Translations under genes and position numbers: made by a program
The notes under the pieces: generated by a model
The model's input: only the letters and a program-made list of their open reading frames with translations
Database searches by the model: none
Told to the model about the DNA's origin: nothing
NCBI GenBank assembly: GCA_013115145.1
Contig: JAAPAO010000002.1
Coordinates: forward strand, 1-63,976
Direction of reading: 5' to 3'
DNA from: Perkinsus chesapeaki ATCC PRA-425
Taxonomy: Eukaryota > Protista > Perkinsozoa
DNA length: 63,976 nt
In this document: positions 1-63,976 of the stretch, piece after piece
How positions within the stretch are numbered: position 1 is the stretch's first letter
How the letters are laid out: every line of letters starts with the position of its first letter

Positions 1-1069
1 TATGATTCAGAAGAGTCAGCCTGAACGTCATACGGTGATACATGCACTTCTGGCTGTCTCAGTGCGAGACTGTCAATCACTAGCCGGCCAAACACGAGAC
101 TATTAGGGACTATTATATTAGGGATTGAAAAGTTTTGGTGATCAACCTTTTGCATTCACGAACGTAACCTCAATCTCACGGAAGTAGACTGATGGCAGTA
201 AAATGATGCAATCGACAACATATGACATATCGGATTCGCAGCAAGCCTACACCACAGGGTGGATCCGTGATGGTGCACTGAGGGCCCCTGAGCTTCCGTT
301 TACTTCAAAATTCACGAAATCGGTCGAGGCTTTTACTAATTTTTCGCGGGATATAGAAATTTGATCTGTGATATATCAATTCGGTCTGGGTTTTTAGTGA
401 TTCGGTCTGGACTATACTAATTTGATCTTGAAATGGTGTAGGTAAATGTGTGATAAATGAGGAAGGAATCCGAAGGCCAATAGTCGCCTCACCACCTCCA
501 AGTTGGAATACCGTATTGGTATCTTGTGTAGCCTAAATGCATTTAGGTAAAATTCAGCCTCGTGACTTGAGAAACTGTACTTGCGAAATTACTCCACTCA
601 TGGTCGTTTCGAGCTGTAATTCAGAGCAGCGACATCGCCGCAAAGACTTGGATATGATATATAGGAGCACCCTCTATACAAGACAGCCAACATACATACA
701 GGAACATAGCCTGTTTGTTTATACCTCCGAATCAGTTGTTTCGGGAGAAGTGGCATCAGTATGGTAGTTGCAACCGTTTACTGCTAGCAACAATTGTGAG
801 TCGATGTTGTGCATTCTGCCGGGTAAACGTATCTTCTAACATCTTACACTCTTTAATCTCAGGCTCCCAGGTTCGCGCCAGCGATTATCAGCCAGCCATT
901 CTCAAGCCTAGATCTCGTACGATGCAGTCATCCCAATTACGCGAGAACTGTTTACAACACAACAGGCAAGCGAACCGCGAACGAATGGCAAACAACAACC
1001 TGCCTAAATGTTTCATCCTGAGGGGTACTAGGTAGTCTTCTCGGCCAGCAAAAATGATCACCACCGATG

Positions 1070-2682
1070 TTATACTTCAAACATGGCCTCTTCATGTGCC
1101 TCGCCTGTACTGCCCTTCCTCCTCCTCATAGCTGTTCTACCCGCGGAGGACGTATCTACAGATATGCGTGTGCTCGTGATAACCAATGCGCATCTCGATC
1201 GTGGGGTTCCAAGACTGGTCCCGAAAAGGCAACTCAAGCCTATGCCCCTCATTTGTTACCGTAGCCCGAGCTACTGCCCATGACTCTCATTTCAACCTTC
1301 TCGGATAAGTCATTCACTTTCTCGTCAACCGCCAGGACGATCGTGCGGAGACATGATGATCCTCTAAAGCGGTATCTAACCAGATGCAAAACTTAGTCGG
1401 AGTTTTTGCGCTTTTCAAGTTCACAAAGTCGACAGAAAACAACTCTACAACCTACGCAATGTAGTCCAGAAAAAAAATGATCTCTATTAAACCCCCTATC
1501 CATGAATTAAGATCAGAATATCGACGGCCAAGGTTAATCTTCTTATACATCCAGTTGAATGCATAGAACACCCGATAACCACCAACGCATAGGATAAACG
1601 TACCTAACTATAATACATTCACCGATCTTGAAATTTGCAGATGCGACTATCCCAATGCGTTAGAGTTCTCGAATCTAGCCTTTGAACGTACTGACTCCGC
1701 AGTCCTTATTCCCCTTATCTCTATAAGAGAAGACATATTGCGGAACCTAAAACAATCTGGATCCTTGACATCGAGACAAGGTAAGAGCAACACCAGTCCT
1801 GCATTGGAAAACGTAAATGAGTCGGCCAGAGATTACCATAGCAAATCCTTCGAGGAGTTGCGAAAATGTCCACAAAACTTCAAGTACCGTGAAGCTTTTA
1901 GCTGTCAGAAGAGCCAGGACTGCGCACTGAGCCAAAAAACACTCAGTCTACAGATTGCCGGCAAACAGAATTTCCCACCAGCCCAATAATAGCCACCAGG
2001 TTGCACGTATCCTTATTCTGCTCCCAGCTGCTACGCCACCTCCGAAAGAAATAACAAACTATCGCAGATGTTACTATGTACCTACGCACGCTTGTTGCCA
2101 CACAACCAACCAGCGAACTATCAGCTATTCAGATGTGCTCAACCACGATGGCAAGCCGCCCATTCACTACGTTATCTTGAACAAAACCAAGTACGCCCTT
2201 TGATTATGTTCGAACAAGTCTAGATATCGACAGGTGAAGGTTGTTAAATACCTAACAATAAAAATGAACCTCGTAAAACCCTTCATTAGCTCTTCCGGGT
2301 ATGTACGCCCATGCGAAAGAAGAACTCCCATTCAGATTACAGTATTTGTGTGCCGTAACTGAATCCTGCGCAAGACTGGTTCCTATATAGTGTAAAGCAC
2401 AACACAATTATCCCAAATAGATGGAGGTAGTCACCTAAAACCAAGACCACGAGATGTATACTTGCGAGTCCAGCGAAATAGAGCAAAGCCGAAGATATAC
2501 AATAGAGCTCCACTAGAGTCCCCTAGCATGGAGGACAAGTAGTATATTCGTGATGTTAGCTATGCCACGAATCTAGCTAACAGCAGATGGGGTCCTCACC
2601 AATGTATCTGAATATGTTCCAACTGTATTGTGAGACTGTTTTCGCGAGATGCTGGAAATCTTCTTTGCCGTGCAACTTAGAC
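1070..2682 (-). CDS. ERD2: ER lumen protein-retaining (KDEL/HDEL) receptor family protein, multi-exon; 5' end unresolved
   Basis: Spliced exons read WNIFRYIG|DYLHLFGIIVLCFTLYRNQSCAGFSYGTQIL, FTCRYLDLFEHNQRAYLVLFKIT, SFTVLEVLWTFSQLLEGFAM|VPQYVFSYRD and VGGYRVFYAFNWMYKK. These match ERD2 motifs (FRxxGDxxH, SCAGxS, RYLDLF, LWTFSxxLE, YRxxYxxNW) in the right order. Confidence 0.85.
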
Positions 2683-3489
2683 CTGAAGCGGGGCAATAAC
2701 GTGCGCGTCAACGGGTTAATATTCCACTATTTATGATTCATACTTTCAGGTGAAACGACGCACGCGGGAGATCAAACCACTTAAAGAACATATTTTAAAC
2801 ATGTTTAGCCGATTTATCACAACCACATTCTGAGATAGCCGCAACATTCTAATAGTTCCGCAGTCATACTCAGTTTTTACTACATAGAATCCCCGAATTC
2901 GTCCACTGCGTCCACGGCTGGTTCCATTGCGGAAATGAATCTAACTTCAACTGAACTCTCCTAACTGTCTTGGAGAGTCCCCCCCCAATTAACAACCAAA
3001 TAAAAAGATAATCAAAGAAGTGGGCATCTGAACCAAATGTAAATCGTTGCGGAGTTAACCATGCAATGTGCTTGAGTCCATCTCTTCCACACAAGAAAAA
3101 ACTAGCCAAGTCATTCACGGGGCTGAAATTAATGTGTATTGAATAAGCCTATGCAATTTGCAATCCTAATACAAGCCTGTACCATCGGCCAGAAAGCGTT
3201 AGTTGAGGCCCTCAACTTGAGGACAAAGACACCTTTTTTCACTCAGACAAAAAAACGAAACGTCACTAAGAAATATCTAGTACTATGTAGTCATCTTCTG
3301 GTCATCTTCCTGCTACTTTTGTTCCTAACGATTGCAATGAAAGAACGAGCAAAAATTTCGCGGAGTTTGACTCTATGAGACTCGCATTCCCGATCGAAGA
3401 AAAAGCTGATTAAAGTCATTGCTGATACACCAACATATTATTGCAATACGCCATAACACATCAACGAGGTATGCCGCTGAATATTTCAT

Positions 3490-5450
3490 TGTACTTGCCT
3501 TCCTGCAATTTGCAGTAACCAAATGTCGAGCGCGCGCCCTGCATCCAAGGTTCGCCAAATACAGTCGATAACCTGTTCAATCGTTTCTTCGAAGAAATGC
3601 TGTCAGTGGCTGAGAAATAGTTACAGAATTGAGCTCTTAGTTCCTTAAATACGGGTTTGCAGGTGATGTTGAGTTCTCGAAACGGATTCTTGGCTTTTTT
3701 GGTACCAGAGAGAACCCTGAGCCTCGCATTACTCTTCTGTTTTCTCTGTTTGTCGCTTTGCAGTTGCCTTGGGAATATTTATGACTCGTGCAGGGTCGGG
3801 ATTGCCGCAAAAGTATATTGGATACCATGCGAAGTAGATTACACATGCTTTTGTTAGGCCCCGTAGGCCAGATGTGAAAGGTTCTCACAAGACCAGTGTG
3901 TGCGGGGTTGGCTGTTGCCCTGGGCACAAGGACGAGGTATTCATTGCTCGACGGTGAGTACGCCCCGTTGACTTGCTGAGGGTTTGCATTGAGTTCGCCC
4001 AGATTCTCGGGGCCAGTGCGATTCGATGGGCTGGTCCTGGAGGCAGGAAAAGAGTGAGATGGGTTAGGCCAGCGGTTGGAACGTAGCTGAGTTAACTGTG
4101 ATTTACTCTAGCGGAGTTATAGAGTACTCACAGTAACCCTGGATTTACCGGAGAAGGCTACCGTCGGTCTCCGCCTTCCAGCAACGCTCCAACAGTTCAA
4201 GCTCTCGTCTTTCGTTCAGGAATCACTCGGTTTCATTCCAAACCAATTTACCGATACTTGTCACGGGTTTTGAAATGTTCACAAGCCGCACGAGTAAGGT
4301 ACGTCCGGGAACATACGGCTTCTGTTTGGTTATTGCTGCGACGCGGCTACCTTTCTGGACTCGCACGTTCAACATGGTGGCTTTTACGAGGTATTGGTGG
4401 CGCTCATTACCAGGATCAGCTAGCGTGACCATCAATTTTGTGAATGGTCCACACTATTAGATTATCTGGCTCTCGCGCAGCATAACAATAATGCAGCGTT
4501 ACTAACGCTGGCAGGCGCTCTGCTTTGGATTCACCCGCTTTTGCAGGTCCCGCTCGAATTCACCTTGGTCGAAGGGGCGGGCATTGTTGGACGAGTTCTT
4601 GCAAAGGGAAAGAGTAATCCAGGCCCTAAATGCATGTATCTGTAGCCATCATGTGTTTTTATCTATATGTGTTATCTTTAAGCTAATAATTGCGTGTCTA
4701 TCAAGCAGGTCTACATAAAATTGCGCCTGTTACCTCAGCTTCTTTGGGCAAAAGCAAGTCGAAGCTCAGACCTACAAAGAAGTTATATTTGAAAAAACCT
4801 ATCGCAGTGTCGGAGAATAGTTGGTATTCGTTGAATGTGGAATATCTAATTGACGATGCGAATGTGAGACACACTCTGTTCCAGAAGTTCTTGACCCCAG
4901 GAACCCTTGTTTTTAGGGTGCACATCGGCCTTTTTCGATAGCATGTGGAAGTTCAGGGGAGAGGTTCGTTACGGAAGTAAGGAAGTTCACCGATAATATG
5001 CAAAGGCTTGCATGACCACTCCACCTCACCAATCAGCTCTTACATCGCTTTGTCCAGGGCGGGGTGACCTTCACTTTCATGGGAGGCCTGGAGTCCCACG
5101 AGTCGACGGATGTTTCGAAGGGACAAATCCCTGGTGTATTGTTCATGCAAGATGAAACGACAGAGACAATGGTCAAGGCACGGTTTTGGGACTGCTGTAT
5201 CGCAGGTATTCTTTTATTATCTCAGAGTACGGAATACGAACATCTACGATCTGCGTCCGCACCTAATCGGGATCATCTGTATCTTATACAAAAGCAAGTA
5301 TGTCTGACTTTGCCGCGGTAGCCTATCAGGCTCAGCTCAGTATCTTGGACTGTCTGCCTTTTTACTTTTTATTCTGTACGTCCAGTCAAATATCGTTTAC
5401 TATATTCTCAGGCTACGATGTGCCCGCCGTTTCAACCCCATGGACATAAA
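3490..5450 (+). CDS. Probable BTB/BACK-PHR domain protein (BTBD1/2/3/6-like), multi-exon; boundaries approximate
   Basis: Exon HSVSFQTNLPILVTGFEMF and exon GGVTFTFMGGLESHESTDVSKGQIPGVLF resemble the start and end of a PHR domain (GQIPxxxF). Upstream FLKYGFAGDVEF and AAKVYWIPC are BTB-like. Exons are flanked by GT-AG. Confidence 0.5.
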
Positions 5451-5930
5451 GGGTAAAAATGATGCTCATCCTCGCTTTTTCAGTGCTGTGTAATAAACTT
5501 GCACACATTAGGGGTCGTCCTTAGGTACAGTGCCGATCGCGATATTTGAAGGAGCCTGAGTGTCCTGGATACATGTGTCATTTTTTGTATAGGAGGTTCT
5601 TTTCGGTATTAAGTATTCCATTAAGTAGTTTGTATCCTATATGAATCATTGCTTTCAACTAATTCGCTATCTGACCCTTGTGAGCGTGCTGTGGAGTTTT
5701 CAAAAGACTGTATCAGCTGCTGCTTCTGTGTAAGCTCGAGCTTTCACCCTAAATTGCTTGAAAGACATCTAGATCGTTGGTTATGAAGCCTTCATTATGA
5801 AGGATGCATGAGCATGATCATCACATTGGTTTAAACTCGCCTTGAGTTGAGAAGAATACATCCGTTTTCGATGTGCCCTGTGAAGCAGCTTATAGTACGT
5901 ACTGGTTTGAATCCTTTTCATGAGCTCTGA

Positions 5931-7148
5931 TTTCAAACTGTTCGTCGGAAACTTGCCACCGGACACTACGGAAGAAGAATTGTACTCACGATTCAAAGAA
6001 TATGGTAGTATGGCGGTTACACTCTCTCAGTCGATCGTTCTTTAGTCGAGGCGTGTCTTAATTTAGGGACTATCAACGAAGTTTATCTGATGTCGGGGGG
6101 TCGGTCTAGGAGTGGGCAGAGTTCTGCTTTCGTCAAATATTACGACACAGGTAGTCTGCCTGAGTCTCACATGGCAATGTTTTCTCCATCGCAGAATCTT
6201 GTGAGCGAGCAATAGCGGGAATGCATATGGTCGGCAAGCTGAGACCCCAGGATCGGGATGCGGTTGTAGTGAAGTAAGAAGGATATAGTTCCGTCACCAA
6301 TAAGAGTAACTGTTGCAGGTACGCGAAATCACAAGCACGACGATCGGCGCCGTATATGCATACCCCAGGCCCTCCCGCGCCTAGTGGACTGGGTAACAGA
6401 CCTCATCACACCCCTTCCCAACCGACACATACTGCTGGTTGCAAACTGTTTGTGGGAGGGTTGCCCGATTTTGTAAGCCCTATCGCTCATAGATTTGTAC
6501 TATAAGGATGGTTTAATTCACTTTGGTGTAGGTCGACCGTGATGATTTGATAGCAATTTTTTGCCCCTTCGGGCACGTTGAATCAGTGCACCTTATGCAA
6601 GGCAAGAGCAAGAGTGGGCAGGCGTGTGCCTTCATAACGTATCGGCGTTCCCACTAACCTAGTCGTAGCTCTTTTACCAGGTACCAGATTCCTGGGCCCG
6701 CAGAAGTGGCAATCCGGGAACTCAATGGTCGATACAGAATGGAAGAGAGCTCAGTTATATCTGTTCGGTACGATTCGCAGTTTGGTTTGATGTTCATTGA
6801 ATCCTTGCACTACGGCTGCGACGATTGCTTCTTACGAGTTTAGCTACACTGGCTGCTGGCATCTTTCGGTCCATTATCAGATTCGCTGACTCCGACTCAA
6901 CAGCTGCACGTGCTGTATCTGAAGCAAAGAGAATGAGGCGGAGTATGCAGCAACGTCAACACTATGGTCATGATTCCAACAAACAGCACGGTTATCGTAG
7001 TCCACCATCCTCCGAGCGCTATCAAATGCAGAACCCCACTGCTGATAGAGGGCTGGGGGATGCAGTAGCTGCAGCTACCCGAGCGGCCAGTGTTGTCCTC
7101 CAGAACAGTACAAAGCATCCCCAACAAATGACCACCATGTGCTTTTAA
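5931..7148 (+). CDS. RNA-binding protein with two RRM domains (CELF/Bruno-like); start codon unresolved upstream
   Basis: RNP2 motifs FKLFVGNLPPDTTEEEL (5933-) and CKLFVGGLPDF (~6440). RNP1-like GQSSAFVKY and GQACAFITY. Low-complexity C-terminal exon ends at 7148. Confidence 0.85.
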
Positions 7149-7413
7149 TAGGTGAATGAGTGGAGTCAAGCAACTCGTCAGCGACCACGCCGAGTAACGT
7201 AGAGGCTCGATGGGAGCAGATCGTGATCGCTATCACTGCTTTTGCTATCGGAGTAGCTCTGAGAATGACTTATGATTGCATATTATACCATTGATGTTGG
7301 ATGCTTGCCTAATGGCGATTGATTGTCTCTGTGTACCTGATTGTTGTGACATTGGTGTGTAATATTTCGATTATTGCTTCTCTTACCTTTCAAAGCAGAT
7401 AGGCTTCTTCTGA

Positions 7414-9010
7414 ATGTCTGATATTCCTGCCCCAGAATTCAACGACCCAAAGCAAGTAGCTGCCTACAATGCGAGGGTCATGGCCGCAATGCAGGCAGAA
7501 GAAGAAGAGTTTTGGGCAAACTATCCTGAAAAGACCGACCTTCCTACTTGGACTGATGAAGAGATGGAGGCACATCCGCTTTACATGACACACACTCCAA
7601 CAGATGAAGAAATGAGAACTAATCCAAACCTTCTAGCGTTGGAGGTACGCTTTGGGCTGTCATGATTCATTAGGGCTATGAGTGTACTACGTGTAGCTAT
7701 CAGCATAATATGATAAATATTTGAGGATCGTCTGGAATCTAATCCCTCGTACTGAGGAAATGCGCGTGAACTCGAGGGTCCCACGAGAATTCATTGTTTT
7801 CAGAGTATAATAGAAGAGACCCCTCCGAAAGAACGATGTGAGAATTTCAAGGAAAGAGGGAACGAGCAAATGAAAGGGGGACTGTTGGATGGTGCTGTCA
7901 ACGCTTATACTAATGCCTTAGCAGTTCACAGTGGGGATTCCAAGTTGGATGCTACAGTTATACTTCAACCAATCGACCGCTCGAAATGTTCATTATGTAT
8001 CTAAGGTCCATTCCAACAGAGCACAGGCTTACCTCAAGCAGGGAAAATATATACAATGCATCTCTGATGCTCAGCAAGCTTTGTCTTTGGACCCCACCCA
8101 GATCAAGGCAGCCTACCGTGGAGCAGTGGGTTGCTTGAAGCTTCAGCTCTATGCACGAGCAGCCAAGTATTACTTCTTGAGAATGATAGTGTTAAGATGC
8201 TTTATGCGACAGATTCGCTCGTTGCGGACTAAAGATCGACCCTGACTCAAAAGATCTATCCAACGTTATGGGAGAAGCAATCGAGGAACTCAAGAAAGCT
8301 CGTACTCAACGTGAGCAACAGAAGCTTGAAGAACATGGCGAAACGGCTGAGGTAGACTCGGCGCTTAAGGTACTACCGCAGGTTAGTTCTACGTCTGAAG
8401 TGCAGTGCGAGCTTACTGATTTTAGGATCGATCGATATCCATAGGGCCGCTCATATATGACTTTTGCAGCCAGTATGGATCATGCACTCCTGTCGTGGAG
8501 CATTCTACCGGGCTCCTTCTATGGCCGATCTTGTTTCTGTATGATTCTGTCATGCAGACAGATTGGCAAAAAGCCGTTCGGGAAGATATAAAGTTGAAGG
8601 AAATCGCCAAGGACATGTTCCCAAATAAAGGGTGTGTCCCGTGGGATACCAAGAAAGAGTAAGTGCCTCCTAGAATCAATGGTCTTAATGGTAAATGCGA
8701 ATGGTATTTGAAGCACTTAATCATTGTCTAACAGGTTCGTCTATAATAATTTCCAAGCGTACTTGGAGTGCTACGCGGACTCCAGCAATGACCGTGTAGT
8801 CATGCTTAGACTGAATACACTCAACGTAAAGCTGGGAAAGATCTTACGTGGAAGGTGGGGGAGTAGTACTTCCGTCCTCAGTTGTCTCCACCATGTTACT
8901 TCAGGCGACTAGTGGGAATGGCAGTTTTTCATTTTATACCCAAAACTGACGGCATGACAATAAAGCGGTTTGAAGAAGAGAATCAAATAGAGCTTTTCCA
9001 GGATAACTAG
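7414..9010 (+). CDS. TTC4: TPR co-chaperone of the TTC4/Cns1/Dpit47 family, multi-exon
   Basis: HPLYMTHTP N-terminal motif, then TPRs CENFKERGNEQMK...AVNAYTNAL and VHSNRAQAYLKQGKYIQCISDAQQALSLDPTQIKAAYRGA. Stop at 9008-9010 after IELFQDN. Confidence 0.82.
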
Positions 9011-9172
9011 ATCCATTCTATTACAGTTGCTATCCTACGTTGTTCATCACTGCTTGCATCATATGTCTAGGTTTCTTCGACTAGAAATACCTTCAGTTTG
9101 TTAATTAATACTAATGAACACAAATCCGCGGATTTACAGGTTGGTCCTGTTTACGTAATACCGATCGTGACG

Positions 9173-12100
9173 ATGGTAACACCTATTTCTCTTCCATCCC
9201 AACGAGAGCGCTTGCTTGCCTACGCCCGATCACAAAGTCAAAGCGCGCGGGGTACAATTAGTTGCGAGAGTATGCTTATCCAGCTCATTTTGTAGATAAA
9301 ACGCCGGAGGTGAACAGTCAGAGCCCCGAAAGAGAGCGCCTTCTTCGACTTGCGAGGAACCAGAAGTTGATGAAGACAGCGGAGGGTAAATCTAAACCAA
9401 CTATTTGTCTGTTAAGCATACTCACTAGATTCCATGTCTTTCAAAAATGAGCCGCACTCTTCCATCGCGGATCATCGCCGTCAACAGCTTCTGGCTCTGG
9501 CTAGGCAGCAAAGCAAGCCGACAGCGAACTGTGAGAGTGATATAAACCCATGTATAAATATCGATAGGCTATGGACTATAGCTTCGGCCGACTTCTGCGG
9601 AGGCACTATTTTCTGCCACCTTCAGGTAAGGCTCAAACTGAGGCAGATATAGGCCCTATTTATTCGGAGGGCGATTGCACTAGAGCTGGGGAGCAGGCAT
9701 CTGTGACAGCCGCAAGAAGCAGGGGGAGTAGGTGAACTTGCATAACCTACGTGAGTCATTTTTTCAGACACAGAAAGGCCGACCATTGAAGTTGTCTCGG
9801 AAACCACGAAAACCCCGGAAAATCCAGAGGAGATCCTCGGGGATCATGTGGACCGGCTACACAACCTGGTCAAGATGTATGACAACCTGAGAGATAAGAG
9901 ATCGATTCTTGAAGGATATTACAAGGCTATCCTGGCTACGGAGCGAGGAACTGTCAAGCAAGGGCGTGATGACAGTCTTATTTGGCAGTCCTTGTTGATA
10001 TCAAATACAACAAATGATAACAAATTTGAGTGGGCTGGAGGGGGCGTACTCTCACCGAGATGTAAAAGTCCGTCCTGGAGCACGAAACACACCGAGAAGC
10101 CTGCGGATTTCTCGGGTGGGAACTCGGGGGATGCTTTCGATCCGAAGTTATCCCAAACTAGCACCGCCCCCGTTGTACGGCCTCCAAGGGCCAACAAGTT
10201 TGATAGTACCCCCTCGCAACAATCAGAGACCCCGAAGGAACAAACAGAGCGAGGGGTGAGTCAGTTGTTTCTGAGTCGTCGACATGCGGCTCGTTCCGTA
10301 CCGCCGGAAGTGGTACAAATGCAGCAGAATCCTAAATCTTCAAAACCCCATTCAGCGAGCAAAACGAAAGCTGATATATTTGAACCAGAGCGCGGCTTAC
10401 CTATGGGTGAAGAAGGAGAAGAAACAGGGTATCGGACTTTTACTGGGTGGCTCCACGATTTTTTTGGTGGCAACCATGCTGATCCGCCGATATCCACAGC
10501 GCGCTCCATTGATGTTATGTCAGCGAGTGAAATACAAAATGTTGAGCCCGCGCCTGTTGGTCCTACAGTGGATAATGTGGCGCTTAGAGTGCCCAAACCG
10601 CCATACAAAGAGTTTCGCAAAGTCTATCGGGTGCTTTCGTCACGCCATCGTGCAATGGCTGCTCATGGGCGCTCCGGGGGTCTTTTTAGACCAGATGACA
10701 AGAAAAAAACTGAGAAACAGCAGTGGGAGGATGTGCTCGAGTTTCTGTACTTGGGTTCAAAAAAATCTGACTACTCAGGAAAGCCATCAGAGGCCCTAGA
10801 GTACATTCGGTTCACTATGGACATCATATCCTGTGTTTCCGACAAGCACAGAACAAGGCCGAGATGGTCCGAAATGGTTCTTGACTATGCATTACGGACC
10901 TGTATCAAAATTTATGATACACCGCCTCTTCGAGACAGGATGAGGGGTCAGCTGTCAGTACCTCTATGGAACAGCACTACTTACTTCGTGCTCCCGCATA
11001 CTAATGAACATTCAGTCAATCTAAATGAACAGGTTTTAGCTGTTCTAGCTATGACCGCGACGCGAGAGGGTAAAACGGAGCCCCAGCATGTAGACTTTGT
11101 CTTGAGTATGTGGCCTCCCCGGGATTCGGAGTCCATTCCGACAACTGAACAATGTCTGGTTGTAATCGCGGCTTGTAGAAGTAGTTATCGAAGAGCCGAG
11201 CAGATATTTTGCATCTGCGACGCGCTCGAGCTGTATAGAATTGAGCACGTCAGCGTGCGTGCGATGTTGGCTCTGATAGCTGTGTATTCGACTGCGCTCC
11301 CGATGTCAGCTATTCTAGACGGCGTCCCGTACCCGCTGAAGGATATCCCCAGAGCATATCCCGAAAAGCAAGAGAATGAGGATGAAGCACCTGATCGTGG
11401 AGACTTTCCACACGACGGCCATGACGTACAAGCAGTGTGCCAGCTCCTCGATATTTTCGTTACTAAACGGCAGATCCAAAGCATTGGTCTCGAGTGCTTA
11501 GCAGTTATGGCGAGACTTTCAGACGAGTATGCTACTGAGGTGGCCAGAGCAGCAGGAATGCACACGATTCGACAAGCCTACCGCAGACATGGCAGCGATA
11601 GTGCTTCAATATCTCGTGCAGTGTGCCAAGTGTTACAGGCCATACTTCCAGTAGCTCTTTCTGGGATGCATACGATCTTAGAGGCGATGGATATGACGTT
11701 AGAGATCCTCAGAAAAGTGACTGATGACATATTAGAGATTGCTGGAGACGGATCCGATGTATCAACGCTTCATGCTGATGGCGGCATGGTCCCCCCGGAG
11801 ATAGTTGTAAGGACTATCAACTCATGTCTAGAAGCAAGAAAAGTTATGACGGCTGACCGAGCAATAGTGAGCAGTGACATCTCACGAGACAAAATGGAAG
11901 TGATTGTGAGGTGTTTTGAAGTCCTTGCAGCTTCCACTAATCCTGCAACGGCTACGGAAATGCTTCAAACTTCAGCGGTAATGTGCTTTGGTGAGGGCGA
12001 CGATCGGGTGGAGGCTAATCAATTGAACAGGGAGTTGCTGATCGATACTGGTTACGTAGGAATACCCGTTATTATAGTTAAGAAGTGGTGTAACTTCGGC

Positions 12101-12829
12101 CATAACCCGCGTCTCATGCGTCAAGCTTGCAGAGCAATGCTCTTACTACAATACAGGTCTGCGAATGGGTCCCGGCACCTTGCCAGATTCAAGGTTCATA
12201 TGGTTCTCATAGCAGAGATCCAGCCGAATGCCAAATCTGGTGGTCATAAAGCATTGGCAAGGATCCTAGCATTGTTGGCCGACCTCTGCTCCAGCTCCTC
12301 GTTCACTGATGGGGTAGTGAAACAAGCCCTGAGGGATTATAAAACAAACCCCGTCAAAGGCCAACCAAACTCTAGTCAAACAGTGGCTGATCTGGTCATC
12401 GGGGCCCTCGAGATAATTATTCAGCACGACCCGGAATCGCCCGACGTAGAGTGCCTTTTCCAGGCAGCCAGGCTGCTAGGTTCGCTCACAAGAGCAGAAG
12501 TCCACTCAGATACGGCGAGTGATAGCTCTGTTACTGCCAATGCCCCGCAGGTGGGGACCACCAAAAGCATTTCAGCTGCAACCCCAGAGAGCAGGATGAT
12601 GCGAAGGTTTACCAGAGTACTCGATAGATACCCTCGAGAAGAAAGCTCCGGGGTAGAGCTGTCTTTGATAGTCTGGTGTCTGATAAATCGCCGACACGCC
12701 GACGGCCAAATGGGTCAGGGGAAACTGTCCGACAAAAGGGGAGCGTATCTGTTCAGCATAACCACGAACGACAAGAATGCATATACAGCATGGCAGAATA
12801 GGGGTAACTTGAGTGGCTCATTCCTTTAA
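9173..12829 (+). CDS. Large hypothetical protein with a helical/ARM-like C-terminal region. One ~3 kb exon (about 9768-12829) is preceded by small exons that may be a separate small gene.
   Basis: 993-aa uninterrupted ORF 9848..12829 that stays open upstream to an acceptor at ~9767. ARM-like segments IQSIGLECLAVMA and LMRQACRAMLLL. 5' exons carry a repeated RxxLLxxARxQ motif. Confidence 0.7.
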
Positions 12830-13135
12830 GGACTCAAGCTTTTTTCTCCCCTCCGGAGTGTAGAATCATGTAATAAGTTGACTCGGTGATGTATGAAGTT
12901 ATGTTCCTATTACAAATACTGGACATTGCTGGTTGCGTTATAGTACAGAGGTGGAAGCACTGTGTTACAGAAGCTTGTATGACAAAAGAGCAATTCAAAT
13001 GCCATCAGGCGGATCCATTCTCCATAACTAAACTAGCGATCGGAGATCATGTGAGTTATAAGCACCCTAGCAGAGTGACCATGCTGTGGAGATCGATGAT
13101 TTACACAGTTTTTCAGCGGTGTGCAGTTGGTCATA

Positions 13136-14283
13136 ATGATGAAACGGCTAGTAAACGGATATCGATCCAGCATGGGCCTAGGCCGCCTAGTGCGAGCTGT
13201 CGCAGAAGCGCATCGATCGGTGAGTAGTCTTCTTCGTTGGGAACACTTGAACTGGCCAGACGTCAGTACAATAGCCACTTGGCTATCCATATCTTTCTTG
13301 TTAGGGAAAGTTCCCATCATGACCGAGACTTATGAAAGCTTTCAGCGCTATGCCTTAGATCACAAGGATTCCCACCCTCATCTGTTTTCTATCAAGCTAT
13401 TTCTCAATCTGAGACAATATCCAACCGCTTATATACTCCCATCTTCTGCTCAGCGACGAACTCCAGCTGGTAGGGTGTGCGCAGCATTTGGGTCCGCACT
13501 TCCGACACACTCAGGCCTACTGTTGGTACACATGTTCTACTCTCGTCTATACCCTCGTCTAGAAATCATGGCGAAAGTTGGAAGCGAGAAGGCCGCAATC
13601 GCCAGGCGTGGGTAAACTCGAATCAGGGCTCCACTCTGGGTTTCTAAGGATTCTCTCAGCTCGTTTTTTGACCCAGTTCGTGAGGACGAAGCTTCAGGTG
13701 ACTGGGGTATGGGATGGCTGGAGGTCTTTGACTTTTTACACGACTTCGAGGTAGTCGGATATTCTGAACAATTTGTCTGGGATGCGGGAATTGTACTTGT
13801 TTGTAATGGAAACATATATCAGGTTGTCCCTACGGTATGTGGTTTAGTGGCCGCACAACGAGCTTGGATAACAGTAACTAATGGAGACAAGTAATAACTT
13901 AGCATGTTTAACGAAGCGGAAACTTGTTCACTGGCAGAAACTTCGTTAGCAAATTGTCGTTAGAGCAGTTGATACACTTGGTGGTGCTCTTGGGGAACTA
14001 TGCTTATTCAGCAAAGAAGTTCGAAACTCCTAAGCTTATGCAAAGAGTCAAGCGGATCCTTCGTCAACTGGAGTTAAACAAGCACAAGATTGTCAAAAAG
14101 AAGCTATTTGATGCATACCGGGACCACCACAAATTTGTACGGCTTTCCCGACTTCCTTCAGGCGCCGCTGTTGTCGTGAATATCATTCGCTTTGTCCTGC
14201 ACATCAGTACGTCTCCCCTGGTTTGTCTACATTTCAGAAATATAGTGAATACGAAGACTTTGCAGACATTCACAGACGCCTAA
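13136..14283 (+). CDS. Hypothetical protein, possibly organelle-targeted
   Basis: Protein-like ORF segments 13121..13615, 13709..13894 and 13924..14283. The N-terminus MMKRLVNGYRSSMGLGRLVRAVAEAHRS is Arg-rich and nearly acid-free. No family recognised. Confidence 0.4.
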
Positions 14284-15345
14284 TACTGAAGACGAAGCCA
14301 TCAGTCGCGCCGAAGCCAATGGACCGGAGATTCACTGAGATGACCAGTGAGTTCAATGCCGCACTCGACATGCTTGGCAGAAGCTGTTATCTTGATGATG
14401 ATGATGTGGTATGGGAGCAATACAGGTACAAGGCATCAGCTATAGTATGACTTCAGTTGGCTTCTCTTAGGATGGATCATGCACTTGATTTAGGCGTCAT
14501 GAGTGCTGGCGCGATCCACGACTTTCGCATAGATATCACCAACGTGAGGTAGGTTAGCTGGTGGTGTAACCTGTGTGTTGATGTGATTGTTAATTATTTT
14601 TCTATGCAGATACCATTTGGAGACTATAAGCATTTCTTTGGTATCAGTCAAAGGCCCTGAAGTGCCGCCACTGTCTGTGGAATGGAAAGAGGGCAGGTCA
14701 CTGCCACCAGGGCAGTCGATGCATGTACTCGTCAAGCCATGCACAGATACAGCTTGTAAGTACTGATGACTAGCAACATTCGCAGTAACACTGTGCTTAG
14801 GTGCTGAGTGGTTTGGGTTTATTAACATACTGGCTGTCACGGCCGCTGGTGAGAGCGAAGCTTATCCGTTACCAGCCTACTTACGTGTCGCGAGAACTGA
14901 CGAGGTTGAAGGCAGTATCATACCAGTTCTCGGCCCGTTCCCTTTTAAGCGGAAGGATTCGATAACGTCTGAGCTGTCGGCTTTCGATCCCAGCTCTAAT
15001 AAGAACCTTGGCAGCCGAAGGTTTGGTGAGCCTTTTCTAAAGAACTATACGTCTTCACCGCCCAATTTGTCGGGCAGTGATCTGGCCACAAAACCTTTGG
15101 TGACGAGCAGAAGTGAGATCCACCTTAACCCCGAGTTTCCGGCCGACAGCGTCCTTTCAGACCTTTCAGCGCTGCTGAAATCCTATACGGCCCCACCATC
15201 GAGGCCACAGTCGGCGTGCTCGGTTCTCGTTCCGAGACCCCCGGCACCACTGCACCTTCCCTTGCTTCCTAGGTCGACTGTGTCACGTAAGCGGAGACCT
15301 AAGTCCGCACAAGCAGTCTTGATGCGAGCTAATCCCTCAACGTGA
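14223..15345 (+). CDS. Hypothetical multi-exon protein; may be continuous with the upstream gene
   Basis: In-frame splicing VVWEQYR|MDHALDLGV...ITNVR|YHLETISISLVSVKG...|...KSAQAVLMRANPST*. No family recognised. Confidence 0.5.
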
Positions 15346-15818
15346 GCAATGACATCATGTATATGCATGTGGCTTCTCCGGTTATTGTTGGAGTTTTTAG
15401 TCTTCTTCTTATAGTCTTAGTCTAACTGTCCAATTAAGACTAGTACGAAAATCAACACAACCGGCAGCTTTCTGATCATTTGTTAGTGAGAAATGGTAGG
15501 AACAAAACGCATACACTTATGGAATATACATCAGGAACTAACTAGGTACAACGCATGAAACCCCGTACACAAACCAAGTAAAGGGGGCAAAACTCCTTAT
15601 GCGTAGCTAGGCAAATAATATACTTAACCGAATGTTAGGGTGTCAATACTTACACAATGACAAACGCCAGTGAGTTCAGTAAGACGGAGCGAACTACCGC
15701 TGAAGACAGCGCGCGCCAAATACAAGGTAACTCGTAAAACGAGACCTGGCTCGATTTCGAAATACGAATAGGAAGGATACAATGTCCGCAACAATTAGTA
15801 GTAGACAGCTTTGATAGC

Positions 15819-17828
15819 TCACATAGGCCATTCCCCAGTCTCGTAATTATCAGTCGAGTCAACGACCTTACCATACCGGTCCACAGCTATAACCTTGAAG
15901 TGACCGTCATCTTCAGCAGTACCATGCCAGACATGGTAATCGATTCCGGAAGTGACGAAAGGTGGCCCGAAAACCAAACTATCAAGAGTAGGAAGCAACG
16001 CACCGGTAGTTCCCCACTTGCCATCGCCTACATAAAGCACACCGCCTTCGGCAACCGTATTATTTGTCATCGGCATTGTTCGCTTCAGAACGTGAGCATG
16101 ATGCCCGAAGCAGACCTTGAAGTGGTACTTGTCAAATATCATTTGGGGCCAATAATCCCGCATCGGCTGGGTCATTGGTGTCTCGAGGGTAAGACCATCA
16201 TTGGGATACATAGGAACATGATACCCAGCTACATGGTTAACTACGTCACTGTAATTACCGATCCTCTCGTTAACGAAGTTAACTACAACCATTGGATCAT
16301 CAGTACCGTAAAGCGAGTCAAGGGCCCAATAAGTCAAAGCCTTTCCAGCGTAATGCACATGATTGGGAGACCTCTCACAAACAGGCTTAGCATGACCATT
16401 GACAGCTTCGAACGGGAAGTAAGCCATGATCGGGGGGCGGGCGTTGTAGAGGGAGTGGTCATTACATTGCTTGGGGTCCATGAAGGCAGCGATTGCACCC
16501 TTGTTGTTATGGTTGGCTCCGACATCATGATTGCCAAGAGTAACGATCAGGGGAACAAGGTGACCATCAGAAGTCTTGATAGTCTCGTAGTTAGATAGGA
16601 AACTATCCCACACACAACCACATGTGAACAGGCCATTATCATATGCCACATCACCAGCATCAACTGCAAAGAGAGGATCATACTCTCCCACGTGAGAGTT
16701 AACTTCTTGAACGTAAGTTGATGTACCAGCATCACCGCCGTCGGTGAAATGAACAGTTCCCGTCAGATTGGCTGTCCGAAAGGAGTACACTTCATCAAAG
16801 TGTTTCCTGTCGGACTCCAGAGTAAATTCAACTACGCCTCCTGGAGTTAAATCAGACAGGAAGGCGGCATACACATTGCGCTGATCCCTCCAGTCGAGCA
16901 TTGGTACTTCGAACTCGTCGGCTTCGATAACACCAATTTCTGGACCTCCCTGCATGTTGTAATGCACTTTAACCGACTGAGTGTTAGACCCCATGTGGAC
17001 ATTCACGAACATGCTGTCGGTCATATTCTGGCCAGGAGTGAGATACACATGACATGGCTCTAACTGGTCAGGAGGACAGAAACGAGCGCTGGAGGTGAAC
17101 GTACGGAACATTCTGGACGACCAGAAAAGAGATTGCTCGAGCTGAATCCACCAACCCTTTTCCATCGGATTGTACGGTGCAATGCATGTCCCGGCAACGC
17201 AGTACGTTATGAAGATACCAAAAGCAAGGGTAAACACCTCCGCCAACCAAAACCACCACTTCTTGATCAGAGTCTTGGTAGGCCAATAGCATGCGAAACT
17301 ATGCCATACAGCAGCCATGATAGGGAGAGATGCAGCGATACCGATAAGCCAAGTCAAGTACTGGTAGACGTAGTTGAACATCGTCGGGATCTGTATGAGG
17401 AACCAGGCTTGGAAGGCTGCGGTATAAATCAAGAAACCAAAGGCCCACTCGAAGCAAATGGACCTTCGAAGGAAAAATACAGATATCAAGAAACAAAGAT
17501 ACACTACGGGCATACATACGAAATAGATCCATCCAGCATAATCACCGAAGGTGAAGGCGCCAAAAACACAGAATAGGCCGATAATGAGCAATGCAAGCAG
17601 GAAGTTGATGACCACAATGCCCACGATCCACAGCCACTCTAATTTTTTATTCTTTCCTTTTTTCGGGAACTCGGGGTATACTAAATAGCGGCCCATAAGC
17701 CAGAGGATAATTAAGGCCACGACGTTGAAGAACAGACTCTCGCCAATATACGAGGCACACAGAAGTGTGTAGAAACCCCGATAGGAATACTGCTGACCGT
17801 GGAGACCGAATAGCTTGCCAAATACCAT
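15819..17828 (-). CDS. Intronless purple-acid-phosphatase-like metallophosphoesterase with a multi-pass membrane N-terminal domain
   Basis: 669-aa ORF with metal-binding motifs GDAG, GDVAYDNG, LGNHD, GYHVPMY and GHHAHVLKRT. An FN3-like region (PCHVYLT) precedes them, and the first ~210 aa have about 6-7 hydrophobic segments. Confidence 0.9.
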   Translation of the reverse strand: MVFGKLFGLHGQQYSYRGFYTLLCASYIGESLFFNVVALIILWLMGRYLVYPEFPKKGKNKKLEWLWIVGIVVINFLLALLIIGLFCVFGAFTFGDYAGWIYFVCMPVVYLCFLISVFFLRRSICFEWAFGFLIYTAAFQAWFLIQIPTMFNYVYQYLTWLIGIAASLPIMAAVWHSFACYWPTKTLIKKWWFWLAEVFTLAFGIFITYCVAGTCIAPYNPMEKGWWIQLEQSLFWSSRMFRTFTSSARFCPPDQLEPCHVYLTPGQNMTDSMFVNVHMGSNTQSVKVHYNMQGGPEIGVIEADEFEVPMLDWRDQRNVYAAFLSDLTPGGVVEFTLESDRKHFDEVYSFRTANLTGTVHFTDGGDAGTSTYVQEVNSHVGEYDPLFAVDAGDVAYDNGLFTCGCVWDSFLSNYETIKTSDGHLVPLIVTLGNHDVGANHNNKGAIAAFMDPKQCNDHSLYNARPPIMAYFPFEAVNGHAKPVCERSPNHVHYAGKALTYWALDSLYGTDDPMVVVNFVNERIGNYSDVVNHVAGYHVPMYPNDGLTLETPMTQPMRDYWPQMIFDKYHFKVCFGHHAHVLKRTMPMTNNTVAEGGVLYVGDGKWGTTGALLPTLDSLVFGPPFVTSGIDYHVWHGTAEDDGHFKVIAVDRYGKVVDSTDNYETGEWPM

Positions 17829-18300
17829 CGTCTAGCAGCCGGTAGTGGAAGAAACAAAATATAGCCAAAAATAAGGCGAAGGCCTACAACAACCTACCAA
17901 AAAATACTAGGCCAAGCTAGCGCGCTAGGGTGGGCGCGTACAGTAAATTGTGTCACATGTGTCTCCTACGAGAACGTCATAACGAAGTGGTTTGCTTGGA
18001 ATGTATACGAATTAAAATTCCATCCACTAGACCCGAAATCGCGAAGACTTCGCCTGCTAGAGTGAACGACATTGCTTGTGGCCGATAACCGAATCCACTC
18101 CCCGAAGAACTCAACAGCTTATGAGCACATTGCGAGCACCTCAAAAACAATATGTATCCATTCATCAACCTTAACTGCTCACCTATGTTTGACTAAGGGC
18201 TGGGTTGTTAGACCACAGCTTGTGCGTGATTCATCGAAATGATACCTCAAGTCGTCGTTAAAGGTGCAAAAAATGTACAACGACGGCCATCATGTCAGCG

Positions 18301-18786
18301 CTATTTCAAGTAGTGAAACAGCTCATGCGCGATACAGTGGTCTTGACACATCCCGAACTCCTCATACTGTCCTTGGCAGTTTCCGCGACCATCAGTGCGC
18401 ATCTTAATACGCTGCACACAAGCGTTATACCTACCACGAAACAGACACATGAGATAAACATTTCTGCTAAAGACGGGAGCGGTGTAACCACCGTAGCCAG
18501 AAGAGCGGTTGAACAAAAAAGGAACTCATAAGGGCTATAAGAGAGCCATTAATGTGCCTCGTAGGAACCGAGTAAAATATGGCAAATATCGCTGTAAGAC
18601 ATACATGCAACTCAAGAGTATCCGAAGATCTTACTCGGTGAGCCATTCAGAACATTCAGCAGCACACTTGGGGAGCATGTCGGTTCTAGGATCGACAAAC
18701 TCTCCATCCTCATTCTTTCGGGGAGGGTGGTAAGACTTGGGGTAGTCCAGCATGAACGCGAAGCGACCGCAGTAGGCACGCGCCAT
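18301..18786 (-). CDS. QCR6: Cytochrome bc1 complex hinge subunit (QCR6/UQCRH), 2 exons, intron 18431-18634
   Basis: Spliced product MARAYCGRFAFMLDYPKSYHPPRKNEDGEFVDPRTDMLPKCAAECSEWLTE|YNACVQRIKMRTDGRGNCQGQYEEFGMCQDHCIAHELFHYLK*. It has the VDP motif, hinge-protein Cys pattern and C-terminal HCxAHxLFxxLK. Confidence 0.92.
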
Positions 18787-19752
18787 TGTGAGGGCTGAAA
18801 GTACTCACTACAAATCACGATAATACACATTAACTCCGTCAGTTGGAAGAGTCGAGATCAATCCTACGAAAGATCCGTAATCGCGGACAGGCTCGAGCTC
18901 ATAGATAGACTAAGAGGCGTGCATGAAGCCATGAGGATGCTCTCACAGTCGGGAGCTTCGGTAATATTGAGCAGTGCTGTTTGCACCCCATAAGATTGTT
19001 CGGCAACGGGCGAGGCAAAGAGGCTTTCCTCATCTTGCTAATGTAGCACTGCCAACGTGGTAGAAACAGTTACCCATAAAGAGCGGAAAATACAGACACG
19101 TTATCTGCTCGCAATATCCAGAGCCTCAAGGTTCTTACGAGTTGCCGAGTTTCGTGTGATGCACAAAACTTGTACTCTTGCATTTCCTAACCACATCTCA
19201 GCGCATCTTCGGAACCAGCGCGAACCGCTAACCGGCACACGTACGAGCGATGGCCACCAAAAATTAGGTAGACAAACTGCTATCGTCCCTAATTTGAACC
19301 CCATGTACGTCGGCCACCATTCAGCATGCAGGACGCCGTAATAGTAAGACCTGTTGAGGGCGTTTATGTGGAATGGCATGGCTTGTCGTGGTAGCAGCAG
19401 GCGAAAATGCTCCCCCCTACCCCTGAAATGCACTATTGGATTTAGACTACAGATATACTTAAGTGACTAACAGCCTCGGACACAAAATACCGGGAGCCAT
19501 TCACTCGAAATCTCTACGTGATCGGATGTTCGTCAACTGAAAAGTGAACATTTTCCAATCTACAGTATCGGTTGTACTGCGATTCTCCGGCCTAAGTGTT
19601 GTTCATATAGTACATGACCTCTCGACCATCCCCGTCCCTTAGTGGCCTTCTAGAAGCAACATCCATCGGGCCTGGTGGTCAAAGATCGCTGCATTCATTT
19701 TTATCAGAAGGCGTCGTGGAGCTTTTTAAGAACCGGCCAACAAATTCCATAG

Positions 19753-24816
<5,064 letters not shown>

Positions 24817-25164
24817 GGGCTTACCAAGCCACTTCATCACATGGATGTAAAGGATGTGCACGTCAGGTCCTAAATCTGGAGCACGTCATCGTATATAAAG
24901 TGACGGAAAACGTTGTTTCTTCTCCAGCCAGTTCAACGTTCGACGCAGTTGCAGGAGAAGTCGCGAATTCGACAGAGCTCGCAAGTCGCGTACAGTCCAT
25001 TAATTCGGTTGACGAGCTCCGCTCGTTCTTGGCATCTGGGGCTGCATAGGCAGCCATACACATTCCCACGAGATGATTGTGATGTTGCTGCCGAACCTGT
25101 TGCGTTGGACCGAACTGTTAAGCATTTGCCTATTTTGCTCCCTGAGAGCTGGACTCCTATTTTA

Positions 25165-27342
25165 ATGAGCTCCCCAATCCCACAGACGGCCCTTCCCTTC
25201 ACAAGAGTGGCGGCTATTGTTCAGAGCATTGGAGCTGAATCCATGGTGAATAATCTTATGGAGGTTGGCTGCCAGGTGTTCGTCGTATGCTACCCTTCTT
25301 CGGCGTCGTCACCACTTGGTCTTGAAGGGAATAATCTGTCGGTAATACGGTGTGATGACCGCAATGTCGCTGTGGCGGCAATCCGGGCCTTCGCGCCGGA
25401 GCTCGTCCTCATACTTCCCCATTTGTTCTGGTATCCCAGAGAGGAATTATCTGCATATCCTATATGGGAGCTGCGATATGCCGGCACATCTATTAGGCAA
25501 GACATGTGGCCTGAATACGATATGATAATAGACAGCCGTTGTGAAGTTTGTGTCGAGCTCACTTGCGATGAGAGGATTATAGGGTCTATGGGCGTATCTG
25601 TCAATGGAGAGACTGAAACAGCTCTGACGCTACGCCAAAAACTGCTTGAGGCTTGTCAGAGTCTTCTGTGTAACCAAGTAATACCGCTTCTGGGGGCGAC
25701 TGAAGACGATAGCCAGTCCATGGGATATCCTAGTGGGGTTGTAGGCCTTGAAGTTTCAGAAAGCTCGGACCGCGAGGTAGTTTCAGCGCATATCCGAGCC
25801 ATGAATTTTCCTCCTTATTCTGATGGGATTCCGTTACGGGTTACTGGGGTGGAGGGCCCCGACTTTCTGGTAGACTACCCCGAACAATTTGACCGAATCA
25901 TTAAGGCCGCAAAGGATGGGATCCGCTGCACCCAGCCGGACATTCGGAGCAGCTCCCGCACTACCCCGGGCTTCGCGGCTGACACACATTTCTACAGTAA
26001 CATTGGAGGGTCTATAGTGAAGGTGAGCGGCGTAGGCAATTGTGGGACTGGCTTGGATGACATCCCTCGAACTGAAGGCCACTGTGATGTGATTCCTGGT
26101 AGTGCTATTTCTGATCGCATTCCCAAGAAACTGAGAATGAACGAGCCTTTCATTGGGCCCAACGCTGGGCTCTACATATCTCGGGCATTGGGGTCTGGAT
26201 GGATTGGAGTAGAGGGCCCGTGGGTCAAAAAATTTGAGAGAAAGATTGCTAGTATATGTGGAGGACGCGCAGCATGTGCAGTACAGAGCGGGACGGCTGC
26301 ACTCTATGGAGCTATGAAAGCGTTGGGAGTGAGCAATCCGGAACACTTTGTAATATGTCCGGCATTCACCTGCGCGGCCTGCGCAGATGCAGTGGTTCAT
26401 GCCGGTGGTACCCCTTTGATATGTGATGTCGAGGAAGACAGCTATGCTTTGAGCTACCAGGCTGTACTGAACGCTCTGGACCATCCCGTTCATGGGCCCA
26501 AGATAGTAGGGATGATAGTGGCTCCGTGTTATGGTGTGCCGGCTCGGGATTATCTGAAACTCGTTAACCTTTCTCGAGATCGCTCCATATGGTTGTGCGA
26601 AGACAACTGTGAGAGTTATGGTGCAACCGTAGTAGATGAGACTGGCTCTCGCGTACGGTTGGGTAGTCTGGGTACCATATCAGTTGTATCTGTTCGCTCT
26701 GAGAAGATGGTAGGAGTGGGTGAGGGCGGAGCCATCATCTCTAATAATGTTAGCTTGGTCGCAGCCGCTAGATGGTGGTGCTCTCGTGCTCCTTGCGTTG
26801 GTCAAGGGTTGTGGCACGTGTATAATCACGAAAGTGTCGGGCAAAACTTCCGCATGCCTGAACTCCTTGGCTGTGTTGGCGTGGCGGCGGCAGAAATGTT
26901 GCCGACTATGCTCAGTAGGAAAAGGGCAATTCATGGCTGGTATGAGGAACATCTGGCCGACCTATCGAAGTCTGAGATGATCTCCTTGCAGCAGTACGAG
27001 CCGACCTGTCAGCCGGTTTGGTGGCTGAATGCGGTGTTCTTGAAGAACCAAAGTGTAAGGGGCGAAGAAATCGGGACGGAGCTCATGAGAATAGCGCCTG
27101 AAGTCGAGATTCGGCCGGGCTTCTATCCGCTCGGGCTGATGAAACCGTTCCGCGGAGAAGAAGCGCTAGCATGCCCCGTAGCAGAGCTACTATACGAGAG
27201 GATTTTGTGCTTGCCGAGCAGCCATAATCTCACCGAGAGTGACGTTAAACATGTATGTGACACCCTGCGTGTAGCGGTTCATAATGTGACCAGTCTAAGC
27301 AATAGCAAATTGGCACACGGACCACGGGCTATGGCTGCCTGA
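25165..27342 (+). CDS. Intronless fusion of a degenerate formyltransferase-like domain and a DegT/DnrJ/EryC1/StrS (perosamine-synthase-like) PLP aminotransferase
   Basis: Within ORF 24913..27342; likely start MSSPIP at 25165. Aminotransferase motifs VQSGTAALY, PAFTC, EDNCESYG, SEKMVGVGEGG (PLP Lys), GQNFRM and LCLPSS. The N-terminal ~260 aa follow the formyltransferase pattern (IRAFAPELVL, TETALTLRQKL, HIRAMNFPPY). Confidence 0.9.
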   Translation: MSSPIPQTALPFTRVAAIVQSIGAESMVNNLMEVGCQVFVVCYPSSASSPLGLEGNNLSVIRCDDRNVAVAAIRAFAPELVLILPHLFWYPREELSAYPIWELRYAGTSIRQDMWPEYDMIIDSRCEVCVELTCDERIIGSMGVSVNGETETALTLRQKLLEACQSLLCNQVIPLLGATEDDSQSMGYPSGVVGLEVSESSDREVVSAHIRAMNFPPYSDGIPLRVTGVEGPDFLVDYPEQFDRIIKAAKDGIRCTQPDIRSSSRTTPGFAADTHFYSNIGGSIVKVSGVGNCGTGLDDIPRTEGHCDVIPGSAISDRIPKKLRMNEPFIGPNAGLYISRALGSGWIGVEGPWVKKFERKIASICGGRAACAVQSGTAALYGAMKALGVSNPEHFVICPAFTCAACADAVVHAGGTPLICDVEEDSYALSYQAVLNALDHPVHGPKIVGMIVAPCYGVPARDYLKLVNLSRDRSIWLCEDNCESYGATVVDETGSRVRLGSLGTISVVSVRSEKMVGVGEGGAIISNNVSLVAAARWWCSRAPCVGQGLWHVYNHESVGQNFRMPELLGCVGVAAAEMLPTMLSRKRAIHGWYEEHLADLSKSEMISLQQYEPTCQPVWWLNAVFLKNQSVRGEEIGTELMRIAPEVEIRPGFYPLGLMKPFRGEEALACPVAELLYERILCLPSSHNLTESDVKHVCDTLRVAVHNVTSLSNSKLAHGPRAMAA

Positions 27343-27767
27343 GCATTTTACGGATGTGGTTCTGCTCGCTGCCCCAAGTTACGAGGCACTGTTGTTGGTT
27401 TTGCATGACACATGAATATAACTGTTAGGTTAACAGTACACTGTTGCGTTGGTAGTAAACAGTCGGCTGAGATGGGACCCTTCCCGAGGGTGTACAATGG
27501 CTAATCTTCCGAATGGAGATACCGTTAAATGAACTCAAAGCGGTCTGAACTGAGCATTCCACACCGGGAGGAAATAAGAAAACACACGAAACAAGGGATA
27601 AGTTTCATAATAACGTGAACATGAACACTTTTTACTGATAATAGAATGGCTATTCGACGATCGGAACTAACAGAATATGAGCAAAATCAACTCTGTGATG
27701 TCGGGGAGTCCCCGGCGGGGATAGACATGCAAGCAGCATACACAAGTAGTACTCGAAAGGGAGATGG

Positions 27768-28380
27768 CTACCACACGGGTAAGCCCTCAGCCATAATTGC
27801 TCTGAAAGGGCGACTGCCGATGTCGGTGCTGAAGACTAATTCCGCGGGGGGAGAGAGGAGTACTGTAGATTTAGCTTCCCGGGAGAAATCCGAGCTAAGT
27901 TGTCGATGCCCCTTGCAAGCGCCTTTTCTGGTGGGTGAAACATTTGTATTTTTAGATTTGCCAGAAACAAAATGAGGGATACGACCCATGAAGAACGGCA
28001 GACGGCAGAAAGGTAGGCAAAGCTCGGTTCCTGCTACGCTGACCAACGCGACCGCACGCGTGCGCATCGCTTGACTGGACTGGACATCGCTCTCGCCCAC
28101 GCGACCCACTGCATTCGTTTGCACCTACTGCGCCATTGGTTATGTTTGCTCGCTACCTCGCCATTCTAGCCGTTAGTACCTCCGTACGATAATGAGTAAC
28201 TTTGAAGTACTTCACGCCCCAACGACTCAAGGCTTGAGTTATCAGTCTATTAGGTACAATAAGGAACGTTACATCTTGAGCGGCACCTGCTGTACTGTCT
28301 TGGCTCCGAGTGACTAGTTTGCCAAGAGCCAGTGAGGGCGCACGGGTGTGTTTTGGTGATTTGTTAGAGGATGGGGCCAT
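27768..28380 (-). CDS. Hypothetical protein (weakly FHA-like segment)
   Basis: ORFs 28153..28380 and 27768..28124 can be joined by a GT-AG intron. LPFFMGR...NVSPTRK is only suggestive. Confidence 0.3.
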
Positions 28381-28625
28381 AGCGAGTTGTTATTACCGAC
28401 TCAGTATCAAGCACAGCACCCATGAATGTTTGGACTACGAGTGTTTATCGACATCGCTTTCATATTCCTCACATGAAATCGCAGAAGTCCGCCGGAACTT
28501 GCTTGTGCGAATCATGCTCTCGAGGCACAGCAGACAGCTTCTGCGCCTTACACTGGACTGAGAATGGATCATCCTTTGTTCTTGACTGTTGTAGTCTTTT
28601 TTGAAATCTCACAACACCTTGAGAC

Positions 28626-31600
28626 ATGAGACAGCAGTTGATCAGTTCACCAGAGATTAGAAGGCACGGTGAAGATACTATCAAATTCATTGCTAGGTAA
28701 CACGTACACTGATTTCGTCCAAATCATTTTAATAACCATCTTCACTATCGTAGGCTTCTCGCTGGAGCCAATACTAATGGATATACGACAGAATCTACGG
28801 GATCGCTTAGAAATTTAGGTGAGGAACTTCCATCAAAGGCGCATCCCTCAATACTTCTCGTATTCAGGTATTGTTCCCCTAAAGGGACGAGAATGGGGGG
28901 AAATAATGTCGATGATTGAAGAAAACATTTTACCTAGAATACGGAAAGAACAGCTGAGAAAGCTGGAAACGCCATGGAATATCAGTTCAACAAGTGAACG
29001 TTTTCTCTTATTGCAGCTCAAACCTTGAGGCTACTTTGTGACAGGTACGCCAGCAATCTTATCCGACACCCTCGTTAATGCCCTAGCTGCTGTTGGGATC
29101 CAGTGGGGAGCTAGTCCGGTAGGCCAATGCTGAACTCACAACAGTTGGACTGAGTCAAGTACCCAATGGTACGCTTGCAGATTCTGACCGAGATGGAAGT
29201 AGTTGTGATGGACACTTTGGCGACTACTTTGGGTTTGGGAGAGGATTTTCGTCACTCTTCTGGGAAGGGCGGTGGAGTGGTAGTACTCCGGTAGATTCGG
29301 TATATTTCCGGTCAGATGGCGTCGCGGCGCGCAGACCCGCTTGTTTTGCCAGATACAGAACACGACCGCTGATGCTCTTCTTGCTGTCATAGCTGCAGCG
29401 AGAGTGAAGCGTCGGCTTCAATCATACCTGGGAGGCGACTGTTCATACCAGCGGTCTAAACAAGTGAGGCTATACCGGTGGATTGCCGTATGTACAGCAC
29501 GCATCCTCAATCCGTCCTGCACATCAGGTTCTCTCGGATGAGCGGGAAGCAGAGAAAATCTACTTCGATGACCTGGCTTCAATTACTATGTACGGAGCTT
29601 CGCTCTCTGAGAGCAATCCTGCTGGGATGTTTAGTAAGGTACGGCTCAGTCAGTGGCAATATTGCTCTAGACAAAGCGTGTTCAGCCGCAGGAGTGGATT
29701 TGCACAAAGTAGCGTTACTGTTACGACTTTTGGGTTATCCTCGCTGATATTGTAGGTGCCAACGGGTGCCGATCTCTCTATGAACACGAATGAACTTAAG
29801 CGCATGATTGCTGAAGATAAGTATTGCGAACCTACTCTCGTCTAGTCTGAAGTCTCGGTTATGTAGGCAACAGAGCCGCGTTCCTGCCCTTTGTGTAGCA
29901 ACTCTGAGTAATGAACATGGCAAAGCGAGCGATGATATCCAAGCTCTGGCAAATATGTGGGTTGCTACCGGTCTCACTGCGTCCAGCATTCCTTATCCCA
30001 GATGCAAAGCCGAGGGCATGTGGCTTCATATCGAGGGGTCCTTAGGTGGAAGTGCCTTGTTTCTTGAGGACAATGAGAAGGAGAGGATGAGTGTATCCAA
30101 GGTGAATAACGCAATGGCTGACAACTCGGCATCATCCACTCCGCAGTACGCAGACTCATTCAATATGAATGGCTCGTCGTGCTTCCCCATGGGGTTGGAT
30201 ATGGAGTTTCTATGGGTTAAGGTAAGCCTCACCATTTGGTACCATCGCCAGCTCAATTGAGAGAAATTTCTACAACCACCCATAGTAACCGGGCTTGATT
30301 GAGTCATCTGTGCCATGTAAGGACAGTACAAGCATGATAACTGCCTTCGCTGCAACTGGAGACTACATGCCACATATGGAAGAAACGAATGACGCTCCAT
30401 ATCTAAGCAAATGGTAAGCACCTCGGACCATATGCTCGAGAAAGTATTGCTCCTGCATCCTTAGGGGCATCCCTCTGGGCCGTCAGTTTCGTTCGCTGCG
30501 ATTATGGGCCATTTTACAGAATTATGGACTATACGACATAAAAAACTCCTTGAAGGACAGACTAAAGTGGGAATACCTCAGGGAGTAGCAGCTATGGTTT
30601 TCTGTAGTACCATTACGAGTAATGACACTGACCTTCAAAGAACACGCGTTACAGACCAGATTGACAGGATCGAGAACCTCGAAGAGGATGGGCTTCTGAC
30701 GGTGGATCTCATAGCGCGGTAGTAAAGCCCGACGTTATTTCGTTGAGTCATGATTCATGAGTCATGAACTCTCTTTGGTTTCTTTGGCGTGTTTGGAGCG
30801 TTACGACGAACTCGTTACTTTTACGGCTCAGATACTTCGACACGCTCAGCAATCGACCGGTTAGAGACAGTGCTATTAAGCCAGGAAGTTGCGCCGCCGC
30901 TTTGCGTCAAACAGGTATGTTGTTCTCCGGGGTTCATACTGTAAAATGGCGCTTGATGCTTCATCCTTCTGCCGGCGTGATAACGTTACCCGCCCACAAA
31001 AATTCGGAACTGGGTTCATCGACCCATCCTGCTCACTTGTAGCCTTTGCAGATATCCTTCCTGATCGGGGACGCCAGTGGAACGAGATACTGCAGGACAT
31101 AGAACGGTTTGTGGTCCCTGGGATATGTCACTGGCAGCATCCGAAGTTTCTGGCGTTCTTCCCATCCAAAACAAGTGATACATTCTCGGCAATACCCACC
31201 CATTCGCTTAATCCACTGGGTGTCAGAGATATGTCGTATACTGAAGATAGCTTTGTTTGTCGCAAGGTAACCCAGCAATTCTGTCAGAGGCTATCACAGC
31301 AGCTATTGGCGGCGTAAGCGCTGACCCTACTAATGACTCGGTGAGCTCGGTCGGCGCTAATGGTAACGTGTAGGATTTGGCTGTTGTAGGTAGAGGATAT
31401 GATAGAATCCATAGTTATGGATGGACTGGGTGAAGCCTTCCACTTGGGGAAAGACTTCTTACATCGATCGGGAAAGGGTGGTGGCATTGTATGTGCCCTA
31501 CTGGTGAAGCGCGGTCAAGAAGACGTTGCCCCCTTTATCAGATACAAAATACAGCCAGCGATGCCTTAGTGGCCGTCATAGCAGCTGCGCGTACTCGCAT

Positions 31601-33341
31601 GCAGGTAAGATTACGGTTGAATCGTGGTTCGCCGGGGCACGCTGAGCCAATCGGGGCTCAGCGCGGTGCCAATACGCTCTTATGCCAAATCCCACCTGTG
31701 TTGTCCCTGAGCCTCACTTACGCATTACTTGTTGACATCAGGTACTTAGAAGATCATACGATTCGGAGAACGGGCGAAATGTAGACATGTCCAAGTTTGT
31801 TGTGTAATAAAAAACAGCACTTTCCAAGTTTGTTCCTTAGTTATGCTAGGCTGAGGACTAGGTTTGAGATTCAATATCATATTTGGCGAGCTACACTGAT
31901 AATACTGTATAAGTATTTGCTTTGTGTTTTGCCAGATACATGTCTTCGCAAACACATTTCTCTTCTGAAAAGGCATGCCGAGCTGCTGGTGTTCGACTTC
32001 GAAAGGTGGGTCCCCGGTCGTAACTTCCGCTTCAATAGATTTCCAGATTCCGTGCATCTATGAGAAGAGCAACTTCATTATGGATGTGGACCTCATGGAG
32101 GAAGTCATATCTAGAGACAAGTGAGGCAGCAGGAGGCAAATCATCCATGCATTTCACTCACCGTCAGAGAGATCGGCTTGATACCAATCCTTTGTATTGC
32201 CAACTATGGAACGACGAACACGTGTGCAATAGATCCACTGAAGAAGCTAGGGCCCTTGTAAGTACAATGCCATTTGACCATTGGGAAAACTACTCCGCTG
32301 AAATGTGTAGGTGCAGAAAAGAAAATATGTTGTTACACGTGGACGCCGCTTACGGCGGGGCTGCCTTGATTCTCGATGCTTTCAGAGAAGATGCTGATAT
32401 GATTTGCAGCGTAAGTTTTGCCTGCATATTGCATTATGATTGTACATGCTAATAGTCCCTCGAAATATGATCATCGCATTCATGGTTACTCACAGCGAGT
32501 TTTCAATCTCCTTCAGAATGCAGATTCCGTCAATATCAATGGGTCCAAGTGGTTCGGTGCTGGCTTCAATTCCGCATTCCTATGGGTGAAGGTGAGCTCA
32601 CGGAGCATGAGGGGCATGAGCATCGACTCCAACCAGTGATACTTCCCTGTATTCTTTCAGGACCGGCGCAATTTAGTTAGAACATTTGGAGCTCCTAATC
32701 TGACAGTGAATTCGAAACCGACCGGAACTGACAATGAACGGCCGAACTTGTCATCCTGGTAAGCCTCGTTTTCGACGGATCAATCGATATTGATACACGG
32801 CTTTCCTTAAGAATCACCCACAATCGCGCAGCCAGTGCACTAGTGACCTGTTAGGTCATTACCGGTATACAGTAAGTTCAGAGCGCTACGTATTTGGGCT
32901 ACGATACAATACTTCGGTATTGAGCAGCTGAGGGCGAACGTAGCACACGATATAAACTGCGCAGTACGTTTCCGAGAACAGCTAGCTGACGAAGCTCTCC
33001 AGGTTGTTAAGCAATCAGTCATCCATGTGATCATACTACTTGTGCCTATCTCAGGGATGTTTGAGCTTCCCGGTGACCAACCCCTTTGGTCTTGTCTGCT
33101 TCACGGCTTTGCCCAATACCTTGAACGATGACATTTTACGGTATACCGAGAATTGCGGATTTATGATGTAGGCTAAATGTAGAAGTGCAAATATGGCAAA
33201 GAGTCCCGTGCCACCAGGTTTCCTTCCAAGCTTCCTGATGGTTCGCCTATAATCAGAGTAGCTTTCGGTAGTCCGTTGACGACGTTCAGCCATGTCGATG
33301 AGTTATGCGCATGTATCAAAGATGCCATCCGTAGCAGCTAG
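28626..33341 (+). CDS. Tandem-fused group II PLP-dependent decarboxylase (aromatic-L-amino-acid decarboxylase family): degenerate unit A (28626-30566) joined in frame to complete unit B (~30670-33341)
   Basis: Unit A: IRRHGEDTIKFIAR, IQWGASP, GKGGGV|IQNTT, HIEGSLGG, NGSSCF, WGIPLGRQFRSLRLW. Unit B: GLLTVDLIAR|YFD, HWQHPKFLAFFP, GKGGGI, QTHFSSEKA, HVDAAYGG, NGSKWF, KFRALRIW, FGLVCF, IIRVAFGS. Every unit A exon and the A-B junction splice in frame via GT-AG; stop at 33339-33341. Confidence 0.9.
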
Positions 33342-33733
33342 CGGTTTCTGCTTTATTGCATTCCCGTTTTTGGGTTTCGATGGTTTTTACCATTCTGCGA
33401 ATCCACAGTTAGACACGGAGGCAGGACCTTTGAATACTCAATGTCGTGTTGAGAGTGCAGGCGAAATCCCACGACCACCTAGCACAAGGTGAGCGGGACT
33501 GACTTGACAACGTCTCGGTGCGCGGCATTCGCCTTCACGATCAACACAACAGCAGAGCTAGTTCATGGGATAATCATCGGGTCCCAGCGAAAATAGGACA
33601 CGACGCAACTAGACAAATAGATAAGCCGAGAATCGACATCCACAATCGTGCGTCCCATAACATACCACAACATCCAACGCGAAACGCTCAAATTCCAGGG
33701 TGAAAAATAGTAAAAAGCTGACCGAACATAAAT

Positions 33734-35678
33734 CTATATACTGTAGTGCTTAGTGCATTCGATCTCCACCTGACGATAAAGAATCTTCGCAAGACGTGTC
33801 GCTTCCGTAGGGTTTGGAGCCACGAAGATGATGTCGACCAACCAGCTGGGTTGACCCTCCTCTGGTCCAACAATTTTTTCACCGGCAGCAACCATGGGGC
33901 GGGCGACCTTAACATCCGCAAGAGGCCAATCGAGCCATTGACTCAGAAACCCGAAGTCATCGATACGCCCACTTTTTGGTGCATTAACAGATAGCCAGGC
34001 CACAGCTCCGTTCGGGTTCTCCGAATCATGAATCGGGATAGCCGGGATCCCAACAGATAGTAGCATAGCTTGAATGGCTAGGTCAACTTTAAATGCCAAC
34101 TTGTGCACGATCCACACTGGGCCGCCACCCATTCTAGCATTGATCTCTATAAGGCGAGGCCCCCGACTTGTATACTTGCCTTCAACATGGAATACACCCT
34201 CTTCAAAACCCGTAGCTTTCAAAGAGTCCAGCGCCATTTCTTTAAGCTCCGCTACGTGCTCCTTCGGAAGCGCGCTTGGCAAGATACCCCAGGTTTCCGC
34301 AAAGTAAGGTTCCATAGTGGGACCATTGTCATGTATTCCGCAGTAGGTGCAGCCGAGTCCAGGGGATAGGACAATATCAATATCGACCTCCTGGCCATCC
34401 AAGTACTCCTCGAACACGACTGATGTATTAATACACTTATCCGCCTTTACTGAACTCGCCTTGGAGCCAACGGCCACAGTATCGCGCTCTAGGGCTCCAG
34501 AGTTGACAACGAGCTTAGAGAGCACCCTTTGGACTTGTTCGTAAACCTTGGAAACATCGTCAAGGCTAGTGACCTGAAATGCAACGACGTATTCTTCTCA
34601 ATTCGCCAGGTCCGTAACACAGGTAGAATAAATTTATTCTCACCTTCTCAACACCTAGTGAAGCAGCGCCCGACACTGGTTTCATAACGGCAGGGAGTCC
34701 AACATGTTGAACAGCTCTCTCGAGATCCTCGCTTGACCGAACGAGGTAATGCTGAGAAAAGCCGCTGTAGTACGAACGTACACAATACGAGTAATTCTGC
34801 AGAGTCGCAACGGTTCTTACCTTAACTCCGGGGAGTCCAGCTTTTTGTAGGGCTTCCCGAGTCCTATGTTTGTCACGGACTGTGTCAACAGCGGAAGGGG
34901 TCGGTCCACGCATTCCGAGAGACTCGGCCAATCTCGCCACCACAGGAACAGATAATTCTACCATTGTACAAATCCCATCCGCGCCGCATACTAAAGGATC
35001 TTCCTTCAGGTCAATAACAGCTTTGAATGCTGCTTGAAAAATAGTTTCAGAATCTTGTGACATGTCAATAGGGATGAATTTGGCAATTATACCCTCGGTG
35101 AGTAGAGACTCAGCCCAAGAACCGGGTGAGTCAATAATTACAGATTTGACACCAAGCCGTTCGGCAGTCTCATAAACAAAGCGCTTACCGGGGTATCCAG
35201 CTGAAAAGAAAACTATACAGGCTCCTTTGAGAAGTTGCATTCTCAAACTATCCCCCGCCGGCCCACGGGTGAACAGAATCTCCGGTGGGATCATTTTGAG
35301 CATTTTGAAGGTAGCCGTTGGTAGCATCTGACGCGCGATTGAGTGCCGCTTCTCTTCTGTCATTGGGGTTGGCAAGGACCCCGGAGCATCCAGCATTTGC
35401 TCAGCGTAGAAAACACTTTCCATACCAGGATGCGAGGTACCAACGGAGAACTTATCGGTATCAATACAATCGTTACCGGCCGTACAAGTCTCAAGACCTG
35501 ATAGCTCGAAGACATAATCGTCGAGCGTTAATTCTTCAACGTAGCCAGTTTGCTCTGCCGACGAAGGCCTTGAAGTACGTGGTGATGACCAGGTGCCCGG
35601 ATTGGGCCGATTCAGCGCAACTTTGAGAGCATCCTCCATTGAACAAAAAGGAAATGCTACTACAACCAGATGCTTCAT
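33734..35678 (-). CDS. ATP-grasp amino-acid ligase, carnosine-synthase (CARNS1)-like, 3 exons
   Basis: IVFFSAGYPGKRFVYE, VRDKHRTREAL, AVMKPVSGAASLGVEK, FEEYLDGQEVDIDIV, GVFHVEGKY and LIEINARMGGG are ATP-grasp motifs of the CARNS1/L-amino-acid-ligase type. Confidence 0.9.
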
Positions 35679-36050
35679 TTCACATGTTACTAAACGGTCT
35701 ATCTAGGAATTAGGCCCGACATACAAAATCCCCACAACACTAACAATACGTGGGTCGGATAGAGATCTAAACCCGGTAGTGATACGACTGAACACATCTA
35801 CTTTACTGATCTATGACCTGATACACGCAATCCCACAAATAATCTTACGGCATTCATAGGTCCCTTGCAAAATACTTCGAACGCAACGCGATTAATTGGT
35901 ACATAATATCCTCCCATACACCCATCCAACTATATCAAAAATCCTTCTCAAATGGTTCCGACCGAGGCGTCATTGCCCCGGCCTGTACTGGTGATAACAG
36001 GTAACAAGACTGGCCGTCTCGCTATATAAAGAATAATATTAAGCAGCACC

Positions 36051-37016
36051 CTAATGGGCTGGTGGGATATGGATCTGGTCCGCATAGCCCCACTTGAGAG
36101 CACGACGGCGAGCTAACCACTCGGCGAATCGATGATGATCAAACCTAACGAGCCAATATTTACGTGCTACATACACCCGCAACTAGGTAATTAGAAGAAG
36201 CTCTCAAGCTCGGGTTCGAACAAACAGATTCACAGGTGGATACCACAGTAGAGATGCACTTACACTTGTCCGAGGTAGATCGAATCAAAGTCCCTGAAGA
36301 ACTCCTCATGGTCCATAACATTCTCCTGAGGCTCTCTTTGACGTTCCTGAAGCAAGTAGAGTTACCATTGCATACATTGCCGGTCGCGTAACCTCACATT
36401 GACATAGATCCAGAAGATAGCAATGTTAATGGGAATGAACCTCACCAAGTACACAAAGGCATGGTAGTTGGACTGCAGGAATGCAGTGAAGAAGCCATAC
36501 CAACCAATGCGTTCACGATAACCCTGAAAACAGTGGCTCCATGGCTAGCATAGGTCTGAGGATGGGTAAGATACCTGGAGGTTGAAATGCACATCAGGAT
36601 CTATCTTGATAAACTTGTCCGGGACACCACCACCACACCAGAGAGGCCAATGAGGCATACCTGGAGAGCTAGTTTAATATCGTCCTCTCGGGGGACCTAC
36701 CTGTGATTGCCTGGCCCTTAGTGAAGCTGTAACCATGGTCACACCAATCAGCCATGATACCGTAACCTTTACCACCCCTAAAAAGAACTAATTCGGCTAT
36801 CGATAGAAGGAAATGTAGTACACCAGATACGAGAGTTGTCGTCAGCACGAAGAGAAGCCAGACTTACAATCTTTTGGCGCCACCGCCTGCGAATCCACTT
36901 GTAATGGCACCGCGGGCCTTCTGATTAGGCCCTCCAATGAGGGGGTTCTTAACAGCCTCGCACACGCGTCTTGGAACGATACTCTGCGGGCACGCAGCGC
37001 GACGCAATAATGACAT
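36051..37016 (-). CDS. Mitochondrion-targeted conserved myzozoan protein, probably a lineage-specific cytochrome c oxidase subunit (ApiCox/Cg8-like); about 6 exons, ~200 aa
   Basis: Spliced MSLLRRAACPQ...GFAGGGAKRL|GGKGYGIMADWCDHGYSFTKGQAIT|GMPHWPLWCGGGVPDKFIKIDPDVHFNLQ|GYRERIGWYGFF...FWIYVN...QREPQENVMDHEEFFRDFDSIYLGQ|VFDHHRFAEWLARRRALKWGY...*. It has one TM helix and an Arg-rich leader. The family name is from recall only. Confidence 0.6.
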
Positions 37017-37108
37017 TGCCACGAATAGATGCCAGCTACTCAAGATAATAATAGCACCGCAGCAGCAGTACGTGACGGGATCCAATTGAGAAAGGTGAGC
37101 ACGCCCGA

Positions 37109-37891
37109 TCATGCGCAAGGCGAAGCGAGGATCAGCGGAGCGATGCGCGTCATGTTATACGCTTTTGGCCAAGCAGCGCACAATATTTGGTGAGATTTTT
37201 TAGATGAACATAAACGACTTAGAGCCACCACAACAGTCCGTAATTCTGGAATGTAGTGAGCAGTCCACTGACCTGGATCTCGTGGGCTATGTAAAGAACC
37301 GCGGGCAGATGAAATGGCCGGAGACTGCAGCACTCCAAGTAAGAAGGGCTCACCTCATTTTTAACTTCGATTGACCCTGGGAACGCTTTAGTTTTGCTAC
37401 GGGGAATTTGACGGTGGCTGCCCTGCGGTTCCTCTGGCTAACCTGGCTCCCGGCGAGCTAGCCCAAGTGGTCATCGACCTTCGCGAGCTATCAGGGGCAA
37501 CTGATGGGGTGCAACACTTGGTATGGTGCATTGTAGATTCCGCAACAGGTGAGATATCCTCCTGGAGATACCCCTTACTGTATACTCCTTCGTAGGCGAA
37601 GTATTGGATCAAAATCAGCTCATTGAAGTTTTTATTAAATTTACACACCCTCCTGCAAACGATGAAGATGGATGTAATTCTGCTCGGCCAATGCTTTTCT
37701 ATGGAGATTACTCCCGGTCTTTGGATGCAATTCAGATACCTTTCTAGACGACCTTGAGACTTCGTCGACAAGTTCAAGCTTCGTAGTCCCGTCAGAAAGC
37801 TCCTCGAGCAGCTCGTCGTGGATGATTTATAGAGGTAACACTCGTTTCCTGTGCTGTACGAACGGATGCCTACCAGCAAGCACAATGTCAT
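37109..37891 (-). CDS. Hypothetical protein
   Basis: ORFs 37397..37891 and 37109..37333 contain intron-like segments. No recognisable motif. Confidence 0.25.
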
Positions 37892-38206
37892 TCATCAACA
37901 TTCTTCTGCTATATCTCAGACCTGGACGACGACTGGGGAGTTGGCTGTTCTCCCAGTGACATTGACGAGGGCTAAATTAGACAGTCACATAGTAATCTAC
38001 ATGCATGCTGTCACCTGACTCCAGTCAGGAAGTGCACTCGATTTTGCCTTTTTACTATAGTTGTTGATTCTAAAGCATATTTTTATCTTGTTGAAAACAG
38101 CACAAGTTTTGTTGAGTAAGGGTAACAAGTGAGATCTCCTATTTACAAATGCTTTGCCATATGGTGAAAGGTATTTGAAGATCTTGTTAATTCCTAATAC
38201 GAATGC

Positions 38207-41200
38207 ATGGCAAATCGTTCATGTGTTCGCTGTATATGCACGCATTCACGGCCGATCCATCTGCGAACCTTGGCTACGATGAGTTTGACCAGTAAATACG
38301 AGAAGCATGTGCAAAAAGGTGTACGAAGGACGATTCCCAAAATCCCTTCGCCTGAGAGCGTCGGCATTACCGAGTTCATTGGCAAGGAGCGTATTGGCGG
38401 AACTCTCAAAACTCATGTATCTATCTGTCACGACTACGCTTCCAGTGACACGCGCTGGCAGGTCCGAGACTTCCAAGTTCGAGAGGTTGGCATTGATGGC
38501 AAGGTTGCCCGAATGTCTGGGGAACCTCTGCTGAAGGGGTGGGCAGTAGTCGAGAAAGAGATGACAAAGCAGAAAATGCATATGTAGCCGGCGCATGACT
38601 TAGGCAGCACTCTTATCTGTCTTCGCATCAGACTACATGACTTTGACGACGAAGCTCAGGCGGAACACGCTGATGGGATACGGGACGGTTACAAAGGGGA
38701 TGAGGCAACATCCTTTTTTCACCAAGGGTGAGTATGTCGAATTAGAGCCCTAGGAGTTGAACACAAGATACCAATTGCTCAAGGCCTCCTACGGGAATGA
38801 ATTCCCATCAGCTTTAACGTATTTGTTGCCTATAATCCCAGGTATGATATGGGTCTCCGAGAGGCCGAGGATTTCATAAAGAGAAAATGTGGCATTCCTG
38901 CAGTAGGCAAGATGCAGCGCTTTCTCGCTGAACCGCGGGTGAGCCTTGCGAACGGTGTCGGTTGTCGCTGCTAATTTGGAAGGGTCATATGCAGACAAGT
39001 TGTGGTTCTATAGGTTGCTATCGGAGGCGGATATGTAGCCATGTGTTGTTTGGGGAAGAAGGAGCTTACACCTAATGAGCTGGTTAAGTTGAAGGGAGCA
39101 TTGCTCAAGCGTGGAACAACGTCCAAGGTACTCATATTGCCATTCGGTCGATAGTCCACACCAAGCATTAGGTCATGTTTGCTGTAGCAACGAAGTTCCA
39201 TAGTGAGAACCTAGAAATTGGGATAGTTGTCAACGCCGAACTGAATCTTCAATTGCGGAATGTCATGGAAGATGAGGATGCCAGGAGGTTGTTACGGTTC
39301 TTTGTCGCCGGGTACAGCGTTACAACGACGGGAAGGATAGCCTCGTTGGTTATACTGTTCAATCAGATACTCGTCTGAGACGCTGACTTTATGTTTTCGG
39401 CAACGACTGAGAAGGTACAAGTCAGCAAGTGAGCTTCTACAGGCATTCAAAGAGGCGACCAAGGGCACCCTCAGAGACTTGGACTTCGAGTTATTTGGTG
39501 AAGACAAGGAAGTGAGCTCTGATATGCCAGTCAGAAGAAACAGTCGTTTGTTAGAATAGCTTCACGGTTATCGCACGATGGACGCGCGAATATACCCAGT
39601 TGAGTTTGTCCGGAGTGTCTCGCTGGAGGCTCGTCCTTGAGAAGCAAAATGTGGATCTACAATCCTTCCTTCTCAAGCTGGAACAGCGTCTGCGGCTTCC
39701 GCGTGACTCTGTCCATTATGCCGGACTCAAGGACAAACGTGGAATTACACACCAGTAGGAGGGTGTCATCTATCAAGGTATATATAAAGTTCACAATTGA
39801 CTAGGTTTGTGAGTGTTCCCGCAACGCATAATGAAGGGGAGATAAGGTCCGCTGTACAACAGCTCAATGAAGATATGGACGGCACGGGCTCTGTGAGGGT
39901 CGATAGCTTCCAAGCCGATAATACTGGGCGGAAATTGAGATCTGGAATGCTGATGGGGTAGGGACATATCATGTTCAACAACAGCTGATGAGTATGGCTT
40001 TAGCACTGCTGGGTCTTTGTCAGTAACTGGTTTGGTCTTCGAGTCCGGGGAGTCTGTGGAGCTGCATCCAAAAAACTGTCCTCTTTAAGAAGTCGCGGGT
40101 TTATTAACTACTTTGGACAGCAGCGGTTTGGATTTCAACTTAATGGACTATCTAGGCCTGTAGTCCGGGAGGGACACTTGGAGTCCTACCACGGGAGTTC
40201 TACGCGAAGGTATATCTGCCTTCTTAGGTCTCTATTGGTGGAGCTCTGCTAGCTGGTGATATGAAACGGGCGCTGCAACTCTGGGCCTGGCCCTTGGATG
40301 AAGCTGACAGCTTCATCAATGAGGTGAAAGGCCACTACTTCTTCAGACAATGCGCTAATACGACTCAGATATACCAAGAGTGGGTGAGCGACGATCGGGC
40401 ATCAAAAGCATTAAAACGGCTGAGTACACTACCGGGGCACTCCCAAGACAAGTTTAAGCTGTAAACTAGGCAACTCAAATCTGCAGAATCGAGCTGTGCT
40501 GTGCTCAGATGGATAAGGTTACTCGAGCTTACGGGTGATGGTGGTGACGAATCAAAGTACCGTGATGCTGTGAAACAGCTGAATCTCCCTAAAGTTATGC
40601 TCCATCTATTCCCAACGGCATATTCGGCATGTCTATGGAACCGTTTAGCTAGCAGGTAGCTCTCGATCGCCCGATTGAACTTTTTGGGGCGGCTGCCTTC
40701 GCGGGCACAAACGTGGGAAAGTGATAATATCGTGTACATTGCTCCCAGACGTATTCGCGATGGGGGCCTTACGGTAAATGTTGGTGACCTGGTGGCTATC
40801 GCAGCTGGTGACGATTTCGAGAAGCTGAAACGTGTGGAGTTGGAGCAAGAAGCCACACAGTGAGCGGCAGTTGTCGAGGGGTAATAGGAGACATTCTATT
40901 CGTCAGGTATGACATTACTGATATACGATTACCACAGTTAGGCTTGCAGAGAGAAGGCATCTGTCCTATGGCGGCAGCCGGTGTCCAAGTGGATCGACTG
41001 TAAGTGATAAGTTACAATACTGTTATAGAATTTCACAATACTATACAAGTCTATTGAATAAAATGTGGAATATTCTCCTGCCGTGGTGGTCAAGTTCTTA
41101 GAGTTTTACCCGTAAGGTACAAGGAGCTTGTCGAGGACTCGGTTCAGCGAGGCGAGGCCCCCCCGTCGGCACGTGAAGGGCTCAGTCACGATCTGACTAT

Positions 41201-41451
41201 GTTGCTAGCGTGTCGTATAAGAAACGTGTCGATAGCGAGGCCTTTGGTTGTGAAGCCGCTCGCAGTATCAGCCAAAGATGAAGCTCGGAGAGGTCCCATG
41301 GATTTACAAAACCTGATATTGGAGGTGAGCATTCGTGAATGGCCGGTAATGCTGCACGCTACTTCAGTTCTACCTTCCACGAGGGAGCTATGCGACAAGC
41401 TTACTGAGAGAGATTGGGGTTATCGACGCGCCCGGCTTGAGCCAAGCTTAA
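38207..41451 (+). CDS. PUS7: TruD-family pseudouridine synthase (PUS7), multi-exon
   Basis: DFQVREV, catalytic motif AGLKDKRGITHQ (~39720), GFINYFGQQRFG (~40100) and C-terminal FYLPRGSYATSLLREIG. Confidence 0.9.
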
Positions 41452-42043
41452 TTAGCATGTTTTTTCCTAACTTGTTTCCGATAGTGTTTCCTGACAGCCC
41501 TCATGTACTTGAGTTACTATGAATCTTTTGCGACGTGGCTAGCTGGTTCGGAAAGCGCGCAACTTCCGCGTGGCTTTCCACTCAGTGTATACCCGGAAAG
41601 GGCTCCAGTGTAGCTCTGCCGTATAAACTACAACTCGAATTTCACGAGCTCAACAACTGGTATGTACGCTAAGTAAATTGCTCAAAGCAATACTTGAGGA
41701 TATGCTAGTGGCACAAAGTTATGATATTTCCTAGCCACTTATCAGTGATAATAACCCGGTAAGACGTGTTCCGTATATCTAGATGATCATTTCGTTGAGG
41801 CACAGCAGTTCTAGGATATTGCTTGAGAAACCCGCACAAAGCGTCAAATGTACTGCAGTTGCTCTCGTATGTTTGCCCGAATTATATTTACTGCAGCGCT
41901 ACTACTATAATTTATTACGACAAACCTTGACAAACTCAGAACAAGAAACTCGATGTTTAGAAGTCCGACTGTCACAGTTGCCAACTGTGCTGGTTTTGCC
42001 AACCCCGCTTTTTCACGTCGCACTACTCATTGCCCCAAACTAA

Positions 42044-45000
42044 ATGTCCAGCCACGATGCCACACCAAAGTGGATGCTAGCTACGCAGAAGTCTCTTGGA
42101 ACACTAATTAAGAAGCCTAGAATGGCTGATAAGTGAGATGCCTTCGAATGGTCTGTTACACGTTATGTATATCGCACCATTGCACTGTATTATTTCTCAT
42201 CTATGTCCAGATATCTCGCTAAACCCCCGTTCCGGTTTTTGCACGACATATTCACCGAGGTCCACAAAAATTTCGGCTTCGGTCGTGGCCTGTTCACAAA
42301 GGACGAGCTAGACCACACCAAAATAACCGTAATTATAAATTCTCCTATAAAAGAGTTATTTCCTTTCCCAGACCAAGCAGCAGAAAGTAGACTTCCTAAC
42401 CAAGTGGATATCATGCGTCGCCTATGCTCTGAAGCTTGATGCTGATGCGATAAACGTGAACCCATCCAAAATAGGTAGGCTGACCATGCTGGAAGAACGT
42501 TCTATGAGGCTAAGCCCAGAGCAGCGTCTACACTGTCAAGCATTCGTGGTACCAGGGTAACAATGCACACTTGACTCTTCCTTATGTAGTCACTGGGTCG
42601 GAGCCAGAGAGGACCAATGGGTTCCTGGTGCGTGTCTACGAGGCTGCCACGAAGGCGGCGTCCCGAAGCGACGCAGCTGTTGAGATGTGAGCTTGAATAT
42701 TGTCCAGTGTGTACGCGTCTTCTCAACGTACTCGCGATCAGGGTGAAATCTCGTGGGCCACTAGTTCTGTCATCTAAGACGGGTGCTGGACTTTCGGATG
42801 TAAGTCTGAGGGATAGTCAGCTTGATAGTACACACTCAAAGTTGAGTGACATCTCAGGAGGCGGGAAAGGATTCCTTGAAAATGAAGGAAGATGCCGACA
42901 AGAAAAAAACTGAGGAGCCGAACAGGCAACGTAAGCGTGCGCGAGACGATTACTACCCGAGATCACTCTTTGTCCGATGTCATTACTCGAGTCATTAAAA
43001 GGTGCGGACGATGCTCGGAAACACCAGGCTATGTTGGAGGAGGAACGTCGGAAACGTGAGGAGGCAGAACTCGCGGACAGACTCCGAGCAGAAGCCGAAA
43101 GAGCCAAACAAGCTGAAGAGGAATCTCGAAGGATTGCTATGGTAGGTGAATCATATTGTAGACGAATAGCTCGATGGACGGCCTCTATTTGATTCATGCT
43201 TGTTGTGCGCAGGAATCGGAGAGGGCGAGGTTGCAGGAAGCTCAAGCTGAACAAGAGAGGCTCGAAAAGGAGAGGAAGGAGAACGACAAGCAAGCTACGC
43301 AGGTACGAGTAGTATGTCTGCGTGTTACATGGGAATACCCAACGTGGCTTATATGAGATTGTCAGTCGAATGAGGCTTTGAAGCTTAAGCTTTAGTTAAT
43401 GTAGATATCGGCTCCGCTAGCTCAGTAGGCAGAGCGTGTGGCTGTTAACCATAAGGTCGGTGGTTCGAACCCATCGTGGAGCGTTTTTCACATTCAAAGT
43501 CTATTTCTGTCAGAGGTCAGAACGGCAGCATGATGCCGAACAGGCTCAGAAATTCGACACGCACGGTGCCGAATCCGAGAACGAGGAGGTACGAGGTGAT
43601 GAGCCCGCATCCAAATGCGATGAGCTCTGTGACACAGAGTCTGTGCTTAAGCGTGGGATGCGGATGTCTGGTGCCCTTTAGGCTTTACGCATGGCAGCTA
43701 TGATGGCCGCTACACACGAGAGGCCGAGGACTGCTTCGCGGCGACCACCGCAAGTTAAGTCGCGTCTACCGGAGCGCGAGGTAAGGGTCTGCGTGTCGCT
43801 GGCTCGTTGTTTGTAGTAGCGCGCTGTCATCCACTCTATTTACACTTCGAAGTATTTTCCGCCAATGGTGTCTACAACCGATTTACCAGAATCATATATC
43901 TTAGGTTGCGCCTGAATCTGAGGCGACGGCTCTGGCACCTCCCACCATTATAGAAGATGGTGACATCGAAGAAGTGGATGTGATAAGAGCTCAAAATCCG
44001 CTTAAAGCGGACCGCTTTGCTACTCCGAATAGGCCACACCCGATGAAAACCTGAGGCCACCGACTGCTGGATACAATGGGAGACCTGGGCGGGGGCGCTC
44101 GGAAGAGCACGGTAAACTCGTGAGAGATATAATGGAGGCGCATACAGTGCAGACCCCGCACGAAGAGCAATCAGAAGGTACATATCCACGATGCGAGATT
44201 GATAGGCAATGATATTCACGGCTGAGCTTGACAAAGTGAGCTGGTCTCTTTGCCTCTCCTTTCAGTGGTTACAGAAGCAGACACCGGTATTCGTATGGGC
44301 AAACTGCGTAGAAAAAAAAGCGACGTTAATGCTGAAGGTAAAAGCACGGCGTCCGTCTTATTCCGAAATTCGTAGCTCCAAGCTAAAGCCTTTGGAACCT
44401 CAGCAGTTCAGCCAAAATCACTGTCATTGCATCCGTATTCAGCGCCCGTGGCAGTAACAAGCGTTGCTAAGCAGTACCGAGAGGAACGTCCACAGAGTAG
44501 TGGTGCGGATAGAATGCCCTTCCTACAAGACCTGATTCAGAAGATTTGTGGGACGTAATCACGCTATGCCCTGACTGATCTGAAGATGGATCGAACCTAG
44601 GTGCACTCCGCTTGGTAAATCGATGGAACTGATCCAGCAAGACGTAGTCCTAATGGACAAGGATCTCGAGGCTGCGAGGGAGGACTACAAGGAGGCTCAG
44701 GCAGTCCTTCTTGATGAGAAAAAACGAACACAAACTATCGTGAACCCAATCCTGACGTGAGCCTATTCCCCCGTGGCACGCTGGAGCTCACAGTGTAGCA
44801 ACTGTCGTATGCGTTCCGTTCATTCCTTTTATTGTGTGCTGTCTTTTAATATCCTTCTGTATTGTTAGGGAGATTCAACGAGTTCAAGATAAGATTGACG
44901 AGGAGAATGATCTCATCACGAGAGCAGGCGTACGGATCACGAAACTGGAAGATGTATGTCGTGCGTGGGAATTAGTTTCATTGAGAGATTAGTTCTATGA

Positions 45001-45076
45001 TGCATTCCGCCTCGCACGCATGGATTCCTGTCAGCAAATCGAATCGGTTCTATTAACCGTTATGGCAGGAAGGTGA
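42044..45076 (+). CDS. IFT54: Intraflagellar transport protein IFT54 (TRAF3IP1/MIP-T3), multi-exon
   Basis: CH-domain start TQKSLGTLIKKPRMADK|YLAKPPFRFLHDIFTEV, charged coiled coil, RPRTASRRPPQVK, EHGKLVRDIME, and C-terminal LIQKICG...PLGKSMELIQQD. Confidence 0.88.
43411..43483 (+). tRNA. trnN-GTT: tRNA-Asn (GTT), inside an IFT54 intron
   Basis: Acceptor stem GCTCCGC/GTGGAGC plus discriminator G, D-arm TAGCTCAGTAGGCAGAGC, anticodon arm TGTGG-CTGTTAA-CCATA, T-arm GGTGG-TTCGAAC-CCATC. Confidence 0.95.
43484..43488 (+). terminator. Oligo-T RNA polymerase III terminator of tRNA-Asn
   Basis: TTTTT immediately follows the discriminator base. Confidence 0.65.
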
Positions 45077-46550
45077 CCAACTAACATCGGTTATACATGA
45101 CATTTCTTGTGTTCGGTTATACTCTTGAGTTTCAGTACGTGGTTCAGGGCTAGCTTCCGTAGGTGGATCGCTTGGTAGACTTCGAGTACTTCTTCCGCAG
45201 AAGAGTGTGCGGAGACTCATTTCTCCGTGTGGTCGCCTGCATTCCGGCGAACTCAATGGCGGCTTTTTCTCAAGAATGACGTTCCTAGGAACGTCGATAA
45301 TGCGTTTTGCCCAGCGTATATCACAATTTGATGAGCCAAAAGGACGTCGCCTGCTCCTGGAAGGACAAACGCATATGGGTTCCGGCGCAAGCAAGGCTCA
45401 GATCGTACGGTACATGATCTAATCGACTATTCAATTGCGCGTTTCATCTCCAACGTGACCCGGGTGGGTTGCTAGTAGTCTAAGCTAGAAACGCCAAAGC
45501 TAATAATATCAGACAAGCATCTTAGGTTACTACAACGTAACGTTTGTGCTTCTCGTTACAGGCGCCTTGCAGGCAGCGAAACTTTGGAGGGAGCAGACCT
45601 TAAAACGGTTGCCTGACTACTGGGACAACTCAACATGACAAGGCTAAACAAATTGAAGGGATGGCTTGTTCCGAATGAGCTATTGAGCAATAAAGCTTGG
45701 ATCACGCATGCAGCTAGGCGCTCGATAAGCGATTAGTTCAACTTGATTAGTTGCACTTGTGCGGAGCACCACTTGTTGTGTGTAGAGTAAATAAGCTAAG
45801 TGCTGGGAGTGTCTGTGCCTGCTTAGTTGTGCATTGTGTATCTTGCGCGAATGCGCCCCTGGACGAGCGAGATTCCTGATGCGAATCCTTCACCAATAGA
45901 ACGTTGTGAAGGTACGCCTTTGCAATGACTGAAGAGATTTATATCCCGAATCGCCACCTGCTTCTTCCCTCGAATACGGTGAAGAGATACAATGCAATAT
46001 TCTACGATGGTATACTTGCTGCTGAGTCAGCAGCACGAGCTGACTAGTCAGTGCTGACTACTATAATTATTAAGGAAATCCCATTGGGACAAGGTAAGAT
46101 TTCAATCCCCTTTTGCTGCCAGTATCATAGTCTGGTTAAGTCTCGATGGTACCCTGGTTACGTTGACGGCAGAGGTGGCTCTAGGTTCACTTAGGTCGTT
46201 TGCAGCGGTTGCTATGACAAGTACGGAGAAGGATCTTGTCGGAGATTGCCTGGTGGTTGTTATTACTGTGCCATTCAAAAAGGAGGAATATATCGTTTGC
46301 AAGCGGAACGGCTTTGAAATAGGGCGAGGGGAATCTACTGATTAACGGTCTACAAGTGCAAATCTGTTTCGGTGTGATCATCGGCTAGCCCCAGCGTCCG
46401 GGCTACTCCGATGACGATCGCGCTTTCTCGGATCGTGCCCACGCTCTGAGCTCATCACTTTAAACGCAACGATACTGGGCAACTTCGAAACCGGCGGTTC
46501 AGTAACGTAGGATGATAACGTGGAGTCTCTATCAGGAGAAGCGAGGTAGT

Positions 46551-47741
46551 TTACACTAGCAATACAGCATTGATGCAGCCATCCAACTCGGGATTGTTGG
46601 TAACTTGTGCGTACCTAAATGGCAGCCATGGTAACAAAGAATGACTAATTCTGTTATTACTTAGCCCAAACAACCTTTCCTGTTTGCGTAACGAGTCCGA
46701 GGTCACTAACGTTGACTTCGATAATCGTACCCTTAGTAATTACGCCAAGCGACGAATACAGCTCGGACTGAGGATTCTTCTTAACAGAGACGATATCCTG
46801 GGGAAAATATAAGCCTTGGGAATAGGAAAGAGGGATCTCACCAAGCAGAATGTGGTCTTCAATTCTGGATGGGTTACGTGGGCTTTCTTGAAACGTAAAC
46901 TTGAGGGTCGAATGAAACGTTCATACTTCGGAGGTTTACGGGTGAAGTCCTCGCCAACGAAACATATCTTGTTGACCTAAAATGGGCAACTACAATGACG
47001 CCTTAGAAGCTGAAACTGGCGAAGGCGATAAGTTTGAGCTACAAGGGAGCGCAATGTTATACTGAATCAACCTAACCCAGTACTTACGACGCGCTTCCAA
47101 GCCTTCTTCTTTCTCTTGCCAGATCGAAGGATCTTGAACCTGATCAAAGGTTATCACCGTGCGAAACAGATATACTTTTCCAGATTGATTTGATTACATC
47201 TCATCCTCTGTCATGGCCTTGACCTTGGGCACAGGGACCTGCCACTTGCCGGCCTTCTCAGCCCTCTTCTGCTTTACCATGTTTGACAACACCTTCGTTC
47301 TGTTAACACCTACATATCGTCAAAATTCATCACCTGGTTGTCGCAGCAATGTTTTCATAATACCTTCCCTATCCAACAGATAGCCGGGGACTGCTCCCTG
47401 GGGAACGCTGTCTTCTGGAGCCTTCTCCTTTCCTTCCTTCTCTTGGTGTTTCTTGATGGTCTTACGCATAGTGGCCTTCTCGGCGTACCTAGAAAAGTTT
47501 ATTCGAAAGTCGCTCAAAAATGTATCCGAAATACCTCTTTTTGTGGAAGATCTTAGCCTTAATGCCTCTCAGTTTTTGAGCAGTCTTAGACTGCTTGTGA
47601 ACGGCACGGGCATCTGAAAGGGCACCTCATCGCTTCCTTAAAGACTTATCGAATCTCACCCTTCTTCCGTTTCCGCTCTTCGTAATCTAATCTGCGGCCA
47701 AACCGCTTGCGGTGCTCTTCAATATGCTCGTTCTGCGGCAT
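46551..47741 (-). CDS. NSA2: Ribosome biogenesis protein NSA2 (TINP1), multi-exon
   Basis: Starts [27 protein letters not shown] and ends [20 protein letters not shown], both characteristic of NSA2. Confidence 0.95.
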
Positions 47742-47896
47742 ATTGGAGGCAGAAAATATACAACTGAATCAGACGCGTCGAAAAAATATAGATACCTTCT
47801 CTACGCAAAGCGCACATGGACACACAGAAAATATGATACGAGTTCATTAGCCGCAGCAGTATCAATTGTCTTATCGCAAGTGTTATAAAAACTATA

Positions 47897-47966
47897 CACT
47901 GGCTCTTTAGTGAAAGATGAAAGGGTTCTGCCACTGGCTCTTTAGTGAAAGATGAAAGGGTTCTGC
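47897..47966. repeat. Perfect 35-bp tandem duplication covering the ArfGAP stop codon
   Basis: CACTGGCTCTTTAGTGAAAGATGAAAGGGTTCTGC occurs at 47897-47931 and 47932-47966. Confidence 0.95.
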
Positions 47967-50209
47967 CCGCCAGGATGAGCATTCAAAGACGGCCCAGTAG
48001 ACATCGGTTGCTTCATAGCACCAGTGGGGCTCATGTTGCTTAATAAATCACTCATACCGCCAGGGGAGACAGCCATCTTCGGAGGTATCCCGGCTGTCGG
48101 CGTCATACCACCTATGCCTGAAGCAGCCGAGTTTCGTCGTAACGAGTTTTGTGTCCAAGAGGCGATCTCTCCGAAGGGATTGTTATCCTTGTGCTCTACA
48201 GGAGGTGGTCCAGTTGGCACCTACAAAACACTATAAAACTGCGGCCTGTTCAACACCGAGAGCGAACTTCTAGTCGGAAGCACTGAGGCTGACTGACATT
48301 ACCTGCGGATTGGATCTAGGTGAGGTAGACTGCATAGCGCCGAACGGGTTCGAGTCTGTTCTTGCATGACCTGAACAGACTAGTTTATCGACCCGGCACC
48401 ATAAGTAGCAGAACCGTACTGGTAGCTGGCGGGTACTGGTTACTTGGAGCTGCTTGGTAACCTACAGGTCCTCTGGGAGAGGTAATGCCAGTTTTTGAGG
48501 GCATCTCAATTGGTACAGCTGAAGCTGTTACGGAAGGCGTGCTTGCATACGACTAGCAGGAGGAAAACTATTACAAAGTTGTCTATTATGCGCGCCGCTT
48601 ACTCCCGACATCCATTCGATTCCGAGTCCACGAAGGGAATCCTCAACAAAACGCTTTGCCGTCTCCGACCGGGCAGGGTCGACTGTGCGCAGTTGCCGGA
48701 GAGAATTGAGCAAGGAAGCACACTGCATACGAACCGAGCCCTCGAGGTCGTTGCTACTAGCCGAGGGAGAAGCCTAAAAGCGATGATGACATAATAAACA
48801 GCATGAAACACTCACATTCGAGAATACTGCAGGCTGTGTTGGCGCTGAGTACCGTGCGCTTTGTACCGTTGAACCCGTCTGTGCTTGTTGTACCTGGACT
48901 GCATTATCACTCAGGTCGGGACGCTCCGTCCACCTACTTGATTGATAGGCTGAACGCGGGCCGGTTGTTGCATAGCTGGTGCAGGAGTAGGCATTGGAGT
49001 CTAAAACGATGACTATTAGAACCAGCACGAAATCTACAATTACATTAATTGGCTGAGCCCTGGGGGCCTGGTATTGAACTTGAGGCATGCTCGCGGGCTT
49101 GGATGGAGCAGGCGAAAACGACTAAAGAAAGGCCAGTAGGACAAACGTTGGGAGAGAATTCGCTGGTGTCTACCAGGAGTCCATCGGAGTGATTATTCTG
49201 CTGGACCTGCGGAGCTGGCTGAGCAGGGAACTGAGGAGAACTTCCTCCGGCGCTCTGGAATCCCCAATCATCATCCAACAAATCCCCGTTCGTGACCTCG
49301 GGAGCTATAGGAAACTGCCTTATAAAGACGGCATTGCCTCAGTACCTGGTTCCTTCTTATGTTTATGGTGGTGTTTTTTTGGCGAGCTGGTCTGCTCGAG
49401 CGCTGGCGTCGCGAAAGTGTCGATTAAATCTGAAAACGAGTAGGATAGAGTCTATCCGACGGACGAGAAAACAGACGCATCGGTACTACCTGACTGTGAG
49501 ACGTTCGTTGCACTGCTGGAGGTCGGTCGATACCGTACACCCGCGTCGCTTGTGGGCGTTGCACGAGACATAGAACTACTCTGCGCCGTAGTAGCCGCCC
49601 ACCTGAAAGCCGAATCAGACACCATTTCTGATGACCAGTATCTACCGCTTATCAACATATTTCAACTTCATAAACTCCCGCAGGCGCTGCCTGTCTTGAT
49701 TATTAGGCTCTGCGAGATCTATACCAGGATGGTAATTAGCCATGTAGACTTCACGGTCTTTCTAAAAGTAAGTCACAATCCCTAACAGGTCGGACATATC
49801 TTCGTACTGTATTCCCATGAGCCTCAAGATTCTCCACCTCCTGTTCGGTCCACTTGGACACAGAGATTCCCTTCACTTTTTGGTTTAATTCGCGACTACC
49901 AATAACGCAGGAATGCCTATGGCAACAAGGCGGCCATGCCTTACTGGATCCCCGCGCATTCGGTACATACAAATGTTCCAAAATCCGTACAGATGTAAGT
50001 CGGCCCAAGCTCCCCACAGTCAGCACAGTGCCTGAAATACACCAGTATCAGGAGAGAAAAAGGTCTAGTGTTTGAGAGAAAGTTACCGCCTCCCCTGGCG
50101 CAGAGATTAACCCCAATGACCTGTTAGCTTTGTCGCTTTTCTGAAAAGCTTTCATACGGTCCACCAAGTTTTTCTGAGGATTGCCTATCTTAGTCTTTAT
50201 CATAGTCAT
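47942..50209 (-). CDS. ArfGAP-domain protein (AGFG/Hrb-like) with a low-complexity C-terminus, multi-exon
   Basis: DFGTFVCTECAGI zinc-finger half, ELNQKVKGISVSKWTEQEVENLEAHGN, LREFMKLKYVDKR, then Q/P/S-rich exons ending GQNPFIFH*. Confidence 0.85.
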
Positions 50210-50642
50210 AGAACGAAATGCGCAAACCAACTGAAATGAAATTATAAAGTTTAAGATGACGAAAGCGTCGCTTTTCGGAAGGCCCTCCTCCAGTCATATC
50301 GAGCCATCGCACGAAAAGAGTTACACGTGTATCTTCTCGTACAGTAGAAGACTCGGTAAGGTCCTGAGGGGAACCCTCCGCGCAAATGAATGCTGACACA
50401 ACGTTCCCTTAGTAGTGAGGATGACAGATCAGGAAGCGCCCAATATCGATTATCATGGCGGGCGCTTATCTAACGGAGTGAATCTTCAAACCCCACTGTT
50501 CGCTTGTTGCCCCTTATTGTTCGGAGTTTTCACTTTTATCATCACTGCTTGACGGTTTTATGCTCATGACTGTTACTATCGGGCTCCTGCTTAGCTTGAT
50601 ATTCAATCAACTCCTTTCCATTTCAGTTTCCTTTTCCCCACC

Positions 50643-51828
50643 ATGCAACCTCCGTACTACCCCGGCGATCCCTCTGCTATGATGGGCCCGCCTGGTCATG
50701 GAATGCCACCGGCAGGACCTGATCCATATGCCATGCCGCAGCAGCAGCAGACGGGTGGCTACAGTGATCCCGCTTACTCTGAACACGTAGGCTACGGTGG
50801 TGTTGAAGGAGGGCCTGGGTCCTGGGGTGATGGTTACTACGGCGGGAGGGGCGGTGAAACAACTTCGGCATCTGGTGGTGCTGGTATTGGGCAGGCGGGA
50901 GACCATCATCATGGAGAACAGTCCTCCACCGGTTACAACGGGGGTTGGGGAGGGCCTCCCATGGGAATCAGTACAAATGGGTGGGTCGTTTTTTACTTTG
51001 CTACACCTAAAGTTGTTATGTTCCTTAACAATTCTGGTAGGGCCGTGAGCATCTAGCTTCGAAGAGAAATACTATCGCATTATAGTCGCTCAAGGCATCT
51101 TCACCCCTCACACTTTTCGTGTCTCAGGTTGGCCGAGAAAGGGCGGTGGAAGTAAACAGGAAGTGAGAGAAGGCGACTGGTAAGTTAGTCAGAATTACCG
51201 TCGAGCAAGCTGGCTCTATAAAATACGTACTCGCAGGGTTCTCAATTCAGGTTCTGCAATACATGTGGAGATCATCAATTCGCGAGGAATGAATACTGCC
51301 GCAGCTGCTTTGCTCCTAAGGGCGCTCCACCACCGGATCCCTCAAGCCCGGAATACCTAGCTGCGGTTGCTGCAGCCTATTGGCCAATGATGGGCGCCGC
51401 CTACGGTGAGCATATTGTTCTTATATCATCGTATGCGCCTTATAGGTAGCGAGGGAGCTGCGGACCCATCCGGTGCTATGTCCGGAGCGTATGGATCATG
51501 GCAGGGCTGGTATCCCACCGGCAAGGGAAAGCAAGGAAGAAGGGATGGTAATGCTGTTCGGTGTTTGGACTTTAATTTCGCGTCCTATATTTCAGGCGAT
51601 TGGGACTGCCCAGCATGCGGTGATATGAACTTCGCTTCCAGGGTTGTTTGCCGCAAATGTGGCGCTGCTCCGTCATACGGATCGGGAATGGGGGCGTATG
51701 GTGCTGGAAATATGAGCCAAGGCATTCCACCTAATATGGCTGCAACTGGCGCGAGCACGGCCAGCGCTGGTGCCTCCCGTGGGAGTAGGCCTCGATCAAG
51801 GAGCCGAAGCCGTGATAGAAGGTTCTAG
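50643..51828 (+). CDS. RanBP2-type zinc-finger RNA-binding protein
   Basis: EGDW|FCNTCGDHQFARNEYCRSC and GDWDCPACGDMNFASRVVCRKC. G/P/Y-rich N-terminus and RS-repeat tail RSRSRSRDRRF. Confidence 0.85.
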
Positions 51829-53530
51829 CTCGTGCGGCGGAGGAATGCCCTTGAGTTGCTCCAGAGACCTTTCGTATAAGTGTAACCATTTGTCAGCACC
51901 CTCAACGATACTTTTACCTAACGATTCTGCTCGGAGTTAGAGTAGTGATCAATTCATCATGAACTTATAGTTCGGAAATCACGAAGCCTATACTGAAGCG
52001 CACGTGCAAGAACCCACGGTCAACTGGATGGTACCCCGATTCTGAGGTTACTTGACACCTGTTATGTTCTCCGAACTATATGCATTAGCGATTGTTACGA
52101 ATCAATTCCCAACTTGAAGGCTATTACTTCATCTGTCCAGTGAAAAAATTCTATGAATTGGGTTTCTGTGAACCAAGTCGACCTATCCTCGCTGGTATGT
52201 AGCATATGATATGGGGTCAACGACTCGTATAGCGAACGCAAGGGTAGTGTAGGAGGGGCTTCACATCGCTGCAGTTCGACATGCCTTATATAACTATTCC
52301 TTTGAGAATTAGTCTATCTTGGTAACCAAGACTTGGTTATCAAGCAATACAAAGTATTGTCGTTGGAGTAGAAGACGAATCAAGAACCGCAGAGGGTAAG
52401 AGGGACACCGTAAAGTGTATAGTAGGTGGAGCCCCACACTGATTCAGCCACGTAGTTAGTTCAATGTAGGGAGCGGGAAGGACCCTCTACTTGCGGGCCG
52501 CAAGGGAGAAGTTGTATTGCTGGTCCTGAATACCAAGCTGTGGGAGGGATGGCGCAAGGGAGCGCGTTGGTCTTACACGGGAATGTGTAGTGTAGCCTGT
52601 CTGACCCTAATTAGACGGCCAATCATACCACCTAGAACAGTACTAGGGAGGGTCAAACAAGCCCGAAGAGTAATGGCACTAATGATTGTATCTAACGGCC
52701 AGGCAGCAGTCGAGTAACTCGACTCGAGTTTCACCTTGAATGCGATTCCCCATCTTCACGCATAGGACCAACTCGGGCCAACCTATATCGAGATATTTCG
52801 GACGCGAAATACAGTACCGGCACAATACATTACTCGAGCGACTAACAGGGTGACTGCGCTTGACCCTTCCCCGGCACCTTAATGACGCATGATACGCCAG
52901 AATTAAGTGCCCTGGGAGAAAATCCCCATACACAGGCGTGAGTCAGGGCACTATCCCCCAAATTTCAGCTTGATATCCGATTTGAGTAACGCAAACTCGA
53001 TAACAGTGAATTTAACTGTGTAATTCACTCATTATCGTACTCTAAACGGGCGGTAGTGTTTTTACTCTAAACACAACAGTAAACATCAGAAAACATAACA
53101 CAACCGAGTCATAGGGCCACAGCAATCGATACAAGCTTATTTCCGACGGAAGCTCTCCATCAATCTTACTGATTTTCGCCCGAATCCTGATACTCGGAAT
53201 GTGCTGCTTTTGAGCTGACCACACTTAGGATAGCAGACAACTCGAAATGCGGCGATTTTCACCCAGCGCACTTCGCGTGTGTTGGCGCCACCTTACGACG
53301 TTCGCTTGCAGCTGGTGCTCCCTGGCTTCCTTTCAGTGGGGCCTATACCACTACCTCGTTGACTCTGCACTCGCTGCGCAAAGTGATTGACTAACTCAAA
53401 GATGAAGCTTGAAACATATTCATGTTAACAAGAGTCTTATAAAATAATGTAGGGCCAAATAAGGACCGAGTCAGCTTGCGGCAACCAACATAAACGCTTG
53501 GCGAACCCGAGTCAGAACTTTAAAAAGCTA

Positions 53531-55374
<1,844 letters not shown>

Positions 55375-55753
55375 GAAAAATAACGCAGCACAAGCCGGAA
55401 CTGATTGACCGAAGAGAAACGAACCGGAGACACGCGAAAGGGGGGACAACGTAGCCTGGGGATAGAAAAAATCAGAAATAAGTCCATATTAAGCTCCCCA
55501 TGACTTATAACAAAAACCTAGGAGCCCCATTAGGGTGCCCTAAAAAGATGGTCAAGTAGACCTATGATATGATGTTACATGCGCCTTGGCGTTCATTGTG
55601 TACTTTCGTAATTATTTTCATCATTATTGGGAGCACATCTCCATGCGAGGAGCGCGCCACCACTGACAGCTACAATTAGTGTTTCTTGGCTCAACACTGC
55701 ACAGCGGGGAAGTACACCAGAATTATACGAGATCACCTCAGAATTGTGACCAG

Positions 55754-57614
55754 CTAATATACCTGAACATGGTGTGGCGAATAGCCAAGAGAAGGTGCTG
55801 AGAGCGTGACTATAATCAATGCCGGTGTTCCTCTAACTGAACTTCTTTCTTCCACCCTACCATTTTGAGTGAGCTCGGCTCGGAATGTAATCCTGCCAGA
55901 GGGTTTCCCCCGATACTCTGTAAAATCTACATGCCAAATATGACCAAGGCAATTCCCATCTTCTGCAATACTGTAGAAGTACCTTGTGGTGGAGACACTA
56001 TAAAGGCTGAACGGGGTCGAGAAGATCCTTACCGTCCCCCGAGCGCTGTGATTCCCCGGCACGGTCCAGCATGACCGTCATATGTTGCGAGTGCGCTCAA
56101 GGAACCAAGATCCCACAGTTGGACCTGCGAGTCGCCACGGTTCCCGCAATGGAGGCTCGAGAAAGTTACAGTTGAATCCCTCGAGGAGGTCAGACCAAGT
56201 GGGGGCTCATGAGAGTTACTGCTAGATCGCTGCATAAGTTGGACTTGAGTTATATCCTGAGCGGGAAAGACTGATTTACAAGGGCGTCGGACATCTCAGC
56301 AGGACAGAAAGATGCTATAGCCGGAAACAAGAATGATGATCACCGAATCCAGCTGCACAAGTTGGCCTGGCTCAACAGCAGACGGGAGACTCCGCTGGTC
56401 CCCATTAAGCGGCAAGGCAGCTAGCTGACCGCTGAAGGCGACGCAGAGCCACTGAGGAGCATACAACCGAGTAGCTCGGTGAGGCAGAAGAAGTTGGATA
56501 ACCAACCCCGTAATTGGCTTCGAGTGCCCCTGTTGTGTGGGCTCCCACATCAACCGAAATCGCTCCTAGACGTTGACCTGAGGACCGAGTGAGCTGTCCG
56601 AACCGGGCATATGGAGAGACTGACAAGTTCGTTGTGTCCTACCATTCAAGCTGTCCCAGATCTGCAAACCCATTCCACAAGATAATGTCACTACAGATGA
56701 CTCCGACGTGAAGCGGCACATCTGAGGCACATCTGCCGTACTGTGCGAGCACTGCGCTCTTACTATAGGCTGTCCTTCCGTGTCAATGACTAATGTCCGT
56801 AGGCATCTCCATGAATACTTGCTGGCAGCGCAATCCCACATTTTAACTGTACCGTCTTTGGCCGCAGTCGCTAGCAAGGAGCCTGATTCCGGCGATCCAA
56901 AAGAAAGAGAAAACCGCGCAGACCATCAATATTAAAGGACATGTCTGTAATGCCGTGCGAATGGTCCTGAAGGTCGCCGACTATTCGACGCTGGTCAGAT
57001 TGGAAGATCGAAATGACACCATCAGACTGGAAACAGTATTCGTAACAGGTTCTGTGAGTGCAACCTCCTACTCTTCCAACAGCAACTATGCTCGGGCATG
57101 ATGGCAGCGAGTCCATACAAGTAACAACAGGTCGGCCGGAGAGATACACCTTGCCAATGCACGGGCCCAAGGGGAGCATAGGCTGAGACTTCGCGGTGCT
57201 CAAACGACCTGACACAAGGTGGTTGAAGGATTACGTACATGATATGCGGCTCCGACTTCTCTTGGCAGCCGGAATGCTCTCAAGCTCTGCCTCTAGGTCT
57301 AGAATTCTTTTCGTTAACATTGTCGTGCAGACCCACTTCTCCTCAAGAACACCCCTGTACTTGGCAGGATCCTCGGCGCCACTTGCTATGCTAAACTGCA
57401 GCCCTATTTTGGGGTAATGTTCACTAAAGAACAGCAGCAGATAGGCATGTGAATGAATGATGCATTTAGAATGCATCACCAGCGCACTTGCTTACATAAG
57501 GTATCCTAGAATGGCACTTTCGAGGCTCCTGCGTTGATCTTCGGACAAGATCACGGGAGATGTCTCCGGCTCCGTTGACGTAGTAGATAACCCAGTGGAA
57601 AAGAGATGGCTCAT
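55754..57614 (-). CDS. LisH + coiled-coil + WD40 protein, LIS1/PAFAH1B1-like, multi-exon
   Basis: ILSEDQRRSLESAILGYL (LisH), YRGVLEEKWVCTTMLTKRILDLEAEL (LIS1-type coiled coil), and WD repeats DHSHGITDMSFN, LATAAKDGTVKMWD and DSQVQLWDL. Confidence 0.75.
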
Positions 57615-57789
57615 TTACAATACTCGAGGAACACGAGTGAAGTTCAGTTACAGGCTTCGACTCCCATGCCCCAGCATGGCGGGGTGTCGCCGCCCGCGAC
57701 TAGTATGCACTGAGCAAACGCCGAAGACGGAGTTTTATGTTTCCTCTCGAACAGACTTGAACACAGAACGAAGACAATTGGTAGAAACG

Positions 57790-60700
57790 TTAATCGTCAG
57801 GGACAGTATTGGCCTTAGCATGGGCCTTAGAACCACCCTCTTCAGCCAACTGACAAAAAGAAATAGATTGATCGAAAATCAGCGACCTTCGCGTAGCTCT
57901 CAAGTCGTTTGGAGGGACATTGTTTCTTACCATATCAGCATCGATAGCTGGCGAAGTCGGAGCTGGGGAGATCCCCTCAAGGGGGCTATCCAAAGATGCA
58001 ACCTGTCAGAGGAAAGCGCATGAAAACATCACCAGAATGCATTCGAAGATACCTCTTCGATATCCTTTCCAACATCCTTCTCAATCGCAGCAGCTTTAGC
58101 GGCTATGGCAGACTTCTGATATCTAAATGGATGTGCATGCCGCCTATCAGAAAGTCACGAGTTGGGTACAGCTCGTCCATCTCAGCGGCGCTGAGTTTAA
58201 ACGCGTCGCCTTCAGACTTCTGGAGTATATCGGCCGCAGCCACACTGCCAGCGGCACCTTTCTTAAGATTTTCATCTGACGAATACGCACTCGCAAAAGT
58301 GTGGATTGCAGTTACCCACCTGCGAGGAACTCGGCAGCCTCTGGTCGGTACTCCATAATCTCCTTCTGTTTCTTGTGTCGTACGAAGTAAGCCCACATCC
58401 AGCGTCGAAGGAAACCGTCAATATTACCCGGAGTGACCTGAATGACAGGCGAGGATTCTAGCGGCGCGCTCGCTGAAAGCCTTACGTTGAACAGGCGCTT
58501 CTCTTTCTGCTGCTTGACAATAAAGCTCTTCCAATGAGGGTTATTGGATAGCATCCTCTGATGCCCTGAGAAGTCATAGCCGCATCTTCTGAGCGTTCCC
58601 AACTCCACTGGTTTGCTTACCGCAAACCCAGAGATTGGTCCTTCCTCGTGTCAGGCTCACATTCATTCGTCTGACATCACGCACGAAACCAACCGAGGTA
58701 CCGTCAGGATCGGCACGGACCTGCAAGCCACAGCTAGGCTCATGGCTAATTCCAGAAATGTTTCCCCACCGTTGACACAATGACGCAGTCCTTCTCTCTT
58801 CCCTGGAACCCATCGACTGTGTTCACCTCTACGGGGCAGATCTTGCTCTCAACCATGTTGTACAGCTGTCTGAACTTCTGTCGAATCAGTCTAACCTGGA
58901 ATAACGGTAATAGCCAATCGCACATGCTCGAAGCAGTGCTTACCTGCTCTGCGTAAGGGGAGATGACAGCCAGCTTCTCACGCCAGGGCTCCTTTGGCCA
59001 GCATACTTGGAGCATCTTGAATATGTGTATAATGAAGTTGGCCTCAGCCTCGTTCGTAAGCGATGTGTAGGACTTTTCTTCTTGACCAGGGACATTGAAG
59101 AACGACACGGGGCCAAAGATCTGCCAAAGGAATGTGAAATTAGTAAGTCTCCCAAATGTTCCTACTGGTATATGGGACCAAGGATGATCCCCAACGAGCT
59201 CCATGATATTGTCAGCGTTCTTAACGCCTCCGTCGTAGAACTCCTTCGAAGGGAATTCTGCGATGGCTGGATGCATACGGAACTGTGTGCTAAGCAAGTT
59301 AACCTAAAAGAAGAAACCTGGAAGCCGGGGCAAGTCCCAACTAGTTCAAACAGATGGTTACTTGAAAGTCAGATTGCTGTAAGCGCTGGAATAGACTTTT
59401 GCCGTAGCCAAACCGCTCAGCCGTTGCGGAGAAGACTGTAGCAGGCAACTGCTTCGGATCACCGACCAACACCATTCGTTGGCAGCCCATTTGCAAAGGA
59501 ATCAGCGTTCCTGAGAAAACGTTCATCATTTCAACTTGCAGGAATTAGCTGGCATACCGAATCTTACCCATTTCAACACCCTGACTGGCCTCATCAACCA
59601 CCACAGTATCAAAGCTACCAGGATAACTGAGCAGATCCCTACCACCACTCACAGATAGGGTGGCACACACTATGACTGCTTCATTAAGGATTGACACACG
59701 ATGACTGCAAGACAGACTATGGAACGCAGAGATCCACGCACCCGTACCGATAGGTGTCCTCCTTGTTTGTAGCAGCTCCGCCAGAGGTAGCCTTCCTTCT
59801 TGTAGCCATGATAGACTCCAGAGAGTACCTTACCAAGCGACACAATGGACTACCGGAGCGGGACAGATTGTCCTACTGTTGCAATGAAGGATGCAGATTG
59901 GGTCCAAGACGGACAACATAAGGGGTGTATAATGTTCCATCTGATAGGTAAGCAGCTTCACAAAACCCCTCATAGAAGCCGATGTCTACCTCGTCCATAA
60001 ATACCCGTCGAAGTGACACGTCGAACAATCTCATCGATAGCTGCATTACTCGGCGCACATACGAGAACTTTACCTGCAAGGGTTCCGGGATTGATTGAAA
60101 CGTTCACGCCATAACCCTCACGTTTAGGCTTAGCTGTGGAAGTATTCTCCTTGAAGAGTCGCATGACATGGTCCTCCGGATACGCATCGTTGGGATTATT
60201 CGGCTGCGGTGGATACAGCATTTTCGGGGCTAAAAGACAACCCATGCTATTATTCCACTCACACCCAAAGCCCCAGTAAAGCCCTCAGAGTTTGCCCAGT
60301 AAAACCTCATACTACCCGTTTCCATCCAACTCTTGTAGCCTTTATAAGCCCATTTCATTTCCACCTTCCGGATCTCCTCAAGATTGCGTTTCCGTCGCTG
60401 TGCAAGCCGTTTCTCGAACTACAGAAAAACAATCATTCACAGCAATTTGAAAGAACAAACGAGCAACCGACCTTGGGGTCCTCCTCGACATCGCTGCTAC
60501 TGAGCTCTCCCCCATCGTCCACTATTTCCCTCGGTAGGGCCGTTGAAGCCTAACGAGAAATTGCAGCCTAGGCGAATAACAAACCGACCAGCTTACTTCA
60601 GATATGTCCGTTTCGTCCCCCTCTTCAGCATCGTCCGAATTGAGGATAGCCGAAAGGATACCGACGATGGTTGTGGTTTTACCAGTACCAGGAGGACCCT

Positions 60701-62280
60701 TCAGAACCAATGGAATTCCCTCAAAATTTACCCAAACAGTTTTATACCTGAATCAGTGTCAGCCCCTCGCTTTTAGTCGCTTCCATGATAGCATGTTGCT
60801 GCGAGTCATTATACCTAAGCAATTGTACCGAGAACGGCCTAAACGGTGATTACTTGGCTTCTATGGTCGTCTTCAGCCCCTGGGGCATTTTCAAGCGGCG
60901 CTGCTTTCTCGGGGCTGGTTTCACAACTTCTGCCTTCTTCCGGCGCTTCTTAGCTGAGAAATTTCTATGTTAAAGCCTATACGGGAAGCATGCCTCCGCT
61001 TTGCCCCACACCACCCTTCCCGCTACTACGTTGCTCGGCTCTCGGGCTAACTTCGCATTGGCCTTCCTCAACCTCGATATCATTCAACACCCATTTGAGT
61101 AAAGGTGACCTCTTCAGGGCTTGCATTGCCTGATACTCCCGATGAATTGTCGACATGGATGTTATCTAAAACAACGATGCACGAAACGAATGCGGTTCTT
61201 GTACCTTGGTTATATACCAGTCTGAGTTCCCCGCAATAGCAGCGGCAATTCGCTTACTCCGATCTCGGAATTCAAGCATGTGCTTATCAGTAGTATGAGC
61301 GCACAGCAGGTCGAGTCTAAGAAGACAGACCACCAGATGTATCAACGCTCACCCTATTACCTCAATCGAAGGGATAGCCGCCCATCCATGAAATTTTCAA
61401 CGTATCTGAACAAAAATAAACATAGCCCTCCAAGCCTTGCAGGATGGCACTTACGCTAAGGCATGCGTTGGAGTTTCCTGCAAGGGGTCCTCAACACTGG
61501 ACATGAGCACGAGATCGGAACCGCCGTATTGCTCCCGAGAAGCCTAAGTGAGGCGGTAATTTCGCGAGGTACCTTCGATTCTATGTGGATTTACCATGGA
61601 CATGCGAATGAGTTCCAAACGGACAAAGCCAGTACGCTCATTGACTATCCGGAAAGTAAGGTGAGAGAACCTAATTGAACATACCAATCGCCCTTTGAAG
61701 GCGATGGATCCAACCATACTTCTCAGTTTCGCCTCTCTCCATATGTCTAGCTCTGTCAAGCTGCGACTTCGTCTCCCGAAGGAACAGACGATAAAAGACA
61801 CTCGTGTATTCTTCAAAGGAATCAAATCTCAGCGGCACGTGTTCAAACCTGTTCCATTATGAGAACAATAAGGCACATTTCGATCCAGATGCCTTCAAGG
61901 GCTATAATACCCTAATTCGTCCTCGTTCTCATGTAGCTTCTTCAACTCGGTTTGTGTCCGGTCATCGTTTACGTCCTTGAAGAAATCCCAACTGATGAAA
62001 GTCAAGCTTAACGTTGTGCATATCAGGAGGGGCAACGAATTAACATAATCAAGTCTCACAAGCCTTTCATTCTTTATCTCTTCGCTAATGTCGTGTGACG
62101 CTCTCAATGGCTGTATGAATACATCAATCACGGAGTCATGACAATTGCTGGCTCTGTACAGTGTAATCCCCGCCCTTTATATCACCTCAATATCTCCTGT
62201 TGTAATGGGGTTAGCGATGGTGCCTGTGCGGTAGGGGCCCGCGCAGGCACTGTGGCTACGGCAGTTGGAGCACCTGCCAT
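57790..62280 (-). CDS. SEN1: Superfamily 1 (Upf1-like) helicase, SEN1/senataxin-like, multi-exon
   Basis: KGPPGTGKT, VLVCAPSNAAIDE, VVDEASQ, LVGDPKQLPATV, LSTQFRMHPAI, NTVDGFQGREKD and RRMNVSLTRGR. Confidence 0.88.
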
Positions 62281-62612
62281 ATTGAAGCGGCAACAAGGAG
62301 CTGCAACGAAATAATGACAATGCTCGAATAGACTGAAGACTGAAACTCAGCACAATATTGTCAGAAACGATAACGGCAATAACCGCATACGCAGCGACAA
62401 ACTGTCGGCATGTATAGGAGTTCCAACCCCAGAGGATATTAGCAGCACCTTAAGGACCCGTAAGCTCCCTGTTATAACAGCGCCTAGAAGAAATAGAAAC
62501 AACTCGCAATTCTCCCACGTACTTCACAAAGGAACGACGCGACCAAGGGCGGGCGAAAGGTATGTGCGCACGTTAACAGTCAAATCTTGCCGTCTACTTT
62601 TGTCATTCTGTT

Positions 62613-63976
62613 ATGCCGTTACAACATAGAGGGGATAATCATCGTGTAGTGACCATCAAGAGTATCAAGCATGGTGGTCCTAGATTCCCAGGTGTGACCT
62701 CATTCATGATTGACCAGTTGTCTGGCACTGTACCCGTTTCAGGTTCTTGGTTCGTCTCGTATTGCTGCCTTCTCGTTGCTCTCGTCATCGGGGTAAGTAA
62801 TTGTTTCTTGCCTGCCGACTACATCAAAACCTCTCAATATGCGTCTTGATCTTGCATTTAGCCAAAGGGATCGCTGATAGGGGGTCCGCCGGAATCACGT
62901 GAATCACGGTTAAGCCCGCAAAACAACACTACTCACAAGCACCTAAATTGACATTTGAAAGATCTAGTAGACATCGTGTGTGACAGTCATGCATTTCCTC
63001 TTGCTTTAAGGCGATTCTCAGGCACACTGGGTGGCTATCGGCGGGGAAGAGTTCGAAAATACTAATCTGCCGAACACAACTTTCTCTGCACAACGTGCCG
63101 TTAACGTTGTGAAGGAACTGGAGGCATGTGGGGTAGGCGTAGATAGGATGCGTCTTCTGGTAGATTTCCGCACTTACCTATTTGTCAGAACCGTGAGTCT
63201 GGAACTTATGCAGCCGAGGTTTGTGCGCCAAAGGCCATCCTTAAAGAGGTAGAGAGCATTGGCTTCTCGGAGGAGGATATCCAAATCGATAACTTCCACT
63301 CCAATGGATCCTTCTACATGTCCTTCCTCGGTGGCGTTATCGGCAACTACCGTAATATTACCAATATTGCATTCCGCCTAAACTCCAAGAAGGAGAAGAG
63401 AACGAAAGGCCGACGTTGTGCAGTTCTGGCCGCGGCCCACTACGACTCTGCCCTGGGTGTCCCAGGGATTAGCGACAATGCTATGCAAGTCGGATTGCTA
63501 ACCGAGCTTATGCGTGTGTTCAAGGCCCGAAACCTAATGTCAGACAGCGAAATAGATTTAATAGTCAACTTCAACGGGGCCGAAGAAACGCTAATGCACG
63601 CAGCTCATGGTTTTGCAAAGAGCAGCAAGTGGGCGCGGGACGTCTGTGCCATTGTTAATCTAGAATGCAATGGTGGACATGGCCGTGAATTACTCTTTCA
63701 GGTAGAACAGCTGTGTAGATTTGGTAAGGATATTCTTCGTTCAGGTGGGTAGCCATGCCCTAGTGTCTCAGTATAAGAGGGCTGCTAAGCGTCCAGCTGG
63801 CAGTAGCTTCATTCACAGCGTCTTCCAGGCGGGTGTTGTGCCGGGCGATACAGACTACCGTGTACTTCGTGACTTTATTCTGGAGAAACAGGGGCTTCTC
63901 GTCCCTGGGGTGGATTTCGCCACCATTGGCAATCAATATGTCTATCATACGAGTCTTGATGACTTTGCACATGCAT
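62613..63976 (+). CDS. M28 family metallopeptidase, ERMP1/Fxna-like; runs off the window end
   Basis: AAHYDSALGVPGISDNA, VNFNGAEETLMHAAHGF, VNLECNGGHGRELLFQ and PGDTDYRV. Confidence 0.88.

Follow-up and report, generated by a model that had tools for sequence, protein, structure and literature searches.

Dopamine, serotonin, histamine, and many plant alkaloid precursors are products of group II decarboxylases, and the dependence of the two interface sites of these enzymes on partner loops has been studied mainly through disease mutations. In the homodimeric PLP enzymes of this group (PF00282: DDC/AADC, HDC, and plant TyDC/TDC), the active site lies at the interface and the loop Tyr acts in trans. 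Loops 2 and 3 of DDC belong to the active site of the adjacent subunit (PMC8003434), Tyr332′, Arg347′, and Leu353′ of human AADC act in trans (PMC10382914), and the Tyr of one chain (B) cooperates with the His of the other (A) (bioRxiv 10.1101/404970). The Perkinsus chesapeaki protein described here has the same fold and motifs. The homodimers, however, are symmetric, with identical chains and two sites, whereas the Perkinsus protein contains two unlike units (A and B) in one chain, with one site predicted, and its unit A lacks the C-terminal domain found in the homodimeric enzymes.

By analogy, we regard serine palmitoyltransferase (SPT) LCB1/LCB2 and its viral single-chain form as the closest precedent. 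SPT is a fold-type I PLP enzyme with a paralogous subunit that has no PLP Lys yet is required, and in the coccolithovirus SPT both subunits are naturally fused in one gene (Han et al. 2006, cited in PMC5371807). SPT belongs to another family (alpha-oxoamine synthases) with other chemistry. We know of no description, for SPT, of reciprocal loss affecting a trans-acting catalytic loop. In the trypanosomatid prozyme pairs (AdoMetDC/prozyme and DHS/DHSp), a dead paralogue is needed for the activity of the live one (PMC5201418, PMC3663545), but each pair consists of separate polypeptides, none of them a PLP enzyme, activation being allosteric or through completion of a shared site, with no reciprocal interface partition. 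Aromatic aldehyde synthases show natural changes at the same two positions as the Perkinsus units (Tyr to Phe in plant PAAS/4HPAAS, His192 to Asn in insect DHPAA synthase). There the change alters the chemistry of a live site, whereas in Perkinsus each unit carries its changed residues on its dead side. Literature searches turned up no account of a group II decarboxylase that is fused or pseudo-dimeric, or of the Perkinsus gene itself.

Locus and gene model

Perkinsus is a group of oyster and clam parasites. The window, a stretch of 63,976 nucleotides of P. chesapeaki DNA, contains a coding region of two fused decarboxylase-like units on the forward strand:

28626–33341, + strand: whole fused coding region, curated model of 29 exons and 917 aa
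28626–30566, + strand: unit A (exons 1–13), a diverged group II decarboxylase copy with a degenerate PLP site of its own and without the C-terminal small domain
30608–33341, + strand: unit B (exons 14–29), a group II decarboxylase of full length whose PLP site is intact
30102–30146, + strand: probable 30th intron, 45 nt, in frame, GT..AG, read through in the GenBank model as VNNAMADNSASSTPQ

The exon chain was obtained by spliced alignment, and the N-terminal exons of unit A were located using the P. olseni protein P0007. All introns of the curated model are GT-AG introns of 41–137 nt, with 28 canonical splice sites, 917 open codons, and no stop. The earlier note had stated that the exons of unit A splice in frame without stops; this was borne out for the 13 exons of A, and all 29 exons join through GT-AG introns. 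The fusion itself is not new, as the GenBank gene model already joins A and B in one 846-aa “hypothetical protein” (P0009, FOL47_003234), which maps 100% onto exons 28906–33338. The PF00282 (Pyridoxal_deC) profile scored 387.9 bits (cut-off 27) in two stretches of the fused protein. The segment 30102–30146 matches the unit B intron 32411–32516 in position and phase. All solved homologues lack this insertion, and AlphaFold pLDDT is about 30 there. It is probably an intron, and its removal gives a curated length of 902 aa.

Unit A

Unit A was aligned by HMMER to DDC, HDC, and DHPAA synthase with E-values of about 1e-38 to 1e-42. Its best solved match was the insect DHPAA synthase, which likewise has Asn at position 192. 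The residues of the PLP site were assigned from the HMMER alignment to solved structures, and loop 2 from the conserved-column survey described below:

29658–29660, + strand: AAT, Asn at DDC His192 (SGNIALD)
30033–30035, + strand: GAG, Glu at DDC Asp271 (LHIEGSL)
30177–30179, + strand: TCG, Ser at the PLP-Lys, DDC Lys303 (MNGSSCF)
29045–29279, + strand: exons 4–5, loop 2 and flank (AAVGIQWGASP / ILTEME)
30322–30413, + strand: exon 12, catalytic (large) loop AFAATGDYMPH, with Tyr TAC 30364–30366 at DDC Tyr332
30465–30566, + strand: exon 13, last exon of A, end of loop 3 (GIPLGRQFRSLRLW), with Leu353, Gly354, and Arg355 kept

The DDC pair His302-Lys303 is Ser-Ser in unit A. The P. olseni lineages have Cys and Ser at the PLP-Lys position, and both have Gln at His192. 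The loss of Asp271 is confined to P. chesapeaki, as P. olseni unit A retains Asp. The loop 2 region of unit A keeps the family invariants Gly102, Trp105, Pro109, Thr112, and Glu113, and the loop Tyr is retained in all three unit A lineages. The catalytic-loop motif resembles that of the single-unit relative P0124 (ITGDYMHQ).

Between lineages, unit A showed 48% identity over 412 codons with no stop, and synonymous sites were saturated. This saturation makes the between-lineage dN/dS unusable, and the argument is limited to the retained reading frame and the identity. Identity at this level across saturated synonymous divergence, with no stop, indicates that unit A is under purifying selection. 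The earlier statement that unit A does not look like a decaying pseudogene agrees with these data, and the decay reading was rejected, as A has 415 open codons, its splice sites are conserved, and the between-lineage identity is as given above.

Unit B

Unit B matched Arabidopsis PAAS with E = 1.6e-73 (an entry titled ‘Tyrosine decarboxylase 1’). Its PLP residues were placed by alignment to solved structures:

31955–31957, + strand: CAT, His at His192
32342–32344, + strand: GAC, Asp at Asp271
32547–32549, + strand: AAG, PLP Schiff-base Lys (NGSKW)
31267–31340, + strand: exon 17, degenerate loop 2 (AAIGGVSADPTNDS), with the invariant Gly102, Trp105, and Pro109 lost
32661–32758, + strand: exon 26, degenerate catalytic loop, with Thr 32703–32705 at the Tyr332 position
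32855–32897, + strand: start of exon 27, degenerate end of loop 3 (SLPVYSKFRALRIW), with Leu353 to Val, Gly354 to Tyr, and Arg355 to Ser

The invariants Thr112 and Glu113, whose codons open exon 18 (31390–31395), were also lost in unit B. Its catalytic loop RTFGAPNLTVNS begins at 32679, and Thr 32703–32705 aligns where Drosophila DDC and Arabidopsis PAAS have their loop Tyr/Phe, as expected from the earlier description of a loop in which Thr replaces Tyr. Among 56 single-unit relatives, this position is Tyr in 43 and Phe in 13 and nothing else, whereas the three B lineages have Thr, Glu, and Pro.

The codons named in the earlier note were all present at their positions, both in A (Ser, Asn, Glu, Tyr) and in B (His, Asp, Lys). 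The alignment of both units to the solved DDC family, which that note had proposed, gave Asn/Glu/Ser with Tyr332 for A and the PLP residues with Thr for B. The PLP motif (Lys in S-x-N-x-N-x-(H/S)-K-W, with Asp and His) is thus complete in unit B and replaced by Ser, Glu, and Asn in unit A. A Tyr or Phe in the catalytic loop is found in unit A only (Tyr 30364), with Thr in unit B.

Partition of conserved residues between the units

A blind survey scored 78 columns conserved across the 56 single-unit relatives for A-only and B-only losses. Eight losses were private to B (Gly102, Trp105, Pro109, Thr112, Glu113, Leu353, Gly354, and Trp267), and seven of these fall in DDC loop 2 or loop 3 (Fisher p = 3e-5). 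The losses private to A comprised Trp71, Pro74, Phe76, Ala78, and Pro81 of loop 1 (p = 0.0016), together with Thr246, Ala273, and Lys303. The elements lost by A are those that serve a subunit's own site. Unit A, the presumed dead unit, retains the Tyr and the invariants of loops 2 and 3, the loops in which the B-only losses fall. In three lineages, the catalytic loop of A is conserved above the rest of A, and the loop of B below the rest of B. Read from these alignments, the sorting of cis and trans losses matches the crystal-structure assignments. Judged by sequence, a complete site would be lacking in an A:A pair and in a B:B pair alike, unlike the two sites of a symmetric homodimer.

These data bear on whether unit A contributes to catalysis. 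Unit A might be a structural or regulatory appendage, or a slow-decaying relic, that supplies no catalytic residue, while B works alone (for example as B:B) without the loop Tyr, through aldehyde-synthase-like chemistry or slow non-specific protonation. Activity without the loop Tyr is known in the family, where such members are aldehyde synthases (bioRxiv 10.1101/404970). Unit A also lacks many invariant residues and the C-terminal domain, and its AlphaFold confidence is moderate. However, B has lost the loop 2/3 invariants that a B:B dimer would need in trans, while A keeps exactly those residues and has a mobile loop more conserved than its remainder in three lineages. In addition, none of the 56 relatives has a residue other than Tyr or Phe at the loop position. 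We consider this explanation unlikely. An aldehyde-synthase reading of the missing Tyr of unit B was likewise judged less likely, as the other trans elements kept by A are also lost in B.

Junction of the two units

The two units are joined through the following elements:

30567–30607, + strand: junction intron of 41 nt, GTGGGA..TGTAG, removal of which joins A to B in frame
30608–30718, + strand: exon 14, linker of ~25 aa and the B N-terminal helix (EEDGLLTVDLIAR), alignable with the PAAS and DDC N-termini

The intron following IAR at the end of exon 14 has the same position and phase as the first intron of A. If the junction intron were retained, A would end at TAG 30586–30588, and an in-frame ATG (30594) would lie ahead of B. 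Perkinsus mRNAs are trans-spliced. The complementary pair could be real but consist of two separate proteins forming a non-covalent heterodimer, with the fusion an annotation artefact. In that case A would end unspliced at TAG 30586, and B would start from ATG 30594 or after spliced-leader trans-splicing. The position of this ATG, 5 nt past the stop of unspliced A, fits such an arrangement; tandem paralogues are often merged by gene predictors, and the locus is absent from the two P. chesapeaki RNA data sets. Against it, exon 14 contains no in-frame ATG, and the first exon of B in the P. olseni L005 and type I loci has none either, nor is one present upstream of the B helix there. The gap between A and B is only 41–46 nt, too small for a 3′ end and a promoter, and the frame across the junction is preserved in all lineages, the exon chain with its in-frame GT-AG introns being conserved in the three of them. 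A second 41-nt intron (32006–32046) lies inside unit B, so the length of the junction intron has a parallel within the same gene. Separate proteins are thus quite unlikely, and the junction intron is probably spliced out to give one chain.

Duplication and the three lineages

Units A and B have 12 intron positions in common with identical phases and are 35% identical to each other. In the phylogeny they are sister clades (UFboot/SH-aLRT 96/86), each clade being supported at 100/100. The shared introns and sister clades place the duplication before the split of the three Perkinsus lineages, which are 42–62% identical to each other. A search of the representative library with one exon of unit A gave five matches, two of them P. 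olseni relatives.

The reciprocal pattern was found in all three lineages. In A, the Lys is replaced by Ser, Cys, and Ser and the Tyr is kept; in B, the Lys is kept and the Tyr is replaced by Thr, Glu, and Pro. This pattern is far beyond chance, because it recurs in three diverged lineages and because the private losses of B cluster in the trans-acting loops. Unit B of the P. olseni type I locus has Asn at the His192 position.

A proposed single composite active site

The earlier note had proposed a composite site with the Tyr loop of A over the PLP of B. The proposal gained computational support from the recurrence in three lineages, the loop 2/3 versus loop 1 losses, the conservation of the loop, and the lack of a start codon for B. 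We consider it probable that the fused copies form one working site, as a single-site pseudo-heterodimer in one chain. We also lean slightly towards an obligate single-chain DDC/HDC heterodimer with the cis half in one unit and the trans half in the other, showing half-of-sites behavior, which would be the first in group II decarboxylases.

In the proposed mechanism, an intron-bearing aromatic-amino-acid-decarboxylase-like gene would have been duplicated in tandem and the copies then fused, giving one polypeptide of ~900 aa. Units A and B would fold together as the two subunits do in an ordinary dimeric group II PLP decarboxylase, pairing within one chain or swapped between two chains. Unit B would give the parts of its own site (loop 1, the PLP-stacking His, Thr246, Asp271, and the PLP-carrying Lys), and unit A those of the partner site (loop 2, loop 3, and the mobile loop with the Tyr that would protonate the quinonoid intermediate). 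The mirror site, with the A pocket under the B loops, would be dead, which would have allowed A to lose its C-terminal small domain. From the sequence we infer that A and B pair, that the Tyr of A reaches the PLP of B, and that the protein is active. The AlphaFold2 model of P0009 had a pLDDT of 76.6 and a pTM of 0.66, with moderate pLDDT for unit A and values >90 for unit B. The Foldseek TM values of unit B against HDC and AADC (0.88–0.90 by target) only re-identify the fold.

The aldehyde-synthase change (Tyr to Phe or His to Asn at the PLP-carrying site) would be absent from the composite site, which would combine the Tyr of A with the His of B. This combination predicts a true decarboxylase with an amine product and not an aldehyde synthase.

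The Perkinsus gene would be a natural dissection of cis and trans active-site parts, sorted into the units of one chain. If this is confirmed, evolution would show independently which residues act in trans, and the gene would be a textbook example of subfunctionalisation from homodimer through heterodimer to fusion in a PLP enzyme. It would also offer a scaffold for engineered single-site decarboxylases and represent a lineage-specific enzyme of oyster and clam parasites.

Orthologous copies and state of the locus

Disruption in orthologues had been named beforehand as an observation that would count against the composite site, and here the result was divided. Damage is present in the syntenic P. 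olseni copies, chiefly in unit B: L001/L002 lack the exons for the Asp and Lys of B and contain a stop, and in L003/L004 a 14-nt insertion after HVDAA shifts the frame and stops occur as well. Other P. olseni copies (L005 with P0186, and P0182) are undamaged and intact as far as assembled. The damage to the syntenic loci indicates that at least some genomes can do without the gene. For the P. olseni type I haplotypes, dN/dS was 0.4–0.7 for both units, values inflated by uncertain gene models. The search for a P. marinus homologue found none. The P. chesapeaki locus was also looked for in sequencing runs, with no RNA run found to contain it, and the RNA data sets of this species, only two and both small, gave no match and no detectable expression.

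The locus might accordingly be silent or dying in P. chesapeaki too, with the pattern a fossil of a formerly functional enzyme. The deletion, frameshift, and stops of the syntenic copies, their dN/dS, the RNA result, and the P. marinus search are in line with this. However, all codons (917/917) are open and all splice sites (28/28) canonical in P. chesapeaki, and the undamaged P. olseni copies exist. An independent isolate data set of P. chesapeaki contained the identical sequence. It also showed two alleles of exon 27 with seven differences, of which five are synonymous and two lie in one codon (a conservative Val-to-Leu change). A fossil is therefore improbable, the least probable of the alternatives considered, and a functional composite enzyme is the preferred reading.

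The sequence of the locus was reproduced by independent DNA runs of the same species, and their agreement ruled out an assembly artefact. A second allele was seen in the 2022 DNA runs, with 644 nt in place of 32597–32804.

Gene model and alignment of the two units

The locus holds an intron-rich eukaryotic gene whose matches in the protein search are Perkinsus proteins. Units A and B are already joined in the public P. chesapeaki annotation as FOL47_003234 (P0009, 846 aa; 27 exons, 28906–33338, 100% identity to the window; UniRef label "Glutamate decarboxylase 2"), and Pfam detects two PF00282 matches in the fused protein. The exon model was built with a purpose-written spliced protein-to-DNA aligner guided by P. 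olseni proteins, which moved the start out to ATG 28626 and corrected exon 27. The curated model has 29 exons (917 aa) and 28 introns of 41–137 nt. The earlier note had described the unit A exons as joining in frame without stops; this holds, and the whole 29-exon chain is open with every intron GT-AG. FOL47_003234 begins at an internal Met (28906, in the region 28626–28993) and lacks exons 1–2 together with the opening portion of exon 3, and its exon 27 stops 39 nt short through use of another donor (32964–33002). It also translates the following segment as protein:

30102–30146, + strand: candidate extra intron, 45 nt, in-frame GT..AG

This segment is probably a further intron. It matches a unit B intron in position and phase, has no counterpart in any solved homologue of the HMMER alignment, and has a pLDDT of ~30 in the AlphaFold2 model. 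The sequence of the locus was matched by independent P. chesapeaki DNA runs. Single-base deletions at 28884 and 28895 (G6 run, unit A exon 3) occurred in short low-depth contigs of DNA run X4, were absent from deeper runs of the same sample, and are probably read errors.

All seven active-site codons named in the earlier note were correct, and HMMER alignment of both units to solved structures placed these residues at DDC catalytic positions. In unit A, Asn replaces His192, Glu replaces Asp271, and Ser-Ser replaces His302-Lys303 (human DDC numbering); Tyr332 is retained. Unit B retains His, Asp, and Lys, and its Thr stands opposite the Tyr of Drosophila DDC and the Phe of Arabidopsis PAAS. AlphaFold2 gave the fused protein a pTM of 0.66 (65-sequence alignment), with pLDDT >90 for B and mostly 65–88 for A.

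Partition of losses and proposed mechanism

A hypothesis-free column test used the 78 columns that reach 85% or more conservation across 56 single-unit relatives; a B-only loss was gone in all B and present in all A, and an A-only loss the reverse. B-only losses were Gly102, Trp105, Pro109, Thr112, Glu113, Leu353, Gly354, and Trp267, of which seven of eight map to loop 2 and its flank or to loop 3; these loops make up 16 of the 78 columns (Fisher p=3e-5). A-only losses in loop 1 were Trp71, Pro74, Phe76, Ala78, and Pro81 (p=0.0016). Beyond loop 1 they were Thr246, Ala273, and Lys303, with four more at Gly36, Gly233, Leu234, and Leu324, the last within loop 3. Published human AADC work is consistent with such a division: loops 2 and 3 come from the adjacent subunit (PMC8003434), and Tyr332', Arg347', and Leu353' act in trans (PMC10382914). 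In plant structures (bioRxiv 10.1101/404970), the large-loop Tyr and the small-loop His that work together belong to different chains. Because the two sets match these loop assignments, the aligned sequences indicate that the losses sort exactly as cis (serving the subunit's own PLP site) versus trans (reaching the partner's site).

On balance we lean towards the full mechanism of paired units with a single composite site. A and B would pack as in the DDC dimer; B would bear the PLP, and A's loop 2, loop 3, and Tyr loop would close the site. The reciprocal site, A's own pocket, would be dead, and the C-terminal domain of A would have become dispensable. As Tyr and His are both present in the composite site, an amine is the predicted product. 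Position 354, supplied in trans, carries the Gly that DDC and plant tryptophan decarboxylase also have there, only a hint that bulky aromatic substrates might fit.

The earlier suggestion that this architecture is new to the family stands in that the literature searched yielded no description of a group II decarboxylase in fused or pseudo-heterodimeric form and none of this Perkinsus gene; the fused gene model itself, however, is already public, though without a name. Precedents for the principle are the LCB1/LCB2 serine palmitoyltransferase with its viral single-chain form (PMC5371807, which cites Han et al. 2006), as well as the prozymes of trypanosomatids (PMC5201418, PMC3663545).

Junction, origin and comparison across lineages

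30608–30718, + strand: exon 14, linker and B's N-terminal helix (EEDGLLTVDLIAR)

The intron after exon 14 is homologous to A's first intron, and the true A-to-B join appears to be the 41-nt intron 30567–30607. Unit A lacks ~100 residues of the C-terminal small domain. Left unspliced, 30567–30607 would terminate A at TAG 30586, with an in-frame ATG (30594) upstream of exon 14. In P. olseni contig L005, unit A has likewise lost the C-terminal small domain, the junction intron measures 46 nt, and there is no in-frame ATG at the junction; the remaining P. olseni loci still carry a remnant of A's C-terminal domain and no ATG upstream of B's helix. The shared domain loss, the short intron of L005, and the lack of an ATG before B in P. 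olseni favour a genuine fusion into one chain. Searches for RNA reads on the locus, including the two RNA data sets of P. chesapeaki, found none.

Sequence identity between A and B is 35%, and 12 intron positions coincide, with identical phases. In a maximum-likelihood tree of three A units, four B sequences, and 25 single-unit relatives, the A clade (n=3; 100/100) and B clade (n=4; 100/100) were sisters (96/86). From the sister clades and common introns we infer that the gene duplicated in the Perkinsus lineage already carried introns and that the duplication predates the split of the three sampled lineages. The closest single-unit relatives come from dinoflagellates and uncultured protists (~37–41% identity to B).

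P. olseni copies are of two kinds: type I, flanked by the genes that also flank the window copy (a DegT-type aminotransferase on the upstream side and an ATP-grasp ligase on the downstream side), and type II (L005 and partial protein P0186). The window copy shares 42–48% identity in A and 57–62% in B with each P. olseni copy, types I and II are about as far apart as either is from the window copy, and synonymous sites are saturated between lineages. Across the three lineages, the Lys position in A is Ser/Cys/Ser with the loop Tyr retained in all A, and the loop Tyr position in B is Thr/Glu/Pro with Lys retained in all B. The mobile loop of A is 57–71% conserved against 44–48% for all of A, and the figure for the loop of B is about 36%, compared with about 60% for B overall. 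At His192, unit B of type I carries Asn (SSQTNVSS; L001 14377–14451, L003 13135–13192), and Asn at this position is the defining substitution of insect DHPAA synthase.

Damaged copies and allelic variation

The earlier note held that disruption of unit A in orthologues would count against its proposal, and the outcome was mixed: the P. olseni copies at the syntenic position carry lesions, mostly in unit B, but L005, L006, P0182, and P0186 are undamaged. In contigs L001/L002 the stretch of B that encodes Asp, Lys, and the loop is deleted, exon 23 running straight into exon 27, and a stop is present (K*GLVP, 14600–14900). L003/L004 carry a 14-nt insertion (TAGTATGCAGTGCA) directly after HVDAA (L003 13530–13600; L004 same) and two stops (A exon 9, B exon 27). 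The lesions of the two pairs are independent. The protein P0182 represents a haplotype intact in the part where the syntenic loci are damaged, and dN/dS among syntenic haplotypes was 0.4–0.7 in both units. A search for a P. marinus homologue found none, which together with the damaged copies indicates that the gene is not universally required. For P. chesapeaki, the case for function rests on the intact ORF and the allele pattern.

In the 2022 DNA runs of P. chesapeaki, another allele reaches roughly a third of the depth and has 644 unaligned letters in place of 32597–32804, a span that takes in B's loop exon 26. Its exon 27 differs at seven sites (window 32597–32933), five synonymous and two jointly replacing Val by Leu at the position of Leu353.

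Gene neighbourhood

25165–27342, + strand: DegT/DnrJ/EryC1-type aminotransferase fusion, upstream of the decarboxylase
28626–33341, + strand: fused decarboxylase, middle gene
33734–35642, − strand: ATP-grasp ligase, downstream of the decarboxylase

This order is common to P. chesapeaki and P. olseni (L001 7153–18001; L003 6008–19665). Among solved structures, the ATP-grasp ligase best matches the L-amino-acid ligase 3vot (E=1e-5). The conserved trio may form a functional cluster for amine formation and ligation, or may reflect mere synteny. Between species, the ligase and the C-terminal aminotransferase part are 73–82% identical, against 42–62% for the decarboxylase. The halves of the aminotransferase fusion differ in rate, with ~44% identity in the N-terminal and ~79% in the DegT half (window 25204–27348 vs L001 7210–9351).
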